Source of the DNA: a phage
Direction: 5' to 3' (one strand)
DNA length: 64,000 nucleotides
Assembly (NCBI GenBank): GCA_024672275.1
Contig: GCA_024672275.1_4536.1
Shown here: in pieces, positions 1 through 64,000 of the stretch
Layout of the letters: each line of letters opens with the position of its first letter
How positions within the stretch are numbered: the first letter of the stretch is position 1
Translations under genes and position numbers: made by a program
Notes under the pieces: generated by a model
The model's input: the letters and a program-made list of their open reading frames with translations, nothing else
Databases searched by the model: none
Told to the model about the DNA's origin: nothing

Positions 1-34
1 AAAAAAACATCATTCATCACCTGGAGTTAAAATC

Positions 35-232
35 ATGGCAACATTGCACATAGTAGCGAAAGCAGGACAAATCAGCGTCGTGGTAAACGGTTTTACTGAG
101 TTCAGTCATCCCCAGGATGATCATGAAACGGTTTTATCTTTCATTGATTCCCTGTTAGAAATGGGAGTCATTACAGAAGACCAGCACGCTACAAAATGCA
201 AGCGCGTTAATCAAATTGCAGGAATAGAATAA
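35..232 (+). CDS. hypothetical small protein (65 aa)
   Basis: ATG at 35 preceded by purine-rich SD-like tract; same strand as following gene array; no recognisable motif. Confidence 0.45.
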   Translation: MATLHIVAKAGQISVVVNGFTEFSHPQDDHETVLSFIDSLLEMGVITEDQHATKCKRVNQIAGIE

Positions 233-238
233 AAAGTA

Positions 239-296
239 TTGACAACAAACAACAACCTGATAAGATGTATCACGTAGGGCGGCAATGGTGCCGCTC
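239..296 (+). promoter_or_regulatory. sigma70/sigA-type promoter + 5'-proximal GC hairpin cassette
   Basis: TTGACA 239-244, 16-nt spacer, TGn-TAAGAT 261-266, conserved CACGTAGGGCGG box, hairpin GCGGC/GCCGC 277-296 (20-mer TAGGGCGGCAATGGTGCCGC), 23 nt before ATG 320. Confidence 0.7.
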
Positions 297-319
297 ACAA
301 CAGAAGAGAGATTATAATC

Positions 320-592
320 ATGGCATCATATAGCGCAACAATGATCGTAGCTGGCACCACTGGTAAACCTATGAGCGGTGGCGGATCTTTCGCAAATATC
401 AACATTGACGGGCGTTTATCCCTGGACGCAGCGATCACCGTGGCGCGGGAAACATTTAAGAAAGAATGTAAATTCAATAAACAAGATTATCTCGGTTTTG
501 CTATTGAAAAAACCGCGCGCTTTGTTGATTATAAAAGCCCAAAAATGGTTGATACTACACTAAAAGCGCAAGATGTAGCGTTTTTACTTTAA
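320..592 (+). CDS. hypothetical protein (90 aa)
   Basis: ATG 320 directly downstream of promoter-hairpin cassette and purine-rich RBS; ORF track. Confidence 0.6.
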   Translation: MASYSATMIVAGTTGKPMSGGGSFANINIDGRLSLDAAITVARETFKKECKFNKQDYLGFAIEKTARFVDYKSPKMVDTTLKAQDVAFLL

Positions 593-595
593 GGC

Positions 596-651
596 TTGAC
601 ATTAACGAATAATTTGTTTATATGTTACATAAAGCGGGAATAGTTCCCGCT
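596..651 (+). promoter_or_regulatory. sigma70-type promoter + GC hairpin cassette
   Basis: TTGACA 596-601, 17-nt spacer, TATATG 619-624, hairpin AGCGGGAA-TAG-TTCCCGCT 633-651. Confidence 0.65.
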
Positions 652-668
652 ATTTGTAAGGTGGTAGA

Positions 669-926
669 ATGTTTTACATCAAATTAAAAGGTCACGTGAT
701 CGCGTTCAAAGATAACGCTTTTTACAGATTAGCAAAATATGCGTTAATACATCCCCACTATGTTTATATAAGGGGGCGTGATGAAATAAATATCTTTGAT
801 CAAACAACATGCGAAAACATCGAGATCCGCAAGGTTGGCGTACGTGATTATCGTACATCTTTCTACCCTTGCAAGGATTCAGCAAGTCTTTTTAAAGTAT
901 GCCAATTGTTGAAAAAAGGTGGTTAA
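669..926 (+). CDS. hypothetical protein (85 aa)
   Basis: ATG 669 after cassette; RBS GGTGG; ORF track. Confidence 0.6.
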   Translation: MFYIKLKGHVIAFKDNAFYRLAKYALIHPHYVYIRGRDEINIFDQTTCENIEIRKVGVRDYRTSFYPCKDSASLFKVCQLLKKGG

Positions 927-927
927 T

Positions 928-1485
928 ATGGGCCGCGAATATGTGATCCAGTCTTGGGTAAAACATGAAGCAGATGATCCGCGCATCATTCCCAATCATC
1001 TTATCGATGAATCCACGGGATATAGCGGTGAGCAAATAGGTAACAGATTAGCACGTAGTAACGGCAACGTAAAAGCGCGTTATGTGCGCCCTGGTTGGCT
1101 GGCAAATGGTAACGCTGATTTATCCAGTGCGGAAGATGCGAGCGACGGCGCGAAAGATAATCCTTTGTACAAAGTTGATCCGGCTTTTCGTGTCCTGGAT
1201 GAATACCCCAGCAAGATAGCGGCGCTCGATCAGGCCCTGGAAAGTAAGCGCATCACCTGGACCGCTTACAACATGGCAAAAAACGTACTTGATGGTAAAT
1301 TGATTCAAGCTGAAAGAAAATTAGCCAAAATTGCAGCCATAGCCCAGGAGGAAGACGAGGAGACAACGGAAGAGGAAGAGTACGAAGAGATCCCGCCGTT
1401 GTTGTGCGTTGATGCTTTTCCTGATTATCAGCCGACAGAGGAAGAAAAAAGGATCGCACTAGAAAACTTTGAAAATAGTCTTTGA
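928..1485 (+). CDS. hypothetical protein with acidic C-terminal tract (185 aa)
   Basis: Internal ATG 928 with RBS AAAAAGGTGG (track ORF begins at GTG 919); translationally coupled to 669..926. Confidence 0.6.
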   Translation: MGREYVIQSWVKHEADDPRIIPNHLIDESTGYSGEQIGNRLARSNGNVKARYVRPGWLANGNADLSSAEDASDGAKDNPLYKVDPAFRVLDEYPSKIAALDQALESKRITWTAYNMAKNVLDGKLIQAERKLAKIAAIAQEEDEETTEEEEYEEIPPLLCVDAFPDYQPTEEEKRIALENFENSL

Positions 1486-1540
1486 CATATCGCCGCCACT
1501 GGCATAATATTTACCACGTAGGGCGGCAATGGTGCCGCTC
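1482..1540 (+). promoter_or_regulatory. sigma70-type promoter + GC hairpin cassette
   Basis: TTGACA 1482-1487, N17, TAATAT 1505-1510, TTACCACGTAGGGCGG box, exact 20-mer hairpin 1521-1540. Confidence 0.7.
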
Positions 1541-1567
1541 ATAGTGAAATTATGCAAGAGGTTTACA

Positions 1568-1663
1568 ATGATTAATAAAGAAAATAGCTTGACGGTTGGA
1601 ACGATTAACGCTATCATTTTCGCCGTTCCATTTTGGGTTGTAGTAGCGGCTATTATTTTCTAA
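1568..1663 (+). CDS. small hydrophobic peptide (31 aa)
   Basis: ATG 1568 after cassette, RBS AGAGG; predicted single TM helix; below 60-aa ORF-track cutoff. Confidence 0.4.
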   Translation: MINKENSLTVGTINAIIFAVPFWVVVAAIIF

Positions 1664-1672
1664 AAAATATTC

Positions 1673-1733
1673 TTGACAACGTTTTTTAATCTGATAAGAT
1701 GTATCACATAGGGCGGCGGAATACTTCCCCGCC
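1673..1733 (+). promoter_or_regulatory. sigma70-type promoter + GC hairpin cassette
   Basis: TTGACA 1673-1678, N16, TGn-TAAGAT 1695-1700, hairpin GGCGGCGGAA-TAC-TTCCCCGCC 1711-1733. Confidence 0.7.
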
Positions 1734-1754
1734 AAAACAAAAAAGGGTAACACA

Positions 1755-2117
1755 ATGAGCAAGCAAATCAATACTATCATGTTTAATCTGGTATCTTTCC
1801 GCGATGATATGAAAAATTTACCACGTGAAACGGTTGATATTCATGTTTCAGCTTATCGCGCCCTTATTGACATGTTACCGCTAAAACGTGATCAACATGC
1901 CGCTAATATGATGCTTAATGCTATGCTTAAAAAGATGATTCAAACGGATCTCACCCTGGCGTATGAGTATCAAGGGCGCTTATATGCAACTTACAACAAG
2001 GCGGTACCTGGTCTGGGAAGTACCGAAGAGTTGCACGGCTTAAACCTGGATCAAAACACTTGGGATAGTATGCGCCGCGTTATGGTATGGGCTGAAAGCG
2101 GTAAAATTTACGAATAA
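1755..2117 (+). CDS. hypothetical protein (120 aa)
   Basis: ATG 1755 after cassette; ORF track. Confidence 0.6.
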   Translation: MSKQINTIMFNLVSFRDDMKNLPRETVDIHVSAYRALIDMLPLKRDQHAANMMLNAMLKKMIQTDLTLAYEYQGRLYATYNKAVPGLGSTEELHGLNLDQNTWDSMRRVMVWAESGKIYE

Positions 2118-2123
2118 AAACGG

Positions 2124-2183
2124 TTGACACTGTTTAAACTTCTGGTATAGTTTACCACATAGGGCGGGAAGTGGTTTCCCGCC
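2124..2183 (+). promoter_or_regulatory. sigma70-type promoter + GC hairpin cassette
   Basis: TTGACA 2124-2129, N16, TGn-TATAGT 2146-2151, hairpin GGCGGGAA-GTGGT-TTCCCGCC 2162-2183. Confidence 0.7.
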
Positions 2184-2205
2184 AACAATGAAAAAGGTTA
2201 TCATC

Positions 2206-2571
2206 ATGGCTATTAATATTAATGTTTCCTCTTATGCTACCCTGGCTGACACGGCTAAAATTGAATTATCCAGCATTGAGGCGGTGCATATTAGCGCCCG
2301 TCGCTGGTTTCAACAGTCCTACGGTAATACATATTTTTCTTTAATGGTTGACGTTGAGATCGGCGGTAAACTGATCGAGGTGGTTAACGTTCCGTTTCAA
2401 TATGGCTATGGTGATCATTTTGATACCGTCGCCCTGGAAGAATTTAGCAAGGTTGTTAATATGGAAGGTAAAGAGTTTTTACGCGGCGCGTATCTTTCCC
2501 GTTTTTGCCGTGACAATGGGATCACTGTATACAGTCATGCAAGCGATGTTAAACGTAAAAAAGATCTATAA
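2206..2571 (+). CDS. hypothetical protein (121 aa)
   Basis: Internal ATG 2206 with RBS AAAAAGG favoured over track start 2188; N-terminus MA.. like neighbouring genes. Confidence 0.55.
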   Translation: MAININVSSYATLADTAKIELSSIEAVHISARRWFQQSYGNTYFSLMVDVEIGGKLIEVVNVPFQYGYGDHFDTVALEEFSKVVNMEGKEFLRGAYLSRFCRDNGITVYSHASDVKRKKDL

Positions 2572-2577
2572 AAAGCA

Positions 2578-2637
2578 TTGACAACACGAATAAAAAGAGT
2601 AAACTGTATTACATAGAGAGCGGGAACACTTCCCGCC
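2578..2637 (+). promoter_or_regulatory. sigma70-type promoter + GC hairpin cassette
   Basis: TTGACA 2578-2583, N16, TAAACT 2600-2605, hairpin GCGGGAA-CAC-TTCCCGC about 2619-2637. Confidence 0.65.
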
Positions 2638-2660
2638 TCACTGAAAAAGAGAGAAAAATC

Positions 2661-2900
2661 ATGGCTAAATCTAAAATGTACAACGGTCACAAAAACAAAA
2701 CTCATTGGAATGTAAGCCTTTGGATTAATAACGATGAATCGTTATACCGGTTGGCCCAAGATTTTATTAACGCTAATGCTAATCGTAATGATGCGGCGCG
2801 GGATATGATGCTTTTTCTGGAACAAACTGGACAAGATAAAACGCCAGACGGTTTCAAATATAGCACTACTGCGATCCGTGCCGCGATGGTTGGAATGTAA
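2661..2900 (+). CDS. hypothetical protein (79 aa)
   Basis: ATG 2661 after cassette and AGAGAG RBS; ORF track. Confidence 0.6.
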   Translation: MAKSKMYNGHKNKTHWNVSLWINNDESLYRLAQDFINANANRNDAARDMMLFLEQTGQDKTPDGFKYSTTAIRAAMVGM

Positions 2901-2909
2901 TAAAAACAG

Positions 2910-2969
2910 TTGACAACGTTTAAAATTAGTGTAAGATGTATCACATAGGGCGGGAAGTGGTTTCCCGCC
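2910..2969 (+). promoter_or_regulatory. sigma70-type promoter + GC hairpin cassette
   Basis: TTGACA 2910-2915, N16, TAAGAT 2932-2937, hairpin identical to 2162-2183 copy (GGCGGGAAGTGGTTTCCCGCC) 2948-2969. Confidence 0.7.
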
Positions 2970-2990
2970 AAAACAGAGAGATTAAAGATT

Positions 2991-3218
2991 ATGGCTATCA
3001 ATATTGTTCGCGTATCCGGCACCGTTGGCACTTCCCAGGTCATTGCAGTTGTAACAAACAAAAAGATTAATGATGTATGTGAAAGCTTGAATAAGTGGGC
3101 TATTGCTAATTTTGGGGAATATGCAAGCGTTGAGTACATCGAATCCTACCAGGTGCCAACCATCAGCCTAACCGATCTCAACGTTGATCGCCTGTTATGC
3201 CTGGATGAATTAATCTGA
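2991..3218 (+). CDS. hypothetical protein (75 aa)
   Basis: ATG 2991 after cassette; ORF track. Confidence 0.6.
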   Translation: MAINIVRVSGTVGTSQVIAVVTNKKINDVCESLNKWAIANFGEYASVEYIESYQVPTISLTDLNVDRLLCLDELI

Positions 3219-3227
3219 AAAAGATTG

Positions 3228-3285
3228 TTGACACCGGAAAGAAAAAGAGTAAACTGTATTACGTAGGGCGGCAATAGTGCCGCTC
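3228..3285 (+). promoter_or_regulatory. sigma70-type promoter + GC hairpin cassette
   Basis: TTGACA 3228-3233, N16, TAAACT 3250-3255, hairpin GGCGGCAATAGTGCCGC (1 mismatch to 20-mer) 3266-3285. Confidence 0.7.
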
Positions 3286-3308
3286 ACAACAGAAGAGAGA
3301 TTATCACG

Positions 3309-3524
3309 ATGGCTAATATCCGTACACTGTTAAAAAATGCAAGTCAAGTTTTATTTTCAGATGACGAGTATTTCAATAAAGACATTACAGGCGTAAAAAA
3401 TCTTAAAGATGTAAAGGATGTGATAGGTATTCGCGGATCTTTACGTAAAGGTGACTACTACGGCAATAAAGTACAATATAAATTAAATCAGTCTTATGAT
3501 TTTACTTTGACAATTATTTCATAA
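3309..3524 (+). CDS. hypothetical protein (71 aa)
   Basis: ATG 3309 after cassette; ORF track. Confidence 0.6.
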   Translation: MANIRTLLKNASQVLFSDDEYFNKDITGVKNLKDVKDVIGIRGSLRKGDYYGNKVQYKLNQSYDFTLTIIS

Positions 3525-3530
3525 AACCGC

Positions 3531-3592
3531 TTGCAATCTTAATAAAATAAAGTAAACTGTATTACATCAAGGCGGCGGAATGGTCCACCGCC
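3531..3592 (+). promoter_or_regulatory. sigma70-type promoter + GC hairpin cassette
   Basis: TTGCAA 3531-3536, N16, TAAACT 3553-3558, hairpin GGCGGCGGAA-TGG-TCCACCGCC 3571-3592. Confidence 0.6.
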
Positions 3593-3616
3593 TAACAAAG
3601 AGAAGAGGAAAATATC

Positions 3617-3784
3617 ATGATCACTTTCGCTACCCGTGAAGCCGCTCGCAACGTTGCACGTAAAGTTAACGCCGCCAACCTGGGTGCTACTTTTAAAGCC
3701 CCGGTGAAAGATGAATCAGGAAAATGGATCTTCCCTGGTCTGCGTCATGCTGACAAGTTAGGTACTTTAAGCCTTAAAAAATAA
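3617..3784 (+). CDS. hypothetical small protein (55 aa)
   Basis: ATG 3617 after cassette, RBS AGAGGAAAA; below ORF-track size cutoff. Confidence 0.5.
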   Translation: MITFATREAARNVARKVNAANLGATFKAPVKDESGKWIFPGLRHADKLGTLSLKK

Positions 3785-3787
3785 TCG

Positions 3788-3824
3788 TTGACTTTTCGTT
3801 ATAGCGCCTTACAATGGGCGCTAT
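3788..3824 (+). promoter_or_regulatory. sigma70-type promoter with palindrome overlapping -10 (operator-like)
   Basis: TTGACT 3788-3793, N16, TACAAT 3810-3815; perfect inverted repeat ATAGCGCC/GGCGCTAT 3801-3824 straddles the -10 instead of lying downstream. Confidence 0.55.
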
Positions 3825-3858
3825 AGAGAAGAGAAACCACTACTAACAAGGAAACATC

Positions 3859-4080
3859 ATGATCACTTTCGCTATTGTCGCCGTTGTTGCTGGTCAGGTT
3901 TACATAAACGATACATTCACCACAGAAGACAAGGCCGCAGGAGACATAACCGCCGTTTACAATGAGTGCAAGGCAGTAGAAAGGATGTTAGCGCCTTGTA
4001 TGCTAATGAGTGAACGCCAGGACGGGATAACAGTATTTACTAACATTGAAACAGGGTACCAAATGGTAGTAACAAAATAA
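3859..4080 (+). CDS. hypothetical protein (73 aa)
   Basis: ATG 3859; ORF track. Confidence 0.6.
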   Translation: MITFAIVAVVAGQVYINDTFTTEDKAAGDITAVYNECKAVERMLAPCMLMSERQDGITVFTNIETGYQMVVTK

Positions 4081-4083
4081 AGC

Positions 4084-4141
4084 TTGACACGGATTTAATT
4101 TTCAGTAAATTGTTACACGTAGGGCGGGAATAGTTCCCGCT
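4084..4141 (+). promoter_or_regulatory. sigma70-type promoter + GC hairpin cassette
   Basis: TTGACA 4084-4089, N16, TAAATT 4106-4111, GTTACACGTAGGGCGG box, hairpin AGCGGGAA-TAG-TTCCCGCT 4121-4141. Confidence 0.7.
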
Positions 4142-4158
4142 AAAAAGAGAGAAAGACC

Positions 4159-4512
4159 ATGAAAGCACAAAATACAATTAAAGAGTACGTCCTTGCCGCT
4201 ATCGATTTTAATGATTACAGTATTACAACCGAAAAAGAGAAGATCGCGGAATTGATGCGCCGTTTTAATTCCGAGTACTGGTACCCTGATAACCAATCAC
4301 GTTTTAATTATAGTATTGTTAAAGCACTTGCATCATGGTTACAAGGTTTGCCATCAGATATCAATATCGCTTTCGAATATTGGGAAATTGATCGCTTGTT
4401 AACATCCTGGGGATACATTAAAGAGAATAGCAGCGATGATAAAATCCAACGAGAAAGGGAAAATTATTGGCTTTATATTGCAGGCGTGATCCTTGCTTGC
4501 TCTTATGAATGA
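4159..4512 (+). CDS. hypothetical protein (117 aa)
   Basis: ATG 4159 after cassette; ORF track. Confidence 0.6.
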   Translation: MKAQNTIKEYVLAAIDFNDYSITTEKEKIAELMRRFNSEYWYPDNQSRFNYSIVKALASWLQGLPSDINIAFEYWEIDRLLTSWGYIKENSSDDKIQRERENYWLYIAGVILACSYE

Positions 4513-4518
4513 TAAACC

Positions 4519-4572
4519 TTGACAATTTTACAAAACAGTTTAAATTAACAATATAGCGGCAATGGTGCCGCT
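4519..4572 (+). promoter_or_regulatory. sigma70-type promoter + GC hairpin cassette
   Basis: TTGACA 4519-4524, N16, TAAATT 4541-4546, hairpin AGCGGCAATGGTGCCGCT 4555-4572. Confidence 0.65.
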
Positions 4573-4591
4573 CATATGAAGAGGAAACAAA

Positions 4592-4738
4592 ATGAATACA
4601 TCTAATCGCGCAGAAAAAATTCAATCTTCCAAGATCCGCAAAGCCTGGAACGAGGAAGTGATCCGCAAAGGCGACAAGCGCAATAAAACAAAGCGCGGGA
4701 AGAGTGACAAATATAATTGGATGGATTTAGAGGATTAA
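4592..4738 (+). CDS. small basic protein (48 aa, K/R-rich)
   Basis: ATG 4592 after cassette; RBS AGAGGAAA; below ORF-track cutoff. Confidence 0.45.
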   Translation: MNTSNRAEKIQSSKIRKAWNEEVIRKGDKRNKTKRGKSDKYNWMDLED

Positions 4739-4744
4739 CATAAC

Positions 4745-4772
4745 AAGGGCGCACCAAGCGCCCTTTCTTTTT
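4745..4772 (+). terminator. rho-independent terminator
   Basis: Hairpin AGGGCGC-ACCAA-GCGCCCT followed by TTTCTTTTT; identical copy at 10451-10479. Confidence 0.7.
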
Positions 4773-4793
4773 ACATGTAGAGGATAAACAAAA

Positions 4794-4979
4794 ATGACTT
4801 TAAACGAGCTTAAAACAGCCTACAGCGCAACATTAAAAATAGCCGTGCGCTACCGTGACGAATACGGTTTTATTGCGCAGGGCGTGATCCTGGGCTTTTC
4901 TGACGATGGTTTGATCTATGTTGATGCACATCATAATAAGGTAAAACCTGAAAACGTCATTAGCATAAAATATCTTTAA
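4794..4979 (+). CDS. hypothetical protein (61 aa)
   Basis: ATG 4794 with RBS AGAGGA; ORF track. Confidence 0.5.
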   Translation: MTLNELKTAYSATLKIAVRYRDEYGFIAQGVILGFSDDGLIYVDAHHNKVKPENVISIKYL

Positions 4980-4985
4980 AAGTGG

Positions 4986-5045
4986 TTGACACCATAACTG
5001 GACCTGTTAAACTGTATTACATCAGGCGGGGAATAGTTCTCCACC
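4986..5045 (+). promoter_or_regulatory. sigma70-type promoter + GC hairpin cassette
   Basis: TTGACA 4986-4991, N16, TGn-TAAACT 5008-5013, imperfect hairpin GGCGGGGA-ATAGT-TCTCCACC 5025-5045. Confidence 0.6.
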
Positions 5046-5064
5046 ATACAAAAAGGTAAATATT

Positions 5065-5271
5065 ATGATCACCGCAAAACAAGAGAAAATCATTATCGAC
5101 GTTGCAGCCGTTGCCGCTATTGCTATTATTGGATCTTATTATGATACCCGTTTCCCGTCGGCTATGCATGAGGTCGCCGCCGTTGCATCAGTTGGCGTAC
5201 TGTTTTACGTTGGTAAACGCTATTTATCACCAATGATTAACAAGCTGACACCGTGGAAAAATAAAGGTTGA
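5065..5271 (+). CDS. hypothetical membrane protein (68 aa)
   Basis: ATG 5065; hydrophobic segment IIIDVAAVAAIAIIG; ORF track. Confidence 0.55.
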   Translation: MITAKQEKIIIDVAAVAAIAIIGSYYDTRFPSAMHEVAAVASVGVLFYVGKRYLSPMINKLTPWKNKG

Positions 5272-5325
5272 TCCTGTTTTATATTGTGTTATAGTTATCG
5301 TGTAGGGCGGCAATGGTGCCGCGCC
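5268..5325 (+). promoter_or_regulatory. sigma70-type promoter + GC hairpin cassette
   Basis: TTGATC 5268-5273, N16, TATAGT 5290-5295, exact 20-mer hairpin 5305-5322. Confidence 0.6.
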
Positions 5326-5342
5326 CTTTTGAGGATGCAATC

Positions 5343-5627
5343 ATGAGTAAAGCTAACACCGTGCTAATGTTTTCCCTGATTAATGATCCCGCTTACTTGT
5401 CCAACATGACGCAGGACGGTAACACATTAACGGCAACATTCACCAATAAGCTTGACCGGGTGATCATCGTCTCACTGAAAACAGTTAGTAAAGGCTTTTA
5501 CTCGTTAGCTTATCATTGGATCACCGATACCGATGAGACAAGCCAGGACTATAGCGCCCCTTTCCCTGAATCAATGGCACGGGAGATCATCGCCGCCGTT
5601 GTAAATGATGGTTTGTTTACTGCATAA
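5343..5627 (+). CDS. hypothetical protein (94 aa)
   Basis: Internal ATG 5343 with RBS GAGGAT; track start 5313 lies inside the promoter hairpin. Confidence 0.55.
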   Translation: MSKANTVLMFSLINDPAYLSNMTQDGNTLTATFTNKLDRVIIVSLKTVSKGFYSLAYHWITDTDETSQDYSAPFPESMAREIIAAVVNDGLFTA

Positions 5628-5644
5628 AATAATTTAGAAAAAGG

Positions 5645-5701
5645 CTTGCAATCATTTTGAGATAGTGTATATTTAATTCATAGGGCGGCGGGAATAGTTC
5701 C
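5645..5701 (+). promoter_or_regulatory. sigma70-type promoter + GC hairpin cassette
   Basis: TTGCAA 5645-5650, N16, TATATT 5667-5672, hairpin GGGAA-TAG-TTCCC within GGGCGGCGGGAATAGTTCCC 5682-5701. Confidence 0.55.
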
Positions 5702-5725
5702 CAAAGCAAACGAGAGGATTACACG

Positions 5726-5845
5726 ATGAGCAAGTACACAGTAGAATACACGGTAGAAAATCCGGCAGTATCCGAAGGTAAAAAGATGACATTTGCCATC
5801 AGTATAATCGCTTTCGTTGTCACTATCTTATCAATCATCTTATAA
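5726..5845 (+). CDS. small hydrophobic peptide (39 aa)
   Basis: ATG 5726 with RBS GAGAGGA; C-terminal TM helix; below ORF-track cutoff. Confidence 0.45.
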   Translation: MSKYTVEYTVENPAVSEGKKMTFAISIIAFVVTILSIIL

Positions 5846-5855
5846 GGTACATACC

Positions 5856-6017
5856 ATGAAAACAGCAGACATTATCAAAGAGATCGCCCTTGCCGCTGGT
5901 GTTGAAGTCGAGGAAGTGATCGCGCTCAATCTTACAGAAAACGATCTGCGCAACTATGAAGCGGAAAGCGTGAAAGCAAGCGGCGCGGTCCTGGTATATG
6001 ATCCGGCTAACAAGTAA
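5856..6017 (+). CDS. hypothetical small protein (53 aa)
   Basis: Internal ATG 5856 of track ORF 5817..6017; follows stop of previous peptide. Confidence 0.45.
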   Translation: MKTADIIKEIALAAGVEVEEVIALNLTENDLRNYEAESVKASGAVLVYDPANK

Positions 6018-6026
6018 GGGGATAAC

Positions 6027-6137
6027 ATGAATCCGAAAGATATGCAAGCATGGAAAGGGTACGACGATCTAAGCGCCTTGCGCAATAAGTCAAGCCGTAA
6101 CTTTAGACGGTTGGAAGCAAAGAAAAAGAAAAAATAG
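6027..6137 (+). CDS. hypothetical small basic protein (36 aa)
   Basis: ATG 6027 with RBS AAGGGG; ends TAG immediately before next promoter. Confidence 0.4.
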   Translation: MNPKDMQAWKGYDDLSALRNKSSRNFRRLEAKKKKK

Positions 6138-6138
6138 T

Positions 6139-6196
6139 TTGACAAGTCCGCCTAGTCTGATAATATATATCTTGTAGGGCGGCAATGGTGCCGCTC
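6139..6196 (+). promoter_or_regulatory. sigma70-type promoter + GC hairpin cassette
   Basis: TTGACA 6139-6144, N16, TGn-TAATAT 6161-6166, exact 20-mer hairpin 6177-6196. Confidence 0.7.
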
Positions 6197-6215
6197 ACAA
6201 GAAGAGAGAAAAATT

Positions 6216-6500
6216 ATGAAAATCACAAAAAGCCTAACTAATTATGCAGCACGTCGCGGATTATGTTTAACCGTTGAAAACTTAGGGAAAGAAGACTTTT
6301 TGTGTTTTTGGGAGCTTGAAAACGATTGCGAGTGGATGTTTTCCTATTCTATCTGCGAAGATCAAAACGGTTGTTTGTTAACCTGGCGCGGTAATATCTA
6401 TTTACCGGAAGAAATTAAAGAAGAGTTACCAGGTACGATCATGACAGAGAGACAGCTTAAGGAAGTGATCAATTTTGTAGGGCAAAACATTAAAAAATAA
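6216..6500 (+). CDS. hypothetical protein (94 aa)
   Basis: ATG 6216 after cassette; ORF track. Confidence 0.6.
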   Translation: MKITKSLTNYAARRGLCLTVENLGKEDFLCFWELENDCEWMFSYSICEDQNGCLLTWRGNIYLPEEIKEELPGTIMTERQLKEVINFVGQNIKK

Positions 6501-6501
6501 T

Positions 6502-6564
6502 TTGACAGTAGGCAAACAACGTAGTAAAGTTTATTACATAGAGCGGCGGAATGGTCCACCGCTC
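6502..6564 (+). promoter_or_regulatory. sigma70-type promoter + GC hairpin cassette
   Basis: TTGACA 6502-6507, N17, TAAAGT 6525-6530, hairpin GAGCGGCGGAA-TGG-TCCACCGCTC 6541-6564. Confidence 0.65.
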
Positions 6565-6585
6565 ACAACAGAAGAGAAACAAATC

Positions 6586-6756
6586 ATGATCCCGACTATG
6601 TTTTATGTATCGCGCAAAGGTCACAATATTTTTTGGTCTGAAGATTTAAATGAAGCTATGACGTTTGCCCGTGATCGTGTTGCTATCGGTGGCGTTAACA
6701 TCACCGTAACCGATGAAAATGGCATTGAATACTATAACGGCGACGATGAAGAATAA
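6586..6756 (+). CDS. hypothetical small protein (56 aa)
   Basis: Internal ATG 6586 downstream of hairpin and AGAAGAGA RBS; track start 6502 is the TTG inside the -35 box. Confidence 0.55.
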   Translation: MIPTMFYVSRKGHNIFWSEDLNEAMTFARDRVAIGGVNITVTDENGIEYYNGDDEE

Positions 6757-6763
6757 TTAATGA

Positions 6764-6784
6764 GGCGGGGGAGTATTCCCCGCC
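6764..6784 (+). promoter_or_regulatory. GC hairpin of cassette type without recognisable promoter
   Basis: Hairpin GGCGGGGGAG-TAT-TCCCCGCC 20 nt upstream of ATG 6804; no -35/-10 found upstream. Confidence 0.45.
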
Positions 6785-6803
6785 GTCAATAAAGAGGTAA
6801 ATC

Positions 6804-7073
6804 ATGAAAATATCATTGGACGTTGCAATCAAGGCCATCGAGTCCGGTTACATCCTGGTAAAAGATGATAAGGCTAAAATAGTGCATCATGTTAACAAGG
6901 AAACAGGCGAAAGCATGATCACATATAAAGCCGCCTACTTTCTCCAATCAGTAGCAGATCCGCGCGTACAACGCCAGGTTACGGCGACTATTGCTAAAAA
7001 ATTATGTGCTTTACAGGGTGCAAGTTTTAACGAGATCGCCCCGTGTTTTGAGTGGTCAAGCTTGAAAAAATAA
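6804..7073 (+). CDS. hypothetical protein (89 aa)
   Basis: ATG 6804 with RBS AAAGAGG; ORF track. Confidence 0.6.
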   Translation: MKISLDVAIKAIESGYILVKDDKAKIVHHVNKETGESMITYKAAYFLQSVADPRVQRQVTATIAKKLCALQGASFNEIAPCFEWSSLKK

Positions 7074-7074
7074 T

Positions 7075-7136
7075 TTGACAACAATTATAAATCGGGTAGA
7101 ATGTATTTCGTAGGGCGGGGCAATAAGGCAACGCCC
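7075..7136 (+). promoter_or_regulatory. sigma70-type promoter + GC hairpin cassette
   Basis: TTGACA 7075-7080, N16, TAGAAT 7097-7102, hairpin GGGCG..CGCCC 7113-7136. Confidence 0.6.
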
Positions 7137-7154
7137 ATTAATGAGGGTAGAATC

Positions 7155-7259
7155 ATGTTAGAGAAAATTTTCACGGTTGTAATAGTGGGCCTGGCGTTAT
7201 CGGTTGGAGTGGTTGCAACTATGGCTAATATGATCCTATCTTCCCACGGTATCGGTTAA
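7155..7259 (+). CDS. small hydrophobic peptide (34 aa)
   Basis: ATG 7155 with RBS GAGGG; predicted TM helix. Confidence 0.45.
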   Translation: MLEKIFTVVIVGLALSVGVVATMANMILSSHGIG

Positions 7260-7269
7260 GGTGAAACAA

Positions 7270-7431
7270 ATGATCACGAACAAAACAGGCAAAACGGAAT
7301 TTTTACGCGGCTTACAAGTTGGTAAGCCTGAGATCTGGCATTGCACGAAGTCCGCGCATAATGAAATGAAAGATTTTACCGCTACTTTACAACGTGTTAA
7401 AATATCTATCACACAGAAAAAGCCTTGTTAG
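7270..7431 (+). CDS. hypothetical small protein (53 aa)
   Basis: ATG 7270 with RBS AAGGTG; below ORF-track cutoff. Confidence 0.4.
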   Translation: MITNKTGKTEFLRGLQVGKPEIWHCTKSAHNEMKDFTATLQRVKISITQKKPC

Positions 7432-7480
7432 TAGTAGAAAACGAGATCCCGCAAACTATTATTATTGTCGAGCGTACAGC

Positions 7481-7867
7481 ATGAAAACAGAAATCATTAT
7501 TGAAATCATCAACGGCTATAAAGAAGCCTTTATTTTTGCTGAATCAGCAAGGGATCATGAAGGTAATTTTATTGATAACTTAGACGATTATGATTTTTCT
7601 CCTAGCGCGGACGAACGGATCGCCCAGGATGTAACAGCCTTTATTAATGCTAATCTTGCCGCTATCTCTGAGGCAATGAGCGACGGCGCAACAGCCAACC
7701 AGATCGGGAATGATTTACATTTTACCCGTAACGGTCACGGCGTAGGCTTTTGGGATCGCCCTGAGATATACACCACTAACACGGCGAACCGCCTAACCAA
7801 TGCAGCTAAGTTTATGCCGAACGTGTCGGCTTACATTGGTGAAGATAATTTGATTTATATTGAATAA
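7481..7867 (+). CDS. hypothetical protein (128 aa)
   Basis: Internal ATG 7481 of track ORF 7394..7867 (track start is GTG inside previous ORF); start uncertain, weak RBS. Confidence 0.5.
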   Translation: MKTEIIIEIINGYKEAFIFAESARDHEGNFIDNLDDYDFSPSADERIAQDVTAFINANLAAISEAMSDGATANQIGNDLHFTRNGHGVGFWDRPEIYTTNTANRLTNAAKFMPNVSAYIGEDNLIYIE

Positions 7868-7873
7868 AAAGTA

Positions 7874-7931
7874 TTGACACAGATCGCCAGTGTGCTAATA
7901 TTTACCACGTAGGGCGGCAATGGTGCCGCTC
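7874..7931 (+). promoter_or_regulatory. sigma70-type promoter + GC hairpin cassette
   Basis: TTGACA 7874-7879, N16, TGn-TAATAT 7896-7901, TTACCACGTAGGGCGG box, exact 20-mer hairpin 7912-7931. Confidence 0.7.
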
Positions 7932-7950
7932 ACTGTAAAAGGTAAACATT

Positions 7951-8142
7951 ATGAAAACTATCACCTATCTGGAATCGAATAACATGTTTTTTGCGCCCGT
8001 TGATGAAATCATCGAAGCATTAAACAACGAGGAAGGGATCAAAGGTTTATCTTATAGCCAACTTTTAGGAATGGTTGCAGCAAATGTAGAGCTTGCTTAC
8101 TATGTTGAAAATTTTGATGAAGCTGTAATCTTTACAAAATAA
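7951..8142 (+). CDS. hypothetical protein (63 aa)
   Basis: ATG 7951 after cassette; ORF track. Confidence 0.6.
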   Translation: MKTITYLESNNMFFAPVDEIIEALNNEEGIKGLSYSQLLGMVAANVELAYYVENFDEAVIFTK

Positions 8143-8145
8143 TCC

Positions 8146-8202
8146 TTGATCTAATCTCTTAAATAACTTATATTTAATGCGTAGGGCGGCAATGGTGCCG
8201 CC
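8146..8202 (+). promoter_or_regulatory. sigma70-type promoter + GC hairpin cassette
   Basis: TTGATC 8146-8151, N17, TATATT 8169-8174, exact 20-mer hairpin 8183-8202. Confidence 0.6.
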
Positions 8203-8220
8203 GATAATGAGGAAAGTAAA

Positions 8221-8520
8221 ATGGAAACTATCGCTATTGTTACCGTAGAAAAACTGGTTGTTGGTGATGTATTCGCGTTAATGGTGCCTAACAGCAGCAA
8301 GCTGGGCGCTTATGAAGTAATGGATCATAAAAATGAATCATTTGGCGACGGTTGCACAATGGCGGTAAAATCTTTAAAGGATGGAATTATCCGCCAGGCT
8401 AACTGGCACAAAGGGAATCAAGTCGGTTTAATATCAGCTAATTTCTTGCCAGAAGAGCAAACATTAGATCAACTATCAGGCGGTAAGACGTTAGCCGAAC
8501 TACTGGAAACAGCGATCTAA
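8221..8520 (+). CDS. hypothetical protein (99 aa)
   Basis: ATG 8221 with RBS GAGGAAAG; ORF track. Confidence 0.6.
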   Translation: METIAIVTVEKLVVGDVFALMVPNSSKLGAYEVMDHKNESFGDGCTMAVKSLKDGIIRQANWHKGNQVGLISANFLPEEQTLDQLSGGKTLAELLETAI

Positions 8521-8527
8521 TCGACAA

Positions 8528-8545
8528 GGGGGCGGCAACGCCCCC
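8528..8545 (+). promoter_or_regulatory. GC hairpin with GNRA-type loop, no recognisable promoter
   Basis: GGGGGCG-GCAA-CGCCCCC 30 nt upstream of ATG 8575. Confidence 0.4.
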
Positions 8546-8574
8546 ATTAAACGCAATAGAAAGAGGATAGACAC

Positions 8575-8859
8575 ATGAAAAAGATGATCGCAGTAGTTGC
8601 CCTGGTTGTTGGTATTAACGCGCCTGTAATGGCGAAAGAGTTGCCAGAATCCATCACGTTAACCGATATTAACGCAGTGAACCGGATCGGTGTTAATTAT
8701 CGCCTATGCCTTGCCGCTAAAACTTTCCAGGACGGCACAACAGAGTACTACGGATTCGAGGGTATCCGCTGCGGTGAGCTTTCACGCGACCTTAAGGAAG
8801 ATCCAGACCTTGAGGCCATACCGATGACCGTAAACGGTAAAGCCCAGGTAAACCGCTAA
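8575..8859 (+). CDS. secreted/periplasmic small protein (94 aa)
   Basis: N-terminal Sec-type signal peptide MKKMIAVVALVVGINAPVMA; RBS AGAGGA. Confidence 0.6.
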   Translation: MKKMIAVVALVVGINAPVMAKELPESITLTDINAVNRIGVNYRLCLAAKTFQDGTTEYYGFEGIRCGELSRDLKEDPDLEAIPMTVNGKAQVNR

Positions 8860-8882
8860 CCATGAGAAAGGTAATCATCACA

Positions 8883-8996
8883 ATGGGGATCGTAGTAGCA
8901 ACGCTGGCGCTAATCCCCTTCCTGATTAAATATGTGCTAATCAGTGTTGTTCTGGTAGTCAGTGACCTATTGGAAACGGTTGGCACCTGGTTTTAA
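8883..8996 (+). CDS. small hydrophobic peptide (37 aa)
   Basis: ATG 8883 with RBS AGAAAGG; alternative start ATG 8862; one predicted TM helix. Confidence 0.4.
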   Translation: MGIVVATLALIPFLIKYVLISVVLVVSDLLETVGTWF

Positions 8997-9008
8997 GGAG
9001 TAATAAAA

Positions 9009-9200
9009 ATGAATGCAGAACAAGTTAGAAAGGTATTAGCAGCGTTGCGGTATCACAACCATAGCAAGGTAAAGAATGATCCTGACTATGTGGATTCAAG
9101 CCTGGAAGAAGACACATTGCAAGCTATAAGCCATATGCAAAAATTGCTTAAGCGTATGACAGAAAAGAATAGATCTGATTATATAGGTGACGAGATCTAA
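9009..9200 (+). CDS. hypothetical protein (63 aa)
   Basis: ATG 9009 with RBS AAGGAG; ORF track. Confidence 0.55.
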   Translation: MNAEQVRKVLAALRYHNHSKVKNDPDYVDSSLEEDTLQAISHMQKLLKRMTEKNRSDYIGDEI

Positions 9201-9206
9201 AATAGC

Positions 9207-9264
9207 TTGCACAATGTATCGGATAGTGTAAGATGTATCACGTAGGGCGGCAATGGTGCCGCCC
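9207..9264 (+). promoter_or_regulatory. sigma70-type promoter + GC hairpin cassette
   Basis: TTGCAC 9207-9212, N16, TAAGAT 9229-9234, exact 20-mer hairpin 9245-9264. Confidence 0.65.
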
Positions 9265-9284
9265 ACTGAAAAAGGTAAATCATC

Positions 9285-9473
9285 ATGGCAATCGTAAAAG
9301 CAAAAGATCTCAAGGTCGGTATGGAACTGGACACGGGCGCGATGGTAGTGACCGTTATTATCATCGATGCGGATCTCGTAGAGCTTGAATTACAGGTTTA
9401 TGATCCTGATTGCGGGGAGGTTGACTTTTTATCTTTCCAGGAGAACGCCGAGGAAACGTATAACATCAACTAA
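9285..9473 (+). CDS. hypothetical protein (62 aa)
   Basis: ATG 9285 after cassette; ORF track. Confidence 0.6.
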   Translation: MAIVKAKDLKVGMELDTGAMVVTVIIIDADLVELELQVYDPDCGEVDFLSFQENAEETYNIN

Positions 9474-9492
9474 AACACTGATAAAAAACAAG

Positions 9493-9521
9493 GTTGACGA
9501 AAGTCAGCCTTTTTGTTATGC
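9493..9521 (+). promoter_or_regulatory. putative sigma70-type promoter followed by long structured leader
   Basis: TTGACG 9493-9498, N17, TATGCT 9516-9521; about 200-nt leader with GC-rich element GGGCGGCACTGGCAACGGGGGAGG before ATG 9729. Confidence 0.35.
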
Positions 9522-9728
9522 TTATTGAACGGGCGGCACTGGCAACGGGGGAGGTAATCACCGGAAGACCCCGCTATATATTGATAGCTAACATCTATCA
9601 AACAACAAAACATCAAAGAGATAAACTATCAAATCTTTACAATTCTACCTATTGACCAATAAATCACAACAGTTTAATATTGTTTTTAGAGGTTAAAATA
9701 TTCCCCAAACGAAAACAGGAAAAAGAAA

Positions 9729-9965
9729 ATGAAAGAAGTCATGATCCTCAAAAAATCACCTATTTTACGTGGCGGTTTTATCGCTTACTCTGATGATTTG
9801 TTAATTGCAACAGTTGCAAAAATACTAAAATCAGAAGATGACAGTAAAAACGGCGTTTATCGTATCTGTTTCACCCGTGGAAAATTACAAGGTAAGATCG
9901 CTTATGCCTTTGATTTACAAGATGTAAACGATAAAATATGCGCTGTTATTGATTATGCAAAATAG
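9729..9965 (+). CDS. hypothetical protein (78 aa)
   Basis: ATG 9729 with RBS ACAGGAAAAAG; ORF track. Confidence 0.55.
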   Translation: MKEVMILKKSPILRGGFIAYSDDLLIATVAKILKSEDDSKNGVYRICFTRGKLQGKIAYAFDLQDVNDKICAVIDYAK

Positions 9966-9977
9966 TTAATTTTCTTA

Positions 9978-10020
9978 TTGACACCGGATCACGCTTGCAT
10001 TATTATTTATCACGTAGGGC
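9978..10020 (+). promoter_or_regulatory. sigma70-type promoter with conserved box but no hairpin
   Basis: TTGACA 9978-9983, N17, TATTAT 10001-10006, conserved TTATCACGTAGGGC box retained but second hairpin arm absent. Confidence 0.6.
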
Positions 10021-10052
10021 AAATCATTTTAAACGGTAAACGAGGAATCACC

Positions 10053-10436
10053 ATGAGCAATATCATCAACCTGGCAGCGACTGTAAACGGTAAAGACTTT
10101 AACGGCGCTGTAGACCGTGATCCTATGTGGTGCTTATCAGTGTTTAAAGGCGACCTGGTTGAAGTTAGAACAACCGAAGGTTATAGCGACGATTATAAAT
10201 GCGAGATCCATTTACATAACTGGTACACGGGTAAAACTTATGCGCTGAATCACGCGTTTATCGGAAAAATCGAATATCGTGAGATGATCGACGAAGAAAC
10301 GGGGCAAGATTTTAGCGAAAACGTTTATATTCGTTCAGAAACATTGGCCGAACGTTTGATCGAGAAAATGAAAGCAAAAAATAAAATTAATTTATCTCAT
10401 TGGATTGATATAACAAACGATCCAGCTTATCAATAA
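10053..10436 (+). CDS. hypothetical protein (127 aa)
   Basis: Internal ATG 10053 with RBS ACGAGG; track start 9978 is the TTG of the -35 box. Confidence 0.6.
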   Translation: MSNIINLAATVNGKDFNGAVDRDPMWCLSVFKGDLVEVRTTEGYSDDYKCEIHLHNWYTGKTYALNHAFIGKIEYREMIDEETGQDFSENVYIRSETLAERLIEKMKAKNKINLSHWIDITNDPAYQ

Positions 10437-10450
10437 ATAACATTTCATAC

Positions 10451-10479
10451 CAGGGCGCACCAAGCGCCCTTTCTTTTTG
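10451..10479 (+). terminator. rho-independent terminator
   Basis: AGGGCGC-ACCAA-GCGCCCT + TTTCTTTTT; identical to 4745-4772; closes the + strand early-like array. Confidence 0.7.
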
Positions 10480-12057
10480 CCCGAACAATGTTGATAGCTT
10501 TCGCCTATGAAAAACCGACACAGAACAAAATTGAATAAATCGCGGTATCGAGCTAATCAACCATTAAACGAATAACCATACCTCCCAGGGTAACAGGCTG
10601 TTAGAGAGCCATTTATAGCGGTTAAAATCGATCAACAACCAACAACAAACCATCAAAAACACCCTTTTACCTCCTTTCTAGTGCAATGATAACCATTATC
10701 ATCTATACATGATTATATATGCAATATAAGTGCATAACTATAATGTTGATAATAGTTCGCAACAACTAACTAACCAACAACCTAAAACAATAAGCAAACT
10801 AATTATAATCAAAGGAATAATAGCAAGATGATTGATAACGACAAACAATCAAACCATGATGAATACTAAGCAAGATAACGATAACACGACAAAACAACCA
10901 ACTAACGAACAATAACAAACGAAATCATTAAAATAATAACTATTGCCATAATAGTGACTGAATGAATCATTACAAAACGAATCATTCCCAAGATCATCAT
11001 TAGCACGCTATGCCGGACACATAGCGAGCTAATAATAAGCCAACTACACCCCAACAATCATAACCATCGGTGATGGTTATTTCTTGTTACTGCGTAGCTT
11101 GCAATAATTGCAAGCGTAATGACGCTTACACTTATTGCGCTGGCTTATTATTAGCATTATATGTAATTACCAAGATCATAACATTAGCGCAATAACAATA
11201 ATCATTGTAATTGTTACAAGATGAGATTATTAGCATGGCAATAATTATTGGGGGGCAATGGGAGGATGATTATCATCATTCCGATACATTGCACACTATG
11301 CACATAATAGAATAAAAGTCAATAATTTTGGGGCGAAATGTTACCGCCACGGGCGGGAATGTTGAGCACTAAGAAAAGAGATAAACCTTAATCATGGGGG
11401 CGTAAATATCCGAGGATTGCCAACGGCGATCCGGTAGGATGTTGAGCAAGTTTTCTTAAACGTAAATAAAATCAGAAAATTCTTGATTTATTTTAGTTTT
11501 TATGTTAATAAACGTTTAAATAATAATCATTCTCATATGAATAATAGTCCGTCTGTCATGCGCGGGATCAGTTGACATTGTTCCGTCATATGATGAAGTT
11601 GCCAAACCATTGATAAATAAGCGTTTGTGTGATTTATAATCAAGTGGCCCACCTTGTCGCTATGTTGGCATGAGCCTTGCATAAGTCATTGAATACGAAT
11701 GATAATTATTCTCATTCGCATGATATTTGGGAATTGTCGCTGCGTGGACCTGACGGCCCGAAAATTCGCGTTAAGCACTTCTTACGTATGCGCCATGATT
11801 TTTGCCATATCATATTGATTCTATTAGATATTCTTGCCATGATTGCCATGAAACAGGGTGTGTCGAAATAATCTCTCCCCGTAGATATTTTGGGTTACTT
11901 TTTATACAAGAGTGGGGTGTCAAAAATAATCGATATATATGGGATAATTAATAGGAATCCCCTATGGTAATTCGATTGTAATTGCCGAAGATTGATCGTA
12001 TGATGTTGGTGATTGATGATTGCCATGAAAGATGGCTAACGATGAGAGGAGATTGTC
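10480..12057. other. ORF-free, strand-skewed, repeat-rich spacer between gene modules
   Basis: No credible ORF; 10600-11000 is A+C-rich with CAACAA/AAC repeats; ATTAGC/AATAAT repeats 10980-11260; direct repeats GGAATGTTGAGCA (11358, 11428), TTGCCATGAAA and GTGTC(G/A)AAA..AATC (11838-11870, 11913-12030). Confidence 0.5.
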
Positions 12058-12402
12058 ATGCAAGAGAGTAAAAATGTTCCCTTGAGTAGCTTACGTCTAA
12101 TGAAGTTTTACAAAGCTTGGCTTGCTGGTGAGGTAGAAGGTCACACAACGAGTGGTTTGTGCATATGTCTGATTAAGTATGTAGAGGGAACATACCCTGA
12201 TGAACTGTTACCTCGTCTACAACAGGAGATGAAATCACAGTTTATTAGTGCAGGATTGGATTACAATTTCCCGTTTAATGAAGGTGGTTATGAAGAATAC
12301 ACCTTCGAACATAAAAAACTTATTTGCCATAAAAACAAACATCGTATACAATGGGTGCTAGATAGAATTCAGGATTACGAAGGAGAGAAAAATGACAAAT
12401 AG
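12058..12402 (+). CDS. paralog family member 1 (FY..W / GLC.CL / PF / WV.DR motifs), 114 aa
   Basis: RBS GAGAGGAG + ATG; shares conserved motif set with 12392, 17031, 20375, 23213, 24518. Confidence 0.65.
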   Translation: MQESKNVPLSSLRLMKFYKAWLAGEVEGHTTSGLCICLIKYVEGTYPDELLPRLQQEMKSQFISAGLDYNFPFNEGGYEEYTFEHKKLICHKNKHRIQWVLDRIQDYEGEKNDK

Positions 12403-12760
12403 TATTCCGTTGAGCAGTGCAACATTGCTTCGCTTCTATAAAGCATGGATTGCCAACTATCCTGCAATGAATCGCACAACGAGTGGCTTATGTGGTTGTC
12501 TGGTAGATTATGTAAATGATTTTGTTGGTGAGACAACTAGAGAAGAAGATAGAAGATGGCGGGATAGTTTGTTAGACCGTTTGAAATATGAAATGAGGAA
12601 ACAATTTACATGTGCAGGGCTGGACTACAATCTTCCGTTCAATGCAGATTGCATGGATTACCTTTCAGAGTGTATAAACTTGGCGTGTCATACCAACACG
12701 TTACGTCTTCAATGGGTGAAAGATCGCATTGAAGATGCAAATAATTCTTGCATTGAATAA
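12392..12760 (+). CDS. paralog family member 2, 122 aa
   Basis: RBS GAAGGAGAG + ATG overlapping previous gene; motifs LRFYKAW, GLCGCL, PFN, LQWVKDR. Confidence 0.65.
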   Translation: MTNSIPLSSATLLRFYKAWIANYPAMNRTTSGLCGCLVDYVNDFVGETTREEDRRWRDSLLDRLKYEMRKQFTCAGLDYNLPFNADCMDYLSECINLACHTNTLRLQWVKDRIEDANNSCIE

Positions 12761-12819
12761 AAATGTCTGTATGATAGTTTGCATACCGCGCATAACAGAT
12801 AGCCAATGAGGAGATTGAA

Positions 12820-13029
12820 ATGTCAAATATGAAAACTGTATCCTTGTATTTAGCTAACACTGATCGTGTGCACACCCTTGCTAATGCAAGTCGTGTACTC
12901 GTGCAGTTCCGAAACTTAGCACCGTCCGTTGTGACAGGCAGTGAAACGTGTGTGATCGATTTCATCAATGAATATTTCCACGGGAATCCTGTTGCTCGTC
13001 ACTTCGTGGAGAATATGAAAGATGCATAA
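12820..13029 (+). CDS. hypothetical protein (69 aa)
   Basis: RBS GAGGAG + ATG; ORF track. Confidence 0.5.
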   Translation: MSNMKTVSLYLANTDRVHTLANASRVLVQFRNLAPSVVTGSETCVIDFINEYFHGNPVARHFVENMKDA

Positions 13030-13252
13030 CATGAAACGTATGAAAATTCGTATTGAGAATGATGGTGGTTATAAAGGATTGGCACATGCAAAATTTCCAC
13101 TTGTGTTGGAAGCTACAGTGGAATACAGTGGGCTTGCTCATGTGCGATTCTCGAAGATGATGGAAGTGCAGGACTGGTTTTGGGACGAGATAGATGCACG
13201 AGAAGGGGAAGATTATGTTTTCTTTCCTCACGAATATGAAATTGTCTATTAA
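13022..13252 (+). CDS. hypothetical protein (76 aa, start uncertain)
   Basis: ORF track; alternative in-frame ATGs at 13031/13040; overlaps upstream stop. Confidence 0.45.
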   Translation: MHNMKRMKIRIENDGGYKGLAHAKFPLVLEATVEYSGLAHVRFSKMMEVQDWFWDEIDAREGEDYVFFPHEYEIVY

Positions 13253-13264
13253 AGGTTGTGTGCA

Positions 13265-13504
13265 ATGATCACACCACAACAGAACGAAGCAGCAATGGAT
13301 CTTCTTGATAGTTTGTATTTCGATAATTGGTACTCCGAATGTGAATGGATGAATATGCAAACTCTGAAAGAGAAAACAGAAGCGTTGATTACAGTAGATC
13401 AATTTCTTGCAGAGACGGAAAGAATGAACTATGATATGGCATCTCGCGCACGACGCGTTTCCATTTTCAATAGAATGTTAGCATTATGGGGAGGTAGAAA
13501 ATGA
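13265..13504 (+). CDS. hypothetical protein (79 aa)
   Basis: Internal ATG 13265 with RBS AAAGG (track start is TTG 13256). Confidence 0.55.
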   Translation: MITPQQNEAAMDLLDSLYFDNWYSECEWMNMQTLKEKTEALITVDQFLAETERMNYDMASRARRVSIFNRMLALWGGRK

Positions 13505-13962
13505 GACAATTCACTATACTGGCAGCTTATGTGCAATGTGTTCACGATTATGTTAGTGCTCATACAGGTTTGCTGGAAGTTACCAGTAAAATTGAAGGTA
13601 ATATGGGTACTGTCTGTGTGCAACATACTTTATCCAATGTGCCGTTTAAAGTGTTCACTGTTGTAGCTGCCGATTACAATCGTGTAGATGTGCGTTTCTT
13701 GGATCATAATTTTCGTAACGCACTAGATAATATCGAAGATTATCTTCCCGTGAAACCTTTGTCATTTCCACCGAGTCGTGCAAATAATGTAGTGACAAAC
13801 CTTAATGAAAGGAATGTGACTATGCACAAAAAAGTCCGTCAACTGAAAACGCTGATGGAAATGCAAGAAGAGATTGAAAAAGAACTGAAAGAAGATTTTG
13901 GTATGCTTCCAAAAGACGCTTTGAAATGGTATGATGAGTTAGGAGGAGAAAGTTATGAATAA
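13501..13962 (+). CDS. hypothetical protein (153 aa)
   Basis: RBS GGGAGG + ATG overlapping upstream stop (ATGA). Confidence 0.6.
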   Translation: MRQFTILAAYVQCVHDYVSAHTGLLEVTSKIEGNMGTVCVQHTLSNVPFKVFTVVAADYNRVDVRFLDHNFRNALDNIEDYLPVKPLSFPPSRANNVVTNLNERNVTMHKKVRQLKTLMEMQEEIEKELKEDFGMLPKDALKWYDELGGESYE

Positions 13963-14149
13963 AGGAACTACTGTATATTTAGTGACTAAGAACACCCCAG
14001 GGTGGAGCCAATGCAGCACTGTTCCTTACAAGATCTGTGCAACATTAGAACTAGCACAACGCGCAGAAGCAGAAGTGGATGCCATGCAACACAGCTATGG
14101 TGAGATCATTCCTTTTACTCTTGAACAAGAAGGAGCACATCATGTTTAA
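13955..14149 (+). CDS. hypothetical protein (64 aa) consisting of a repeated about 50-aa domain
   Basis: RBS AGGAGGAG + ATG; domain VYLV..C..V...A...A...A....E shared with C-termini of 14142 and 14603 genes. Confidence 0.55.
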   Translation: MNKGTTVYLVTKNTPGWSQCSTVPYKICATLELAQRAEAEVDAMQHSYGEIIPFTLEQEGAHHV

Positions 14150-14597
14150 AGTAGGGTTTACTTATAAATTCAAAAGCGTTGCTGACCAAGGAGATATGGC
14201 AACACATGACAAAGCAAATATTGCTGTTTGCCAAGCGATTGGAAACGAAGTTTTCAAAGTTATGAATACAGATGATAAGTATGGTCATGTTCTTGAGTTT
14301 TATATCAATGGTACCCTCTATACAGCAGGTGTTACCCCAGGGTTTAATTCGTATACTTATTTGATTGATAACGAAGAATTTAAATATTTTGAAGAAGTAA
14401 AGGAGGAAACAATGGGTAAAGCAGAACCACAATGGCATGTTGTGATCGTAGGATCAGAGTGTGTAGATGTTTGTTCTAGTTTTGAAAAAGCTTCTGAAGT
14501 CGCTACAAAAGCTAAGAAGGATTATCCGTCGAAGACGGTTGAGATTTACGCTCGTGTTGCAGTAGCAAACGCCACAATCACTATTGATAAGGAGTAA
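14142..14597 (+). CDS. hypothetical protein (151 aa), MFK-start paralog with shared C-terminal domain
   Basis: Internal ATG 14142 with RBS GAAGGAG; N-terminus MFKVGFTYKF like next two genes. Confidence 0.6.
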   Translation: MFKVGFTYKFKSVADQGDMATHDKANIAVCQAIGNEVFKVMNTDDKYGHVLEFYINGTLYTAGVTPGFNSYTYLIDNEEFKYFEEVKEETMGKAEPQWHVVIVGSECVDVCSSFEKASEVATKAKKDYPSKTVEIYARVAVANATITIDKE

Positions 14598-14602
14598 AGC
14601 CA

Positions 14603-15061
14603 ATGTTCAAAGAAGGTCATGTCTACCGTTTCCAGGATGAAGATTATATGCGACTATATTCTACCTTTGATAACAGTATTGCTGCTATCATTGGAGAGAA
14701 TTTTTTCGAGGTGTTGAGCACTGATGCAAATGGTAATATCTTGTCAATGGTTGTAATAGGTATGAGAGACGGTATTATCACTGCTGGTGACGGGGATCGT
14801 TACATAATCAATTCTGCTCATATAGATTATTTTGTTGATGGTGGTGTTCGTGGTGGTCGTGGAAAACCCCAAGAAGAACCTGTTGATACAACAAAAGAAG
14901 AGTGGTATGTTGTAATGACTGATGACACCTGTATTTCTGGATTTGAAAGTTATGAAGAAGCCTTGAAAGAAGCAGCAGAGCATAAAATGGCTAATCCTAC
15001 AGAAGAGGTTGAAGTTTATAAACGTTTGGTTGTTGCTACCATCGGCGTATCTTTTGTTTAA
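14603..15061 (+). CDS. hypothetical protein (152 aa), MFK-start paralog
   Basis: RBS AAGGAG + ATG; C-terminal WYVVMTDD..C...FESYEEA domain parallels 14142 gene. Confidence 0.6.
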   Translation: MFKEGHVYRFQDEDYMRLYSTFDNSIAAIIGENFFEVLSTDANGNILSMVVIGMRDGIITAGDGDRYIINSAHIDYFVDGGVRGGRGKPQEEPVDTTKEEWYVVMTDDTCISGFESYEEALKEAAEHKMANPTEEVEVYKRLVVATIGVSFV

Positions 15062-15073
15062 AAGGGGAATGTT

Positions 15074-15511
15074 ATGTTTAAAGTTAATGCTGTTTACTGT
15101 TTCAAAAGTAAAGCTGCCTGTGAAGCTTTCTCTATGATCTCTGATGAAAATTTCAAAATGGCAGCTTTGATTGAAGGGTCTTGTTTCCGCGTCGAAGATG
15201 TTAGTGAATCAGGGTCCGTTTGCTCATTGACTTTATTGGACAGCGGAGATATTATTGAAGCTGGACAGTATCCGTTCAGGAGTTGGGAGATATTGTTAGC
15301 TCGCGGAGAGCGTAACTTTTTTATGTGCGTGTCTGCGGGGGAAGTTGTGAAAGAAACTAAAGATGTTTCTGTTTACAATTCTGAATTTATAAGTTATAGT
15401 GAGTATCAACATCTGGAAGGCATTGTTGGTCACTTGTTATCTCTGATTGACGTTGAATGTGACCTGCCTGAATCATTGAAAGAAGAGTTGAAAGCATTAG
15501 ATCTGTTATAA
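15074..15511 (+). CDS. hypothetical protein (145 aa), MFK-start
   Basis: RBS AAAGGGGAA + ATG; ORF track. Confidence 0.6.
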   Translation: MFKVNAVYCFKSKAACEAFSMISDENFKMAALIEGSCFRVEDVSESGSVCSLTLLDSGDIIEAGQYPFRSWEILLARGERNFFMCVSAGEVVKETKDVSVYNSEFISYSEYQHLEGIVGHLLSLIDVECDLPESLKEELKALDLL

Positions 15512-15538
15512 TGTTTCGCACAACGAAAGGAGAATAAG

Positions 15539-15838
15539 ATGAATCTGACCGAACAGTTACGCCGTATTGCAAAAGAAGCTTCCTTCAACTTCCCTGTTGA
15601 AGAAGTGATCGAGACATGCTTTGCTGAAGCACGAGCGGGAAACTCTTCAAGAAATTTCACGCCATCTGATTTTGGTCTGAATAATTCTCCCACTCACCCA
15701 GAGCAGATCTACAATCAGGTGAAGTGGATGGATGAAGCAGTAGCAATTCTTCGTGAGCGTGGGCTTGTTGTTTATAAAGAAATGGATCTGAACGGGGCAT
15801 ACGAGTGGATCACTATTGATTGGTCCGAGGTGAAATGA
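15539..15838 (+). CDS. hypothetical protein (99 aa)
   Basis: RBS AAAGGAGAA + ATG; ORF track. Confidence 0.6.
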   Translation: MNLTEQLRRIAKEASFNFPVEEVIETCFAEARAGNSSRNFTPSDFGLNNSPTHPEQIYNQVKWMDEAVAILRERGLVVYKEMDLNGAYEWITIDWSEVK

Positions 15839-16071
15839 TGAAAGGTAACAAGATGAAAGTTAATCAAGTGCCGAGCGCATACACTTTGTGGCTTGCGCGA
15901 GCGTTACACCAGACGATCAAAGACCCTAAGAAGCCAATGAAGAGCGGGAAGAAGTTTATGTCTAAGGGCAAAACAACCTTTGGCTTCACTCGTATGTCTG
16001 TTAAGATGAAAAGGCTGGGGTATAAGCCAAACTATGCGCGTTACCCTTCCGAATATAACTGGTTCGACTAA
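15835..16071 (+). CDS. hypothetical basic protein (78 aa)
   Basis: Internal ATG 15835 with RBS GAGGTG overlapping upstream stop; K/R-rich. Confidence 0.5.
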   Translation: MMKGNKMKVNQVPSAYTLWLARALHQTIKDPKKPMKSGKKFMSKGKTTFGFTRMSVKMKRLGYKPNYARYPSEYNWFD

Positions 16072-16083
16072 AAGGAGAAAGCA

Positions 16084-16557
16084 ATGGCAGGTTTGAAACT
16101 GGAAATGTTGACAAAGCAAGAATTTGTTCCCGAACATGGTGAAACTTACATTGCTTTCTTGATCAGTGATTTTTATGGGGATTTAGAATACGTTGAACTG
16201 GAATGTGAATTTCACTACCAGATGATCGACGCAGAAACTGGCTATTGCCTTTCTATGTCTGCGGTGTATAATGGGGATAACGGGATTCCTTTTCATACCG
16301 CAATGCGTTACGAAGCGAAAAACCGATTCAAACTTCTCACCGAAGAAGAGAAAGAGACATACAGGTATCACGAAGAAGAGGATCAACGCTTCTGGTGGGA
16401 GAAAACTTGGTTCCTGTCTGATCGCCGTAATCTCCAGATACACCCAGAAGAACTGGATGAAATGTCTATCGGGATTATGAAGAAGAAAGACTTCATGTTC
16501 CAGGTGAGAGAAGCTAATAAGTTCCGTATTGCAATTAAAGAGGAGAACAAAACATGA
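16084..16557 (+). CDS. hypothetical protein (157 aa)
   Basis: RBS AAAGGAGAAAG + ATG; ORF track. Confidence 0.6.
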   Translation: MAGLKLEMLTKQEFVPEHGETYIAFLISDFYGDLEYVELECEFHYQMIDAETGYCLSMSAVYNGDNGIPFHTAMRYEAKNRFKLLTEEEKETYRYHEEEDQRFWWEKTWFLSDRRNLQIHPEELDEMSIGIMKKKDFMFQVREANKFRIAIKEENKT

Positions 16558-16838
16558 AAACATCTATTCGCGTAAAACATGATCCAAACAGCAGTTACCC
16601 ATACGCGGATGTTGAACGTCATGAAGGAGACTATTACACCATAAAACGTAAAGTCCCAACTGATACAGGGTTTAACTTTGATGTTATTGCGCTGGATGAT
16701 CAAGGTGTTGATAATCTGGTGAATGCATTACTCGCATTGAAGGAAGTGCGATATGAAAATCAGACTAAAGGTAAAGTGGCTTTCGATTCTTGTGATCGTT
16801 TAGCCGAAGAGATTGCCGAATGGCGTGACACTAACTAA
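16554..16838 (+). CDS. hypothetical protein (94 aa)
   Basis: RBS AGAGGAG + ATG overlapping upstream stop. Confidence 0.6.
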   Translation: MKTSIRVKHDPNSSYPYADVERHEGDYYTIKRKVPTDTGFNFDVIALDDQGVDNLVNALLALKEVRYENQTKGKVAFDSCDRLAEEIAEWRDTN

Positions 16839-16853
16839 AACAGGAGAAAGATT

Positions 16854-17030
16854 ATGGCTACTTTTCAACAATTGAAAGATGTTTCACGTTTAGTAAGAAA
16901 AATCCGAGAAGCAGACGCTGCTGTGCGGAATGCATTAACGCCAGCAGAGCGTGAAGATCTTGAAGAGGAGGTGAAAACAGCCGAGAATGCTTTTGCTGTG
17001 TATCTTTCAACACTGTATACAGGAGGTTAA
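16854..17030 (+). CDS. hypothetical small protein (58 aa)
   Basis: RBS ACAGGAGAAAG + ATG; stop TAA abuts ATG 17031; below ORF-track cutoff. Confidence 0.5.
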   Translation: MATFQQLKDVSRLVRKIREADAAVRNALTPAEREDLEEEVKTAENAFAVYLSTLYTGG

Positions 17031-17345
17031 ATGTCAGAAGAACTTAAAGAATTTTATCAGGCATATCATAACTGGCTATTAGCTGGTGCTCCAGATAATA
17101 ATCCTTTCTGGCATGATAAAGGATTATGTAGTTGCCTCTACCTTTGGACTGGTGGTTACGATGATCTAAATTATGAAATGCAAATGCAATTTCGAGAAGC
17201 AGGGTTGTCTGAAGAATACCCGTTTGATGACGGAGACTGGTTTAAATATGATTTTGCACAAAGAAACGGGCTATTGCATTTGAATGCTGCCCGTATAAAA
17301 TGGGTAAAAGATCATGCTACACAGGAGGATGTGCAATGCCAATAG
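17031..17345 (+). CDS. paralog family member 3, 104 aa
   Basis: RBS ACAGGAGG + ATG; motifs LKEFYQAYHNWL, GLCSCL, PFD, RIKWVKDH. Confidence 0.65.
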   Translation: MSEELKEFYQAYHNWLLAGAPDNNPFWHDKGLCSCLYLWTGGYDDLNYEMQMQFREAGLSEEYPFDDGDWFKYDFAQRNGLLHLNAARIKWVKDHATQEDVQCQ

Positions 17346-17536
17346 TGTTTAGTTTCTTGATAATTGTTATGGTTGTTCTTTTCGCGGCATGGCTTTGGGA
17401 TTTTGACCCAGGAGCAGCGCAGCAAAGAGCTACAGACTGGAAAGAACAATGTATTGTGCTCAAACATGAACGAAATGCGGAGAAATTTCTTGACCTAGAG
17501 TGTGATCGCCTTGTAAGATACAAGCAAGATAAATAA
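17336..17536 (+). CDS. small membrane protein (66 aa)
   Basis: Internal ATG 17336 with RBS CAGGAGGAT; N-terminal TM helix PIVFSFLIIVMVVLFAAWLW. Confidence 0.55.
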   Translation: MPIVFSFLIIVMVVLFAAWLWDFDPGAAQQRATDWKEQCIVLKHERNAEKFLDLECDRLVRYKQDK

Positions 17537-17550
17537 CCTTGAGGTGCAAA

Positions 17551-17739
17551 ATGGTAATTGAGATTAAACTTGAATATGCTGGGGCTGTTGCTCTGATCGC
17601 ACAAACGCTTGGAGCAAAGATTGAAGAAGTGTATATCAATGCCTGGAGCGTAGAGATTGATGTTCCTATGGACAACATTGCTAATCGCTTGCTGGTGGCA
17701 GAGTGTGAACGCACCAACATAATCTACAAAGGAGCATAA
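17551..17739 (+). CDS. hypothetical protein (62 aa)
   Basis: Internal ATG 17551 with RBS GAGGTG. Confidence 0.5.
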   Translation: MVIEIKLEYAGAVALIAQTLGAKIEEVYINAWSVEIDVPMDNIANRLLVAECERTNIIYKGA

Positions 17740-17740
17740 T

Positions 17741-17962
17741 ATGAAAATTAGAGTTTGCGATGTATTGGGTTATGTTGGTTTTGAGAATGTTCAGATTCCT
17801 TTTGTTGTTGAAGCACATCTTGTTAGCGATGACATGACTACATTCTTTGTTACGATAGAAGAAATGTCCAAAGTTGAGGGATGGGAGTGGTTTGAAGAAG
17901 ATGTTTGGGAAGGTTGTGATTACGTATTTTTCTCTGATGAAGTGAATGTTCTTTCGGAGTAG
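17741..17962 (+). CDS. hypothetical acidic protein (73 aa)
   Basis: RBS AAAGGAG + ATG; ORF track. Confidence 0.55.
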   Translation: MKIRVCDVLGYVGFENVQIPFVVEAHLVSDDMTTFFVTIEEMSKVEGWEWFEEDVWEGCDYVFFSDEVNVLSE

Positions 17963-17964
17963 GT

Positions 17965-18171
17965 ATGTCTTGTTTTACAAAAGCAGTGTCCATATGTAAG
18001 AAACAATATGAAAGTGATTACGGAATATTTAATATTCCAGTGGATCATATAGAGTATTGTTCATGTGGTGGCAGAATGAAGAAAACAGTGATTTATGCGG
18101 ATAATGGAGATGAACTTGTTCCGGTTATGGTTTGCAAAGCTTGTCATTCTGTTAAAACATTAAAAGCGTAA
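17965..18171 (+). CDS. zinc-ribbon small protein (68 aa)
   Basis: Two Cys pairs (C-x-C-G-G ... C-K-A-C); ATG 17965. Confidence 0.5.
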   Translation: MSCFTKAVSICKKQYESDYGIFNIPVDHIEYCSCGGRMKKTVIYADNGDELVPVMVCKACHSVKTLKA

Positions 18172-18174
18172 GGA

Positions 18175-18215
18175 GTCGGGACACCCGACGATTGGAGCTA
18201 AAAATTTTGCGTACA
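18175..18215 (+). terminator. putative hairpin terminator
   Basis: Hairpin GTCGGG-ACAC-CCGAC right after stop 18171, followed downstream by A/T run; precedes gene with own RBS. Confidence 0.3.
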
Positions 18216-18266
18216 ACCCTTTCCGCCCAACAGGGGCGCGTCGGGTAAATAAAGAGGAGAGTTTAT

Positions 18267-18665
18267 ATGAAAAAGATCATTGTAGGTTTATTGTTACTCA
18301 TTGCATCACTTGGAACAGCAAATGCGTCTCAAGTTTATGAGTGTGTGTCAGAGGTGGTTGTTAAAAATCTGAAAGGTGAAGTTATTTCTGGTCCTAAGAA
18401 AATGGCTTCTGTTGTCATTAACAAAGATAACTCCTTTATCCTTAAAAATTCAGGTGGTGCTTTGATGAGTGGCATTCTGCAATACACAGGAGAAAAAAGT
18501 AAAGATGGTAGTGCTATGTACGGTTCACAACAGTTTATTGGCACTACTGAAGTAGTAATGATGCGCACAGAGTATCGAGACACTTTGGCTTGGTTTGCAT
18601 TTCTAAAAAATGATAAAACAATAACGAATGTTCTTACTCTAGAAGCTGATTGTACGCAACGATAA
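18267..18665 (+). CDS. secreted protein or lipoprotein (132 aa)
   Basis: Sec signal peptide MKKIIVGLLLLIASLGTANA; RBS AAAGAGGAG. Confidence 0.6.
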   Translation: MKKIIVGLLLLIASLGTANASQVYECVSEVVVKNLKGEVISGPKKMASVVINKDNSFILKNSGGALMSGILQYTGEKSKDGSAMYGSQQFIGTTEVVMMRTEYRDTLAWFAFLKNDKTITNVLTLEADCTQR

Positions 18666-18675
18666 GGGGGTATTT

Positions 18676-19131
18676 ATGACTAAAATGCGACATTATGCTG
18701 TAAACTGCAACGATGTTTGGCGTTTATGTCCTGATGATCCGACAGAAGGCACATTTGTAAGATATGAGGATTATAAAGAGTTATCGGATGCTGTGATCGC
18801 ATTGTTAACTGATATCCGTTCACGTTATCCAGGACAAGATTTCACTTGCCCTCACATCAAACTTCTTGCCCTTCTGGTAGAAGGGGAGGAACAAGTGGAA
18901 GATGGCTTCAAGCGTGTAGAGTATCAAGGTGAAACTTTAGAGGTTCCTGAATTTGTTAATTATATTGCAACAGATTCGAATGGCGAGCGTTATGGTTACA
19001 GTCATAAACCGGAGATTCCAGATTTCGCTTATGCGTGGCGTATTCCTTATCAAGTTTTTAATGCTGCGGATTACTGGTATTTAGGAGAAGGAGATAGCCG
19101 TAATTGGCGTGACTCCTTGGCTCAGGTTTAA
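18676..19131 (+). CDS. hypothetical protein (151 aa)
   Basis: RBS AAGGGGG + ATG; ORF track. Confidence 0.6.
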   Translation: MTKMRHYAVNCNDVWRLCPDDPTEGTFVRYEDYKELSDAVIALLTDIRSRYPGQDFTCPHIKLLALLVEGEEQVEDGFKRVEYQGETLEVPEFVNYIATDSNGERYGYSHKPEIPDFAYAWRIPYQVFNAADYWYLGEGDSRNWRDSLAQV

Positions 19132-19135
19132 TACT

Positions 19136-19399
19136 ATGAAAGAAACATTACCAGCAGCCTACCGTCTGAATGATGAACGTATTTGGGAGTGGACCGACGT
19201 TTCTTGTTTTTACCCTGAAATAGTTCAATATTGGCGAGCGAAAGGGTGTGTTGTAGTTATCAACCCTTGTGGACCAGTAGATGAAGATTGTTTGTATCTC
19301 AATGGAAAATGGCACAGTTATTGTCGCTGGCCTTTTGAGTGGATGTGTAAAGAAGATCTCCCAGAGGGTTGGGAGTATCCTAAAGCAAATAGGAGATAA
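19136..19399 (+). CDS. hypothetical Cys/Trp-rich protein (87 aa)
   Basis: Internal ATG 19136 (track start is GTG 19109 inside previous gene); weak RBS. Confidence 0.45.
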   Translation: MKETLPAAYRLNDERIWEWTDVSCFYPEIVQYWRAKGCVVVINPCGPVDEDCLYLNGKWHSYCRWPFEWMCKEDLPEGWEYPKANRR

Positions 19400-19400
19400 T

Positions 19401-19763
19401 ATGTCTAAAGATTTTGTTGAAGTATTTGTCAAAGATGAAGAAACTGGTTTAGGCACGGGTTTCATTTGTGAAGAAACTTTTAAGCGTGAACAAGAAAAAG
19501 CTATTCTTATGCACCGCTATGATCATGCACTAGAACAATGGAAAAATGCAGAACAAAAATGCAAAAACCTTTACGCAGAAAATAGAAAACTACAAGATCA
19601 AATGGAGTTGTTAGCTATCAGTTTACGATCTCTCATTTTGGCTGTAGAAGATGGCTTTAAAAATCCAGATGGTTTTCCTGTGAGCGATATTGAACATGAT
19701 TTGTATCTTGCTCGTGGTGCTTACTTTTATGTTAAACAGAAGTCTGTAGAAGGAGAGAAATGA
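19401..19763 (+). CDS. hypothetical coiled-coil protein (120 aa)
   Basis: Internal ATG 19401 with RBS AGGAGATAAT. Confidence 0.55.
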   Translation: MSKDFVEVFVKDEETGLGTGFICEETFKREQEKAILMHRYDHALEQWKNAEQKCKNLYAENRKLQDQMELLAISLRSLILAVEDGFKNPDGFPVSDIEHDLYLARGAYFYVKQKSVEGEK

Positions 19764-19936
19764 TGGAAGAAAAACTGGAACGTATTATCGAGTTAGCCAT
19801 GTCTATTGGCTACGACGATTGTTTTCTCCAAACCATTGGAGAATCAGAGAAAGATTACGACTCTTGGGTGAAAGAGTTGGAAGAACTCAAAACTTCCTTG
19901 ATTGCTGACTTTGCTGAAGCAGAGGAGGATGAATAA
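19763..19936 (+). CDS. hypothetical acidic small protein (57 aa)
   Basis: ATG overlapping upstream TGA (TGATG), RBS AAGGAGAG; ends in TAATG overlap with next gene. Confidence 0.5.
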   Translation: MEEKLERIIELAMSIGYDDCFLQTIGESEKDYDSWVKELEELKTSLIADFAEAEEDE

Positions 19937-20163
19937 TGTCGGATTATAACTGGTATGAACTTGAAGCTGTTTGTCAGTTTTATGATTCAATAGTTCTACG
20001 TGATCCAATCTGTCAAGAATTAAGTCGCCGTGCAAGTGCATTGGCAATCCGTGTTAAAATAAATGGTTGGGACGCAGATCTGGAAAAAGAATTGGAATTC
20101 CTTTTGGAAACAACTCGTGTCTTCCGTAAAGTATTCCCTCAATGGTTTAAGATGGAGGAATAA
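19936..20163 (+). CDS. hypothetical protein (75 aa)
   Basis: ATG 19936 with RBS GAGGAGGATGAA; ORF track. Confidence 0.55.
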   Translation: MSDYNWYELEAVCQFYDSIVLRDPICQELSRRASALAIRVKINGWDADLEKELEFLLETTRVFRKVFPQWFKMEE

Positions 20164-20165
20164 TC

Positions 20166-20378
20166 ATGTGGATTGTCCGTCTTAAGTATGATGGCAAGTT
20201 TCCGTGGGAGAAAGATGTTTGTGCCTGTGATTCGGCAGCACATGCCAAAGCAGCGGGTCAGGCAGTAGTTGACATGTATAACAACACTTCCGTTGATCCA
20301 GAAATGGGAGGTGTTACAATGAGCATGTTCACTTACTATTCTTTTGAGGTTTACTATCATGAAGGAGAGTGGAAATGA
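20166..20378 (+). CDS. hypothetical protein (70 aa)
   Basis: RBS GATGGAGGAA + ATG; ORF track. Confidence 0.55.
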   Translation: MWIVRLKYDGKFPWEKDVCACDSAAHAKAAGQAVVDMYNNTSVDPEMGGVTMSMFTYYSFEVYYHEGEWK

Positions 20379-20695
20379 GCGAAGAACTATTAACATTTTA
20401 CCGCACGTATTTGGCATGGTTGGAAGCTGGTGCTCCTGAAGGTGAACCGTTCACCCGTTGCACAGGATTGTGCTCGAACCTCTATGATTTTTACGATATA
20501 GGGGAAAACGAACGATACGAACCTGTACTGGATGAAATGCATGAGCAGTTCTACCGCAAAGGTTTGGTTATGGTGTTGCCTTTCAACAGTAATTTTGGAA
20601 AGTACACCTTAGAAGCGGAAAGAAGCCGTTGTCATTTGAATGTGGATCGTGTGAACTGGGTAAAAGAACGTGTAGCAGAAGAAATAATTGGTTGA
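20375..20695 (+). CDS. paralog family member 4, 106 aa
   Basis: Internal ATG 20375 with RBS GAAGGAGAG; motifs LLTFYRTYLAWL, GLCSNL, PFN, RVNWVKER. Confidence 0.65.
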   Translation: MSEELLTFYRTYLAWLEAGAPEGEPFTRCTGLCSNLYDFYDIGENERYEPVLDEMHEQFYRKGLVMVLPFNSNFGKYTLEAERSRCHLNVDRVNWVKERVAEEIIG

Positions 20696-20720
20696 CAGAA
20701 GGATCTATCTTTGTCACAAT
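20692..20720 (+). promoter_or_regulatory. putative internal promoter
   Basis: TTGACA 20692-20697 (overlaps stop of upstream gene), N17, CACAAT; shares TTGACAGAAG start with 21160 element. Confidence 0.35.
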
Positions 20721-20749
20721 CATCTCATCGAAACAGAGAGGAGAAAATC

Positions 20750-21163
20750 ATGAAACAGTTTATCTGCACCCGTTCCACTAACAGTGATATCCTTGTAGGT
20801 AAGGTTATCAAAGGAGAACTCTTCCATGCAAACGGTAAGAAATATATTCTGCTGAAAGATTCTTTCAACGGGGAATATCCGCGCTGCACTTTCTTCAATT
20901 ACAACACTCCGTTTGCTTTAGAAGGAGATGCTTGGGAATGGGCTGAACTCAATCCTTGTTGTGAGGAAGAAGAATCTATGTTCTTAGGTTTAAACGTTTA
21001 CCGTGTAGATTACACCATGTGCGGAGCGGAACATTCTGTTCGCGTAGAAGCCGAATCCAAACTACAAGCACCTTTCAAGGCGGGATTGACTTTGGGTCAT
21101 TGTTTGGCAAACATTGAAGATGTTGTGATCCAAAAGGTTGTTTTAGAGAAAGAGGCTATTTGA
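20750..21163 (+). CDS. hypothetical protein (137 aa)
   Basis: Internal ATG 20750 with RBS GAGAGGAGAAAA. Confidence 0.6.
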   Translation: MKQFICTRSTNSDILVGKVIKGELFHANGKKYILLKDSFNGEYPRCTFFNYNTPFALEGDAWEWAELNPCCEEEESMFLGLNVYRVDYTMCGAEHSVRVEAESKLQAPFKAGLTLGHCLANIEDVVIQKVVLEKEAI

Positions 21164-21188
21164 CAGAAGACGGCACAATATTTAAATA
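21160..21188 (+). promoter_or_regulatory. putative internal promoter
   Basis: TTGACA 21160-21165, N17, TAAATA 21183-21188. Confidence 0.35.
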
Positions 21189-21215
21189 TAAAGATTAACC
21201 ACAAAGGAGATAGAT

Positions 21216-21515
21216 ATGCAAGTTGAAGACCTGATCAAAATTTTGAATGAAGCCAAAGAGAAAGGTGCTATCAAGGACTGGAAACGTGAAACAAGTGAAG
21301 ACCTATCTCACTGTTGCCGAGAATTTTACATCGAAGGTATTGCTGACGATCATTATATTATCGAATGGTATATCAACTTAATGACTCTTAAGCACGGTTC
21401 GTTTGAGGTTTGGTTTGATGACATTGATGTAAATGGTTTTCATCCTGGCTATAAAATCGCTATGCAGTTGTCTTATCGTAGAGAAGTTGTAGCACATTTG
21501 GGTTTACATAATTAA
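21216..21515 (+). CDS. hypothetical protein (99 aa)
   Basis: RBS AAAGGAGA + ATG; ORF track. Confidence 0.6.
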   Translation: MQVEDLIKILNEAKEKGAIKDWKRETSEDLSHCCREFYIEGIADDHYIIEWYINLMTLKHGSFEVWFDDIDVNGFHPGYKIAMQLSYRREVVAHLGLHN

Positions 21516-21525
21516 GGAGAAAAGA

Positions 21526-21849
21526 ATGCAAGCAGTTGTTAACGAAGCTATTATGAACTTATCCTTCTTGTTAGCTGGTTTAGGAGGTGTTCTCATAGGT
21601 TTGGCTCTTATCTGGTGTATTCGTCGATTAATCGGGTACCGACAAAAAGGTGTTTCATGTTTTGTATCTTACAATTTTACAACTGCTTACAGCAATGAGG
21701 TTGGATCTGGCAATGCTCAAGCATTTTTACCAACATATCCTCCTACGGTGGAAGATATTCGAAACTTGGAAGTAGAACTTATGGGACTAAGTGATAACTA
21801 TACATCTCTCGTTATTCAAAATATTTTTCGACTAAAACAGGAGGCGTGA
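21526..21849 (+). CDS. membrane protein (107 aa)
   Basis: RBS TAAGGAGAAAAG + ATG; N-terminal TM helix LSFLLAGLGGVLIGLALIW. Confidence 0.6.
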   Translation: MQAVVNEAIMNLSFLLAGLGGVLIGLALIWCIRRLIGYRQKGVSCFVSYNFTTAYSNEVGSGNAQAFLPTYPPTVEDIRNLEVELMGLSDNYTSLVIQNIFRLKQEA

Positions 21850-22062
21850 ATGAAGGCACATTACCCTCATCCCTTTGATCCTAAAAACAAAGCCGTAATT
21901 CTTCGTCAGTGGCAACGGGTTTGTCGTACTAAATGTCCAATTAATAGCCAACACGATGTGGACAAGGACTATCTTGGGACATTTGTTGAATACACTTACA
22001 TAGACAAAAACAAGCGTAAACAACATGTCGAGGAATACTGCTTAAGAGTAGAATGGCTGTAA
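21850..22062 (+). CDS. hypothetical basic protein (70 aa)
   Basis: RBS CAGGAGG + ATG; ORF track. Confidence 0.55.
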   Translation: MKAHYPHPFDPKNKAVILRQWQRVCRTKCPINSQHDVDKDYLGTFVEYTYIDKNKRKQHVEEYCLRVEWL

Positions 22063-22074
22063 ATAATAAATACC

Positions 22075-22103
22075 TTGACAAGTGTTTATTCGTTTTGTAA
22101 AGT
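22075..22103 (+). promoter_or_regulatory. sigma70-type promoter upstream of recombinase gene
   Basis: TTGACA 22075-22080, N17, TAAAGT 22098-22103. Confidence 0.45.
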
Positions 22104-22132
22104 GAGAATACAGCAATGGTTTAGGAGTGGTT

Positions 22133-22804
22133 ATGAAAAAGTTTGTTGTTTACAGTCGTCTTTCTAAACAGAAAAAAGGTGAGGCACAATATGGTATGGA
22201 GAGCCAAGAGAACGATATCCGTTACTTCTTAGACTCTGTGCCTGATGCGGAAGTTATTGGTCAATTTTCTGAATACTATTCGGGTAAGGGCGATTGGAAG
22301 CAACGTAAAGAACTGGTTAAAGCGGTTGAAATGTGTAAAGCTACCGGAGCAACTTTATTGGTAGCTAAAGTTGACCGCTTGGGTCGTAACAACGCCTCCG
22401 TAGCAACTCTTCTGGAGATGATCGATGTTAAGATAGCCATCATGCCAGACGCAGATAAAATGGTTATACAGCTTCTATCTGTTCTGGCTGAACAAGAAGT
22501 TAGAGGTATTGCTGATCGTATTAAAAAGGGTCTTGCTGTAGCAAAAAGTAAAGGTGTTTTATTAGGTAGTGCTAATCCTAAAACTGCCGCTGCACGTAGA
22601 AAAGGAAAAATGGAATACAACTCTGTTAAAGCAGACGCTTTTGCAGAGACATTCCGTGAACGCTTGGAGATCCTTAGAGATTTAAATACACCTTACAAAA
22701 CTATTGCTGAAAAATTCAATAGTAAGAAAATAGCAACAGCACGTGGTGGTAAATGGGATGCTAAAACTGTTTCTCGTTTGTGTGCCAGACTTAACATTAA
22801 ATAG
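22133..22804 (+). CDS. small serine recombinase (resolvase/invertase family), 223 aa
   Basis: N-terminal catalytic motif VYSRLS (Ser nucleophile) and LLVAKVDRLGRN box; C-terminal HTH-like segment; ATG 22133 with RBS TAGGAGTGG. Confidence 0.75.
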   Translation: MKKFVVYSRLSKQKKGEAQYGMESQENDIRYFLDSVPDAEVIGQFSEYYSGKGDWKQRKELVKAVEMCKATGATLLVAKVDRLGRNNASVATLLEMIDVKIAIMPDADKMVIQLLSVLAEQEVRGIADRIKKGLAVAKSKGVLLGSANPKTAAARRKGKMEYNSVKADAFAETFRERLEILRDLNTPYKTIAEKFNSKKIATARGGKWDAKTVSRLCARLNIK

Positions 22805-22812
22805 GAGAGGAT

Positions 22813-23223
22813 ATGAAACAAGAAAATGAATCTGTAGATCACTTAATCATGCTGTCAGCCCTTTTTGCCGGATGGGACGTATTTTTTGAAAATTTGTTCA
22901 ATTCTGCTACAGATGGTTCCGATTTTATGCGGCAGTTTAAACGACGAACTGTTGAGGACTATGCTTTCTATTCAGGTCGGATTGAAAAAGGTTACGAAGA
23001 TACAAATACAACACTCACCATTAAAGTTTTAGATGTGATGTTTAGTGTTATAGATGCTATCGACGAAAGTCTTCCGATCCTAGACAATTGTAATACGAAA
23101 GCCTATGTTTACAAAATAGCTCGTGCTTATGTGTCTGCAAACAGTTGTCTTCTTTCCACGCAGATTGCCGTGAACAATCTTGCCAACTTGTTCGACGAAG
23201 GAGAAACTTTTTATGACAATTGA
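22813..23223 (+). CDS. hypothetical protein (136 aa)
   Basis: RBS ATAGGAGAGG + ATG; ORF track. Confidence 0.6.
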   Translation: MKQENESVDHLIMLSALFAGWDVFFENLFNSATDGSDFMRQFKRRTVEDYAFYSGRIEKGYEDTNTTLTIKVLDVMFSVIDAIDESLPILDNCNTKAYVYKIARAYVSANSCLLSTQIAVNNLANLFDEGETFYDN

Positions 23224-23578
23224 TTTGAAGTGTAAAAGGATTCTTTTAGATTTCTATAATAATTGGTTAGAACACCTCCGTCTCTTTCCAAGAGAAAGTG
23301 GTTACGCTGATGTTGGCTTATGCCGAGGTCTACGTATGTATATAAGTGATGAATTTCGGGCCGAGCATTCTTTAGCATATTCTGTTTATGGTATGCAATT
23401 AGCCAGTTTTGAAAACGCTGGTTTAGATACAACTTTCCCATTTAACACAGCAAAATCTTTTGAGCAAGAGTGTAAGGAAAAACGTTGCATGTTTAATGAA
23501 AAACGTGTACAGTGGGTTAAGGATCGAGTTAAACAATTGGAACAAGAGTTGGATTTCTTCTATGATGAGGCAGAATAA
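23213..23578 (+). CDS. paralog family member 5, 121 aa
   Basis: Internal ATG 23213 with RBS GAAGGAGAAA; motifs LLDFYNNWL, GLCRGL, PFN, RVQWVKDR. Confidence 0.65.
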   Translation: MTIDLKCKRILLDFYNNWLEHLRLFPRESGYADVGLCRGLRMYISDEFRAEHSLAYSVYGMQLASFENAGLDTTFPFNTAKSFEQECKEKRCMFNEKRVQWVKDRVKQLEQELDFFYDEAE

Positions 23579-23850
23579 TGGATAGACAAACCTTAAAAAC
23601 AATGGCAGATGCTACCAATTCCCCGTACTTTGAAAAAGTAAGTAAATTGGTAGCTCAAGCCGCAGAGGAAGGATATTATAACATAAACATCCACAACCCA
23701 AGTCTTATACTAGAAATGCCAAGTGATAAGAAGATACAAGAGAGTATTTGTGAAGGTATTGTTAGTTACTGGCGCGAGCGTGGGTGTGGTGCAAACATGG
23801 CTTTAGACAGTGCAAACATTGTAAGATATATAAATATTTCTTGGGGGTGA
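23578..23850 (+). CDS. hypothetical protein (90 aa)
   Basis: ATG overlapping upstream stop (TAATG), RBS GAGGCAGAA; ORF track. Confidence 0.55.
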   Translation: MDRQTLKTMADATNSPYFEKVSKLVAQAAEEGYYNINIHNPSLILEMPSDKKIQESICEGIVSYWRERGCGANMALDSANIVRYINISWG

Positions 23851-23854
23851 TTTT

Positions 23855-24466
23855 ATGATTCAATGCACTCATATCCAAATTACTTGGAGAGATGAACTTT
23901 ACCATTTGGGACAATTTACTGTAGGGGAAACATACCCTATCATTAAACATAATCCTAACATCGCAAACTTTGACAAGATGGTTCTTGTTGAGGACGATCT
24001 AGGTCAAACTTATTCTTTAGATCTAAAATATCCGTTTTCTTACGGCTACGATTGGATCGTTACTTTTGAAGACGTGGAGGAAAATAAAACAATGAACGAA
24101 AAAAATTCTTGGTATTATCGTTGTGAACTGCCGCCAGTAGGTGAAAAGGTTATCTTTGTTCCTGATTTGGAAAGATATTCTTGGGACAGTTCTTATTCTG
24201 TTCCTAAAGAAGGCACCGAAGTTGAAGTTATTGCACATCGCACAACTTCGCATGGTAACGACGTAGCAGTTGTTTTCTGGGATGATGAAGGTGCTGCTTG
24301 TGCAGGTGGCTTTGTTGCAGGTAATTTTGAACCCCTGCCAGATCCTTTAAAGGAGGCAATTTTAGGCGTAGCTTCTTTTGGACTCTCTTACACGTCTGCA
24401 CAAGAGATCGTAGAAGGTATTTTAAACGGTACCGTTCCAAACGAAATTTTTAAACAGATTAAATAA
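23855..24466 (+). CDS. hypothetical protein (203 aa)
   Basis: RBS GGGGGTGA + ATG; ORF track. Confidence 0.6.
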   Translation: MIQCTHIQITWRDELYHLGQFTVGETYPIIKHNPNIANFDKMVLVEDDLGQTYSLDLKYPFSYGYDWIVTFEDVEENKTMNEKNSWYYRCELPPVGEKVIFVPDLERYSWDSSYSVPKEGTEVEVIAHRTTSHGNDVAVVFWDDEGAACAGGFVAGNFEPLPDPLKEAILGVASFGLSYTSAQEIVEGILNGTVPNEIFKQIK

Positions 24467-24470
24467 CAGT

Positions 24471-24500
24471 TGCACCCCGTTCTGCGGGGTGTTATTGTAT
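24471..24500 (+). terminator. rho-independent terminator
   Basis: Hairpin CACCCCG-TTCTG-CGGGGTG followed by TTATTGTAT. Confidence 0.55.
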
Positions 24501-24517
24501 ATGTAAAGGAGGCGCTA

Positions 24518-24856
24518 ATGTATTACACTGAAGACTACATACTGTATAACTTTTTTAAAGGTTGGTTAGAATGGGCGGAAAAAGCTCCTGTTGGAGATTG
24601 TGTTTTTCCTTGGGATTCTCGTCAAGGTTTGTGTCGTTGTTTGGAAGATTGGCTTATAACCACAAACTACAACTCAGAAACTAAGAAATCTACATCACAG
24701 AGACTAAAAATGTTATTTGAAGAAGATGGTTTAGATCCGATTTATCCTTTCGGTGAGGAAAGTTTCCACAATGGTCTTTTCCTTGGCACTCAACATTATG
24801 ATAAAGATCGTGTAGATTGGGTAAAAGAAAAGGTAGCACAGTATGAATGGGGTTAA
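24518..24856 (+). CDS. paralog family member 6, 112 aa
   Basis: Internal ATG 24518 with RBS AAAGGAGG; motifs ILYNFFKGWLEW, GLCRCL, PFG, RVDWVKEK. Confidence 0.65.
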   Translation: MYYTEDYILYNFFKGWLEWAEKAPVGDCVFPWDSRQGLCRCLEDWLITTNYNSETKKSTSQRLKMLFEEDGLDPIYPFGEESFHNGLFLGTQHYDKDRVDWVKEKVAQYEWG

Positions 24857-25046
24857 GAATTATCACCGCTGGTTAGAAAGCTATCTTAAGAAATGCGAAC
24901 TTGGTGTTCCAGGTTATACTTACGACACGGACGAGATTCTTGATGAAATGGAAGTTTGGTTTAAAGAGCCTCGTGAACTATTGGCAAATATTCTAATGGC
25001 TTGGGATGGTACGGCACAAAGCATCGAAGGAGGTAGAAATGAGTAA
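24843..25046 (+). CDS. hypothetical protein (67 aa)
   Basis: ATG 24843 overlapping end of upstream gene; weak RBS. Confidence 0.45.
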   Translation: MNGVKNYHRWLESYLKKCELGVPGYTYDTDEILDEMEVWFKEPRELLANILMAWDGTAQSIEGGRNE

Positions 25047-25173
25047 GAAATTGTTTAATATTCGTGAGAATCGTGATGGATCGTTCTCTGTAGTCAATGA
25101 ATTTAACGTTTCGGTTGGGACTTTTATTACTAAACGTCAAGCAGAACAAGTAAGAGATACTTTAAACAAGTAA
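25039..25173 (+). CDS. hypothetical small protein (44 aa)
   Basis: RBS GAAGGAGG + ATG 25039; below ORF-track cutoff. Confidence 0.45.
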   Translation: MSKKLFNIRENRDGSFSVVNEFNVSVGTFITKRQAEQVRDTLNK

Positions 25174-25190
25174 GTTTTTAAGGGGGACTT

Positions 25191-25610
25191 ATGTTAGGTA
25201 AGATCAAAGCTTTTTTCAAACATATTATTGAAGGAAGTCCAACAGAAGGTGCATTAGGAAGATCTCTAACAGGAGAACCACTTGCCATAATTTCTATCAG
25301 TCGTCATGGTGGATATTCCATTCGACAAACACCTTTAGGTATAGAAGGTAGTATGCTTTCTTGGACAATATCTCAAGTTGGTGATAACAGACTTGCAGCT
25401 ATAGCGTTACTTCGTGGGGAGTATGACTATTGTTTATCAGCATCTTGTAAAAAGCACCTCATAGAGCACATTAGAGACAGAGTAGAAAGAGAAGGCGGAT
25501 ACTTCTTCGAAACTAAGAGAAACGAACAAGGAACTCTTGACTTCACTAAGGTTTACTGGGACAATCATACTCGTCAAACTGTTGAACAACTTCTGGAGGA
25601 AAGATGTTAA
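25191..25610 (+). CDS. hypothetical protein (139 aa)
   Basis: RBS AAGGGGGA + ATG; ORF track. Confidence 0.6.
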   Translation: MLGKIKAFFKHIIEGSPTEGALGRSLTGEPLAIISISRHGGYSIRQTPLGIEGSMLSWTISQVGDNRLAAIALLRGEYDYCLSASCKKHLIEHIRDRVEREGGYFFETKRNEQGTLDFTKVYWDNHTRQTVEQLLEERC

Positions 25611-25813
25611 AAGCTTTTGCTGTATACTCTACTGTAGGATTCTTTTATTGGATTATCGTTATTGTCGGATGTTGGTTAGGTTCTTGTGTTGTGATGGGAG
25701 AATGGTTAACATACAATGTATTCGAATGGGATGTAGTTTGTAGATCATTACTTGTTATATGGACTGCTATTGTTTGTTGGATAACTGTTAGTCTAACATT
25801 AGATCTATATTGA
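25604..25813 (+). CDS. small membrane protein (69 aa)
   Basis: RBS GGAGGAAAG + ATG; two predicted TM helices. Confidence 0.55.
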   Translation: MLKAFAVYSTVGFFYWIIVIVGCWLGSCVVMGEWLTYNVFEWDVVCRSLLVIWTAIVCWITVSLTLDLY

Positions 25814-26106
25814 TTAATAGATGGTAGATAGATGATCATAGTTTATCTACCTTCACTTACGTTTCATACCTCACTATCGTGAGTAACATGAAACATTATT
25901 ATATAGAAATCTACTACTCGCTATCGCTCGTAAACATATGTTTAGGGTACCATACTTTTTTGAAAAAGTCAATGGTGACTCACCTATCAATTATCTGTTT
26001 AAGATAAGTCTTACCTATCAATCTAACTCTTAACTAGTATTGCACCTATAGTAAGACTATTCCTATAGTTATTAACCCTCTTCTTCTGTAGAATGTAATT
26101 AGATCC
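25813..26106. repeat. intergenic region with nested inverted repeats and direct repeats
   Basis: Inverted repeats GGTAGAT..ATCTACC (about 25822-25850) and GTTTCAT..ATGAAAC (about 25861-25895); direct repeats CCTATCAAT (x2) and CCTATAGT (x2) about 25980-26080. Confidence 0.45.
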
Positions 26107-26135
26107 TTGACAAACTCACAAAACTTGTGTTACAT
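26107..26135 (+). promoter_or_regulatory. putative sigma70-type promoter
   Basis: TTGACA 26107-26112, N17, TTACAT 26130-26135; upstream of ATG 26174. Confidence 0.4.
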
Positions 26136-26173
26136 TGTGTCTCACAGGTGAATAATACCGAACAGGAGGAAGA

Positions 26174-26389
26174 ATGAGTTCCAATTTTCTATACAAAGCA
26201 AAAGATTCACGAGATGGAGAGAACCATTGGTGGTTGATCACAGAAGATGGTGTTATCATCCTACCGTGGGACGGAGAGACGAAAGTTCAAATATTAGAGA
26301 AAGTAAAAGGTGTTAGTTTTAATGTTAGTCATGACATAACAACTTTCAAAGCTTTTGCTATGAATCCTAATCTTGTTGCTGAATGGTAA
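26174..26389 (+). CDS. hypothetical protein (71 aa)
   Basis: RBS ACAGGAGGAAG + ATG; ORF track. Confidence 0.6.
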   Translation: MSSNFLYKAKDSRDGENHWWLITEDGVIILPWDGETKVQILEKVKGVSFNVSHDITTFKAFAMNPNLVAEW

Positions 26390-26402
26390 TCCAGGAGAAA
26401 AT

Positions 26403-26621
26403 ATGACTAAAATGTATGCAGCCGTTGATAAGCTGGATGGGTCTGATTCTGTTTTTATTTTGAATAAAATGGGTGTCTTAGTTTATGCCCGAACTTCTCA
26501 AAACATAGAACACCAAGTGGAAGCAGCACAAATTTTAGAGCAAATAACCCCTCCATACCTATACTCAAATGTTGAGCGTTTTAACGATGCACTTGGTTTG
26601 ACGTTAATAGCGGAATGGTAA
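26403..26621 (+). CDS. hypothetical protein (72 aa)
   Basis: Internal ATG 26403 with RBS CAGGAGAAAA. Confidence 0.55.
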   Translation: MTKMYAAVDKLDGSDSVFILNKMGVLVYARTSQNIEHQVEAAQILEQITPPYLYSNVERFNDALGLTLIAEW

Positions 26622-26623
26622 TA

Positions 26624-26821
26624 ATGGCGAAAATGTTGGAAATTGATAATGTCGTAACAATCACTACGTCCATACCTTGCCATCCTATGCCTTGCCCCTA
26701 TTGTGGTGGTGCAGGATATGTTATGGCGGATGTAGGTCAAATTTACGAGTGTAACCCGTGCAAAACCACAGGTTATATCGAAATAGAATCAGAGGAGAAA
26801 CACTATGAGCCAAAACGCTAA
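26624..26821 (+). CDS. zinc-ribbon small protein (65 aa)
   Basis: Internal ATG 26624; Cys pairs CPYCGG ... CNPCK. Confidence 0.5.
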   Translation: MAKMLEIDNVVTITTSIPCHPMPCPYCGGAGYVMADVGQIYECNPCKTTGYIEIESEEKHYEPKR

Positions 26822-27254
26822 AGAAAAAGAAGTAATCACGGTAATCCGTCAGATGGAAGGTGCCGAAAACAATGCTTTTGTTACTAAGATTCTTCTTAAT
26901 ATCTTTGAAGATATTATTTTAAACAATCCTGGTCATAAAGATTATCAGTATGATGTTATGATGGGTGCTTTGCTTGAGATTAACAAAAACACTTTTGCTG
27001 AATATGAGCAACACATGCTTTTACCAGAGGAAGATCAGGATTATTTGTTATCTGGTGCTTTAAGTGCACAAGAAAATTTCTACCACGTTCTTAATATGGC
27101 TTATGCAGATGAACTTGCTGTTTCCCTTGAAGAGCGTATTCAAATGGTTCGTGATGTGATGAATGAACAAATCCAAGAAGTTGAAGACTTGGTGGCAGAA
27201 CCTTTAGCAGAAATTCGTGCAGCTATTGAAAAACAAAAAGGAACTCAATCATGA
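26805..27254 (+). CDS. hypothetical protein (149 aa)
   Basis: RBS GAGGAGAAA + ATG; ORF track. Confidence 0.6.
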   Translation: MSQNAKEKEVITVIRQMEGAENNAFVTKILLNIFEDIILNNPGHKDYQYDVMMGALLEINKNTFAEYEQHMLLPEEDQDYLLSGALSAQENFYHVLNMAYADELAVSLEERIQMVRDVMNEQIQEVEDLVAEPLAEIRAAIEKQKGTQS

Positions 27255-27418
27255 TGCAAGTAGGTGATGTGGTTTGTCTTAAAGGTGCAAACAAACAAAT
27301 GACAGTAATAGAAAGTTATGGTGAATCTTGTAAAGTAACTTGGTTCGATGAAAACGGGGAATTGCAACACGCCATATTCGATCAAAAAGCTTTGAGGAAG
27401 GTTGAAGAAAAAGAATGA
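27251..27418 (+). CDS. hypothetical small protein (55 aa)
   Basis: ATGATG overlapping upstream TGA; ends in ATGA overlap with next gene; below ORF-track cutoff. Confidence 0.45.
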   Translation: MMQVGDVVCLKGANKQMTVIESYGESCKVTWFDENGELQHAIFDQKALRKVEEKE

Positions 27419-27678
27419 GACATCCGTCAATATTTTTCTGTTTTGTCGATCTTGAAAACGAGTCTTTAATCGTTGATAGTGAGGGTTACTTCACTTATTG
27501 GGAATCCGAGCACGAAACTATAAGTGTAGTGAAAGAAATTATGCAAACCAATCCAAATCTACCAGCGCATAAGTACGGTATTGCAAAAGTGTTTGTTACT
27601 AAAACAGAGTACACAAAAGAGCGAAGCACTTTGTACCATAATATTGAAGTGATTCACTATTTCAAAGATGTTATTTAG
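27415..27678 (+). CDS. hypothetical protein (87 aa)
   Basis: ATG 27415 overlapping upstream stop; ORF track. Confidence 0.55.
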   Translation: MRHPSIFFCFVDLENESLIVDSEGYFTYWESEHETISVVKEIMQTNPNLPAHKYGIAKVFVTKTEYTKERSTLYHNIEVIHYFKDVI

Positions 27679-27686
27679 GAGGTTAT

Positions 27687-28295
27687 ATGGAAGAGAAGAT
27701 TTGGGATGGTAAAGATCCTTTAGAAGTTGGACACGTAGCGCGTGTCAAAAAATCTACTACAGGTCCTGGTTTTTCTGGTTTGTATCATATACCAGAAGAA
27801 GGTCAGCACGTTACAATTTTGGCTCGTGACAAACAAAACGGAGCAACGCCTGTGTGGATTGTTCGTTGGTATGACAAAGATCTTAACATTTGCTTGTCAC
27901 CTATTATGGCTCATTTGCTGGAAGCCCCTTGCTCTGAAGAAGCTCTAATTTTTGTTTCAGCTTTTCAGAAAGCCACAGGTTTAACATTAGATGCAAAAGA
28001 TGTGCAAAAAGCATTTGACATTATTCAGGAAGACAACGATACTACATCTAACGACGAACTGGTTGAAGTTACAATCTTATCTTCAGCAGATATCCGAGAG
28101 ATTGATAATTGTGATTTTCCAATCACATTTAAAATGTCGCAGAAAGACATACAGTCATCTGGAAGTTGTTTTGGTATACCTCGTTGGTTTTTTGATTCTA
28201 TCAAAAATTCTACTACAGAGGGATCAGACTATGATCAAGATGACATGCTTTGGTTCTTAAAAAACCGAGAGATTGTTCTCTCACCACTTAAATAA
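27687..28295 (+). CDS. hypothetical protein (202 aa)
   Basis: RBS TAGGAGG + ATG; ORF track. Confidence 0.6.
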   Translation: MEEKIWDGKDPLEVGHVARVKKSTTGPGFSGLYHIPEEGQHVTILARDKQNGATPVWIVRWYDKDLNICLSPIMAHLLEAPCSEEALIFVSAFQKATGLTLDAKDVQKAFDIIQEDNDTTSNDELVEVTILSSADIREIDNCDFPITFKMSQKDIQSSGSCFGIPRWFFDSIKNSTTEGSDYDQDDMLWFLKNREIVLSPLK

Positions 28296-28304
28296 GGAGA
28301 AATA

Positions 28305-28406
28305 ATGGTTTCATTTATCGTAGGTGTAGTTGTAGGCTATCTTATTAACAAATATCAAGACGTTATCACGGCAAAAGTAAAAGACATTTTAGACTCATCT
28401 AAATAA
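28305..28406 (+). CDS. small hydrophobic peptide (33 aa)
   Basis: RBS AAGGAGAAA + ATG 28305; predicted TM helix. Confidence 0.4.
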   Translation: MVSFIVGVVVGYLINKYQDVITAKVKDILDSSK

Positions 28407-28412
28407 TCTATC

Positions 28413-28446
28413 AAAGCTGCATCTTCAATAGGTGCAGCCTTTTAAA
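28413..28446 (+). terminator. putative rho-independent terminator
   Basis: Hairpin GCTGCA..TGCAGC followed by CTTTT. Confidence 0.4.
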
Positions 28447-28458
28447 AGGAGATATGGC

Positions 28459-28632
28459 ATGACTAAACGCACTGATTTTAAATGTATGCATTGTGGGAAA
28501 TCTTTTGGGGATCATCAAGCTCGCACATTCAACTGTCCACGTAAAGGTCGCGGAAATTTTAAAGGTTTTAATCCCGCACATGTTTATTCTCCAGATTACG
28601 ATAAGCCAGAAGAAGAAAAATTTGTTATTTAA
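28459..28632 (+). CDS. zinc-finger small protein (57 aa)
   Basis: Internal ATG 28459 with RBS AAAGGAGA; CMHCG ... CPRKG motif. Confidence 0.5.
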   Translation: MTKRTDFKCMHCGKSFGDHQARTFNCPRKGRGNFKGFNPAHVYSPDYDKPEEEKFVI

Positions 28633-28644
28633 TAAGGAGGTCAT

Positions 28645-28926
28645 ATGGAACTCGTTCAAGAATTGTATAATGCTTTAGGAGCAAAAGGAAAAGATTGGCC
28701 CGAACATGCGCTTATTGCTATAAGAGACTCCGATGGTGAGATTAAGTTTTCAAGCGTAAGTAAAGAGCACATCGTAGAAACAAAACTGGGTATTTACATG
28801 CGTGGAACTTATTGCTTATTCAACACCAGAATGGTAGAAGCCCCTGTTATCGAGGATGGAACAAAAGATTGTCCCACAATCGTAACAAAATCTGAATATG
28901 AGAAGTTTTTCTACGCTAAGGCTTGA
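28645..28926 (+). CDS. hypothetical protein (93 aa)
   Basis: RBS TAAGGAGG + ATG; ORF track. Confidence 0.6.
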   Translation: MELVQELYNALGAKGKDWPEHALIAIRDSDGEIKFSSVSKEHIVETKLGIYMRGTYCLFNTRMVEAPVIEDGTKDCPTIVTKSEYEKFFYAKA

Positions 28927-28960
28927 CACAGAAACAATACTATAGGATAGTGATCCTATC
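28923..28960 (+). promoter_or_regulatory. putative promoter with operator-like palindrome
   Basis: TTGACA 28923-28928; palindrome GATAG-TGATC-CTATC about 28945-28960; -10 assignment ambiguous. Confidence 0.3.
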
Positions 28961-28967
28961 GTAGCAA

Positions 28968-28993
28968 TAGAACCCGCTTCGGCGGGTTTTTTC
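28968..28993 (+). terminator. rho-independent terminator (UUCG tetraloop)
   Basis: CCCGC-TTCG-GCGGG followed by TTTTTT. Confidence 0.65.
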
Positions 28994-29044
28994 ATATCTG
29001 TAGCAATAGGAGGTCGTGTGTTAAATAAAATCGAAGAAGGTTGT

Positions 29045-29248
29045 ATGGCATTTTTGGTAGATAACCCGTTTCCCTTTATGGTTAAGGTCCATGTAGGAGA
29101 GTATTTAGGTTATGACGAATGGGATTGTAGTATCAATAGTGAAATGCACCACTACCAACCAACAATACTTAAGACGGATCAAATGGCGCGTATTACAGTA
29201 GAGGATGAATTGATCATTGAGTTATACGAGAGAGCACTACACAAGTAA
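29045..29248 (+). CDS. hypothetical protein (67 aa)
   Basis: Internal ATG 29045 with RBS GAAGAAGG; alternative GTG 29018. Confidence 0.5.
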   Translation: MAFLVDNPFPFMVKVHVGEYLGYDEWDCSINSEMHHYQPTILKTDQMARITVEDELIIELYERALHK

Positions 29249-29287
29249 GCTAGAACCCACCTAAATCGAACAGAGACGCTCTAAAAT

Positions 29288-29320
29288 AGAAAAGGCACCC
29301 ACTTGGGTGCCTTTGTTTTA
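29288..29320. terminator. bidirectional rho-independent terminator at convergence point
   Basis: Hairpin GGCACCC-ACTT-GGGTGCC flanked by A-run upstream and T-run downstream; + strand block ends, - strand block begins. Confidence 0.65.
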
Positions 29321-29590
29321 TTCTTCGTTAGATTGCGTCTCAGACGCGTTAAATTCGGTTTCAGTACAACTTGCTAGGTAACTTATATTTTGCATCACTA
29401 CAACTACAGGTGTTTGAAGTTTATCTTCTAGCCCCGCAGCCACTTGAGCCAAGGCATTATCAATATTTGATTTCCTAACGCCTGTTCCATGTCCTGTTGC
29501 CAAGTAAAGATTACCTTCCCCTTTTTGTGTAGCATTGGCAAAGTAGTAAACGTAATGTGCAAGGTAGTAATCACGGATTTCTTCAGTCAT
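29318..29590 (-). CDS. hypothetical protein (90 aa)
   Basis: RBS AGGAG + ATG at 29590; ORF track. Confidence 0.55.
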   Translation of the reverse strand: MTEEIRDYYLAHYVYYFANATQKGEGNLYLATGHGTGVRKSNIDNALAQVAAGLEDKLQTPVVVVMQNISYLASCTETEFNASETQSNEE

Positions 29591-29605
29591 TTTATTCTCC
29601 TAATA

Positions 29606-29628
29606 AGAAAGGGGCCGAAGCCCCTTGA
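29606..29628 (-). terminator. UUCG-tetraloop hairpin terminator (family copy 1)
   Basis: AAGGGGC-TTCG-GCCCCTT on - strand followed by UUUCUUAUU and the next RBS; identical hairpin at about 41715 and 46005. Confidence 0.6.
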
Positions 29629-29633
29629 GTGGT

Positions 29634-30449
29634 TTATTTGTTTAAGTGGTCTTCGACCATTTTAATGAAACCTTCATTGCTGAAGGCTGTTGCAGCTTTT
29701 TCTCGGTAAACAAAAACTCCACGATCTTCATAGAGAAGTGTTTCTTCGTAATTAACTCCAGGGTTAACTACAACCATTTTTGTACCCATACTAAGTGCAG
29801 GAAATAATTCCCAATTAAAATTGATAACTTGGTTTGAACATCCTACTACTACAACCAAATCTTGCATGGTCAAAGTATCGAACAAGTGAGCCATATCTGC
29901 ATACAAAGGTGCAGCCTCACCAAAAAATACAACATTAGGCTTCACCCAGTTATAATCATCTATGTTTATACTATTGTAACCAATATCTACCAGTGTTTTG
30001 TAATCTCCAGGATGCATACGGTAAACTACTTCAGGAAGATATCCGTGTACGTGAATAACAGAATCTCTGTCTACACCTGCTCGCTCTAGTAGATCATCAA
30101 CGTTTGTTGTCAAGTTTACTATTTGGTTAGGATATTCCTTAAACCACTTTGCTATTTGAATATGTGCAGCATTAGGTTGTACATCTTTAAGCTCAACACG
30201 TCTTTTGTTATAAAATTCGTGTGTTTTGGCATACAAATCCATACCGTTCTCGTCTACACCACCGACCACTGGAAGATCTGGAGATGTTCTAACACGATAA
30301 CCTGCCTGGAAAGCTCCAATATCGCAGACCTCTTCTAAATCATATTCTTCCCATAAGGCACGACCACTATCGGTGTCTGTTCGGAATGTTCTAATCCCAC
30401 TATCTGCACTTAAACCTGCACCGCTTACAAAAATCACTCGTCTTGGCAT
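29634..30449 (-). CDS. Sir2-family NAD-dependent deacylase/ADP-ribosyltransferase-like protein (271 aa)
   Basis: Sirtuin motifs GAGLSADSGIRTFR, TTNVDDL, HVHG, VFFGE, LVVVGCS; no Cys4 zinc ribbon; RBS GAGGAGG. Confidence 0.6.
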   Translation of the reverse strand: MPRRVIFVSGAGLSADSGIRTFRTDTDSGRALWEEYDLEEVCDIGAFQAGYRVRTSPDLPVVGGVDENGMDLYAKTHEFYNKRRVELKDVQPNAAHIQIAKWFKEYPNQIVNLTTNVDDLLERAGVDRDSVIHVHGYLPEVVYRMHPGDYKTLVDIGYNSINIDDYNWVKPNVVFFGEAAPLYADMAHLFDTLTMQDLVVVVGCSNQVINFNWELFPALSMGTKMVVVNPGVNYEETLLYEDRGVFVYREKAATAFSNEGFIKMVEDHLNK

Positions 30450-30925
30450 TCTTCCTCCTCATAATCATCATAATCTTCGTCATCCAAATCGTACACTTCG
30501 TCTTGAGAATAACTCACTTCAAAGTAAATATCAAACTCCGCAAACAAACGTAGAATGTTGGACATGCTATAATAATTATCGTAGGCAGATTCAGCTTCAT
30601 AGTAAACATAAAGCAAATGGTTAGCCTTATCATCTTCCAAATATTTCCCGTCTGCATACGCATAGTCTGCATATGCTTTACCTGCATCTTCCACAAGAGA
30701 ACGATCAAGCAGAGTAGGAAATGGTTTCTCTTTTTCTTTTAGTTTGCTCACCAACCAGTGTGCAATATTATGCCAATCTGCATCCTCTCCGCTGAAGCAG
30801 CTTGCGACTTCGCCAAACTTGGCATCTCCTAAGTCCCCGCTGATAGTGATCATGGTTGAACTATTGTAACCACAAGTTTCGCAATTTGAACAACTGTTGT
30901 GCACATGAATTTCTACTTGAAACAT
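30434..30925 (-). CDS. hypothetical protein with N-terminal Cys cluster and acidic C-terminus (163 aa)
   Basis: Internal ATG 30925 with RBS GGGAGG; CSNCETCG motif. Confidence 0.5.
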   Translation of the reverse strand: MFQVEIHVHNSCSNCETCGYNSSTMITISGDLGDAKFGEVASCFSGEDADWHNIAHWLVSKLKEKEKPFPTLLDRSLVEDAGKAYADYAYADGKYLEDDKANHLLYVYYEAESAYDNYYSMSNILRLFAEFDIYFEVSYSQDEVYDLDDEDYDDYEEEECQDE

Positions 30926-30942
30926 ATTTCCTCCCATAAAAG

Positions 30943-30970
30943 AAAAGCCCCCTGAAACAGGAGGCTTTGT
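30943..30970 (-). terminator. putative rho-independent terminator
   Basis: - strand hairpin AGCCUCCUG..CAGGGGGCU followed by UUUCUUUU. Confidence 0.45.
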
Positions 30971-30983
30971 TCAGATGCTGGCA

Positions 30984-31637
30984 CTATACCAGACTTTGTA
31001 GGTATTTGTCAAGGGCTTCTTGATCGCCTTGACAAACATAGCAACGGAAGTCTTGAGCCGAAGGTTGTTTATTTTCATCCCAGTCCCAATAAACATTACC
31101 CTTATAACGTGAACCAGGAAACTCAAAAGAGGCTGTATGTGTAATGTATCCTGGGCCACCAGTGAAATCACAGAATGAGAATTGGGGGTATGCCGCCTTT
31201 ACTGCCTCAATAAACCAAGCTTTACGATCTAAGGCTTCATTGATGCTATATGCATGTCTCTCCATTTCTTCCCAAGTTTTCCAGACACTTCTCTCATCAG
31301 GAGAAAAGACAAGCCATTCTGGAAGGTAGAGAGTGTCATAGTAATCATCATATTCGATCTCGGAGGCGCACGAAGCTGACTCCTCCAGTTTTGAGTAATC
31401 AAAAGCAGAATATACCCACCAACCATCTTCCAGTAAGGCTTTGATAGGGACGAAGCCTTTATCAGCATATTGATCGAAGTGTTTGACACGGTGGCTTGTG
31501 CAGTCTTCAAACTCACATTCTAAACGATATGCACCTTTTCGACGAGCCTCAAGACCGTGTGTACTGAAAATAACAACACTTCCTTCACCATCATTACGAT
31601 CTACTTGATAAGCAACTACTGGTTTTGAATTTGACAT
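30984..31637 (-). CDS. hypothetical protein (217 aa)
   Basis: RBS AAGGAG + ATG at 31637; ORF track. Confidence 0.6.
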   Translation of the reverse strand: MSNSKPVVAYQVDRNDGEGSVVIFSTHGLEARRKGAYRLECEFEDCTSHRVKHFDQYADKGFVPIKALLEDGWWVYSAFDYSKLEESASCASEIEYDDYYDTLYLPEWLVFSPDERSVWKTWEEMERHAYSINEALDRKAWFIEAVKAAYPQFSFCDFTGGPGYITHTASFEFPGSRYKGNVYWDWDENKQPSAQDFRCYVCQGDQEALDKYLQSLV

Positions 31638-32320
31638 TATTTCTCCTTATCTAGAAGATTGTTAGACAAAAACACGGCACGAGCAAAACCACGTGCGGTT
31701 AGGGATCTAAGTTGTTTTGTTTTTGCACTAGCTCCACCTAAGCTTTTCCAACCCCAGAAGCAGCCTATATGATCTACTGGTTTCTTCACTGGTTGAACAA
31801 AACCATTGCCGTGCCAAATACAAGTTTTCTTTGTATACCCATCACGGGTAGGCATTTTAGGATGAAAGCTTCCTTCCTCTTCAAACAAATACCCACCATA
31901 CTCATAAGGATCAAAGTAAAAATCGGGTTTACGCCATAAGGTTGAAAGTTTACCTACTGGGTTTTCAATCATCCAAGGAACATTATATTTGTTACCCAAA
32001 GCTTCCACTACACGAATATTAGCTAAAGCTTCATCTAATTCCTCTGTGCTACGTTCGTGTTTGCTACCACTACCTGCTAACATAGTGCAAGGTGGAAATC
32101 CAAAAATAATATCGGGTTTAGGTATCCCATGATCTTCAGGGTTGAATGTAGAATCTATCCAGGCATTCACATAGGTTATGTTTGGGTGCTCCATCCTAAC
32201 CTCGTATTTACCGTGATCCCCTTCATCAGCGTTTACACAAAAACACTTGTGACCTGCTTCGGCATAACGTAACACCATGATCCCAGATCCGTCAAACATA
32301 GACAAAACTGTTTTACTCAT
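31637..32320 (-). CDS. C5-cytosine methyltransferase-like small protein (227 aa)
   Basis: Motif I-like FDGSG, motif IV-like GFPPCT, motif VI-like ENPVG; no obvious target-recognition domain; internal ATG 32320 with RBS GGAGGGG. Confidence 0.4.
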   Translation of the reverse strand: MSKTVLSMFDGSGIMVLRYAEAGHKCFCVNADEGDHGKYEVRMEHPNITYVNAWIDSTFNPEDHGIPKPDIIFGFPPCTMLAGSGSKHERSTEELDEALANIRVVEALGNKYNVPWMIENPVGKLSTLWRKPDFYFDPYEYGGYLFEEEGSFHPKMPTRDGYTKKTCIWHGNGFVQPVKKPVDHIGCFWGWKSLGGASAKTKQLRSLTARGFARAVFLSNNLLDKEK

Positions 32321-32708
32321 TACCCCTCCATTCAAGACAAGCCATAACTTTACGCCAATCACTTTCTGTAAGAAAAATCTCGTTTGCTTTCTTCCACAAA
32401 TCTAAATCGTGAAGGGTTGGAATACGATATGTTAGTTCACAGAATCTATGCTCTTCTTCTGTAATATAACCAAAATGCAGAGCCACATCGTGAAACCAAC
32501 ACCAACCATGCATCTCTCGAACAACATGGTCATGTTGAGACATTGTTTTATGCCGTAAACCTAACCAACAAGGAACAGATACTTTAGTAGTCTTTAATCT
32601 GTGATCAACAGTATTAGAGTATTCAATAATAGCTGTCAGTTTCAATCGTGCTTTTTCTAAATCCTCGTGCGTCACTTTGAAATAACTTTCTGAAAGATAT
32701 CCACACAT
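32313..32708 (-). CDS. hypothetical protein (131 aa)
   Basis: Internal ATG 32708 with RBS AAGGAGG. Confidence 0.5.
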   Translation of the reverse strand: MCGYLSESYFKVTHEDLEKARLKLTAIIEYSNTVDHRLKTTKVSVPCWLGLRHKTMSQHDHVVREMHGWCWFHDVALHFGYITEEEHRFCELTYRIPTLHDLDLWKKANEIFLTESDWRKVMACLEWRGNE

Positions 32709-32709
32709 A

Positions 32710-33651
32710 TTAATAACCTCCTTCAAAAGGCTTTACTACATGTTGATTAGCTTTAAAACGTTCAACATAATCGTTTTCGCCCATGTTTTCATATAGCTTA
32801 GTAACAACATAAAAGTTTTCCCAAGCATATTCCCTAAACCAACCACTAGTGATGGATGTGCAGACTTTAGATAAAGCCATTATAAAACTTTGCTTAGGGG
32901 TTGGACCTCCGATCTCTCCACCGAAAGGAATTTGTGAACGTTCCAAAGCCAAAACACACGCTTCTTCATAAACACCTAACAGGCGCACATGTTTTGGTTG
33001 AGCAAAAAACTTTTCTTTGCTGGTCATAACTTCACTTCCATCTTTCATATAAGATTTATATGCCGGAGCATCCATTACCGCGATTGCTTCATGGATAGAA
33101 TCATGATCATAAACATACGGAACCTCATCACCTTTAAAAAAGTCTTTACTTTTTACGTTTAAGTTCGGATGAGAGTAAGTGTATGTTTCTTTCTCACGCA
33201 ACTCATAAATACTCTTAAGATTTTCTGGGATCTTTGCGCCCAGTGACCGCATGAAATGAATATCTTTCATAGTTTTAAAGAAGTGAGGACTATCCTTTTT
33301 AAAACGATGACTCATTTTAAGAAGGTAGAGCACATCTAAAGGAGCAACAACATGTCCAGCGTAAGTTCGACGAACATCATCAGAATCTTCACAATAACTA
33401 ATCAAAGCTTCTGTGCTATCTCCTTGAGAAGCAATATCGTATTCCAAATGTGCACCAGCTATCATTTTGACATGGCCTTTGTTTCCTTTACGTTCTACAA
33501 GTTCAACAAACTCATCTTGAGAGAACATTTTTGATAATTCTTCCCACTCTTGTTCTGTACACAGGTAATCTAAATCTACACAAGGGCGATACAAGTCTTT
33601 TCCCATGTCCATAGCATGAATTTGCAATGCACGGCTACCAATTAACACCAT
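32710..33651 (-). CDS. hypothetical protein (313 aa), weak nucleotidyltransferase-like N-terminus
   Basis: RBS AGAGGAG + ATG; N-terminal GS...(19)...DLD pattern reminiscent of Pol-beta-type NTases (weak). Confidence 0.55.
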   Translation of the reverse strand: MVLIGSRALQIHAMDMGKDLYRPCVDLDYLCTEQEWEELSKMFSQDEFVELVERKGNKGHVKMIAGAHLEYDIASQGDSTEALISYCEDSDDVRRTYAGHVVAPLDVLYLLKMSHRFKKDSPHFFKTMKDIHFMRSLGAKIPENLKSIYELREKETYTYSHPNLNVKSKDFFKGDEVPYVYDHDSIHEAIAVMDAPAYKSYMKDGSEVMTSKEKFFAQPKHVRLLGVYEEACVLALERSQIPFGGEIGGPTPKQSFIMALSKVCTSITSGWFREYAWENFYVVTKLYENMGENDYVERFKANQHVVKPFEGGY

Positions 33652-33681
33652 AATATTTCTCCTCTATTGGTTGATAGGTTA

Positions 33682-33710
33682 AGTTTATCAAGCTTCCAGA
33701 TTCCTGTCAA
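33682..33710 (-). promoter_or_regulatory. sigma70-type promoter (- strand)
   Basis: On - strand TTGACA, N17, TAAACT immediately after terminator hairpin and upstream of ATG 33651. Confidence 0.5.
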
Positions 33711-33711
33711 T

Positions 33712-33737
33712 AAAAAACCCGCCGAAGCGGGTTATTA
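33712..33737 (-). terminator. rho-independent terminator (UUCG tetraloop)
   Basis: - strand AACCCGC-UUCG-GCGGGUU followed by UUUUUAUU. Confidence 0.65.
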
Positions 33738-33741
33738 TTTA

Positions 33742-34014
33742 CTAACACATTGAGGAAGAAGAGATCCAAACACCTCTTGTGGTTAAACCATTTTCATCCA
33801 ACTCTACACCATAATCTTCACAAATGAAATCAATATAGTGATCTGCGGCTGGCGTTCCTGTAGGGTAATAAGTTTCTCCGTTACCGTAGTCACCTATCCA
33901 AGCTTGTTCCTGAAACTGTTCACAAAGTTCTTCAATCTCCTTACGAAACTTTCTTTGTGCTTGTTCCATCTCTTTAACTTTCTTTTTTATCAGCAGTTCG
34001 CCTTCAGACTCCAC
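33742..34014 (-). CDS. small acidic protein, C-terminal W-x-SSS-x-C family (90 aa)
   Basis: RBS AAGGAGAG + GTG start; C-terminus GVWISSSSMC. Confidence 0.5.
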   Translation of the reverse strand: MESEGELLIKKKVKEMEQAQRKFRKEIEELCEQFQEQAWIGDYGNGETYYPTGTPAADHYIDFICEDYGVELDENGLTTRGVWISSSSMC

Positions 34015-34023
34015 AATCTCTCC

Positions 34024-34242
34024 TTAACAGCTACTACTGTGCCAAACGCCTTGAGAATTAACGACGAAACCATCATCACCTTCACCATAACAAGAAGAGG
34101 ATTGCCAATCTTCAAAACAGATTGCGTCATTTTCTAAACTAAGACCAAAACCAGCATCTTCAGCTTCTTTTGTAAGTTCGTCCACTAAAGCCATAATAGC
34201 TTGGGCTTTTTCAGTTAATTCTTCAACATTACGATCACTCAT
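34024..34242 (-). CDS. small acidic protein, C-terminal W-x-SSS-C family (72 aa)
   Basis: Internal ATG 34242 with RBS AGAGGAGAAA; C-terminus GVWHSSSC. Confidence 0.5.
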   Translation of the reverse strand: MSDRNVEELTEKAQAIMALVDELTKEAEDAGFGLSLENDAICFEDWQSSSCYGEGDDGFVVNSQGVWHSSSC

Positions 34243-34517
34243 TAGTATTTCTCCTCTGGTTGGAAAACTGAACGACAAGCCCACATACTAGCTTCTTTTA
34301 AATGTTTAATAGCACAACGGATTTGATCAATACGTTCGTATGCAAAATCTAATTCTTTCTCTGTGCCGTCAAAAGACCCATGATATGCTTCACAATACTC
34401 TTCCTCTAAAGCTTTGAAGATTAAACCTAAACGCTCTTCTGCATCTTTAATAGCGTTAACCTTGCCAATCTTATCGTCAGTATGCGCCTTATAACCTTTG
34501 ATATCTTCGATTCCCAC
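34242..34517 (-). CDS. hypothetical acidic protein (91 aa)
   Basis: GTG 34517 with RBS TAGGAGG preferred over track ATG 34556. Confidence 0.45.
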   Translation of the reverse strand: MGIEDIKGYKAHTDDKIGKVNAIKDAEERLGLIFKALEEEYCEAYHGSFDGTEKELDFAYERIDQIRCAIKHLKEASMWACRSVFQPEEKY

Positions 34518-34528
34518 TTTACCTCCTA

Positions 34529-34726
34529 TTAACAACTTAAAGAAGATGGATGCCAATTTGTTCCAGTATTCTCATTTTCATCTTCTGGATCATAATAACC
34601 ACCCATCCCATATTCAGGGGAGAAACGGAAACCTTTACCAGTCTCATCTGCTAACTGCTCTGCTTCCGCTAAAGCCTCATAAGCTGCTTTTACGGCTTCT
34701 TCTACTGTTTTAAACTTGGTCGTCAT
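34529..34726 (-). CDS. small acidic protein, C-terminal W-x-SS-x-SC family (65 aa)
   Basis: RBS AGGAGAGGAGAAA + ATG; C-terminus NWHPSSLSC. Confidence 0.5.
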   Translation of the reverse strand: MTTKFKTVEEAVKAAYEALAEAEQLADETGKGFRFSPEYGMGGYYDPEDENENTGTNWHPSSLSC

Positions 34727-35000
34727 AAAATTTCTCCTCTCCTAAAGACATGTTGACATGAAATGCACGATATGTAAATTCGTTGTCCGTTGTGTTTGAA
34801 TAAAACTCAAATTGAACAACACCATCTTGAGAAGACAGATACATGCCAATTTGAACTGTTCCTTCTGGTACCAGGTAAGCATACTCTGGACGTAGTGTTA
34901 CATTGTAAAAATAAAGTTCCCCAACACCCATTTCATCCCAAGCTTCCCAAGCGGTAACGAAGTTACTTTCAAAACTTGTTACTGATCTGAACTCTGCCAT
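34710..35000 (-). CDS. hypothetical protein (96 aa)
   Basis: RBS GAGGAGG + ATG; ORF track. Confidence 0.55.
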   Translation of the reverse strand: MAEFRSVTSFESNFVTAWEAWDEMGVGELYFYNVTLRPEYAYLVPEGTVQIGMYLSSQDGVVQFEFYSNTTDNEFTYRAFHVNMSLGEEKFYDDQV

Positions 35001-35491
35001 AAAACCTCCTCAATCTTGTAGTTTGACTCCATCTCCAACACATTTCCACGAACGTCTCTCCGAAGAAAGGCATAAGCTTTATTAGGTATTGTAGACTCAT
35101 ATTTAACCATATCTGGCACAGCAAAAGATACTACTACTCCTGCTGGGCTTCTGTCAAGAGCCTTATTAATATTTCTAAGGATATCGTTAGCCAAGATTTC
35201 TGCCAATTCTCCAAGAACAGTTTCGGTTATATCTTTATATCCCATTAAGTATTTGTTGATATCTTTCATCTCTGTATTGTTCAGAGTATAGTCCAAAGGA
35301 TAGAAATTCAAAGCGGAGTCACTTTTATGTGTCCACATGAAATGCACCCGATCAGAGCAGAATCGTAACCCTCTATGAAGAATATCTTCTACAACAGGGA
35401 GAATTTCTTTTGTCACATCATTAACCATGTTGTAATCTAAGATTTCTGCCAAGTTTGTTCTTTGTTCACCACGTTTACGTTTAGGAATCAC
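34979..35491 (-). CDS. hypothetical protein (170 aa)
   Basis: GTG start, weak RBS; ORF track. Confidence 0.5.
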   Translation of the reverse strand: MIPKRKRGEQRTNLAEILDYNMVNDVTKEILPVVEDILHRGLRFCSDRVHFMWTHKSDSALNFYPLDYTLNNTEMKDINKYLMGYKDITETVLGELAEILANDILRNINKALDRSPAGVVVSFAVPDMVKYESTIPNKAYAFLRRDVRGNVLEMESNYKIEEVLWQSSDQ

Positions 35492-36062
35492 TTGTTATTG
35501 CCCTCATTACCAAAGGTCGTAGAAAATCGTAAATCTCTTGTTTTGTTTTCCCACGAATGTTTAAACAAGGAACATTATTGGCTTTAGCTATCTTCCAAGC
35601 CGTAGCTGTTCCACCTTTTGCATCTCCATGTTTATCAGTATTAGCACAAGCCAACAAGAAACAGGATGGAGCAGGATTTTCCAAATCTCTACCTAACACT
35701 TGATGCACATTACGTTGGTGCAATTTTCTAGCACCCTGCTTAAGCTTTTCATAGGCTGGGTGAACATCTTTGATCCATTGCACAGAGATAGCATAGTTCA
35801 TTGTATCTGGTTTTGCAAGAACAATAACATCCCCTGGAATCTGATTACCTTTGAAATTTTCCCAAGGAACATAAATCTCCTTGTTAGTAGGATTTTCAGA
35901 CTCTTGGACACCTGTTTCAAAAGCAGAATCACTACCCTCTGCCTTCCCAGACCTTAATTTAAACCCAAGGTTTGAAAGCCATTTCCCTATGCCTACCATC
36001 AAAGCCCACTCTTCTTCGGATATATCTCTACTTCCAACTCCCGTATAGAACAGTTCTGCCAT
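35481..36062 (-). CDS. Rossmann-fold DprA/SLOG-like nucleotide-binding protein (193 aa)
   Basis: Internal ATG 36062 with RBS GAGGTG; GVGSRD ... SGKAEGSDSA pattern resembles DprA/SLOG motifs (weak). Confidence 0.35.
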   Translation of the reverse strand: MAELFYTGVGSRDISEEEWALMVGIGKWLSNLGFKLRSGKAEGSDSAFETGVQESENPTNKEIYVPWENFKGNQIPGDVIVLAKPDTMNYAISVQWIKDVHPAYEKLKQGARKLHQRNVHQVLGRDLENPAPSCFLLACANTDKHGDAKGGTATAWKIAKANNVPCLNIRGKTKQEIYDFLRPLVMRAITSDS

Positions 36063-36069
36063 AATCACC

Positions 36070-36378
36070 TCAACAAGTAATTTCAAAAGGTGTATAGGGT
36101 TCCGTATTTCTCATGATCCAAGGACTGCTAGGATTGCTCGGATCATAAGGACCAAAAGGTTTTATGGTAGGTTGTGTTTCTTTCTTCTGAATCTCTTCAA
36201 AAATACGACGAAGTTCAGAATATTCTTGATCCACCATAAGATTCGGTGCATCTGATTCTACAGCTTGCAGGTTATCTTCCTTAAGAACAATCTCACGAAC
36301 AAGATTAACATCTTCTGTTTCTAAGATAACTTCTTTACGGATATTGCCTACACTTTGAATAATTGTAACCTTATACAT
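36070..36378 (-). CDS. hypothetical protein (102 aa)
   Basis: RBS GAGGAGG + ATG; ORF track. Confidence 0.55.
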   Translation of the reverse strand: MYKVTIIQSVGNIRKEVILETEDVNLVREIVLKEDNLQAVESDAPNLMVDQEYSELRRIFEEIQKKETQPTIKPFGPYDPSNPSSPWIMRNTEPYTPFEITC

Positions 36379-37121
36379 TAATCCTCCTCAAGAGTTGAAT
36401 AAAATTGAAGACCACCGTCCATATCGAAATAAGCAAATGTTAAGTTATTATTGAACACAGATCCAGTATCCATATAAACACGATTCGCATTGATAATAGG
36501 TGTTTTTACATAAGAGTGTCCATGAAACACATAATCCACACCCATCACAACAGGAAGTTTCATTCCCTCTTTAGCACAATCCACCATATCTCTGTCCCAC
36601 ATAAGTGCTTCAGCAAAACGGTTTTCCTGTGTTTTTGTCATCTTCGAAGTGTATTCTGGAATATCTGTTACAGGGAGATATTCCAAAGAAGACGGATACC
36701 CACCATGAATAAACGCAAGTTTCATGCCTCTGTAGTTAACAATGAGAACAACAGGTAAATCTTCTGTCATCATTGCTAAGGCTGTAGCTCCTTCTTCACC
36801 ACATTCTTCAAGGACCGTATATCCTCCATTTTGATACCAACACTCGAAGTAGCTACGATCTCCTTCCAGCATACCTTTAATCATCATGTCTTCATGATTT
36901 CCACGAATAGCGTAGCGATTGTGTTTACGAGTAAATTCTAAAACACAACGAAAGTTTTGCTTTCCACGGTCAGTAAGATCTCCTAAAGATACAACTACAT
37001 CTGTATCTCGGATACCTAACTTTGCCTTTCCTTTTTCATACAAATTATAACAACCGTGTAGATCTCCAATTATAAAAAGATCTTGATCGCTTTTAACAGT
37101 AATTTCTCTGTGTATGATCAC
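36378..37121 (-). CDS. Ser/Thr protein phosphatase (calcineurin-like metallophosphatase), 247 aa
   Basis: PPP-family motifs GDLHG, GDLTDRG, GNHE; GTG start with RBS GAGGAGG. Confidence 0.75.
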   Translation of the reverse strand: MIIHREITVKSDQDLFIIGDLHGCYNLYEKGKAKLGIRDTDVVVSLGDLTDRGKQNFRCVLEFTRKHNRYAIRGNHEDMMIKGMLEGDRSYFECWYQNGGYTVLEECGEEGATALAMMTEDLPVVLIVNYRGMKLAFIHGGYPSSLEYLPVTDIPEYTSKMTKTQENRFAEALMWDRDMVDCAKEGMKLPVVMGVDYVFHGHSYVKTPIINANRVYMDTGSVFNNNLTFAYFDMDGGLQFYSTLEED

Positions 37122-37447
37122 TTATCCTCCTCAAAATCTAAGAAAATAAAAATATTCACCTTTCCTTCAATCTCTTGTTCTAAAACAAGATCGGCAAATT
37201 CTGCATAAGCTTTCTCTTCAACTTTTTCAATATGTTCTGCGGCATCTTTAAAAGGTGTATCCCCATCCACCTTTACTAATAAGAAAAGAGATCGCATTTC
37301 GACGCTTTTACTGTTACGAGGAAGGAAATCTACAGCTTCAACAATTCTCCAACCCAAATAGCCAGGGGTTTTATGAATCTCCCCTAAATACTTTTCTAAG
37401 ATTTTACGACCCTCGTCGATAAGGGCTTGTTCTGTAGTAATTTCCAT
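37118..37447 (-). CDS. hypothetical protein (109 aa)
   Basis: RBS GAGGAGGAAGG + ATG; ORF track. Confidence 0.55.
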   Translation of the reverse strand: MEITTEQALIDEGRKILEKYLGEIHKTPGYLGWRIVEAVDFLPRNSKSVEMRSLFLLVKVDGDTPFKDAAEHIEKVEEKAYAEFADLVLEQEIEGKVNIFIFLDFEEDK

Positions 37448-37457
37448 TCCTTCCTCC

Positions 37458-38030
37458 TCAAATTATTAACGAAACCGCATGACTAAATCTTGGTTCAGAT
37501 ATAACCTCTGCTACAGTCACATATGTATCGTGCAGCCAAAAAGATTCTACTCTACAAACACAAATACCGTTGATAATGAAATCTACACAGGATTTATTAT
37601 TTTCGCACACTTGTTGACTATAAACAACCCCTAAAGAGTCATAAAGTGATCTCACTGTTGCTACCATCTCATCTGTTTCGTCTTCCTGTGAAACAAAGAA
37701 AACGAATACAGACAAGTTATTAGCGAAAGTATTGCTATTCTCTACTTCAACCGACTTACAAGGTAAAAAGGAGTAATATTTACCGTTAGGTATCAATTTC
37801 GCCTCAACCTGGTTAAGTATGCTTTGAGATGGTTTTGTTACATAAAAAAGATTTTCTGTTGGGTTTTCAACATTGCTCCTTACTATGCAACGAGTGGGGT
37901 TCGAAGGATCAAAAACATGATCGAAATCGACACACACAGGTAAGTTAACAACTTTAAACTTTTTGCTAAGAATGCTTACTGCTGTAAAAATCAAACCAGC
38001 ATTTATTTTGCCAGTGAAAGTTGAACGCAT
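37458..38030 (-). CDS. hypothetical protein (190 aa)
   Basis: Internal ATG 38030 with RBS CGAGGAG. Confidence 0.5.
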   Translation of the reverse strand: MRSTFTGKINAGLIFTAVSILSKKFKVVNLPVCVDFDHVFDPSNPTRCIVRSNVENPTENLFYVTKPSQSILNQVEAKLIPNGKYYSFLPCKSVEVENSNTFANNLSVFVFFVSQEDETDEMVATVRSLYDSLGVVYSQQVCENNKSCVDFIINGICVCRVESFWLHDTYVTVAEVISEPRFSHAVSLII

Positions 38031-38044
38031 AACTACTCCTCGGA

Positions 38045-38239
38045 TCATTCTACCAAAGAGAATTCCGCCTCTTCCAGGTAGATTACAGACCTTGTTGCAT
38101 GATATTTAACGCTCCAGAAATTACCTTCGCGCCGTAAAAGTATCTCATTCACATCAAGATTGCTTAGAAAAACCATATAACTTAAAGCTTGTTGACGCGT
38201 TGAGAATTGTTTCTCTAAAAGTTCTTCTCCGCTCTGCAT
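38045..38239 (-). CDS. hypothetical protein (64 aa)
   Basis: RBS AAGGAGGG + ATG; ORF track. Confidence 0.55.
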   Translation of the reverse strand: MQSGEELLEKQFSTRQQALSYMVFLSNLDVNEILLRREGNFWSVKYHATRSVIYLEEAEFSLVE

Positions 38240-38284
38240 AATCCCTCCTTAAAATACTCCCTCCGAAAAGGGAGTATAAGTATA

Positions 38285-38488
38285 TCACGTAGTTGTTATG
38301 TTGTCTTCTTGGATACTAGAATCCACTTCTGCAAACATATCTTCTGCACTGTAATTATTTCCAGTCCAGCGTGATAAAAGGATAGCAGCAATCTCTTTCG
38401 CATGAGATTCGGACTCTGCATAAACGTTAGTCCCAGTGTCACCTTTTTTCTTTTCATGTGCATAAATGCAGTAATAATTGTAAGCCAT
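38285..38488 (-). CDS. hypothetical protein (67 aa)
   Basis: ATG overlapping upstream stop (TAATG); ORF track. Confidence 0.5.
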   Translation of the reverse strand: MAYNYYCIYAHEKKKGDTGTNVYAESESHAKEIAAILLSRWTGNNYSAEDMFAEVDSSIQEDNITTT

Positions 38489-38724
38489 TAATCTTCCCAG
38501 TCATTGCCCTCGGTAGAGTGAACTAAAGCTCGCACGATACCACCGTAATCTACTGCCTGATTTGCAGCATGTTCGGCATAAACTTCAATGGCTTTTTTGA
38601 AGAAAAGAGCAGTAGCTGCTTCAATATTATCCATTTCGCCATCTACGTCAGTAGAAAGTGAAAGGTTGAGGCTTTCATCTACTTCATCAAAATCAATAGC
38701 CACTGTCATAATTAGTTTACCCAT
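38488..38724 (-). CDS. hypothetical acidic protein (78 aa)
   Basis: RBS TAAGGAG + ATG; ORF track. Confidence 0.55.
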   Translation of the reverse strand: MGKLIMTVAIDFDEVDESLNLSLSTDVDGEMDNIEAATALFFKKAIEVYAEHAANQAVDYGGIVRALVHSTEGNDWED

Positions 38725-38736
38725 AGTTCACACTCC

Positions 38737-39246
38737 TTAAACAAAATAAAATGGTTGAGAGAGGCCCAAACGATTCTTTGGGTCGTATACATACCAAGCG
38801 TATGCTGTCTTATCTGTTCCACCTGCAACAAACGAAGGCCGTTCTGAAAGGACTATAAGGTTTGTTGGTGGATTCTTTTGATGGAACTCTCGTCGTTTCT
38901 TTGACTCCAAGAAGCCCAACCGAAGAAGATAAATACAAACATCCGCCTCTTTTAAGCTCTTTTCCAAGAACTCCATTGCTAACTTAAATGGAGGATTTGT
39001 GATTATAATGTCGGGACGATTTTCCCATTCATGACTAAAATAATCTTTACCTTCTTCAAGTTCGCAATATTCTGAACCTTCAGGAAAATGGCGATAAATC
39101 GCTTCAGCTTCACCTCTGCAAGGTTCTGCAAAAACCCAACCTTCTTCCTTTAGATTTTTGAAATCTATAACACTAAACAAACTATTGATTGCTTTTTGCG
39201 GTGTCGGATAATAATCGCTCGTTGGGCGATCATAATCTAATGCCAT
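38737..39246 (-). CDS. small methyltransferase-like protein with NPPF motif (169 aa)
   Basis: TNPPF resembles N6-adenine/amino-MTase motif IV (D/N-PP-Y/F); RBS AGAGGAG. Confidence 0.35.
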   Translation of the reverse strand: MALDYDRPTSDYYPTPQKAINSLFSVIDFKNLKEEGWVFAEPCRGEAEAIYRHFPEGSEYCELEEGKDYFSHEWENRPDIIITNPPFKLAMEFLEKSLKEADVCIYLLRLGFLESKKRREFHQKNPPTNLIVLSERPSFVAGGTDKTAYAWYVYDPKNRLGLSQPFYFV

Positions 39247-39664
39247 CTAAAATCTCCTCTTTTGTAATATTATCCAACTCTTTAAAGGATGAAATCTCGT
39301 TTAATAATCCTATTTGATCAGCTTCTAGAGGATAAGTGTTTTTATCTGTTTTTCTAGACAGAATATCTTCAACAAACTTATCAATAGCCAAAGAAGAATC
39401 ATAAAATTTTAAAAGTTGGTAATCCATAGGAGATATTTTGTCATCTCTTAGAAATATTTCTAACATGTTTTCAGGAGTGTCATGGTTTAGTTTATGTTCA
39501 CCAAAAATATTAACTTCATAAACATCTTTGCCAAACCAACGTTTCTTCTTTTCAACAGTATAGGTTTTTGCCACCAGACCATCTAAACAGTTTCTTGCCC
39601 TCTTACATGTTTGACGGTAAGAGTGGATAGCGCCTTCAACAAACTTAGCAGGAACTTGTAACAT
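39230..39664 (-). CDS. hypothetical protein (144 aa)
   Basis: RBS ATAGGAGA + ATG; ORF track. Confidence 0.55.
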   Translation of the reverse strand: MLQVPAKFVEGAIHSYRQTCKRARNCLDGLVAKTYTVEKKKRWFGKDVYEVNIFGEHKLNHDTPENMLEIFLRDDKISPMDYQLLKFYDSSLAIDKFVEDILSRKTDKNTYPLEADQIGLLNEISSFKELDNITKEEILDGIRL

Positions 39665-39685
39665 TATTAATCTCCTATGTTTAAG

Positions 39686-39706
39686 AAATGCCCCCGAAGG
39701 GGCAGT
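39686..39706 (-). terminator. rho-independent terminator
   Basis: - strand UGCCCC-UUCG-GGGGCA followed by UUUCUUAAA. Confidence 0.6.
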
Positions 39707-39709
39707 TTG

Positions 39710-40402
39710 TTAAATAGCGGTTCCTTCGAAATCCGCCACATTTACGAGATTAATATTTTCAGATTTAGAAGTCAAGTTGTTTTCTGCAACAGATTTTTCT
39801 TCAGTATCCGCCTCGTTACCTGCCACGTTACGAGGTTCTTCTTCACCGTAGGGATTACCGAATTTCAAAAGATTGATCAATTCTTCTTTGGAGAAGTTTT
39901 CTAAATCATCATCTGTTAATTCAATAATCTCGTCTTGTTCTTCAATAAATGTTTCACCACCAGAAAAAGCATCTCGCTTTTTAGCTACTTCCATAGCCTG
40001 TTCTGGTGTTGCCCCTGCATCAAGAGCAGCTAAAGCAAAATCTGACCCACTCCCTACTGCATAATATTCTTCATCAATCGGATATGCACGTGTTGGGTTG
40101 TTACCTTCGTGCAGGAAAATACGTCCGTCTGGATGAACAACAAGTGCAATAAACTCTTCATCTTCTTTATCTGGATCAGAGTGAATCATCAAACCAGGGA
40201 CAGCATCACGTGCTGCTTCGCACTGTAGATTTTGTTCAAACCATTGAAAGAAAGAAAGCACGGAGGTCAGACGACCAGCACCACCTACAAGGTAATCTCC
40301 AATTTTTCGGACCTTTTTGAAATTAATAGAATCTACACGTCCACCAAAAGTTACCTTACCGTCACTCAAAATCTTATTTTTGGTTGCAATAATTGTCGTC
40401 AC
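39710..40402 (-). CDS. HslV/proteasome beta-like Ntn-hydrolase protein (230 aa)
   Basis: GTG start giving N-terminus (M)TTIIATKN with Thr after initiator, followed by GG.......KKVRK...GGAG pattern like HslV; RBS GGAGGAAGAA. Confidence 0.45.
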   Translation of the reverse strand: MTTIIATKNKILSDGKVTFGGRVDSINFKKVRKIGDYLVGGAGRLTSVLSFFQWFEQNLQCEAARDAVPGLMIHSDPDKEDEEFIALVVHPDGRIFLHEGNNPTRAYPIDEEYYAVGSGSDFALAALDAGATPEQAMEVAKKRDAFSGGETFIEEQDEIIELTDDDLENFSKEELINLLKFGNPYGEEEPRNVAGNEADTEEKSVAENNLTSKSENINLVNVADFEGTAI

Positions 40403-40905
40403 TATTCTTCCTCCTCTGTTAATGTTTTAAGAACCGCTTTCCCGCCATTCACGTATTTGCAGATGTATTCTATCGCACGTAGCGTCTCTTTGTCAACAAA
40501 AATTTGATCAGACGTTGCGAGCGGGTTATTAAGAAGATCACTGCAATCACGAACAAGCAGTGCTTTCTTATTAAACAAATTACTTAAGAACAGTAACTTC
40601 GCCTCTTCTTCTGTTATGTGCAGAAGGCTAGGATCGGAGCCAGCTATTCCTATTATACAATCAAACAAGCTTTCTTTACTATCAGAAAGTTCTTGAAAAT
40701 GGTTTAAAAGCCAATCTTCTCCTAGACACCAACATTTAAACATTTCCAGTTTATCTCGGAGGGTCATATTCTCTAAAGTAAGAGCAATCTCTTTTTCAAT
40801 ATGGTTTACACAAATTTGACGAAATTCGTTAGGTTTTACGAGTCCCGTTTGATAGCACTCATCTATACCGCTTCTTCCGATAGCTATTGTTGCTACACCC
40901 ATCAA
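40402..40905 (-). CDS. hypothetical protein (167 aa)
   Basis: RBS AAGGAGG + ATG; ORF track. Confidence 0.55.
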   Translation of the reverse strand: MMGVATIAIGRSGIDECYQTGLVKPNEFRQICVNHIEKEIALTLENMTLRDKLEMFKCWCLGEDWLLNHFQELSDSKESLFDCIIGIAGSDPSLLHITEEEAKLLFLSNLFNKKALLVRDCSDLLNNPLATSDQIFVDKETLRAIEYICKYVNGGKAVLKTLTEEEE

Positions 40906-40937
40906 TCCTCCTTATAAATGGCTTCCCTGCCATGTTA

Positions 40938-41696
40938 TTAAATAAACACTTCAGTAATCAGTTTAGACAAACGTCCACGTTTATTATCGTCCGTTGTCAG
41001 TTCAACGTATCCAATAAAATCTACAATTGGCTCACGAACACCTTCTTCATTTTCTGGATATAAAAGTTCCAAAATTTGATGCAGACCATTGCTACGTTTT
41101 TTAATTGCATATGTCTGGCGAACATCGCCTAATACAATAACATGCGTATTAATACCTGCACGTTCAATAAGAAGTTTAAGTGTTTCTGTTGACATAAGTT
41201 GTGCTTCGTCAATAATGACGATTGTATTATCCAGGGTAGCCCCTAACAAATAGTTAGGAATATTCAATTCGATCTTACCTGATCCAATATCGTTTTCCAA
41301 TTTGTTGGCTGTCATGAATTGCTGGAAAATACGTTTTGTAGATTCATAGTGTGCTGCTAGTTTATCTGTTTTATCCCCCGACAAGAAACCAATCTGATCA
41401 TCTCCGACTTCAGTAGGGTTCTTGATAAAAAGTAGTTTACGGAAGTCTCCTGAACGAAGCATCTGCAAAGCTTTCCATAAAGCAACAGAGGTTTTACCAG
41501 TCCCTGCCGGAGCATTTACAACAGTCAGATCATTCCAAATCATGCTTTGAACAATCTTATTTTGGTCCCCTTCAGGCATAAATTCATCTAAACGGTAATC
41601 GTCATTACCTACCGCTTTTGCTGCATAACGGCTTTCAATCTTTGCTGAATTAGCCAGTTTCTGCCGTTGTGTTTTAGCTGCGGTTTTATTTCCCAT
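40938..41696 (-). CDS. phoH: PhoH-like ATPase (252 aa)
   Basis: Walker A APAGTGKTSVAL, Walker B IIDEAQ, PhoH-like C-terminus; internal ATG 41696 with RBS AAAAGGAG just after hairpin. Confidence 0.8.
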   Translation of the reverse strand: MGNKTAAKTQRQKLANSAKIESRYAAKAVGNDDYRLDEFMPEGDQNKIVQSMIWNDLTVVNAPAGTGKTSVALWKALQMLRSGDFRKLLFIKNPTEVGDDQIGFLSGDKTDKLAAHYESTKRIFQQFMTANKLENDIGSGKIELNIPNYLLGATLDNTIVIIDEAQLMSTETLKLLIERAGINTHVIVLGDVRQTYAIKKRSNGLHQILELLYPENEEGVREPIVDFIGYVELTTDDNKRGRLSKLITEVFI

Positions 41697-41711
41697 AGTA
41701 GCACTCCTTTT

Positions 41712-41735
41712 AGAAGGGGCCGAAGCCCCTTTATT
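41712..41735 (-). promoter_or_regulatory. UUCG-tetraloop hairpin (family copy 2), terminator/processing site
   Basis: Identical AAGGGGC-TTCG-GCCCCTT between lysozyme stop (41734) and phoH RBS; weak U-tract, so may be attenuator or stability element. Confidence 0.5.
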
Positions 41736-42234
41736 AGTTGTAAGCATCTAAAGTTCCAGAAGTCAGAACTTTAATTACTCGTTCAGCACGGTTTGGCGTC
41801 TGGCTATACCATCGGCTTTTACGCATGTTTTTACCTGCTTGAGTATAATATGCATTGCTGATTAAAGTCAAGCTATTTTGAAACCCTTCAGCACCTTTTA
41901 ACCCCAACTGGAAAACCATGTTGATTATTCCCAATTTACGAGTATCACTAACCTTATCATAGATTGGTGATAAGATAGTACTGTTTTTTATGTCTCTCTT
42001 CACTTTTGCAACATCATCAGCAAAGATTTGACGGGCTTCTTTTTCTGTGATAACTCCATTAGTCTTACGACCAAGAAGATTATCTAAGATTTGAATAGCC
42101 TTTGCTTTATCTTTTATTTTAGTCAGAAGGTGTCCTATGCCGACTGTCCAATAACCAAGATGGTCTTGATAAACAGTAAGCTTCAGTCCTTCATCGACTC
42201 GTAGCATATCAAACTCATCTACTACTTTAGCCAT
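41734..42234 (-). CDS. T4-type lysozyme (GH24 endolysin), 166 aa
   Basis: Near-colinear with T4 gene e lysozyme: catalytic region MLR.DEGL.L..Y.D..GYWTIGIGHLLTK, C-terminal SRWY.QTPNRA..VI. Confidence 0.9.
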   Translation of the reverse strand: MAKVVDEFDMLRVDEGLKLTVYQDHLGYWTVGIGHLLTKIKDKAKAIQILDNLLGRKTNGVITEKEARQIFADDVAKVKRDIKNSTILSPIYDKVSDTRKLGIINMVFQLGLKGAEGFQNSLTLISNAYYTQAGKNMRKSRWYSQTPNRAERVIKVLTSGTLDAYN

Positions 42235-42241
42235 TTACTTC

Positions 42242-42391
42242 CTATTCGTCGTCTCCTACTCCGTGATCCAACTCGTTAAACAACAGATGTTCTGGAGAAG
42301 TTTCACGTTTTGGTTTCGTTTTCTTTATGTTGGACTTCAGCTCATTTGCCAAAGCACGAGAAAAGATCTTACGTTTCTGTTTACTTTTCAT
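42242..42391 (-). CDS. small basic protein (49 aa)
   Basis: ATG 42391 with RBS GGAG; K/R-rich; below ORF-track cutoff. Confidence 0.35.
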   Translation of the reverse strand: MKSKQKRKIFSRALANELKSNIKKTKPKRETSPEHLLFNELDHGVGDDE

Positions 42392-42396
42392 AATTG

Positions 42397-42657
42397 TTAC
42401 TCCGCAATTTGAGCCATGAGATCACGCAGTTCGGTAAAACCGCCTACGTATGTTACCTCCCCGTTCACTTCAGACAGAATTTGTGGAAATGTGCGTGGAG
42501 GAACTCCGGTAAGATCAACAACTGTTTTAGTCATTGATTCTAAATCATAGTCTTGATCAAGACTTAAATATTCAAACTGTTTATTGCGCATGGTTAATAG
42601 TTGTTTTGACATTTCGCAAAATTGACAGTTAGGTTTACCAAAAATTACAAATTCCAT
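42397..42657 (-). CDS. glutaredoxin-like redoxin (NrdH/Grx-type), 86 aa
   Basis: Active-site CQFC in thioredoxin-fold context FGKPNCQFCE; location beside nrdAB. Confidence 0.7.
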   Translation of the reverse strand: MEFVIFGKPNCQFCEMSKQLLTMRNKQFEYLSLDQDYDLESMTKTVVDLTGVPPRTFPQILSEVNGEVTYVGGFTELRDLMAQIAE

Positions 42658-43499
42658 TACCTCTCCTTATTAAGTAATACTGCTAAAGACTGTTCAATAC
42701 CTTTATTTAAATCTGATTTTGTAAGATAGTGACTGGTTACTAATTGTGACTTCACCGGACGTGCTGCTGGAGCATTATAGGTTGAAGCTGATACCGCCGA
42801 TATCTTAACAGGTTCTGGCATCTGTGTCAAGATCTTTTCCGCAAACTCCGCCCAAGAAATAAAATGGCTTCCTGCAAAATGGTAAGTCTTAACAGACCTT
42901 GACCAACCTGTTTTTAATACTTCAAAAATAGCTTCTGCTAAATCTGGAGCATATGTTGGACAAGAGAACTGATCAGCAACAATAATAAAATCACGTTGTC
43001 CATCGTTATAGCGAGACAACATCGTTTTTAGAAAGTTATTTCCAAATTCACTATATACCGAGGCTGTTCGAATAATATATGCATTTGGGTTAACTCCTCG
43101 CACCATTTTTTCACCAAGTTCTTTCGTATACCCATAATTGTTTATTGGGTTAGGTGTAGTATCTTCAAAAATAGGATGAGAATAATTAAAAATATAGTCT
43201 GTAGAAATATGCACAAAATCAATTTTAAGTTTGCTGCACACTGCCGCAATATTCGCAGGTCCATAAGCATTAACAGCCAAAGCAGTAGCAAAATCATGTT
43301 CTGCTTTATCTACAGCCGTATAAGCGGCGCAATTAATAACACCATCTACATAATCTTCAATAATAGCGTTTCGCACAGCTTCAAAATTTGTAATATCTAC
43401 ACGTTCTTTAGGATAAATTAAAGATACATTTGAAGGAGCCACTTTACGTAAAGCTTGTCCCAGTTGTCCATTACCACCCAATACCAGATATGTTAGCAT
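42657..43499 (-). CDS. rmlD: dTDP-4-dehydrorhamnose reductase RmlD (280 aa)
   Basis: N-terminal Rossmann LVLGGNGQLG, YTAVDKAE, STDY..Y.K...E catalytic region; overlaps rmlC stop. Confidence 0.85.
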   Translation of the reverse strand: MLTYLVLGGNGQLGQALRKVAPSNVSLIYPKERVDITNFEAVRNAIIEDYVDGVINCAAYTAVDKAEHDFATALAVNAYGPANIAAVCSKLKIDFVHISTDYIFNYSHPIFEDTTPNPINNYGYTKELGEKMVRGVNPNAYIIRTASVYSEFGNNFLKTMLSRYNDGQRDFIIVADQFSCPTYAPDLAEAIFEVLKTGWSRSVKTYHFAGSHFISWAEFAEKILTQMPEPVKISAVSASTYNAPAARPVKSQLVTSHYLTKSDLNKGIEQSLAVLLNKER

Positions 43500-44059
43500 A
43501 CACCCTCACTACGCAACTGTTGAAAAGATTTAGCCATTGCATCTTTTGTTGATAAGATAGGTTTAAAACCTTCGTCAAAAATCATATCGAAGCCCCAATC
43601 GATCCCTATGTCAGGATCATCCCAACGTAAACTTTGTTCGCTAGAAGGGTCGTATGGAGTTGTGCATTTGTATTCAAAGATAGCGTCCATACTCAAAACT
43701 ATAAAACCATGTGCCAAACCAGGGGGAAGCCAAAACTGCGTATGGTGTCGTGCACGAAGAACAACACCGTCCCAAGCACCGTAAGTTGGACTATCTTTAC
43801 GTAAATCTACAGCGAAATCCAATACTTCTCCACTTACACAACGAACAAGCTTACCTTGCGGGTTATTTGTTTGAAAGTGCATTCCTCGCAAAACACCGAA
43901 GTTTGATTTAGACATATTGTCTTGAACGAAAGTTTGTTTACCAATGATATCTTCGTATTTTTGTTCATTGTATGTTTCTAAAAAGAAACCACGATCATCT
44001 TTATAAACGTCTGGTTTGATAATTACCGCACCTTCAATTTTTGTTTTTTCTACTTTCAT
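43493..44059 (-). CDS. rmlC: dTDP-4-dehydrorhamnose 3,5-epimerase RmlC (188 aa)
   Basis: Cupin signature DDRGFFLETYN, VQDN.SKS..GVLRG.HFQ, GKLVRCV.GEV.D.AVD.RK.SPT.G, DP.IGIDW. Confidence 0.9.
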   Translation of the reverse strand: MKVEKTKIEGAVIIKPDVYKDDRGFFLETYNEQKYEDIIGKQTFVQDNMSKSNFGVLRGMHFQTNNPQGKLVRCVSGEVLDFAVDLRKDSPTYGAWDGVVLRARHHTQFWLPPGLAHGFIVLSMDAIFEYKCTTPYDPSSEQSLRWDDPDIGIDWGFDMIFDEGFKPILSTKDAMAKSFQQLRSEGVC

Positions 44060-44068
44060 TTTCTCTCC

Positions 44069-44395
44069 TTACCAGACATGTTGAGAAATAATAGTTTCCG
44101 TTTTAATGTTATATTTTTCAAGTAGCTCTACATAGGCTTCTTTTGCATTCTCATTTACTTGCTCAAGATCTACAGCTACGCTTCCTTCTCCGCCTTCTAA
44201 ATAAATACCATATATGCAATAAGACTCATCAGCATCGTAGAAAGGAGAGATGCGACTTAAGTCAAGACCTTCTTGTAAGAACCAGTTAAAATCTCCATCA
44301 AATTCTTCTTCAATTCTAGGATCTTCTCCTACAACCTCTTCCCACTTATTAAAAGGTGCACCCTGTAACATACGCCATTCGATATCAATACCCAT
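44069..44395 (-). CDS. hypothetical acidic protein (108 aa)
   Basis: RBS AGGAGGAG + ATG; ORF track. Confidence 0.55.
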   Translation of the reverse strand: MGIDIEWRMLQGAPFNKWEEVVGEDPRIEEEFDGDFNWFLQEGLDLSRISPFYDADESYCIYGIYLEGGEGSVAVDLEQVNENAKEAYVELLEKYNIKTETIISQHVW

Positions 44396-44549
44396 TTTTC
44401 ATCTCCTCCTCTTCTTGAGCAGCTTTAATAATTGCTTCATAAATATCGTAAGCAATGCCTCCACAACATCTAGCTTCGAAAGCTATTGCTTCTGCAATAT
44501 GATCTGTTAATTCTCGTGGAATTCGGACATACTCTTTTTCACTCTCCAT
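44385..44549 (-). CDS. hypothetical small protein (54 aa)
   Basis: RBS GGAGGTAGAAG + ATG 44549; overlaps both neighbours; below ORF-track cutoff. Confidence 0.45.
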   Translation of the reverse strand: MESEKEYVRIPRELTDHIAEAIAFEARCCGGIAYDIYEAIIKAAQEEEEMKNGY

Positions 44550-44691
44550 CTTCTACCTCCAACCCTTCTTTTTCAAAGACTACTACTCGTCCTTCACCAT
44601 GACAATTCAGGCAAGGAAATGTTACCATAATTTCCACTTCCATCTGTCCAGTCCCACCACACACAGGACAAAAAATAAGTTTTTCAGCCAT
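44539..44691 (-). CDS. zinc-ribbon small protein (50 aa)
   Basis: RBS AAGGAGGAATA + ATG 44691 (TAATG overlap); CPVCGG ... CLNCHG. Confidence 0.45.
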   Translation of the reverse strand: MAEKLIFCPVCGGTGQMEVEIMVTFPCLNCHGEGRVVVFEKEGLEVEDGE

Positions 44692-44900
44692 TATTCCTCC
44701 TTAATTATTTCAAACTTGGCAACACCATTTACAATAATATGACCACAAGACATAACTCCTAGCCAAGGATCGCCGTTTTTCTTCAGGCGTTTACCGAATA
44801 CATCACAAAAACCATTCTTCATTTCGGAGGCTTCATAAGAAGCCCCTTTGTCAAAAACGTCTTTGAATGTGTCGATTATACCAACACATCTCAAAATCAT
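44691..44900 (-). CDS. hypothetical protein (69 aa)
   Basis: ATG overlapping nrdB stop (TAATG); ORF track. Confidence 0.5.
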   Translation of the reverse strand: MILRCVGIIDTFKDVFDKGASYEASEMKNGFCDVFGKRLKKNGDPWLGVMSCGHIIVNGVAKFEIIKEE

Positions 44901-45985
44901 TAGAAGTCAAGCTCCTCATCATCAGAGAGATCTTTGTTAGCTGAATTCAATTTGTAATTAGTTAACTGAATCTCTTGGGCTGCTGACTGAATCAAATCAG
45001 GATTCAACCATTTTTCCATCCAAGCTAAAGGACTATGTTTAGGTGCTTTAAACTTAGCTTTCATTTTCAATCGACGATAAATAGGAGCAGCATTGAAATA
45101 AACCCACTGTTTAGACAATTCAGCGTTAAGACCTACAATAAAACGACCTTCACTAAACAGGTAGTCACACCACTGTTCCTCTTGTTCAACAACAGTGTCG
45201 AGGATCAAAGTCAACTCTTCAATATTGTCTTCGTAAATTTTACGCCAAATTGGGTCATGCAGCAATGCATCAATTACAGCATAATCCATCTTAACATGCA
45301 AGATTTCATCTAGCATAATTTTCTGGATCAGTTTACAAGCCCCAACAAACAGTTGTTGTTCTGCCATAGCAAAAGTAGCAGAGAAGGAAGATATAAACTG
45401 AATACCTTCTAATCCAATCAGGGCTACCATCCCTTTAAGAATCAGCAGTCGAAGTTCATCGTTAGCTTCAATCAATCCTAGAGCATACTTATGACCAGCT
45501 TCTTCCAACTGACCCATGATATCAGCAATGATACCCATACGATTGAAAATTTTATCATTAATCATAATCTGATTGATGACTTCAATTGGATCTGGAGTAC
45601 ATTGACGGATTATTTCAGAATACGTTAACGCATGGAGAACTTCCATTTCACTCTGCTTCATCATCATAGCACAGGCTTCATTGTTACTCAAGAATGGAGA
45701 GAACAAAGTGATGATTGATTTTGCAAGAGAATCATTTTCCCATTGGAACGATAAGTTTTTAATCATAACATCATAGTTGTTTTTAGAACAAGCTACGAAA
45801 TCTTTACGTGTCTGATCCAGATTAACTTCGTTTTCATCCCAATCTTGTGCTTTTTGAAGTTTGTAGAGTTTGTGCATTTCTGGATAAGTTACGTTAACAG
45901 AATCAAAGATCCCTAATTGTTCCCCTAAAAATACTGGATATTTTCCTGTTTTGTAAACTTCGTTATGTAAATTAATTGCTGCCAT
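44900..45985 (-). CDS. nrdB: ribonucleotide reductase class Ia small subunit NrdB (361 aa)
   Basis: Colinear with E. coli NrdB: N-terminal PVFLGE...Y....KLYKLQKAQDW..NEV, di-iron ligand region, C-terminal acidic tail DDEELDF. Confidence 0.9.
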   Translation of the reverse strand: MAAINLHNEVYKTGKYPVFLGEQLGIFDSVNVTYPEMHKLYKLQKAQDWDENEVNLDQTRKDFVACSKNNYDVMIKNLSFQWENDSLAKSIITLFSPFLSNNEACAMMMKQSEMEVLHALTYSEIIRQCTPDPIEVINQIMINDKIFNRMGIIADIMGQLEEAGHKYALGLIEANDELRLLILKGMVALIGLEGIQFISSFSATFAMAEQQLFVGACKLIQKIMLDEILHVKMDYAVIDALLHDPIWRKIYEDNIEELTLILDTVVEQEEQWCDYLFSEGRFIVGLNAELSKQWVYFNAAPIYRRLKMKAKFKAPKHSPLAWMEKWLNPDLIQSAAQEIQLTNYKLNSANKDLSDDEELDF

Positions 45986-46001
45986 TTAAATCCTCCTCAA
46001 T

Positions 46002-46024
46002 AAAAGGGGCCGAAGCCCCTTTAC
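46002..46024 (-). terminator. UUCG-tetraloop hairpin terminator (family copy 3)
   Basis: Identical AAGGGGC-TTCG-GCCCCTT between nrdA stop and nrdB RBS; - strand U-tract UUUUAUU. Confidence 0.6.
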
Positions 46025-46051
46025 GTTTACCCTTCTTCACCTGTTCTCCTA

Positions 46052-48295
46052 CTACATTTTACAGGCACTACACCCTTCGTCTTCAGAATCTTCTTGTGCT
46101 AAAGAGTCTGCTGATTTTGTTCTACTATTAAGGTAATACAATGACTTGCCACCCAATCTGGCAAAATTCAGAATAAACTGCATCTCAGCTTTCACTGATA
46201 AACGTCCACCTACCAATTTAGAATAATCTAGCCAAGAATCACAAGAAATTCCTTGGTCCGTGAATTTGGTAAAGATACCATACATTTCTGCAAGATCTTT
46301 AGCCGGAGTATCCCAGGCGGATTGGTAGAACATTTTCAGTTTTTCGTAGTCTGGAACAATAAATAATACACTACCTTTCTGACTTTGTTTATACATGATA
46401 GTATCACGAACAGGATACAGAGAGTTAGTAGTATTGCTTACCAAACTGCTGGACTCATTAGGTGCAATAGCAGCCAAAACACTGTTACGGATACCACCTT
46501 GTTCAATGATTTCAGCACGTAAGCCTTCCCAGTCCATTTTAAGATCGAAATTACCGATACTATCTACTGTTTTAGCATAAGTATCAATTGGTAGCCAACC
46601 TTGAGGCCATTTGGTCTTATCGATCCACTCCGCATTACCTTTTTCCTTAGCCAGGCGCAGAGAGGCTTTTGCCAACCAAAAGTAATGACGTTCTGCAAGT
46701 TCATGCATTAATTTTTTAGCATAAGCATCTGAATAATTTACAAAATTACTTGCCAAGTAATGCGCTAAGTTTGTAATGCCTACACCAATAGATCTACGTG
46801 CTTTAGCAGTTATTTCGTTATGTTTAAATGGATAATCCATTGTTTCAATAACGTTGTCAATTGTCAATACAGCGTAGTATGCAACATCTTCATATTCTTC
46901 AGGTAATACACGACCAGCAACAATAGAAGATAAGAAACATAAAGCCAATTCTTGATCTTCAGTATTCTCACCAGTAAAGAGATCCGGCATATTGTGGAAA
47001 GCTTTAGTCGGTAAGAAAATCTCTTGACACAGATTTGATTGATACACCGTATCCAGGAAAGGTGTATGGTTGTTAACGTTGTCAGCAAAGAACATGTAAA
47101 TACGTCCTGTTTCTGCACGTTGAACAATAATCTCTGTCAGAAGATCACGAGCCTTAACAAATTTTTTCTTAATGCGACGACGGCTTACTTTGTCATAAAC
47201 TGCATCAAACTCTTCTTCACTTTTATACAAAGCTTCATAAAGTTCAGGAGCATCATCACAACTAACTAACATCCAATCTTCGTTTTTTGCTGCTCGACGC
47301 AAGAATGAACGGTTAACAACAATAGAATAATCCAGTTTGTCTACTCGTTTATCTATAGGTGTTGTTGGATTCTTCAGTCGAATCAGATCATCAAAGTCTG
47401 GTTCAAGTATGGTGAAGGTAACTGTAGCACTACCTCCACGGCTTGCTTGCTTCGAAGCTCCAACACTATCTTCCATCCATTTCAGATACGGAAGAAGACC
47501 ACCATGAATAATACGATTATTCTTAACACCTTGACCTGTGGCACGAGTTTGAAGATTAACACCAATACCTGCGTTATTCAACGTATACTCATGAGCTAAG
47601 TAGTTAGCAATGGCTAAAGACTCTGCCGTATCGTCTGCACGGAATAAACAACAAGACGCACTTCCTTTGATTGGAGTTCGTAGAGTTGTCAGATACGGCG
47701 ATGGCAGATTAATCTTAAGATCGCTAACATAAGTATAAAGTTTTTTAATATCTTCTATACGGCGTTCTTTTGGTTGGATCTCCATAACCTTCATTGCGAT
47801 ACCAATGAAAAGAAACTGTGGAGACTCATGCACAACATCGTTTACTGCATCTCGAATAAGATATTTATCTACCATCTGACGTAAAACAGAATAACCATAA
47901 GTTAGATTTTTATTATGCTTTACAATCTTACCGATTTCTTTGATCTCTTCATCAGTATAATCCATTTTAGCCCAATGTCCACGTTCTACCATATCATGAT
48001 AAAAGGTATTCAGTGAAGGGATACTGTGGTATCCCCCATGAGCCTGTTTGTAAATCATACCCAGAAGAAGTCTTCCTGCCATATCACTGTAAGCTTGTGT
48101 TTTCTTGTCAATACACGCTGCAATCATTGCTTTATGCAGATCACGTGTAGACACACCGTCATAACACCGCTTCACAGCTTCTAATTCAATTTCAGACCAG
48201 TTTAGTTTACCTGCTGCAAATTCAGACCACTTGCGAAGTTTTTCTGGATTAAACTCCTCTGTCTTACCGTTAGATTTAGTTACAAAACGAATCAA
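46052..48295 (-). CDS. nrdA: ribonucleotide reductase class Ia large subunit NrdA (747 aa)
   Basis: ATP-cone N-terminus (VTKSNGKTEEFNPEK), active-site region SNLCQEIFLPT, C-terminal redox Cys pair CSACKM; TTG start with RBS AGGGAGGAG. Confidence 0.95.
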   Translation of the reverse strand: MIRFVTKSNGKTEEFNPEKLRKWSEFAAGKLNWSEIELEAVKRCYDGVSTRDLHKAMIAACIDKKTQAYSDMAGRLLLGMIYKQAHGGYHSIPSLNTFYHDMVERGHWAKMDYTDEEIKEIGKIVKHNKNLTYGYSVLRQMVDKYLIRDAVNDVVHESPQFLFIGIAMKVMEIQPKERRIEDIKKLYTYVSDLKINLPSPYLTTLRTPIKGSASCCLFRADDTAESLAIANYLAHEYTLNNAGIGVNLQTRATGQGVKNNRIIHGGLLPYLKWMEDSVGASKQASRGGSATVTFTILEPDFDDLIRLKNPTTPIDKRVDKLDYSIVVNRSFLRRAAKNEDWMLVSCDDAPELYEALYKSEEEFDAVYDKVSRRRIKKKFVKARDLLTEIIVQRAETGRIYMFFADNVNNHTPFLDTVYQSNLCQEIFLPTKAFHNMPDLFTGENTEDQELALCFLSSIVAGRVLPEEYEDVAYYAVLTIDNVIETMDYPFKHNEITAKARRSIGVGITNLAHYLASNFVNYSDAYAKKLMHELAERHYFWLAKASLRLAKEKGNAEWIDKTKWPQGWLPIDTYAKTVDSIGNFDLKMDWEGLRAEIIEQGGIRNSVLAAIAPNESSSLVSNTTNSLYPVRDTIMYKQSQKGSVLFIVPDYEKLKMFYQSAWDTPAKDLAEMYGIFTKFTDQGISCDSWLDYSKLVGGRLSVKAEMQFILNFARLGGKSLYYLNSRTKSADSLAQEDSEDEGCSACKM

Positions 48296-48311
48296 CTTCT
48301 CCTCCCTATTA

Positions 48312-48554
48312 TTAATGCATATTCAAAACATCTACATCATAACCGAACTTCATTTCATTAAAAAGTCCATTAGCATATAGAAAACCTTCAAAATGAGTTA
48401 TGTCATCAAACCCTTTTGCTTTTGCTCGACGATCTGCTTCTTGTCTTTTAGGAGATAAACGTTTTGAAGTGTCTAGAATTACAGTTACATTACAACCAAC
48501 AGTTTCATCAAAATAGACTTCGATTTCACAGCCTTCATATTTATTATCAGTCAT
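48312..48554 (-). CDS. hypothetical protein (80 aa)
   Basis: Internal ATG 48554 with RBS GAGAGGG; track ATG 48566 overlaps upstream stop. Confidence 0.5.
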   Translation of the reverse strand: MTDNKYEGCEIEVYFDETVGCNVTVILDTSKRLSPKRQEADRRAKAKGFDDITHFEGFLYANGLFNEMKFGYDVDVLNMH

Positions 48555-48562
48555 TGTCCCTC

Positions 48563-48973
48563 TCATTGATTAGTATCATCTGCTTTCGCAGGATCATAAG
48601 AGTTACCGAAATCATCCATCTTAATATGTGACGCACCCCAACCTGTAAATTCTTCATCACCAAAATGAAAAATATCATTTTCTTGGTAGATTCGTTTAAA
48701 ACCACAATTAGGTGAAACAGGGAAAGTGAAAAGCGTTGTATTTGCAAACACTACTCGCTTATCGTTATTGCTTCGGATATTCACATTACGCTCAACAGAA
48801 TAGTGTGAATCTTCAGCCATACCCAGCATTACAAGCGACGCTCTAATAACAGCATTTTGTTTCTCGTGTGGGATATTACCATTGTGTTTATTTGATTCTA
48901 GTTTCCAGATAGGGGTAGACATTACAGTAGACATGCTTACGGTAGCCCAAGTTGTAGTATTTACTAATGACAT
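48563..48973 (-). CDS. dUTPase-like protein (divergent), 136 aa
   Basis: Internal ATG 48973 with RBS GAAGGAG; alignable to trimeric dUTPase motifs (SNKHNG..IP ~ RSG.G.KHG; LGMAEDSHY ~ GLIDSDY; RVVFANTTLFTFPV ~ RIAQMIFVPV) with substitutions. Confidence 0.45.
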   Translation of the reverse strand: MSLVNTTTWATVSMSTVMSTPIWKLESNKHNGNIPHEKQNAVIRASLVMLGMAEDSHYSVERNVNIRSNNDKRVVFANTTLFTFPVSPNCGFKRIYQENDIFHFGDEEFTGWGASHIKMDDFGNSYDPAKADDTNQ

Positions 48974-49027
48974 ATTTTCTCCTTCATTTTGAATGGGAGG
49001 ACTCACCTCCTCCCAGTATTGTGCTAT

Positions 49028-49055
49028 ATTATACTAAAACTAATACTAAAGTCAA
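49028..49055 (-). promoter_or_regulatory. sigma70-type promoter (- strand)
   Basis: On - strand TTGACT, N16, TATAAT upstream of dUTPase-like gene. Confidence 0.5.
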
Positions 49056-49071
49056 TAACTATTTAAACAGA

Positions 49072-50070
49072 TCACCATTTAGTATGATTTGTTAAAAGTT
49101 GACGATGTTGAATCCAGCCTTTGAAATTGCCAGACCAAAACTTACCATTACGATCTACATGGGTAATACCTGGTTCCCAAGAGTTAGAATCCCAAGGAGC
49201 ATTGATAAACAAATCTTCAAAACAGTTCTCTCCATATTGTTCGCATGTTTCTTGCATTGGAGTGGCTTGATGTTCAAACGGAGAAGCATGAACCTTGCGC
49301 CCAGTCAGCAAACGACCATAGATATCTAAAGCTTTATCTTTAGTTGCATTTAAACGACGATAGCTAACCTGTGCACAACACGAAGCTGAAATAGCTTTGG
49401 CTTCTTCCAAAGTAAGCACAACAACTTCTCCAGATTCATCTTGAACGTAGTATCCACCAAAAACAAAATGATCGTCACCTTCTGTGCCAATATTATCATA
49501 GAAATGGTCTACATAAGGTGTGTGCCATTGCCCTGGTTTCAGCACTTCTGGTGTAGATTCTTCATACTCTTTGTGCATCTCTTTAGCCAAAGCTTCGATA
49601 GTAGGATCGGCTTCTTTGTCATCACGTAGCCACCAGAAATTTTCATATTCTGTTGCTGTCAGAACTGTTTTAATTCGTTGGAAAGGTTCCAGAAGACGGT
49701 TTGCAACTTGTTTGTGGTACCCTGCCAAAGAGAATTCTTCTGCAAAACGTGCTGCACTAAGCGCGGCAAGATCCCACCACTCTTGAGCAGTATAACCTGC
49801 ATCAATAAGAGCGTCATGATCAACACCTTTATCCTGCATACCAGGTTGGTTAGCCCCAAAACGATAAGGACGAGCAGGTTGATTTCGCACCATTTCAATC
49901 AGTGTTTTAACAGGTATAGCACGGCTAGAAGCAGCATTACGACTGAACAGGCGGTGAGTCATCAATTCTGAATGAATAATACGTGGATATTCTAGTTCAA
50001 AAGTTACAATCTCTTTTCCGTCTTCAGTGATGGAATGCGCAATAATACTAGCCGAAATCTGTTTTGTCAT
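49072..50070 (-). CDS. thyX: flavin-dependent thymidylate synthase ThyX-like protein (332 aa)
   Basis: ThyX signature region FELEYPRIIHSELMTHRLFSRNAASSR matches FTFH...P.....RQ.RHR..S.N..S.RY pattern; extra C-terminal domain. Confidence 0.55.
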   Translation of the reverse strand: MTKQISASIIAHSITEDGKEIVTFELEYPRIIHSELMTHRLFSRNAASSRAIPVKTLIEMVRNQPARPYRFGANQPGMQDKGVDHDALIDAGYTAQEWWDLAALSAARFAEEFSLAGYHKQVANRLLEPFQRIKTVLTATEYENFWWLRDDKEADPTIEALAKEMHKEYEESTPEVLKPGQWHTPYVDHFYDNIGTEGDDHFVFGGYYVQDESGEVVVLTLEEAKAISASCCAQVSYRRLNATKDKALDIYGRLLTGRKVHASPFEHQATPMQETCEQYGENCFEDLFINAPWDSNSWEPGITHVDRNGKFWSGNFKGWIQHRQLLTNHTKW

Positions 50071-50079
50071 TTTTTCTCC

Positions 50080-50688
50080 TTAGTTTTTAAAATTGTTCAA
50101 AGTGTTAAAAACATCCAAACATGTTAGCCACTGATCTTCTAAACTTGTGATCACAACATTTGGTTTTTTCTTTAGTTCTTCTAGATGGTTATCTTTATAA
50201 GGCGTATTAAAATATATTTTAACCACTTCATCTGGAAAATATAGTAGGTTATCAGCCCTGTCATCTATTGCTATGTCACAAGGCAATAAGTATTTTTCTT
50301 TCGTAGCAAAAAAGCCGTTGCCAGATCCTTTGCTAAAATCAATCGTATCTAATGTTCTTAAAACATGCTTATGTTTAGAACTTAAGTGACCACCTTTTGT
50401 CACACTTGCGATCAAAAGATTGCTACCTTTTCTTGAAACATACTTTAAGAAATCTGGCATACCTGTAACAAAACCCATCGTATCATAGAGATGAGGATTA
50501 TCCAGAAATCCGTAAGGATCTATGTTGAACTCTTCCCTGAAACCAGGAAAATAGTTGGTAAGATCGTAATCTGCATTTTTTGTGAATGTGTCGATTTTAA
50601 CACCAAGGCCACTAATCTTATTCAACCATTCTAACCAAGCAACATCTAACGGAGCCACAACTAAATCCCAATCACATACTATCTGCAT
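50080..50688 (-). CDS. HAD-family 5'(3')-deoxyribonucleotidase-like protein (202 aa)
   Basis: N-terminal DxD motif (VCDWDLV) of HAD phosphatases; location in dNTP metabolism cluster. Confidence 0.4.
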   Translation of the reverse strand: MQIVCDWDLVVAPLDVAWLEWLNKISGLGVKIDTFTKNADYDLTNYFPGFREEFNIDPYGFLDNPHLYDTMGFVTGMPDFLKYVSRKGSNLLIASVTKGGHLSSKHKHVLRTLDTIDFSKGSGNGFFATKEKYLLPCDIAIDDRADNLLYFPDEVVKIYFNTPYKDNHLEELKKKPNVVITSLEDQWLTCLDVFNTLNNFKN

Positions 50689-50706
50689 AAAACCTCCTCT
50701 CTCTTT

Positions 50707-50735
50707 TAGTATAGTTATCTTATACTAACTTTCAA
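50707..50735 (-). promoter_or_regulatory. putative sigma70-type promoter (- strand)
   Basis: On - strand TTGAAA, N16, TATACT upstream of HAD gene RBS. Confidence 0.35.
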
Positions 50736-51300
50736 TTTCCTGCAATAGGATTTTGACTATTTGTTTACGGCGTTTTGCTACTGTGCTTTCAGGTTCTATT
50801 TTACGCTTCTTCAACCAAGCTTTATCTTTCTTAGCTCTACACAAAGCTATTGCTTCTTTTTCAGCTTTTGCTTCTTCAAAAGATATGCCTTGCTTGTCTG
50901 CATAAGCAAGAATAGAGTTGCACAATTTACAAACCATTCGCAAATCTTCTTCTTTCACATAGATTAAACGGAAAACAAAAAGAGGAATATCATCAAAACA
51001 TTGAAGTTGTTTTGCTGCGTGAATATGATCCACTTGGAAGTCTTTCATTCCTCCTCTATGTCCACATATTTCGCACTCACAATTCCAAACTTGTTTTGGT
51101 TTTCCAGTTTTCTTGTCTATCATCACATTGCCGTCTTTATCTACTCGATCAACTTTAAAACGCCTTGCATTGATAACCTTAATTTTATTAGGGTGTCTCA
51201 TCCATGCTTTTCTAAAACATCCCCTAAGATAAGTATAAAATTCAGCTTGTGTTTTCCAGGGTGTTCCTTCACCCCACATTATTTTTGGTTCACCTGCCAA
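50725..51300 (-). CDS. HNH endonuclease (homing-endonuclease-like), 191 aa
   Basis: HNH motif CECEICGHRGG...DHIH...CKLCN; start ambiguous (TTG 51300 or ATG 51279). Confidence 0.6.
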   Translation of the reverse strand: MAGEPKIMWGEGTPWKTQAEFYTYLRGCFRKAWMRHPNKIKVINARRFKVDRVDKDGNVMIDKKTGKPKQVWNCECEICGHRGGMKDFQVDHIHAAKQLQCFDDIPLFVFRLIYVKEEDLRMVCKLCNSILAYADKQGISFEEAKAEKEAIALCRAKKDKAWLKKRKIEPESTVAKRRKQIVKILLQEIES

Positions 51301-51347
51301 TATTGCTCACCTTTTTAGCTGTATATTCCCCTGGTGGGATATTGTGT

Positions 51348-51380
51348 TTAAAAAACAAAAGGCGGTCTAACCCCGCCTTG
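51348..51380 (-). terminator. rho-independent terminator
   Basis: - strand AAGGCGG-GGUUAGA-CCGCCUU followed by UUUGUUUUUU. Confidence 0.55.
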
Positions 51381-51467
51381 CACATTGTTTCTGGAATAGT
51401 CAAAGTTAGTAAAAGTTTATCACCTTTTCGGTTGAATATTTTATAAACTTCTCCTGCTCCATATTGT

Positions 51468-51869
51468 TTAGTATTGCTCGCCACTAATACGTTCCTTAAG
51501 TTGTTTAATAGCTTCAACTGCATCTACATAAGAAGAGTTATACATGTGTTTCAGTGCCACTCGGATTAAAGGATCTTTTGTGAAGAAATCAATAAGAAGC
51601 ATAGCTTGATCATGTTTAGCTGCATTTGTCATAGATGGATAATTTTCACGAACCATATACGTGTTATTTTGCATAAGGGTTCTTTCTAGTTCAATACAAT
51701 GAATAGCTTTATCTAGGTTAATCTGACGTTCACCTTTAATACGTGTTGCGTATTTTGCCAATTTGCAAAAACAAGGTGTACCACCAACCAAATAAGCTAG
51801 TTCAATAGGTTGCATTGCCATTTTTGTGTAGTGATCACCGTCAACCTGATTATCAAAAGCATTAGACAT
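51468..51869 (-). CDS. hypothetical protein (133 aa)
   Basis: RBS CAGGAGGAAA + ATG; ORF track. Confidence 0.55.
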   Translation of the reverse strand: MSNAFDNQVDGDHYTKMAMQPIELAYLVGGTPCFCKLAKYATRIKGERQINLDKAIHCIELERTLMQNNTYMVRENYPSMTNAAKHDQAMLLIDFFTKDPLIRVALKHMYNSSYVDAVEAIKQLKERISGEQY

Positions 51870-52089
51870 AATTTTCCTCCTGAATTCCTACTGCGCCTTC
51901 TTCTGGGTAGTCTGTATAATAAGCTACCCTACCTTGATAGATAACATCACCATCATCATTGTAGATTGCTGTATCTTCTTGAATTGTTATTTCAACGTCA
52001 AGTAAATCTGGGTCTTTCTCGATGGTATAGTTTAGACCTAACATTTCAAACAGTTCGAAAATTTCGTTACCTGTTAATGTAATGCTCAT
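51862..52089 (-). CDS. hypothetical acidic protein (75 aa)
   Basis: Internal ATG 52089 with RBS AAAGGAGGAAAT (track start 52134 lacks RBS). Confidence 0.5.
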   Translation of the reverse strand: MSITLTGNEIFELFEMLGLNYTIEKDPDLLDVEITIQEDTAIYNDDGDVIYQGRVAYYTDYPEEGAVGIQEENYV

Positions 52090-52175
52090 ATTTCCTCCTT
52101 TTATTGTGGTTAGCAGAGTATACACTAATATCAAATTTTTGTCAATAAAAAAGGGAGCAATAAGCTCCCTGATTA

Positions 52176-53135
52176 TTAGATTCCAATAATAGTTGCTGCT
52201 CGTTTATCTTTGGATCTGGTGTTTGCTCTACTACGTGACAAACCTCCACAAGATTCACAACGAATGATATCGAAAGAACTTACCGCAGTGTGGTATTGCT
52301 TACCAGTAACAACGTGAACATGATCACTGCCGCAACGAGAACAACGGACTTTCTCATCTGGGTAATAAGCGGATAAGTTAGGATGCTGTGGAATCCACGG
52401 AAGGATTTTCATATACAAATCACGGAGTGAAACAACATCGCCATCATTGTAAATCTGCATACGTTCAAAAGCATCACGATCACCTTCACAACATGCTTTC
52501 CATAAAGGGAACCCCTCGTTATCCAGTTTTTCACTTTCTGTTTCAAAATACGCTCCCATTTCTTTAAGAGAATTGGAAGGAAGTGCAAACTGTTTCTTAG
52601 CTGCCTTCAAGGTATCAACAACTACATAGTTAGAAGGTGGAGCCATATCATGATATGCGAAGCGTTGGTTAATGTATGCACGGTCAAACTTATACCCGTT
52701 GTGTGCCACAACTACATCTGCCTCGTTCAGAAGGTTCCAAAGATCTTGGCAAAGCTCCCAATCATCCGTATGATCAATATCAAAAAGAGGATAAGAAGAC
52801 AAGTTCTTACCTTCCACTTCGCCAGTATACAGGTCAGCAGAAGAGTAGGATAACAAATAACCTCTGCGAATCACCTGGTCTGGAGAAATGAAGGCTTTGA
52901 ATCGACGGAAAGTATATGCAATCTCTGGTGCAGTTTCAACATCAATAATTTTAATAACTGGTTGTTTCTTTTTAACTGGCTCTTGTTTACTTGCTCCAAA
53001 TCGTGCAAGGAAATCGTTCACTGTGCTTTTTCTTGTTGGACTACCTAAAACAATTGCTGCAATATTACGAGAAGACATACCCTCTGCACTCATACTAAGG
53101 ATATCTGCTTTCTGCTCTTCTGTTAATCTGCTCAC
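52176..53135 (-). CDS. DnaQ-like (DEDD) 3'-5' exonuclease with N-terminal HTH and C-terminal zinc ribbon (319 aa)
   Basis: Exo I IDVETAP, Exo II VVAHNGYKFD, Exo III YNDGD; C-terminal CSRCG...CESCG; GTG start with RBS CAGGAGG. Confidence 0.6.
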   Translation of the reverse strand: MSRLTEEQKADILSMSAEGMSSRNIAAIVLGSPTRKSTVNDFLARFGASKQEPVKKKQPVIKIIDVETAPEIAYTFRRFKAFISPDQVIRRGYLLSYSSADLYTGEVEGKNLSSYPLFDIDHTDDWELCQDLWNLLNEADVVVAHNGYKFDRAYINQRFAYHDMAPPSNYVVVDTLKAAKKQFALPSNSLKEMGAYFETESEKLDNEGFPLWKACCEGDRDAFERMQIYNDGDVVSLRDLYMKILPWIPQHPNLSAYYPDEKVRCSRCGSDHVHVVTGKQYHTAVSSFDIIRCESCGGLSRSRANTRSKDKRAATIIGI

Positions 53136-54250
53136 TCTGCCTCCTGTTGTGAGATGTATGACTGAAGCATACTCTCAAATGTTGTATCGTCATTATCCCA
53201 GCGTTTCATGTATACCAACTGGAAAATTGTTTCTATCCATTCATCTGTTGTCATATGGACTTCTTCTCCATCCCAAGAAGTAAAATTAACACCATCTGGG
53301 AACCACGAGTAGTAAGTATCTTTAACTGTTTGGAAAAGTTCTGCTTGAGTTTTACAAGCTGAAAGAAGATTAAAACAAGTAATATCTCCGAACTTAATAT
53401 CAAAATCTTGATAAGGTCGGATACTATCTGTTTTATCTCCCATTAGCATCTGATATGCTAACCAGTAACTGCCCCAACCTTTAACTTCTTTCTTTTTACC
53501 TTTATCTACAATCCATATATCGCCAATAGACTCGTCAATAAGAATTATATCTGGATTTTTAAATACTCCATCCTCTTTGTAGAAATTAAAAAGGATACTA
53601 GGAGTATGTAAACTATCTTTATCTATAGACACTACGATATAAGAAAATTTACCCGTCCTTTTATAATCTTTATAACCTTGGAAACCATACTTCTCTAACT
53701 CATCGTCAGCCTCTATTACAGTAACAACATCACCATTGTGGAACTCCACAAGATAATCTTTGGTTTCTGAAAGCTGAAGTGGTTTGATATCTAATCGTTC
53801 AGATTTATATTCTACAGGCATTTTGAAGGCGTGTCTGAAAGTTTTTCCTACGCCAATAACTCCGCAATATTTTTCTAAACGTAGATGTTTTAGAATACCT
53901 AAGACTTTTGTTTTAGCTGCTTGGAAGGTGTGTCCGATATCTTCTGGCGGGTATTGCTTATCAATGATTTCGAACTCTTCCTTTGTGAAGGGACGTTTGT
54001 TTTTGGAGGCTCTTTCTGCATTTGTATCTCCTAGCCAACCTCCAATTTTAGTCTTGCTTTTACCCCAAAACTCTGTCTTATTTTTAAATTCCTTTTGAGC
54101 ACCTGAAGGGATGTGCTTCGCAATGATTGTTCTTTTCTCTAACGCAGACGCTGCTTGGAAAGCGATCTGATCATAATCAATTGCAGCTATTGTTTCTTCG
54201 TTGACATATAAATGAAGATCTTCAGGTTTAATTAAAATATAACCGCTAAT
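53132..54250 (-). CDS. T4 RNase H-like 5'-3' exonuclease / flap endonuclease (about 372 aa) with non-canonical start
   Basis: C-terminal half (track ORF 53132..53821) has FEN motifs EADDE, VVSIDKDS, MLMGDKTDSIRPY; 146 stop-free in-frame codons upstream encode N-terminal IAAIDYDQIAF (cf. T4 RNase H ICLIDFSQIAL) but contain no ATG/GTG/TTG; candidate AUU start at 54250 after AGGGGG. Confidence 0.65.
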   Translation of the reverse strand: MSGYILIKPEDLHLYVNEETIAAIDYDQIAFQAASALEKRTIIAKHIPSGAQKEFKNKTEFWGKSKTKIGGWLGDTNAERASKNKRPFTKEEFEIIDKQYPPEDIGHTFQAAKTKVLGILKHLRLEKYCGVIGVGKTFRHAFKMPVEYKSERLDIKPLQLSETKDYLVEFHNGDVVTVIEADDELEKYGFQGYKDYKRTGKFSYIVVSIDKDSLHTPSILFNFYKEDGVFKNPDIILIDESIGDIWIVDKGKKKEVKGWGSYWLAYQMLMGDKTDSIRPYQDFDIKFGDITCFNLLSACKTQAELFQTVKDTYYSWFPDGVNFTSWDGEEVHMTTDEWIETIFQLVYMKRWDNDDTTFESMLQSYISQQEAE

Positions 54251-54262
54251 ATTTCCCCCTAA

Positions 54263-54472
54263 TTATTCATCGTCATCCTCTGTTGAGAATGTTTTAGTAT
54301 ACGGACATTGACGACTTTTCGGGATTGCTATAACTTCATCTTGGTTAGCGTTAGAATAGTAGCAATATTTTGTATTGCCATTAACTTCAGAATCAGACAA
54401 GATTAAAGTAATTTGACCTGCTGCTACTGTGAAACTAAAAGCTAAAAGAACGACTGTCAGAATCTTTTTCAT
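54263..54472 (-). CDS. secreted small protein (69 aa)
   Basis: Signal peptide MKKILTVVLLAFSFTVAAGQ; RBS AGGAGG; stop codon in frame with downstream FEN reading frame. Confidence 0.55.
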   Translation of the reverse strand: MKKILTVVLLAFSFTVAAGQITLILSDSEVNGNTKYCYYSNANQDEVIAIPKSRQCPYTKTFSTEDDDE

Positions 54473-54483
54473 AACGCCTCCTA

Positions 54484-54512
54484 AAAAGCCTACCTCATTA
54501 AGTAGGTAGGCA
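54484..54512 (-). terminator. rho-independent terminator
   Basis: - strand 8-bp stem GCCUACCU/AGGUAGGC followed by UUUUUAGGAGG. Confidence 0.6.
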
Positions 54513-54544
54513 TAATATCATAACTAATCCCGCAAGTCAAGAAC

Positions 54545-55423
54545 TTATTTAAGGATTGTTGCTTTGGTTAAATCTTCCATCAGACCTCGAATCTCATTGA
54601 AGCACAGAAGGACCGAAGCTTCAATACTACCTTCTTCGTCTGCAAAATATTTCGGAAAACGTAGTTTAGAAAGTTTAAACTCTTTATCCACTACAAAATC
54701 TACAACACCGTCATATTCAAGACCGATTGCAACAACATCTTTACCATCTTCTTTTAGTTCGACAGCTTTAGACTCGTATAGGGATTCTTTACTCCAAACA
54801 ACAACGCCCTCGCTATCCTCCATTTTGATATAATTTCCGAGAGTAATACGATCTGCTTCATGATTCTCCAGCAATTCACCAAAACCTTTTACAATAGCTT
54901 CTTCGTGCACACTAAAACCTACCGAAGGGAAAGTCCCCAGAACGGAACGGAGGAAAGAAGTAATCTCTTCTGCAACCTTTTTACTTCCATTAAGAACATA
55001 AAGAAGATTCGTAGTTTTATCCAAGACAACATAGTTAAAGAAATCTTCAGGTTCTGTTTCAGGCAATAGTGCAAATTCAATATCTTCCTTCATTGCTTTG
55101 ACTACTTCTTTATCGACATAAAACTCTTTACCTTCGCTCTCCATGTCCTGACGCATTTCTTCTAGACGTTCATTCAGAATACGTTTAACTTTCTTTTTAT
55201 CTACCTTCTTCACAGATTGACCTACATTAAGTAGTTCAAGATCTGAAAACTCTTTTACAAATTTAGAGTCATCTTCGAAACGAACAAGACCGATAGTGTG
55301 TGACTGGGAGCCTTCTGCTGTTACAAATTCCAGAGGAATATCTGTAATGCTGTTAAGGGATGCTACAGAAGCATTGTCACCAACAACCATAGGCAGAGCG
55401 GATTTAAAAGATTTTACAAACAT
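54545..55423 (-). CDS. RdgC-like recombination-associated protein (292 aa)
   Basis: Size and segment ITSFLRSVLGTFPSVGFS resembling RdgC LALLRKSLGSLPVVPLS; RBS ATAGGAGGAAA. Confidence 0.4.
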   Translation of the reverse strand: MFVKSFKSALPMVVGDNASVASLNSITDIPLEFVTAEGSQSHTIGLVRFEDDSKFVKEFSDLELLNVGQSVKKVDKKKVKRILNERLEEMRQDMESEGKEFYVDKEVVKAMKEDIEFALLPETEPEDFFNYVVLDKTTNLLYVLNGSKKVAEEITSFLRSVLGTFPSVGFSVHEEAIVKGFGELLENHEADRITLGNYIKMEDSEGVVVWSKESLYESKAVELKEDGKDVVAIGLEYDGVVDFVVDKEFKLSKLRFPKYFADEEGSIEASVLLCFNEIRGLMEDLTKATILK

Positions 55424-55453
55424 GTTTCCTCCTATTTAATACATCTCACATTA

Positions 55454-55470
55454 CCGCCCGTAAAGGGCGG
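55454..55470 (-). promoter_or_regulatory. GC hairpin upstream of RBS (- strand)
   Basis: CCGCCC-TTTAC-GGGCGG between stop 55480 and RBS of 55423 gene; resembles + strand cassette hairpins; no U-tract. Confidence 0.4.
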
Positions 55471-55479
55471 CTTACAACA

Positions 55480-56205
55480 TTACTTGTTAATAATACCTGC
55501 GATATTAGGTTTAATGAAACCTGACCACTTCATGATCTTACCTTTATCATCAAAGAACACATACACTTTCTGTTTTTCATTATAAACAGCATGGACACCA
55601 GTGTATGCCCCTTCTGGACGATTGGCATTTCGTTCTTCAATTGCAGCGCATTCTTGTGCAATGGCTGAATCGATATCTGAAGTTTTCCAAGTTTTCAGCA
55701 ACTGTTGTTTAGTTGGATACTTGGAATCATTACTTTTCAATACCTCTTTAATAACTTTCTTTTCTGGATATTTTGAACGGATCAGAGTGTCACGAGACAT
55801 ACGCATAATACCCGCAGCCATTAGCGCCATTTGAACTGGCTCTGTAAATGTTTGTTCCAAAGCATCGAAATCGGTATACACAGTTGGAGTAAAAACATCG
55901 CCTACAGCATAGTCCAAGAAATTCAGCGTATGTTCTTCACCAAAGAACATGTAAGTAAGATAACTGGATACTACAAAAATATCCGCTGCTGCATCCAAGA
56001 GTTCTACATGATCGTTTACTTTCGCGGCTGTTTCATACTCTTTAAGCTCTTCACGAACGAACCCGATTTGGGACATAAATAACTCTTGAGTGAATTCAGG
56101 TTGTTCACCACCTCGTGCTTTGGCATTCCAATCAATTACGTGCTTTGCTGCATTTTTGAAAAATTCAGTATCGAATTTAATATCTTTAAAAAAATTCTCG
56201 ATCAT
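55480..56205 (-). CDS. MazG-like all-alpha NTP pyrophosphohydrolase-like protein (241 aa)
   Basis: EE..E...A......VELLDAAADI pattern typical of MazG/HisE fold (weak); RBS TAAGGAGAAA. Confidence 0.35.
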   Translation of the reverse strand: MIENFFKDIKFDTEFFKNAAKHVIDWNAKARGGEQPEFTQELFMSQIGFVREELKEYETAAKVNDHVELLDAAADIFVVSSYLTYMFFGEEHTLNFLDYAVGDVFTPTVYTDFDALEQTFTEPVQMALMAAGIMRMSRDTLIRSKYPEKKVIKEVLKSNDSKYPTKQQLLKTWKTSDIDSAIAQECAAIEERNANRPEGAYTGVHAVYNEKQKVYVFFDDKGKIMKWSGFIKPNIAGIINK

Positions 56206-56218
56206 TGTTTCTCCTTAT

Positions 56219-56407
56219 TTAAAAATATTGTTTTGTAAATTCCACCAGATATACAACAACTGCACCCATTTGTGTACCTGCTGCACCGTAGACAATAATT
56301 AGACTAACCTTCTGCCACCATGTTGGGTGAGAGAAAGTTGATGCGCCAATTATACCACAAGCAACAATAGAAAGGAACACAAGAACCAGAATAACTTCAA
56401 TGCTCAC
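56219..56407 (-). CDS. small membrane protein, holin-like (62 aa)
   Basis: Two predicted TM helices; GTG start with RBS AAGGAGG. Confidence 0.45.
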   Translation of the reverse strand: MSIEVILVLVFLSIVACGIIGASTFSHPTWWQKVSLIIVYGAAGTQMGAVVVYLVEFTKQYF

Positions 56408-56418
56408 TGCAACCTCCT

Positions 56419-57048
56419 TTATGTTTTAATCTTGCCAAAATACAATACTTCAGCTTCCTGTCTTGCTGATATAGCATCTTCAATATCAGTAAATGCTCCA
56501 AGACGGATATCTTTTCCTTGATAGGATATACGAGCAATCCATCTTTTTTCTTTCTCGCTCCACACAACACCTGTTTTACCAGAAGTGTTGTTTTTCTGTT
56601 TTCGTGTATTGTATGACTGGACAGACCTTGTAGCCCAGCGACAATTTTCTTTACTGTAATCTTTTTCCGAGTCTATTCTGTCAAGAGATAAACCTTTAGG
56701 TCTATCTCCCATATCCTCAAAAAATGCAGAGAATGAATTTCTCCAAGCATCGCAGACCTTAATACCACGACCACCGTAGTATTCAAAGTGAGTATTGTTT
56801 TTGTTATAGCATCTCCCTAACATAGCTTCCCACGATTTGTATGCTCCTGTTTGTGTTGTTTGCGGTCTACACTTCGAACAATAAGAACTTTTATTCTTCC
56901 TAAGTGTTGCCATAGTTACCGTGCAAATATTACCACAATCACAAGAACAAGTAAAACGTCTTTTGCCATGCTTGTCCCTTTCAATCTCTTCTAAGACAGT
57001 ATAACAACCACATTTCTTACCTACAAGGTCTACTCTCTTGGCTCCCAT
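56419..57048 (-). CDS. homing-endonuclease-like protein with AP2-type DNA-binding repeats (209 aa)
   Basis: N-terminal Cys cluster; AP2-like repeats W.AMLGRC....YGGRGIKVCD.W and GVVWSEKEKRWIARISYQGKDIRLGAFTDIEDA; paralogous to 62751..63356. Confidence 0.5.
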   Translation of the reverse strand: MGAKRVDLVGKKCGCYTVLEEIERDKHGKRRFTCSCDCGNICTVTMATLRKNKSSYCSKCRPQTTQTGAYKSWEAMLGRCYNKNNTHFEYYGGRGIKVCDAWRNSFSAFFEDMGDRPKGLSLDRIDSEKDYSKENCRWATRSVQSYNTRKQKNNTSGKTGVVWSEKEKRWIARISYQGKDIRLGAFTDIEDAISARQEAEVLYFGKIKT

Positions 57049-58145
57049 GTTCCCTCCACCATTTCCCGTAAACGGACACCTGTTGGTTTAGTAGGTATTC
57101 CACCATCAGAAAACTCTTCATACTCAATCTCAACAAATTTACCAATTAACATTTCGGCATTCTCTGCTTTACGATAATTGATAGTCTCATGAGCATCTTT
57201 ACGCATTAAGAATTCGACTACTTTACCATTTTCCATCTCACCTGTCAACACTCCATCGCCATTTTTATCACTTTTTGAATTTGTTACTTTAACTTCAAGG
57301 GTATGGCGAGGCTTACGTTTAATAACGTCATAAGAACGTTTATCAAATTCGTAAACTCCGTGAGCATTACGATATACTACACCTTCAGCTTTCTCAAGTA
57401 AAGCTTTTTCATAGAAAGCATCAAACTGTTCTTGGTTTTCAATATACTCTGTATGAACTACACAAATAAGCTCGTCAAGACCATAATCTTCAACTACTGC
57501 CTTAAGAGCAGCAAGAACATCAACACGTTTTTCAAACGGTAGATCTGGAACTGGAATATCGTATACGTAATAGTTCAGCAAAGGTGTATTTGCATTATGC
57601 TTCTTCCAGGCACTGTTAATTTGTTGTAGACTAAGGACACCTAACCCAGCAAACACTTCACCATCAAGAGGATGACCAACAACTTCACTAATAAAGTTTG
57701 GAATACCTTTCCAATGAGGTGGCAGGTTATACACTTCCCCAGCTTTTGATAAACACTCTCCTTTCATGTTAATCATAGAACGTAACCCGTTCAGTTTGTA
57801 TTGTGCATAACCAGGGAACACAACCCTTTCAGGATAATCTTTATAATCCTGGCATTTCATTGGTGTGGAAGGAACATGGTTTTCAGCTTCTTCTTTTGTT
57901 TTATAATAGCCATTCTTTAACTGTTTTGTCCATTTGGCAAAAGCTTCAAGTTCAGCTTGTTCTTCTGGTGTTGTTTCATTGGAACGACCAATGTTTTTTG
58001 CTTCTGCTGTATAAGATTTTTCTGTGATTTTTCCACCTACCCTTCCATGAGCTACAGTAACAACTGCACCATCTGTATACACTGTCCACTGTTTAAGTTT
58101 TCCTTTTGAATCTTTACCATACAGCGTTTGATTTGTTTGTTGCAT
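57030..58145 (-). CDS. ATP-dependent polynucleotide ligase-like nucleotidyltransferase (371 aa)
   Basis: Motif I variant YAQYKLNGLR (KxNG), motif IV-like EGVVYR, motif V-like KRKPR; internal ATG 58145 with RBS GGGAGGA. Confidence 0.5.
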   Translation of the reverse strand: MQQTNQTLYGKDSKGKLKQWTVYTDGAVVTVAHGRVGGKITEKSYTAEAKNIGRSNETTPEEQAELEAFAKWTKQLKNGYYKTKEEAENHVPSTPMKCQDYKDYPERVVFPGYAQYKLNGLRSMINMKGECLSKAGEVYNLPPHWKGIPNFISEVVGHPLDGEVFAGLGVLSLQQINSAWKKHNANTPLLNYYVYDIPVPDLPFEKRVDVLAALKAVVEDYGLDELICVVHTEYIENQEQFDAFYEKALLEKAEGVVYRNAHGVYEFDKRSYDVIKRKPRHTLEVKVTNSKSDKNGDGVLTGEMENGKVVEFLMRKDAHETINYRKAENAEMLIGKFVEIEYEEFSDGGIPTKPTGVRLREMVEGTWEPRE

Positions 58146-58366
58146 TAGTCCTCCCATTTAAAAACTGAAATTTTCAATCTGTTACACACTTCATCCAAAT
58201 CTGCGTCGAGTAACGTTGTAGATGTTGCCAACATATAATCAATGCTTGTGAAACCTTGCCCTTTGGCATAGTCAAGCATATCTTCATACATATCTTCAAG
58301 ATCACCGTCATCAAAAGTAGCTAGAAAATCCTCGTCCCCACTACGAACATAAAATGCAGTACTCAT
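58145..58366 (-). CDS. hypothetical acidic protein (73 aa)
   Basis: ATG overlapping upstream TGA; ORF track. Confidence 0.5.
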   Translation of the reverse strand: MSTAFYVRSGDEDFLATFDDGDLEDMYEDMLDYAKGQGFTSIDYMLATSTTLLDADLDEVCNRLKISVFKWED

Positions 58367-58554
58367 TCATCTTCATCCCAAGATTCAAAAACGCAGCAAT
58401 CATCGGTTTCTATAATACCAACACGTCCGCAGGTATTGCAAGTGATTTTATCACCGTAGAATAAATAATTTTTATCACCCTCTGTGTTTACAGTTATGTC
58501 ATTACTACCACAAGGGCAAGTCAGCCAACCAACAACAACGATATCTTTTTTCAT
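58363..58554 (-). CDS. zinc-ribbon small protein (63 aa)
   Basis: CPCGSN ... CNTCG; RBS AAGGAGGGATT. Confidence 0.5.
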   Translation of the reverse strand: MKKDIVVVGWLTCPCGSNDITVNTEGDKNYLFYGDKITCNTCGRVGIIETDDCCVFESWDEDE

Positions 58555-58563
58555 AATCCCTCC

Positions 58564-58890
58564 TTAAGCGTTAAGTTCGTTGTTGAGTTCGTAAATCTCT
58601 TCTTGAAGAGCATCAATCTCTTCCTCCAAACGGGAGATCTCTTCTTTTAGATATACCATTTCGGATTCTTTCTCTTCTAATTCATTTTCAAATTTTACTT
58701 TATTAGCCTCATTTTCATAATGCAGTTCAGCGTAATCATCACGCATTTGTTCAATAAGATGAATCAGAGACAAGATATAATTGTCTCCCGTTTCATCACG
58801 CCACTCTTCACCGTGACGGAGAACGGTAATTCGTCCAGTATCTTCATCTAAAATTGTCTCATATTTACGATCATCTGTATAAATCTGCAT
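58564..58890 (-). CDS. hypothetical coiled-coil protein (108 aa)
   Basis: RBS AAGGAGAAATA + ATG; heptad-rich C-terminus. Confidence 0.55.
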   Translation of the reverse strand: MQIYTDDRKYETILDEDTGRITVLRHGEEWRDETGDNYILSLIHLIEQMRDDYAELHYENEANKVKFENELEEKESEMVYLKEEISRLEEEIDALQEEIYELNNELNA

Positions 58891-58899
58891 TATTTCTCC

Positions 58900-59304
58900 T
58901 TATTGAAGTTTAAGTGAACCACGAAGACGTTTCTCTTGCTGATCACGGATATATTGTGGAACCTCGTGAATTGAATCATTACCGTGCCTATTTTCAACAA
59001 CTAAAGAGATAACTTGATAACCAAATTCTTCAGCAAGAGCTAGATAAGGTTTAAGTTCTTTCTCTGTGGTTGAAGTATTAGAAACAATAATCTTGTTAAG
59101 ATTAGATGCCATAGCATCACGAACAATACCCTGACACCATGCGTGTGCTTTACCTACATTTTCTGGCTTCCAATCGTAAACACCACTCTCTGTGTAATGA
59201 TATTGATCTGCCTCACAGATAGGCCAATAACCTTCAGAAATAATTTCTGCTACTGTAGATTTACCAGCACCTGAAACACCACGTAAAATGATAAGTTGTT
59301 TCAT
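58900..59304 (-). CDS. P-loop polynucleotide kinase-like protein (134 aa)
   Basis: Walker A GVSGAGKST at N-terminus as in T4 Pnk kinase domain; directly follows RNA ligase gene. Confidence 0.55.
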   Translation of the reverse strand: MKQLIILRGVSGAGKSTVAEIISEGYWPICEADQYHYTESGVYDWKPENVGKAHAWCQGIVRDAMASNLNKIIVSNTSTTEKELKPYLALAEEFGYQVISLVVENRHGNDSIHEVPQYIRDQQEKRLRGSLKLQ

Positions 59305-60237
59305 TTATCCTCCAAAAAAGTTTTCGATTTTTTCACGTCGCTCTTGCTGATTTAAAGCAGCCCATTGAATCTTCGTAAAATTATTTCGAATCCATTCTAA
59401 CAAAGCGTAATATTCTTCGTCAACCATTTGTTTGGCATTTTTTGGATTATCCCAAATCAGATCCCACTTTTTATCTCCACCGCGCATAAGAAACTTCTTA
59501 GTAAGATAGTGTGGTGATTTAATTTTTAAAAGTAAGTTGAACGGATAGTTTGTTTCACGAACTACAAACCCTTCGTGTTTACAATGTTTAGACATTTCAA
59601 CAACATCTGAAAACTTAACCATTGGATGAACTTCAGGACGCTTAAATTTGGTGACAGAAGCAATTCCATCAAGAGCACCTTCAGGTAACATAAAACTTGT
59701 CCCATCAGGATTTTGAATTCTGGCACCAATTAAGTATGCACCTGGTTCTTCTTCGACAATATGCGGATCAGAAGGATCACAGATTTCAAACAGGAAAGTT
59801 GCTTTTGCACTCTCTGCCCATTTGATGAAATGTTCTATGTCATCGCACTCTGAAACAATATGATTCTTTGCAATACTTGCAAAATCTGATTCAAGGCTTC
59901 CTGTTGTCGATACAATAAGTTGACCTTTATATACACCTACAGAGGCCATAAAACCATTTACTTTACGAACCACATCTACAAGTTCATCCGCTGGTAGATC
60001 TGTGCCATTCTCAAAACGATTAAAAATCTTAGTGAAAGGCCAAATAACAACATTGTCATCAGCATCAACAACGATTCCGCGACATTCTAGAAGACGAGAA
60101 TCAATGCTCCATAAGTTATCCCAGAAAACTTTGTTCTTATACTTAAGAACAGATAGGCCAGAATACTCTCCTTCTTTATATGTTTTCTTATGAACTAAAC
60201 CTTTTTCAACCAAATCGTCGCAATTAAATTTAGTCAC
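59305..60237 (-). CDS. RNA ligase, T4 Rnl1-like (310 aa)
   Basis: Colinear with T4 RnlA N-terminal half: LLECRGIVVDADDNVVIWPFTKIFN (cf. [29 protein letters not shown]), motif I KVNG, EGFVVRE, LLLKIK; GTG start with RBS AAAGGAGAG. Confidence 0.75.
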   Translation of the reverse strand: MTKFNCDDLVEKGLVHKKTYKEGEYSGLSVLKYKNKVFWDNLWSIDSRLLECRGIVVDADDNVVIWPFTKIFNRFENGTDLPADELVDVVRKVNGFMASVGVYKGQLIVSTTGSLESDFASIAKNHIVSECDDIEHFIKWAESAKATFLFEICDPSDPHIVEEEPGAYLIGARIQNPDGTSFMLPEGALDGIASVTKFKRPEVHPMVKFSDVVEMSKHCKHEGFVVRETNYPFNLLLKIKSPHYLTKKFLMRGGDKKWDLIWDNPKNAKQMVDEEYYALLEWIRNNFTKIQWAALNQQERREKIENFFGG

Positions 60238-60238
60238 A

Positions 60239-60790
60239 TTACTCTCCTTTGATTATTTTGTGATGGTCTACAGTCACGATATCTCGTTTACCCATCATAG
60301 AAATTATCTCATCAAAATGCAAGATTTTTCCGTGTGCATCCCAACCCACATCTAACATTTTACCATAAGCTTCATCAGGGAAAGATCCGTGGGAATGCCC
60401 GTGTAGCATGATTGATCCACGCCCTTGTTTATTCCAGGAGGCTATAGGGTAATGGCTTAAGACGAAGAACAGCTTCTGATATTTCACTTCGTCATAATAC
60501 ACCACTTCTCCATACTCTGCAAGCACTTCTCGGTGTTTGCTGTAATCATGGTTCCCAACACAGTAGGTGATATCTCCTTGGAGACGGGAAGCAATTTTAC
60601 GGGTATCTTCTTCAGTTCCGAAACAGAAGTCGCCCAAATGCCACATCTTAACACCAGGAGTAGTAGCACATTTGTTCCATGCTTCGATCAAGGCTTCTGT
60701 CATGTGGTCCATATCTTCCCACGGACGATATTCAGGAGCAAACTCTCGAATACGTTTATGCATAAAATGCAAATCGCTTGTAATAAACAT
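60239..60790 (-). CDS. calcineurin-like metallophosphoesterase, candidate polynucleotide 2',3'/3'-phosphatase (183 aa)
   Basis: MPE motifs SDLHFMH, HLGDF, GNHD, LHGHSHG; immediately upstream of RNA ligase and kinase. Confidence 0.6.
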   Translation of the reverse strand: MFITSDLHFMHKRIREFAPEYRPWEDMDHMTEALIEAWNKCATTPGVKMWHLGDFCFGTEEDTRKIASRLQGDITYCVGNHDYSKHREVLAEYGEVVYYDEVKYQKLFFVLSHYPIASWNKQGRGSIMLHGHSHGSFPDEAYGKMLDVGWDAHGKILHFDEIISMMGKRDIVTVDHHKIIKGE

Positions 60791-61146
60791 TAGTATAATC
60801 CCTCGCTAAATAATTCATGGTCGTGACCATTACGCTCATGGTCGATCTGGTCCGCATTTTCCGCGATGATGTAAGCATCCGCACGACTCCACCAATTGTA
60901 ATACTGATCGATAAAGCCTTGATTATCTGGTGTGCACAAAGTTTTGTTGATTACACCTGCTTCTTTCAACACGCTTAACTGTGCATATAGTACAGGATTT
61001 GCATGTCGAACACAAGGAATAATTAACTCTTCACCATTATTCAAAATATACTTATTCGCAGCACAGACGATAACACGTTGCGCATAATGACCCTCACCAA
61101 TCCAGGTAAGAGGTTGGTAACAAATGTTGTTTTCAATACCACTCAT
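60790..61146 (-). CDS. hypothetical protein (118 aa)
   Basis: RBS GAGGAGGATT + ATG; ORF track. Confidence 0.55.
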   Translation of the reverse strand: MSGIENNICYQPLTWIGEGHYAQRVIVCAANKYILNNGEELIIPCVRHANPVLYAQLSVLKEAGVINKTLCTPDNQGFIDQYYNWWSRADAYIIAENADQIDHERNGHDHELFSEGLY

Positions 61147-61296
61147 TGTTTCCTAATCCTCCTCTCTTAAGTTATCCTCGAAAAAACTAGTGTCTGGAAG
61201 TAAAAGATCATTACTTGTGTCGGGCCAATCCTCTTCTTCTCGGTAGATAAAGTAACCTTCGTCCTCTTCTTGTTCCGACCAAACCGAATGATGCAT
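61147..61296 (-). CDS. hypothetical acidic small protein (49 aa)
   Basis: RBS TAAGGAGAAAAC + ATG about 61296; fills gap between flanking genes; below ORF-track cutoff. Confidence 0.4.
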
Positions 61297-61305
61297 GTTT
61301 TCTCC

Positions 61306-61650
61306 TTAGTAGTGCACACGAATCATTTTAATACCATAACGCAGCATGGATTCTTTTGCAAGCATGAATTTATCCCCAGCGGCGGGATTAGAAGTATGCA
61401 CGAAAATGGTAGGTGAACCAAAGCAAGGTTTACCAAACGCCAGAAGTTCTTCCAGGTGCAGGAAAACATCATACCCATCTTGGTCTGACTCCATACCTAA
61501 ATCATTGTCAAAAGACCACTCGGTTACTCTTCGATACAGTTTAGCAGGATCATTGAGAAAGGTCATAGCTTCTTGTGACGTTTTAAACCAAATTGCGTCT
61601 TCCTGTCCATAGTCGGCTGGGTTCCGCATATCATCTATCCAAACTTTCAT
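61306..61650 (-). CDS. hypothetical protein (114 aa)
   Basis: RBS AAAGGAGG + ATG; ORF track. Confidence 0.55.
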   Translation of the reverse strand: MKVWIDDMRNPADYGQEDAIWFKTSQEAMTFLNDPAKLYRRVTEWSFDNDLGMESDQDGYDVFLHLEELLAFGKPCFGSPTIFVHTSNPAAGDKFMLAKESMLRYGIKMIRVHY

Positions 61651-61660
61651 ATAACCTCCT

Positions 61661-62131
61661 TTAAGCTGGCATGATCAAAAAAGAACTTTCCACTTCAAAA
61701 TGCCAATCATCAACAAGCCCTGATTCCCAATCTTTCTCTTCATGGAAAGAGCAAATCCAACGGTACATACCTGGCGGTGTATTCTCAACATCTTCTGGCA
61801 ACCCATAATCCAAAGCTGTCTTACCGTTCTCTGTAAAACCAGGATGGAGATTAGGAGCTTTCAGTACAGAAACCATACCTCCAACATCCACAGCTACGAT
61901 CCACTCTGTCATGTATGGGCTGTCATATTGAGGCTCATCAGAACCTACCTCAACAGCCTCTGTGCGTAAGATGATAATAGCCTGCTCTGTGATTGGGGCT
62001 TTGACAATATACCCGTGATCCTCAAAAAGATCGATAACCTCGAACTCATCGCCGTTTTCTACACCATAACTCTTATTCAAAGAGATAAACTTCGGGTTAT
62101 CATCGTAAGCTTTAGTTACTTTAATTCTCAT
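61661..62131 (-). CDS. hypothetical protein (156 aa)
   Basis: RBS GAAGGAGG + ATG; ORF track. Confidence 0.55.
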   Translation of the reverse strand: MRIKVTKAYDDNPKFISLNKSYGVENGDEFEVIDLFEDHGYIVKAPITEQAIIILRTEAVEVGSDEPQYDSPYMTEWIVAVDVGGMVSVLKAPNLHPGFTENGKTALDYGLPEDVENTPPGMYRWICSFHEEKDWESGLVDDWHFEVESSFLIMPA

Positions 62132-62334
62132 TTTTCCTCCTTCACTTTAACCTCAAATTCTACAGGATTACCCTCAATGTAAAAACACTGATACTCTGCC
62201 TTATCATCCTCATCATGAGGCCAAGTTACCAAAGAGTTATAGCAATCTTCTGGTGCTTTGAAGATGGTTTTAGTCTCCACAGTAACATTCCCATTGAGTG
62301 TTGCCAATACCACCCACCCAGCTACAGGGATCAT
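62128..62334 (-). CDS. hypothetical protein (68 aa)
   Basis: Internal ATG 62334 with RBS GTGGAGG. Confidence 0.5.
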   Translation of the reverse strand: MIPVAGWVVLATLNGNVTVETKTIFKAPEDCYNSLVTWPHDEDDKAEYQCFYIEGNPVEFEVKVKEEK

Positions 62335-62513
62335 AGTGCCTCCACTTTCCACGTTTTACCATTATCAACCAAGGTCTTTGCTACAGCATACTCCTTCCCA
62401 TTAACAAGGAAATAATAAACGATAAAAGATTTCCCGATTGTTACTGTCTTAGTAACCTCTACACGTTTAACACCTTGCATGTATTTTGCCTTACCGGAAT
62501 AGAGTAAAATCAT
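62331..62513 (-). CDS. hypothetical protein (60 aa)
   Basis: RBS AGAGGAAT + ATG; ORF track. Confidence 0.5.
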   Translation of the reverse strand: MILLYSGKAKYMQGVKRVEVTKTVTIGKSFIVYYFLVNGKEYAVAKTLVDNGKTWKVEAL

Positions 62514-62791
62514 TTTGCATTCCTCTTGTTGTTGATAACATCCATAGCAGTATATGGTTTATTAGTGCCATGATACTCCAGAATCATTGGAGAGCCTTCT
62601 TGCACTACTTCAAAGATACCATAAACAGAACTTTCAGCAAATACCATTTGCTTCGTGCCTTCATCGTTTACAACGAGAGAAAACTTCTTGCCTGTCCCGT
62701 TGAGGATCTCATATTTCTTGCCAGCAGTGAATAATCCAGAGTACCACTCATTATCTGTTGCTTTTACACACTTCAGGAAAGTCTTGATCAT
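62510..62791 (-). CDS. hypothetical protein (93 aa)
   Basis: RBS AGAGGAGATAAA + ATG; ORF track. Confidence 0.55.
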   Translation of the reverse strand: MIKTFLKCVKATDNEWYSGLFTAGKKYEILNGTGKKFSLVVNDEGTKQMVFAESSVYGIFEVVQEGSPMILEYHGTNKPYTAMDVINNKRNAK

Positions 62792-63356
62792 TTCTTTTTA
62801 TCTCCTCTTTTAATCTATCTACTATACGAACATCATAGACGCCCTCTGTATACATGTCAATAACTTCTTCAAGATAAACTTTTTTAGCTTTTCTGTAAGC
62901 TTCTTTTGCTGCCTCTTCTGTAGAAAAACTTCCAAGATAGAAGCCCTTACCGAACTTACGGATGCTCGCTTGGTAGACCTTATCTCTCTTGTGATATGTA
63001 ACACCCCTATAAGATGTCGAACCCATAAGTGCAAAATTCACATACTCTGGTATAAAGACACACGTGCTTGGTGAATAAACTTTAGAATCGGAAAGAAAAT
63101 CCTTATCTAAAACTTTACCTTCCCAAGATTGACTCTCCATCCAGTTTTTGAAGTTAGAGAAGACCAACCATTCATCACAAACTTGAGCATTTTTGTATGC
63201 TGGCATCCTTGCCAACTGCTTCTCACAGTAACACCTACGCAACATATCCGTCCATCTCTCGTAATAAGGGCATGTCTTCCTTTTACCATCTTCTCCCCAA
63301 AAAGTAACTGGAACTTTTGAATCATTTATTCCTTTTCCGAACACTAGTTTTTTCAT
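62751..63356 (-). CDS. homing-endonuclease-like protein with AP2-type DNA-binding domain (201 aa)
   Basis: AP2-like segment YRGVTYHKRDKVYQASIRKFGKGFYLGSFSTEEAAKEAY; W..MLRRCY box shared with 56419..57048. Confidence 0.5.
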   Translation of the reverse strand: MKKLVFGKGINDSKVPVTFWGEDGKRKTCPYYERWTDMLRRCYCEKQLARMPAYKNAQVCDEWLVFSNFKNWMESQSWEGKVLDKDFLSDSKVYSPSTCVFIPEYVNFALMGSTSYRGVTYHKRDKVYQASIRKFGKGFYLGSFSTEEAAKEAYRKAKKVYLEEVIDMYTEGVYDVRIVDRLKEEIKRNDQDFPEVCKSNR

Positions 63357-63675
63357 AAATTTTTAATACTCCGTTTTCTTTTGCACAGGTTGGTACTGTC
63401 TTAAGTCCTCTTCGTTTTGCATCTGGAAGATTGAGTGTCCACCATCCGAACCAATAAATTTGGTCTGCCGTGAGTGGTTCAGCCATTGGATCTGCCTCCT
63501 GCTCCTCAAGACGTTGCAACGCTTCTTCAATCTTCTCGATTGGTGTGTCAAAGACGAATGCCTCCGTATCAAATTTATCTTTCTTAGGAACTGATTTAGC
63601 TACTTTGAGAACCTCGTTTTTCGGTTTCTTAGTAACGTTCTTTGGCTTTGATAACTTCTTCGGTGTTTTCGCCAC
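63322..63675 (-). CDS. hypothetical protein with basic N-terminus (117 aa)
   Basis: GTG start with RBS GGAGGTAGTAA; K-rich N-terminal 40 aa. Confidence 0.5.
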   Translation of the reverse strand: MAKTPKKLSKPKNVTKKPKNEVLKVAKSVPKKDKFDTEAFVFDTPIEKIEEALQRLEEQEADPMAEPLTADQIYWFGWWTLNLPDAKRRGLKTVPTCAKENGVLKIYEKTSVRKRNK

Positions 63676-63868
63676 TTACTACCTCCATACGATCTAAAAA
63701 GTCATTCACAAATCTCCAGTAACGTTGACCTGTTCTAAGATCTTCATAGATAACCACAGGATCAAACACTTTAGATATTCCGGCAGGTTTTGGAAATTCC
63801 ACTACTGTATATAAACCACCTTTTGCTACACAAGAATAGGTTACGCCTGTAATTGGATAGTTGCTCAT
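63629..63868 (-). CDS. hypothetical protein (79 aa)
   Basis: ATG overlapping upstream TGA (ATGA); ORF track. Confidence 0.5.
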   Translation of the reverse strand: MSNYPITGVTYSCVAKGGLYTVVEFPKPAGISKVFDPVVIYEDLRTGQRYWRFVNDFLDRMEVVSGENTEEVIKAKERY

Positions 63869-64000
63869 TTCTTTACGTACTCCATGATTGGGGTATGGTC
63901 GCCAGTAAGCGTAACACGGCTGTAGGACACATCTTGTGTCTTCAGTGTATCAATCCACTCTAAGAAGTGTTCTTTCGCTTCTGTGTAGTTCTGTGTGCCT
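63865..64000 (-). CDS. hypothetical protein, 3' end only (continues beyond window)
   Basis: Stop-free - strand frame from window edge to TGA at about 63865 that overlaps ATG of next gene. Confidence 0.4.
   Translation of the reverse strand, partial: GTQNYTEAKEHFLEWIDTLKTQDVSYSRVTLTGDHTPIMEYVKK

Follow-up and report, generated by a model that had tools for sequence, protein, structure and literature searches.

Results

The locus

The stretch of DNA analysed here, 64,000 nucleotides of a phage genome and called the window below, carries about 19 promoter cassettes in its first 10 kb, as counted by looser box matching together with a promoter scan. The last of these, which we call P1, stands directly before a gene for a T4 gp30.8-like protein (Table 1). 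By its sequence P1 is a predicted sigma-70 promoter, with TTGACA and TATTAT hexamers separated by 17 bp and lying 46 nt 5' of the ATG at 10053; it matches the consensus at 11 of 12 positions and ranks among the three best promoters in a consensus scan of 1-12500. A preliminary description of this DNA held that a conserved box is kept immediately after the -10 of the promoter at 9978, and this proved correct, because the pattern that defines the box in the cassette family, [G/T]TAYCACRTAGGGC directly after the -10, is matched exactly at 10007-10020 by TTATCACGTAGGGC. The box is followed by AAATCATTTTAAACGG, and the full 3' stretch up to the start codon reads AAATCATTTTAAACGGTAAACGAGGAATCACC. 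Transcription is predicted to start at G10014, since the invariant pyrimidine-purine step falls there, 8 nt after the -10.

The element that follows the gp30.8 gene is an intrinsic terminator, and the unit is therefore monocistronic. When the gp30.8 protein was used in tblastn, 95 records were found at 60% identity or more and 954 below 60%, the sampled rows of the latter all being T4-like. A near-identical terminator (AGGGCGCACCAAGCGCCCT and a T-run) is also present at 4745-4775, inside the early array, where it was flagged on both strands.

The region is 92-97% identical to genomes of the Stephanstirmvirinae, among them the Phapecoctavirus phages 536P1 and ZCKP1 and the Justusliebigvirus phages alia, UAB_1 and phi92, and on this similarity we assign the window to a phAPEC8/phi92-like phage of that subfamily. 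Upstream of P1, positions 9652-9977 form a 326-bp module shared by the window, 536P1, UAB_1 and ETEC-TG and absent in ZCKP1, ECML-183-2 and arall. It contains a promoter (TTGACC...TAATAT) with neither box nor hairpin and a 78-aa ORF (9729-9965), and the indel is flanked by a direct repeat, TATTGAC, that is the -35 of both promoters. Downstream of the terminator, about 1.6 kb (10481-12057) is devoid of a convincing ORF. The UAB_1 counterpart of this stretch extends into the direct terminal repeat annotated at the right end, and the same repeat mapped on the window gave a weak 55-bp match at 11681-11729; a physical genome end may lie nearby.

Table 1. Features of P1, its gene and the early cassettes; positions are those of the window.
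Feature	Position	Strand	Basis or remark
-35 hexamer TTGACA of P1	9978-9983	+	Sequence, consensus scan
17-bp spacer CCGGATCACGCTTGCAT, signature of P1	9984-10000	+	Homologous spacer in relatives, ahead of differing downstream modules
-10 hexamer TATTAT	10001-10006	+	Sequence, consensus scan
Box TTATCACGTAGGGC	10007-10020	+	Exact match; predicted discriminator (10007-10013) and first transcribed bases (10014-10020)
Invariant pyrimidine-purine step C/G	10013-10014	+	Predicted transcription start, G10014
A/U-rich unstructured leader	10021-10052	+	Shine-Dalgarno (SD) GAGGA at 10042-10046
Gene for 127-aa Phage_30_8 (T4 gp30.8-like) protein	10053-10436	+	Pfam PF06019, E = 1.1e-28; PHROG 1507
Intrinsic terminator AGGGCGCACCAAGCGCCCT and T-run	10452-10480	+	Closes the gp30.8 unit
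About 18 sister cassettes	239-9275	+	Order: A-rich tract, -35, -10, box, hairpin, SD, ATG
Box starts of sister cassettes	267, 1511, 1701, 2152, 2938, 3256, 4112, 5295, 5673, 6167, 6531, 7103, 7902, 8174, 9235	+	
Degenerate boxes	After promoters at 2578, 4519, 4986	+	

The early cassette family

With up to two mismatches allowed, the box has 10 matches in the window, all of them on the + strand and between 267 and 10020, where 0.33 would be expected; not one of 100 shuffles reached 10 matches, and the box is not a chance pattern. In promoter context it is confined, within the 64 kb, to the early array. When 16 cassettes were aligned on the box it carried more information per column than the -10 hexamer: T1, T8, A9, G10, G12 and C13 were found in 16/16 cassettes and A2 and G11 in 15/16, while all 16 had a pyrimidine (C or T) in column 6 and a purine (G or A) in column 7. 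The spacers between -35 and -10 were unconserved across the same 16 cassettes, and the conservation is therefore a mosaic rather than the outcome of homogenisation of whole cassettes. In the A-rich tract of the sisters, A occupies columns -38, -36, -35 and -34 in 13-14 of the 16. Unlike the sister cassettes, P1 has no such tract 5' of its -35 (its columns -38 to -34 read ATTTT and agree with the sisters at -38 only). P1, which also has no hairpin and shares with the family just its two hexamers and the box, is atypical among the cassettes.

The (GTA)GGGC that ends the box forms, in the sister cassettes, the 5' base of an RNA hairpin, to which GGGC and often also GT contribute, and in about half of them the GU of the box also pairs with an AC after the stem. 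The minimum free energy (MFE) of the hairpin is -12 to -18 kcal/mol in most sisters; weaker examples are those at 5673 (-7.8) and after the degenerate boxes at 4519 (-11.4) and 4986 (-9.5 kcal/mol). Pairing at the base of the stem may be G.U (GGGC/GCTC), G-C (GGGC/GCCC at 9235, where the hairpin is GGCAATGGTGCCGCTCAC) or A-U (GAGC/GCTC at 6531), and stems of at least six different sequences are found at this one position with pairing kept. Because stem bases and stem sequences vary while the pairing stays, the sister hairpins act at the RNA level, the covariation here being argued from individual folds and not from a formal count. RNAalifold found no structure in a MAFFT alignment of 18 hairpins, in which stems of differing length were misaligned, and a search of 1-12500 with the Rfam covariance models (E <= 1) gave no match.

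The sequences after the cassette hairpins are CACAAC, CAAAAC and similar. We rejected a reading of these hairpins as intrinsic terminators, because all but the one at 5295 lack a T-run, unlike the structures at 4745 and 10452, and also a reading as RNase III sites, because the stems are only 8-9 bp long. The sole cassette hairpin with a T-run behind it, at 5295-5335 (GGGCGGCAATGGTGCCGCGCCCTTTT), could be a leader hairpin and a terminator. A second promoter class may be represented by two further promoters, at 3788-3830 and 12324-12366, in which TACAATGGG[C/T]GCTA...AGA is shared 3' of the -10 and both box and hairpin are missing (MFE 0.0).

The P1 leader

Every cassette was folded as RNA over 45 nt from the box onward. 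The P1 RNA (10012-10056) had an MFE of -1.3 kcal/mol and an empty centroid structure, and it folded worse than 197 of 200 dinucleotide shuffles (z = +1.67). Two sister cassettes, put through the same shuffle test, gave -14.8 and -17.8 kcal/mol (z = -2.1 and -3.0). The earlier statement that the sequence after the box cannot pair into a stem is thus confirmed. P1 has neither the G+C-rich hairpin with a 5' arm from the box GGGC that marks the family nor the hairpin expected of a 5'-terminal stem-loop stabiliser, and the gp30.8 leader at 10021-10052 appears to be held free of structure. What has to be revised is the picture of box and hairpin as two adjacent elements: the stem is indeed absent, but GGGC belongs to the stem. 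Because the GGGC of the sister cassettes is itself the stem base, the break in P1 sits inside the 5' arm.

Module junctions among relatives

When 9940-10140 was used as a blastn query against 50,697 phage records, 141 of them were matched, in discrete classes. In one class the match begins at about 9976, at the -35; in a second, the phi92 type, at about 10004, on the boundary between -10 and box; in a third it stops with the final base of the box, 10020; and in a fourth it begins at about 10042, with the SD and start codon. As one class of relatives matches only from about 9976, the -35 of P1 is itself a module junction.

P1 and its box, with a spacer that varies in 9 of 17 columns among relatives, are found ahead of several partners. 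The hairpin-less leader and gp30.8 follow in the window, 536P1, ZCKP1, ECML-183-2, UAB_1, arall and WPEC1; the hairpin GGGCGAGCAATACAGCAAGCCC (-11.3 kcal/mol, z = -4.4) and phAPEC8_0016 in phAPEC8, ETEC-TG, nepoznato and Ro121c4YLVW; the hairpin GGCGGGAARTGGTTTCCCGC and a phi92 gp247-like gene in ESCO8, PD06, A150 and phi92; and yet another sequence in LTH01. Hairpins are clear in two of these at least three other downstream modules, the phAPEC8 and ESCO8 types. The hairpin-less leader with gp30.8 has, for its part, four upstream partners: P1, a second promoter of the phi92 type (P2), the Mydovirus form of P1, and a 5673-type cassette in phage SF1-1. P2, found in phi92, ESCO8, PD06 and A150, has a -10 and box (TATAGTTATCGTGTAGGGC) equal to those of the 5295 cassette of the window, and ESCO8 carries both units in tandem, in the order P1, box, hairpin, gp247, P2, box, leader, gp30.8. 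In Shigella phage SF1-1 (PQ571307, 1461-1896) a copy of the 5673 cassette, hairpin included, is fused to gp30.8 through a crossover in the shared ATGAGCAA.

Between the 5673 cassette and gp30.8 the window has some 4.4 kb, or about eight cassettes, that are missing at this position in SF1-1. The SF1-1 record labels gp30.8 a 'head decoration protein' and a 48-aa ORF a 'distal tail protein Dit', both apparently errors of annotation. Several records named 'Campylobacter phage' (e.g., A150, MG065639, UNVERIFIED) belong to Justusliebigvirus and share about 90% identity with coliphages, and the host given is doubtful.

The preliminary description spoke of a cassette that had lost its hairpin, and it named intact hairpins in related genomes as the sign of a simple recent decay. 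Such hairpins do exist after the same promoter and box, but the relatives that have them carry another gene there, so that the sign was found in the literal sense and not as evidence of decay. The P1 leader, moreover, retains no likeness to any hairpin arm and folds worse than its shuffles. It is kept in every sampled genome with the gp30.8 gene except SF1-1 and is conserved with that gene over three genera and two subfamilies. We thus consider it highly improbable that a hairpin decayed here recently, or that the box pairs instead with another downstream segment. Because the leader is without hairpin similarity and the hairpin-bearing relatives have a different gene, the join of box to leader is, on the sequences compared, a junction formed by recombination at the box's 3' edge.

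A scan of IMG/VR for TTATCNNGTAGGGCAA, a pattern with 14 specified bases, gave matches of which most of those listed are probably due to chance; among the matches listed, seven had TTGAC at the -35 position and three were relevant, these being KNP2, a Mydovirus-like variant and a contig with a different gene. That contig has on its - strand (box at 2193, counted on the reverse complement) a Mydovirus-like P1 with its box and a hairpin-less leader ahead of a different gene (ATGTACATCATTAAAGGC...), and the leader can therefore be re-assorted at the SD. These pattern-selected sequences were left out of the conservation test described below.

Conservation of the hairpin-less form and of its box

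The hairpin-less form occurs in Phapecoctavirus, Justusliebigvirus and Mydovirus, that is, in three genera of two subfamilies. In the Mydovirus phages KNP2, Mydo, K18PH07C1 and Seu621 (Vequintavirinae) there is an orthologous unit, at about 72% identity, made up of a homologous P1 spacer, TTATCTCGTAGGGC, a diverged leader that is again hairpin-less (-3.4 kcal/mol, z = -0.4) and the gene. Judged from this distribution, the hairpin-less join is old and stably inherited. Positions 1-50 kb of Mydo, early region included, hold a single box, the one before gp30.8; since no other box is present there, gene conversion from sisters within that stretch cannot explain it.

For a test of conservation, 11 hairpin-less orthologs were taken by BLAST and anchored on the coding sequence, not selected for the box; a 4-base insertion in WPEC1, which can be placed inside or just after the box, was put after it. 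One of the 14 box columns varied, compared with 30 of 49 in spacer and leader (Fisher one-sided p = 3e-4) and 20 of the first 60 coding bases (p = 0.044), in a sample that consists mainly of two clades, the Stephanstirmvirinae and Mydovirus, with minor variants, so that columns are not independent evolutionary samples. The column that varied in the orthologs also varies among the sister cassettes. Because of its dependence on mainly two clades the test is suggestive, not conclusive, and it suggests a sequence-level role of the box that is separable from the hairpin. The earlier proposal that the primary sequence around +1 matters without the hairpin is supported as far as constraint goes (1/14 against 30/49 columns), on comparison of genomes.

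One could suppose instead that the box is a passive scar left upstream of the crossover and kept by descent, of use at most as microhomology and with no role in gp30.8 expression. Module junctions do fall on the edges of the box (10004 and 10020) as on other short elements (-35, SD/ATG), and most orthologs within the Stephanstirmvirinae are more than 90% identical, which implies that little time has elapsed within the group. Between Mydovirus and the Stephanstirmvirinae, however, some 60% of the spacer and leader columns have diverged as against a single column of the box, variation within the box is confined to columns 5 and 6, which vary among the sister cassettes too, and P2 of phi92, a different promoter, also keeps a box before the same leader. 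We hold a scar to be rather unlikely, if a shade less so than the next possibility.

That possibility is a dedicated trans-acting factor, a phage repressor or activator that binds DNA at +1 and switches the early set, to which the hairpin would be an accessory. The restriction of the box, in promoter context, to the early array of the 64-kb window would fit such a factor, as would a conservation higher than that of the hexamers contacted by polymerase and the retention of the box where there is no hairpin. The box has, however, no operator-type dyad symmetry or repeat, no candidate factor was found, and the one box in 1-50 kb of Mydo would imply a regulator for one promoter. As the sole Mydo box precedes gp30.8, the gp30.8 protein was itself considered as the factor, but self-regulation is unlikely: P1, the box and sister cassettes are present in an estimated 46 genomes that have no gp30.8 at 60% identity or more (the 141 blastn records less the 95 with gp30.8, SF1-1 and records of the phi92 type having no P1 beside the gene). 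On balance we regard a dedicated factor as unlikely.

Discussion

We propose that P1 is an early promoter for host sigma-70 polymerase that drives a monocistronic gp30.8-family gene, and that its box is kept for steps at the level of the polymerase while also serving as microhomology for exchange; to our minds the chances that this is right are about even. Host sigma-70 polymerase would use the -35 and -10 and start at G10014, with the first half of the box (TTATCAC) as the discriminator up to the pyrimidine-purine step and the second half (GTAGGGC) as the first seven transcribed bases. GTAGGGC would nucleate, in the sisters, the G+C-rich hairpin, which would be 5'-terminal if the start corresponds to G10014 and would probably shield the 5' end of the mRNA from entry by RppH and RNase E. 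P1 would be a recombinational chimera in which the box has been joined directly to an unusually open leader. There the DNA of the box would most likely be needed for the formation or stability of the open complex, for the choice of start site or for promoter escape, and the conserved elements of the cassettes would provide the microhomologies by which modules are exchanged. The single box in 1-50 kb of Mydo points to a factor common to all hosts, which is RNA polymerase.

Two points bear on how far this proposal reaches. The likeness of the box to optimal discriminator or CRE sequences is too slight to predict an effect, and a promoter-level role alone leaves the invariant GGGC unexplained at P1, GGGC being needed for pairing in the sisters. 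In the searchable literature on these phages we found no data on start sites, promoter activity or half-lives. The proposal does make a prediction: the gp30.8 mRNA, with an accessible 5' end and leader, would be readily translated and would decay faster than its neighbours.

In E. coli, as in the ompA and papA leaders, stem-loops at the 5' terminus are known to make mRNAs more stable (Emory et al. 1992; Bouvet & Belasco 1992; both cited in PMC3997798). By analogy, the sister hairpins would resemble these stabilisers, as they lie 0-3 nt from the predicted 5' end, and the GU/AC pairing seen in about half of the sisters would pair the very 5' end. P1 differs in having no hairpin and would be the unprotected exception.

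A second comparison is with the early promoters of phage T5, in which the sequence around and after +1 influences later steps of initiation. These promoters reportedly have conserved initial transcribed or downstream regions (Gentz & Bujard 1985; Kammerer et al. 1986), and their initial transcribed sequences are reported to affect promoter clearance (Kammerer et al. 1986). The likeness to the present cassettes is that of a very strong phage sigma-70 family sharing sequence around and after +1. The sequences themselves are unrelated, however, the T5 elements being A/T-rich and without a hairpin.

The closest parallel is with the PeSLs, repeated intergenic cassettes of about 100 bp in the T4-like phages RB49/phi1, PST and nt-1, in which a stem-loop between the -35 and -10, or over the -10, terminates or attenuates transcription from upstream, and in which recombination between neighbouring cassettes yields encapsidated mini-circles (Arbiol et al. 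2010, PMC2839356; Comeau et al. 2014, PMC4122927). As in PeSLs, an AT-rich tract, a strong sigma-70 promoter and a G+C-rich stem-loop precede the SD and ATG of small accessory genes, the cassettes cluster in a plastic early region, and indel or replacement junctions between related genomes fall inside them. Exchange of the PeSL type is seen here in the four classes of junction at cassette elements, the alternative partners, the 326-bp indel and the SF1-1 deletion. Several differences separate the two systems. PeSLs belong to T4-like phages and the present cassettes to the Stephanstirmvirinae; the stem-loop lies here 3' of the predicted +1 and not in the promoter, with a T-run only at 5295; no invariant +1 box has been reported for PeSLs; and P1 has no stem-loop at all. 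With these differences, the cassettes are a PeSL-like family outside the T4-like phages.

The cassette repeat had been noticed before, for in the phAPEC8 record (JX561091) 20 nt at 232-251, comprising the box GTAGGGC and one cassette hairpin, are annotated as a 'putative promoter determined with PHIRE', and the feature just before them is a 'host dependent promoter determined with MEME'. That annotation describes a phage-specific promoter and not a +1 box with a leader hairpin, and it makes no mention of the P1 copy, the hairpin-less copies or the junctions. In the literature on phAPEC8, phi92, rV5 and the Stephanstirmvirinae we found only generic promoter counts and no description of the cassettes.

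A bolder possibility, which we think unlikely, is that the box acts as a portable cis-element in its own right, that either a specific factor or a specific property of RNA polymerase reads it, that it defines the whole Stephanstirmvirinae early regulon independently of the hairpin, and that it is also a preferred site of crossover, through which promoters, leaders and genes are re-assorted. If this were true, the cassettes would constitute a second, mechanistically distinct class of mobile regulatory cassette beside the PeSLs, and P1 with gp30.8 would be a natural separation-of-function allele. A box that works alone would also be a compact, transferable determinant of early-promoter behaviour (start site, escape or shut-off) in a large group of coliphages that are candidates for therapy, and box and optional 5' hairpin together would make up a natural two-part kit in which transcription and mRNA stability are tuned separately. 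More generally, our results extend the modular shuffling mediated by cassettes, known from T4-like phages, to an unrelated subfamily of myoviruses, in which the points of exchange fall on each short conserved promoter element.

Follow-up and report, generated by a model that had tools for sequence, protein, structure and literature searches.

Very probable genome ends of a Phapecoctavirus: a short direct terminal repeat and its flanking end sequences in a long gene-free region

Phage T7 carries an exact, non-permuted terminal repeat of 160 bp, and its right genome end has non-coding DNA to the left of this repeat; the repeat is duplicated in the course of concatemer processing, and promoters just inside the left end point inward. 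Lambda has 12-nt cohesive ends and a single cosN, and in its cosB the IHF site I1 lies between the terminase small-subunit sites R3 and R2. To our knowledge, the way in which the terminases of myoviruses with short direct terminal repeats (DTRs) choose two cut sites and have the repeat duplicated is poorly understood outside T7. In the Vequintavirinae, rV5 and LL12 have a 459-bp terminal redundancy inside a long gene-free gap (PMC6658697), and the rV5 map carries a 'non-coding' box (PMC3606486). Stephanstirmvirinae genomes 'terminate with direct terminal repeats' (PMC12695924), and the ends of Schickermooser were defined from read ends by Korf et al. (PMC6563267). The literature that we found on these DTRs reports the length of the repeat alone and does not describe its internal anatomy.

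The DNA analysed here, referred to as the window, is a stretch of 64,000 nucleotides from a Phapecoctavirus, that is, a phAPEC8-like myovirus of the Stephanstirmvirinae. The region under study (10480-12057) is matched by 97 phage records, 46 of which cover at least 80% of it, and the named organisms among the matching records are overwhelmingly phAPEC8-like coliphages. An initial annotation, made from the letters of the sequence, had described the region as free of ORFs, and it is: within 10437-12057 no ORF exceeds 64 aa (TTG start), and at a 70-aa threshold these 1621 nt are the longest ORF-free stretch of the window, followed by stretches of 869 and 800 nt. A gene-free gap of 1.5-2.0 kb is kept in all Stephanstirmvirinae genomes examined; its rV5 counterpart measures 2.6 kb. 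We consider it very probable that this is the genome-end region of the phage, seen via a concatemer junction with the DTR present as a single collapsed copy. The region is made up of three parts: a non-coding right-end tail (10480-11444), the DTR and a promoter-bearing leader (Table 1).

Table 1. Features of the genome-end region, in window coordinates
Feature	Position	Strand	Basis
Intrinsic terminator of the last right-arm gene (10054-10436)	10452-10478	+	7-pair stem (6 G-C), then TTCTTTTT
Tail segment 1, conserved non-coding block	10480-10680		Alignments
Box T1, palindrome and box T2	10682-10758		Fur consensus matches, cross-genus conservation
G-poor, A/C-rich stretch	10760-10995	+	Composition, folding
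Single-copy 165-nt structured element	10997-11159	-	MFE, covariation
Iteron-like ATTATTAGC repeats	11147-11234	+	Unique to the region in 64 kb
Two tandem modules 'G-run + hairpin + ATGTTGAGCA'	11330-11368, 11396-11448	+	Comparison with relatives
DTR, 328/329 bp, predicted at both ends of virion DNA	11445-11773		Homology to relatives' end repeats
DTR box A, Fur-box-like (14/19), about 72 bp into the DTR	11516-11534		Consensus match
IHF-consensus site TATCAATGGTTTG, DTR midpoint	11603-11615	-	Consensus WATCAANNNNTTR, conserved block TGCCAAnCCATTGAT
DTR box B, Fur-box-like (14-15/19), about 250 bp into the DTR	11695-11719		Consensus match
Leader of the left-end operon	11774-12057	+	Promoter, RBS, conserved block

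Among the roles suggested in the initial annotation was the edge of a terminal repeat or a packaging region, and our data go beyond that proposal in that a whole short DTR lies inside the region, which places both physical genome ends there. The exact end repeats of Schickermooser (329 bp) and BI-EHEC (328 bp) map to the DTR interval, which is 97.7% identical to the former and 96.3% to the latter, and the linear records of Mt1B1_P17 and WPEC1 have exact 328-bp end repeats with boundary sequences identical to those in the window. The annotation of phi92 (FR775895.2) gives DTR-L at 1-343 and DTR-R at 148270-148612 (343 bp), laid out as in the window. In BME3 the DTR called by PhageTerm is 342 bp, and GTTG/AGCC (a slash marks the boundary here and below) sits 342 nt from an end that reads ...CGCGTT; the Ro121lw record end reads ...AATGTTG. 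Hence the same sequence is found at both physical ends in linear records of close relatives (Schickermooser, BI-EHEC, Mt1B1_P17, WPEC1 and phi92), and the homologous sequence is present in the window with both boundaries intact. The termini of this phage itself are inferred from relatives that are 96-98% identical. Some of the GenBank 'ends' could be assembly conventions; the read-end data of Korf et al., the PhageTerm result for BME3 and the phi92 annotation are mutually independent. A terminal repeat is in any case expected in this phage group, having already been reported in close relatives. The start of the ESCO13 record (window ~10514) was rejected as a terminus, as that record is circular with an arbitrary start, and the breaks in the dw-ec and vB_EcoM_01 matches near window 11773 are not record ends and so were not counted as evidence.

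Both boundaries of the DTR have the motif GTTR/AGC in common. The left one reads GTTG/AGCA, with the boundary between 11444 and 11445, and the right one CGCGTT(A)/AGCAC, with a 1-nt ambiguity (11772/11773). The longer forms ATGTTG/AGCA and CGCGTTA/AGCAC are both present in the window and unique to the region; the core GTTRAGCM is short and has six + strand copies in the 64 kb, three of them outside the region. The boundary motif is kept in the window, phi92, muut, KP13-26 and others, and the DTRs are 328-343 bp long in 12 of 14 genomes, the exceptions being L111 (352) and L023 (411); the proximal copy of the motif was probably missed in L023. The tandem modules left of the DTR each contain ATGTTGAGCA (at 11359 and 11439, with no other copy in the 64 kb), and the proximal copy forms the left end of the DTR. 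A cut at the distal copy would fall between 11364 and 11365, and this copy was considered as the true left end and rejected, as WPEC1, a two-module phage, uses the proximal one. There is one module in Schickermooser, BI-EHEC, phAPEC8 and others, and there are two in the window, ECML-183-2, TSP7_1, tuntematon and WPEC1; for copies of the left motif alone the number is two in muut and three in KP13-26. The hairpin sequences of the modules vary between phages.

Several repeats were pointed out in the initial annotation. The GGAATGTTGAGCA / GGATGTTGAGCA pair is real, with ATGTTGAGCA at the two positions given above, and GTGTCGAAATAATC and GTGTCAAAAATAATC can be read straight off the letters. Within the 64 kb, CGCGTTAAGCAC is confined to the region; TTGCCATGA occurs in tandem at 11834-11851, and ATGATTGCCATGAAA at 11839 has a second copy at 12016. 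A tandem-repeat search returned three short weak arrays and no more. Most of the two-copy direct and inverted repeats that we found resemble chance matches in AT-rich DNA and were left unused.

Set against the described systems, the DTRs of phi92, Schickermooser and BME3 agree with that of the window in locus, boundary sequences and length class, and the order is the same throughout (last gene, terminator, about 1 kb of non-coding DNA, DTR, leader, gene 1). There is no essential difference; the window, like WPEC1, tuntematon and TSP7_1, has an extra duplicated 'hairpin + ATGTTGAGCA' module of about 80 bp left of the DTR. The genome-end region also resembles that of T7, with a short non-permuted repeat, non-coding DNA to its left and inward left-end promoters; there is no sequence similarity. 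Unlike T7, it has a putative cut motif shared by both boundaries, a central IHF-consensus site and palindromic boxes, and the hairpin and CJ-pause steps of T7 have no demonstrated counterpart in the window. An IHF consensus flanked by repeated boxes beside terminase cut sites is reminiscent of lambda cosB, a likeness that suggests, by analogy, bend-assisted terminase assembly; unlike in lambda, there is a duplicated repeat, and it lies between two putative cut sites some 328 bp apart. The rV5 gap resembles the window in having a G-poor unstructured stretch followed by stable structures, but its flanking genes are convergent and neither a GTTR/AGC pair nor ATTATTAGC occurs in it; Fur-like boxes are not enriched there, and our structure model finds no match. 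As rV5 is without all of these motifs, nothing described here generalises beyond the Stephanstirmvirinae.

Inside the DTR, the midpoint site agrees with the IHF core consensus, which has one match in the region and 11 in the 64 kb, and the surrounding block TGCCAAnCCATTGAT is conserved across genera. The core of the site is kept in 14 of 14 genomes, with one site per DTR in constant orientation, and in 12 of the 14 it lies 0.5-5 bp from the DTR midpoint. The palindromic boxes match the Fur box, both as a 19-bp consensus and as a 7-1-7 inverted repeat. Box T1 (10682-10700, with the 7-1-7 core TGATAACCATTATCA at 10687-10701) scores 15/19 and is invariant in 10 relatives; it is followed by the palindrome ATGCAATATAAGTGCAT at 10719-10735 and the weaker box T2 at 10740-10758, and this unit, with its 58-bp spacing, recurs in phi92, muut and KP13-26. 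The homologues of box A in phi92, muut, arall and ECGD1 score 17/19 and have a perfect 7-1-7 core (TGATAATCATTATCA); box B lies within the conserved block TAAGTCATTGAAT...CATGATATTTGGG, and its homologues in phiWec181 and L111 also score 17/19. In the region as a whole there are seven Fur-like sites at 14/19 or better against 0.30 expected, and three at 15/19 against 0.078 expected (500 Markov simulations), and the positions of the 7-1-7 palindromes are retained across genera. No sigma70 site at 10/12 or better overlaps any box; box B is overlapped, in a reading by eye, by weak promoter-like hexamers only. Compared with the E. coli Fur box (GATAATGATAATCATTATC; 7-1-7 core TGATAATnATTATCA), the phage consensus from 28 sites is TGA(T/G)AATnATT(C/A)TCA, with individual sites of up to 17/19 and a preferred half-site (TGAGAAT/ATTCTCA, the slash here separating the two halves) one position off the Fur optimum. 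The phage boxes are located in the terminal repeat and tail and not, unlike Fur boxes, upstream of iron genes. The actual reader of the boxes could be a dimeric phage protein. Our literature search returned no report of Fur boxes in phage termini.

The tail follows an intrinsic terminator that is annotated in phAPEC8 and Schickermooser and shows 93-100% conservation across 10 relatives, including those in which another gene precedes it. Its first segment has a mean pairwise identity of 93% (10 relatives) and contains AATAAATCGCGGTATCGAGCTAATCAA, which is common to phi92. The strand skew noted in the initial annotation holds in so far as the + strand is G-poor; the description of 10600-11000 as almost devoid of G was overstated, as these positions still have 10.5% G (A 46%, C 20%, T 23%; C/G 1.9). 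GC skew runs from -0.21 to -0.375 across 10400-11100 and is positive beyond 11100. An RNA read from the + strand of the G-poor stretch, if made, would be nearly unstructured (MFE -6.6 kcal/mol per 160 nt, at 10751). G depletion is retained in phi92 (4-7% G), muut, KP13-26 and rV5, and the sequences are unalignable between genera.

The 165-nt element that comes next contains the helices H1 (11006-11012/11020-11026) and H2 (11060-11068/11072-11080), the long-range stem P1 (11028-11042/11141-11155) and the sequence-invariant palindrome H3 (11097-11115). Its MFE z-score is -6.5 on the + strand and -8.6 on the - strand, and RNAalifold finds double compensatory changes in 13 of 39 pairs, with a covariation of 0.243 against 0.075 in shuffles (0/500) and at most 0.043 in slid controls. 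On the - strand the non-Watson-Crick cells are G.U, bar one A.A cell. A covariance model of the element (177 bits) finds one copy per genome, and identity within the genus is 98-100%. H2 was rejected as a general intrinsic terminator, the T-run being missing in several lineages. A metagenome scan with the H3 palindrome returned 113 stretches, of which six are true relatives and the remainder chance 19-mers; in IMG/VR there were three matches. Within the 64 kb, the iteron-like ATTATTAGC is found at 11147-11155, where it doubles as the 3' arm of P1, at 11226-11234 and, inverted on the - strand, at 11028-11036, and nowhere else; a degenerate ATTAGC lies at 11183, and KP13-26 has about six copies of ATTATTAGC at the equivalent place.

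The initial annotation was also correct in placing a switch of gene organisation here, from a promoter-rich arm on the left to overlapping or abutting genes downstream; the region separates two differently organised modules because one is the right arm of the linear genome and the other its left arm. The left-hand module has about 19 strong sigma70-like + strand sites in 10 kb (a count that includes a few alternative spacings of one promoter), the last of them at 9978. The promoters are of the host type, as this is a phage without an RNA polymerase of its own. Between 10007 and 11843 there is no strong sigma70 promoter (10/12 or better) on either strand; weaker matches number 24 against 13.7 +/- 3.4 expected and show no conservation between genera. 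The region lacks the 'PHIRE promoter' motif of phAPEC8, which is a hairpin in the 5' leader of transcripts from the right arm. There is no Chi site in the region, where GATC occurs without enrichment, and no tRNA or tmRNA across the whole window. Beyond the DTR, the leader has a sigma70-like promoter at 11843-11872 (TTGCCA-18-AATAAT), a conserved block at 11915-11955 and a ribosome-binding GAGGAG directly before the ATG at 12058; window 12058-12402 is the counterpart of gene 1 in the linear record of Schickermooser.

What the tail does is less clear-cut than what the DTR is. It may chiefly be a replication origin, a reading that is compatible with the DTR assignment and that we regard as possible, if on balance doubtful. 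An initiator or host factors would then bind to the ATTATTAGC iterons and palindromic boxes, unwinding would take place in the G-poor AT-rich stretch, and the minus-strand structure would be a single-strand initiation or priming signal. The confinement of ATTATTAGC to the region and its multiplication in KP13-26 fit this reading, as do an AT-rich, strand-asymmetric stretch whose composition is retained across genera, a structure whose best fold is that of the G/T-rich minus strand, where it has G.U or G.T pairs, the lack of a strong promoter to make an RNA, and the example of T7, where secondary origins adjoin the genome ends. However, the region has no DnaA box, the iterons are irregularly spaced and present in only two to three copies in this genus, and no initiator gene is adjacent; our literature search returned no assigned origin. 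The GC-skew analysis of rV5, which tracked transcription direction only (PMC3606486), also counts against an origin. We think it rather unlikely that the tail is the gene of a structured non-coding RNA. Such an RNA would comprise the 165-nt element, alone or together with the unstructured stretch, and would come from the minus strand or, if from the plus strand, would start at the box-palindrome-box unit. Strong covariation in three helices, very low MFE z-scores, the G.U cells of the minus strand and near-identity within the genus are what such an RNA would predict, but the covariation fits ssDNA or cruciform pairing equally well and the strand preference is based on about 4-6 events. Moreover, H2 is terminator-like in some lineages only, the promoter search described above gave no strong or conserved candidate, and a search with Rfam 15 covariance models (9500-13000, both strands, E <= 1) gave no match; we found no transcriptome for the subfamily in the literature.

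Another reading, which we think unlikely, takes the G-poor stretch and the downstream hairpins for a transcription insulator, a Rho-loading (rut-like) zone with pause hairpins that would keep read-through from the heavily transcribed right arm out of the packaging site and the left-end operon on concatemers. The sequence agrees with the description of a Rho-dependent terminator (C>G, unstructured RNA of at least 80 nt, then a pause hairpin): the C/G ratio of 1.9 holds for 400 nt, stable hairpins follow immediately, all of the approximately 19 upstream promoter-like sites face the region, and C>G is common to phi92, KP13-26 and rV5. Against it, a good intrinsic terminator already stands upstream, the stretch is A-rich and not C-rich in this genus, and a pause site needs neither a 49-pair covarying multi-helix structure nor iterons. 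The initial annotation had compared the A/C-rich stretch to ARN repeats, and that it is made into an RNA that sequesters Hfq is very improbable. The AAC/CAA-rich composition was the sole basis of this claim and no finding came to its support: the pattern is not retained in phi92, where the stretch is A/T-rich and G depletion alone is shared, the best run of CAACAA, at 10633-10660, precedes the box unit, and the want of a strong sigma70 promoter leaves no sign of transcription. We give hardly any credence to the view that the region is former coding DNA, decayed or frameshifted, or that it has small genuine genes on the minus strand, even though ETEC-TG, BI-EHEC, WPEC1 and FKP3 annotate 5-8 small minus-strand CDSs here and a 32-aa minus-strand ORF (10564-10662) is preceded by a perfect AAAGGAGGT. 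In 6 of 10 relatives that ORF contains an internal stop, all the remaining ones either are disrupted by stop codons or indels or are open on both strands owing to near-invariant DNA, and none of 17 small ORFs examined on both strands in 10 relatives is gene-like; the curated records of phAPEC8, Schickermooser, phi92 and Mt1B1_P17 leave the gap empty.

In the reading that we favor, the tail most likely acts in cis at the DNA level, in the recognition of the genome for packaging, in the initiation of replication or in both, and the strand that folds would be the G/T-rich minus strand. For the genome-end region as a whole, a plausible scenario is that terminase recognises it on replicative concatemers and would cut at the two GTTR/AGC copies, and that DNA synthesis would duplicate the repeat between the cuts so that each genome receives a copy, as in T7-type packaging. 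Bending at the midpoint by IHF may bring the two cut motifs together, and the palindromic boxes, bound by host Fur or by a phage dimer, may be architectural or regulatory sites. A bolder version of this scenario, which we regard as speculative and improbable as it stands, is that the DTR, far from being a passive end, is a nucleoprotein hairpin organised by host factors, in which the IHF fold at the midpoint joins the two GTTR/AGC copies for a joint cut by terminase. The flanking palindromes would recruit Fur, either tying end formation or early left-end transcription to iron or titrating Fur as genome copies multiply, and the 165-nt element would be the first of a new class of structured nucleic-acid signals, in the form of minus-strand RNA or of ssDNA, that the Stephanstirmvirinae need for packaging or replication.

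The main feature of the region is thus an ordinary and known one, and its sub-elements are undescribed, with functions that we infer. New here are the GTTR/AGC motif shared by both boundaries, the IHF-consensus site at the midpoint, the position-conserved 7-1-7 palindromes and the covarying 165-nt element that has no Rfam match. Many of the deposited genomes of Phapecoctavirus and Justusliebigvirus are circularly permuted or have spurious small CDSs annotated in this region, and the boundary motifs ATGTTG/AGC ... CGCGTT(A)/AGCAC, 328-343 bp apart in most genomes, make it possible to place the true ends by sequence alone. The shared putative cut motif, the midpoint IHF-consensus site, the Fur-like palindromes and the covarying structure supply hypotheses that are open to mutational tests in therapeutically used coliphages such as phAPEC8, phi92 and the phi92-like phages of the BASEL collection.

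Several linear records of related phages break within the gene-free region, with a second match at the opposite end of the record. The two ends of the Schickermooser record share an exact repeat of 329 bp that maps to window 11445-11773 at 97.7% identity, and an exact 328-bp end repeat of BI-EHEC maps there at 96.3%. Exact end repeats of 328 bp, bounded by identical sequences, are also present in Mt1B1_P17 and WPEC1, and the Ro121lw record terminates in ...GGGAATGTTG. Korf et al. gave 328 bp for the Schickermooser repeat, having taken as genome ends the points at which most reads 'ended abruptly' (PMC6563267). BME3 was assigned a direct terminal repeat (DTR) of 342 bp by PhageTerm (PMC12210895), and its record ends in ...GAAAATCGCGTT with GTTG/AGCC exactly 342 nt upstream. 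The phi92 record is annotated with DTR-L at 1-343 and DTR-R at 148270-148612 and has the same order as the window, namely gp248 (a homolog of the window's last gene before the region), terminator, ~1.1 kb of non-coding DNA, DTR, ~350-nt leader and gene 1. These repeats fix the identity and position of the DTR, and it follows that the window crosses a concatemer junction at which the repeat has been collapsed into one copy. A terminal-repeat edge or packaging region was among the roles initially proposed; in fact the whole DTR lies within the region.

Features in and around the gene-free region (window coordinates; a slash in a sequence marks the DTR boundary, the putative cut)
Feature	Position	Strand	Sequence or remark
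20-nt element, variants included	274, 1518, 3263, 4119, 4551, 5302, 6174, 7909, 8181, 9242	+	GTAGGGCGGCAATGGTGCCG
Last gene before the region	10054-10436		
Right-end tail	10480-11444		
Tail boxes	10682-10758		
Structured element	10997-11159		
Repeat	11147, 11226	+	ATTATTAGC; unique to region within 64 kb
Repeat	11036	-	ATTATTAGC; unique to region within 64 kb
Repeat	11359, 11439		ATGTTGAGCA; unique to region within 64 kb
DTR	11445-11772/3		left GGATGTTG/AGCAAG; right TTCGCGTTA/AGCAC
Box A	11516-11534		
IHF-consensus site	11603-11615	-	WATCAANNNNTTR
Box B	11695-11719		
Motif	11767		CGCGTTAAGCAC; unique to region within 64 kb
Left-end leader	11774-12057		
Tandem repeat	11834-11851		TTGCCATGA
Leader repeat	11839-11853, 12016-12030		ATGATTGCCATGAAA; copies 177 bp apart

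The initial annotation rightly singled out this stretch. At a threshold of 70 aa, no ORF-free stretch of the window exceeds 10437-12057 (1621 nt; runners-up, 869 and 800 nt), and the longest ORF between the stop at 10436 and the ATG at 12058 encodes 64 aa from a TTG start. Of 17 small ORFs translated in 10 relatives, all either contain stops or indels or are open on both strands because the DNA hardly varies, and a coding reading is unlikely. The records of ETEC-TG, BI-EHEC, WPEC1 and FKP3 list 5-8 small, mostly minus-strand 'hypothetical proteins' over the tail and DTR, which are probably gene-caller over-predictions since they are not conserved ORFs in the 10-relative comparison. Rfam gave no match at E <= 1 in the region. 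The repeats originally listed are present, the key ones being confined to the region. The description 'almost devoid of G' was too strong for 10600-11000 (A 46%, C 20%, G 10.5%, T 23%); the negative GC skew is real (-0.21 to -0.375 from 10400 to ~11100, positive beyond). The reported switch in gene organisation also holds and is explained by the region joining the two arms of the linear genome: the promoter-rich module on the left (10 kb with ~19 strong sigma70-like plus-strand sites, ending with one at 9978) is the right arm, and the translationally coupled operon is the left arm.

One short motif occurs at both DTR boundaries and is kept between genera with diverged flanks. In phi92 the boundaries read TTTGTTG/AGCC on the left and ATCGCGTTA/AGCAC on the right, and the same pair is found in muut, KP13-26, FKP3, KP2025, arall, ECGD1 and two metagenome contigs. 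For 12 of 14 genomes these motifs imply a DTR of 328-343 bp; the exceptions are L111 (352 bp) and L023 (411 bp), and in L023 the proximal copy is probably a variant missed by the search pattern. The right boundary differs by 1 nt between records. Over five lineages the footprint of conserved motifs keeps its geometry, running TGTTG/AGC, TCTTGATTT, box A, TGCCAAnCCATTGAT, TAAGTYATTGAAT - box B - CATTGATATTTG and GAAAATYCGCGTTA/AGCA. Block TGCCAAnCCATTGAT is an IHF-consensus site, one of 11 matches in 64 kb and the only one in the region; each of the 14 genomes has exactly one, in constant orientation, at most 0.5-5 bp from the DTR midpoint in 12 of them.

Boxes A and B, together with two more in the tail, are 7-1-7 palindromes whose consensus over 28 sites, TGA(T/G)AATnATT(C/A)TCA, is the E. 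coli Fur-box core apart from a single degenerate position in each half-site. Seven sites in the region match GATAATGATAATCATTATC at 14/19 or better, where simulations of matched composition predict 0.30. Which of the boxes attain 17/19 varies with the lineage, and in phi92 one core is a perfect TGATAATCATTATCA. Candidate readers of the boxes are host Fur or a phage dimer; no literature on Fur boxes in phage termini turned up.

The order of elements in the tail is kept across Stephanstirmvirinae: terminator, conserved block, box - ATGCA(N6-7)TGCAT - box, G-poor stretch of ~230-400 nt, structured element, ATTATTAGC repeats, one to three modules (each a G-run, a hairpin whose sequence varies, and (A)TGTTGAGC), and DTR. 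The distal motif copy in the window (putative cut position 11364/11365) is a spare, because WPEC1, a two-module phage, uses the DTR-proximal copy. Pairing in the structured element is conserved. Its folding z-scores are -6.5 (plus strand) and -8.6 (minus strand), double compensatory changes are seen at 13 of 39 consensus pairs among 15 distinct sequences from at least four lineages, and pairing holds in 98.6% of cells; a 15-bp long-range stem occurs in five versions that differ in sequence, each of them perfectly complementary. Covariation is 0.243, whereas shuffling gives 0.075 +/- 0.010 (0 of 500) and sliding the partners <=0.043. The non-canonical plus-strand cells are all C.A or A.C, that is, G.U on the minus strand, and this favours the G/T-rich minus strand (49 consensus pairs, sole unpaired cell A.A) as the folding strand, on a basis of only ~4-6 independent events. 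Searches with a covariance model detect the element once in each genome but not in rV5. Identity of the element is 98-100% within the genus; identity of the region to phiWec181 is ~90% over 10453-11160 and ~62-67% over 11161-12057. The drop coincides with the element's 3' edge, the 3' arm of the long-range stem, and ~11160 is likely to be a recombination boundary.

Duplication of the repeat, so that neighbouring genomes are each supplied with one, is the general logic of T7-type packaging. We envisage that terminase acting on concatemers would cut at both GTTR/AGC copies, and that DNA synthesis would duplicate the repeat between the cuts so that each neighbouring genome receives a copy. By analogy with IHF at lambda cosB, IHF at the midpoint may bend the repeat and unite the two cut sites; the palindromic boxes would be architectural or regulatory sites. 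The tail most likely acts in cis as DNA, in the recognition step of packaging and/or in the initiation of replication. We favour such a role at the DNA level over an RNA gene, since neither strand has a sigma70 site at >=10/12 between 10007 and 11843 and since the covariation is equally compatible with single-stranded DNA pairing. A non-coding RNA is still a live reading nonetheless, as are a replication origin and a Rho insulator, and the three are mutually compatible. The A/C-rich stretch had also been read as ARN-like and bound by Hfq-type proteins, but we judge an Hfq sponge unlikely.

Among V5-like phages, the redundancy of LL12 is 459 bp long and is 'located in a noncoding region' (PMC6658697), and the rV5 map shows a box labelled 'non-coding'. 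The rV5 gap (NC_011041, 104013-106618) is 2.6 kb, lies between convergent genes and has a C-rich, G-poor unstructured stretch (C 34%, G 10%) followed by very stable structures. It contains none of the Stephanstirmvirinae motifs, and its architecture is therefore analogous, not homologous.

Several observations concern the flanks. The last gene is an allele of phi92 gp248 ('Gp30.8-like') with ~95% nucleotide identity to phi92 over its 3' end, and ECML-183-2 and TSP7_1 are alike in this. In phAPEC8, Schickermooser and BI-EHEC the slot is taken by an unrelated 139-aa gene, with the terminator alone in common, so that genes have been exchanged in mosaic fashion at the right end of the genome. The 20-nt element (7 exact copies, 3 variants) is labelled 'PHIRE promoter' in phAPEC8. 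There, and for several of the copies in the window, a strong sigma70-like promoter has its -10 a few nucleotides 5' of the element, which folds into the hairpin GGCGGCA-ATGG-TGCCGCC. The element resembles a conserved stem-loop in the 5' leader of early transcripts more than it does a promoter. In the leader, the second ATGATTGCCATGAAA copy is immediately upstream of gene 1's ribosome-binding site, with a near-identical copy in the KP13-26 leader, and may be a regulatory operator.

The region is matched by 97 phage records, 46 of them covering >=80% of it, and by organism name these are overwhelmingly phAPEC8-like coliphages; in phAPEC8 itself the equivalent gap (5512-7022) carries no annotation. 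'Campylobacter phage B15' is 96.7-98.9% identical to the coliphage region and 'Campylobacter phage C3' matches at the level of phi92-like coliphages, and the host attribution of these unannotated records (MG065650.1, MG065656.1) looks doubtful. No tRNA gene was found in the 64-kb window; phAPEC8-like genomes reportedly have 10-13, so the cluster must lie outside it. WPEC1 (PV659873.1, 161,280 bp) and WPEC2 (PV691511.1) are ~10 kb longer than other genus members (145-152 kb) and have the same 328-bp DTR.

Genomes of Stephanstirmvirinae 'terminate with direct terminal repeats' (PMC12695924). The region falls into a category already known, 'short direct terminal repeat genome ends', with reports of the same locus in close relatives, and the main finding is therefore an ordinary one. 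As far as the searchable literature shows, the putative common cut motif at both boundaries, the midpoint IHF-consensus site, the Fur-box-like palindromes at conserved positions and the covarying 165-nt element appear to be undescribed. They would gain in interest were IHF or Fur shown to bind, or the structure shown to be essential.
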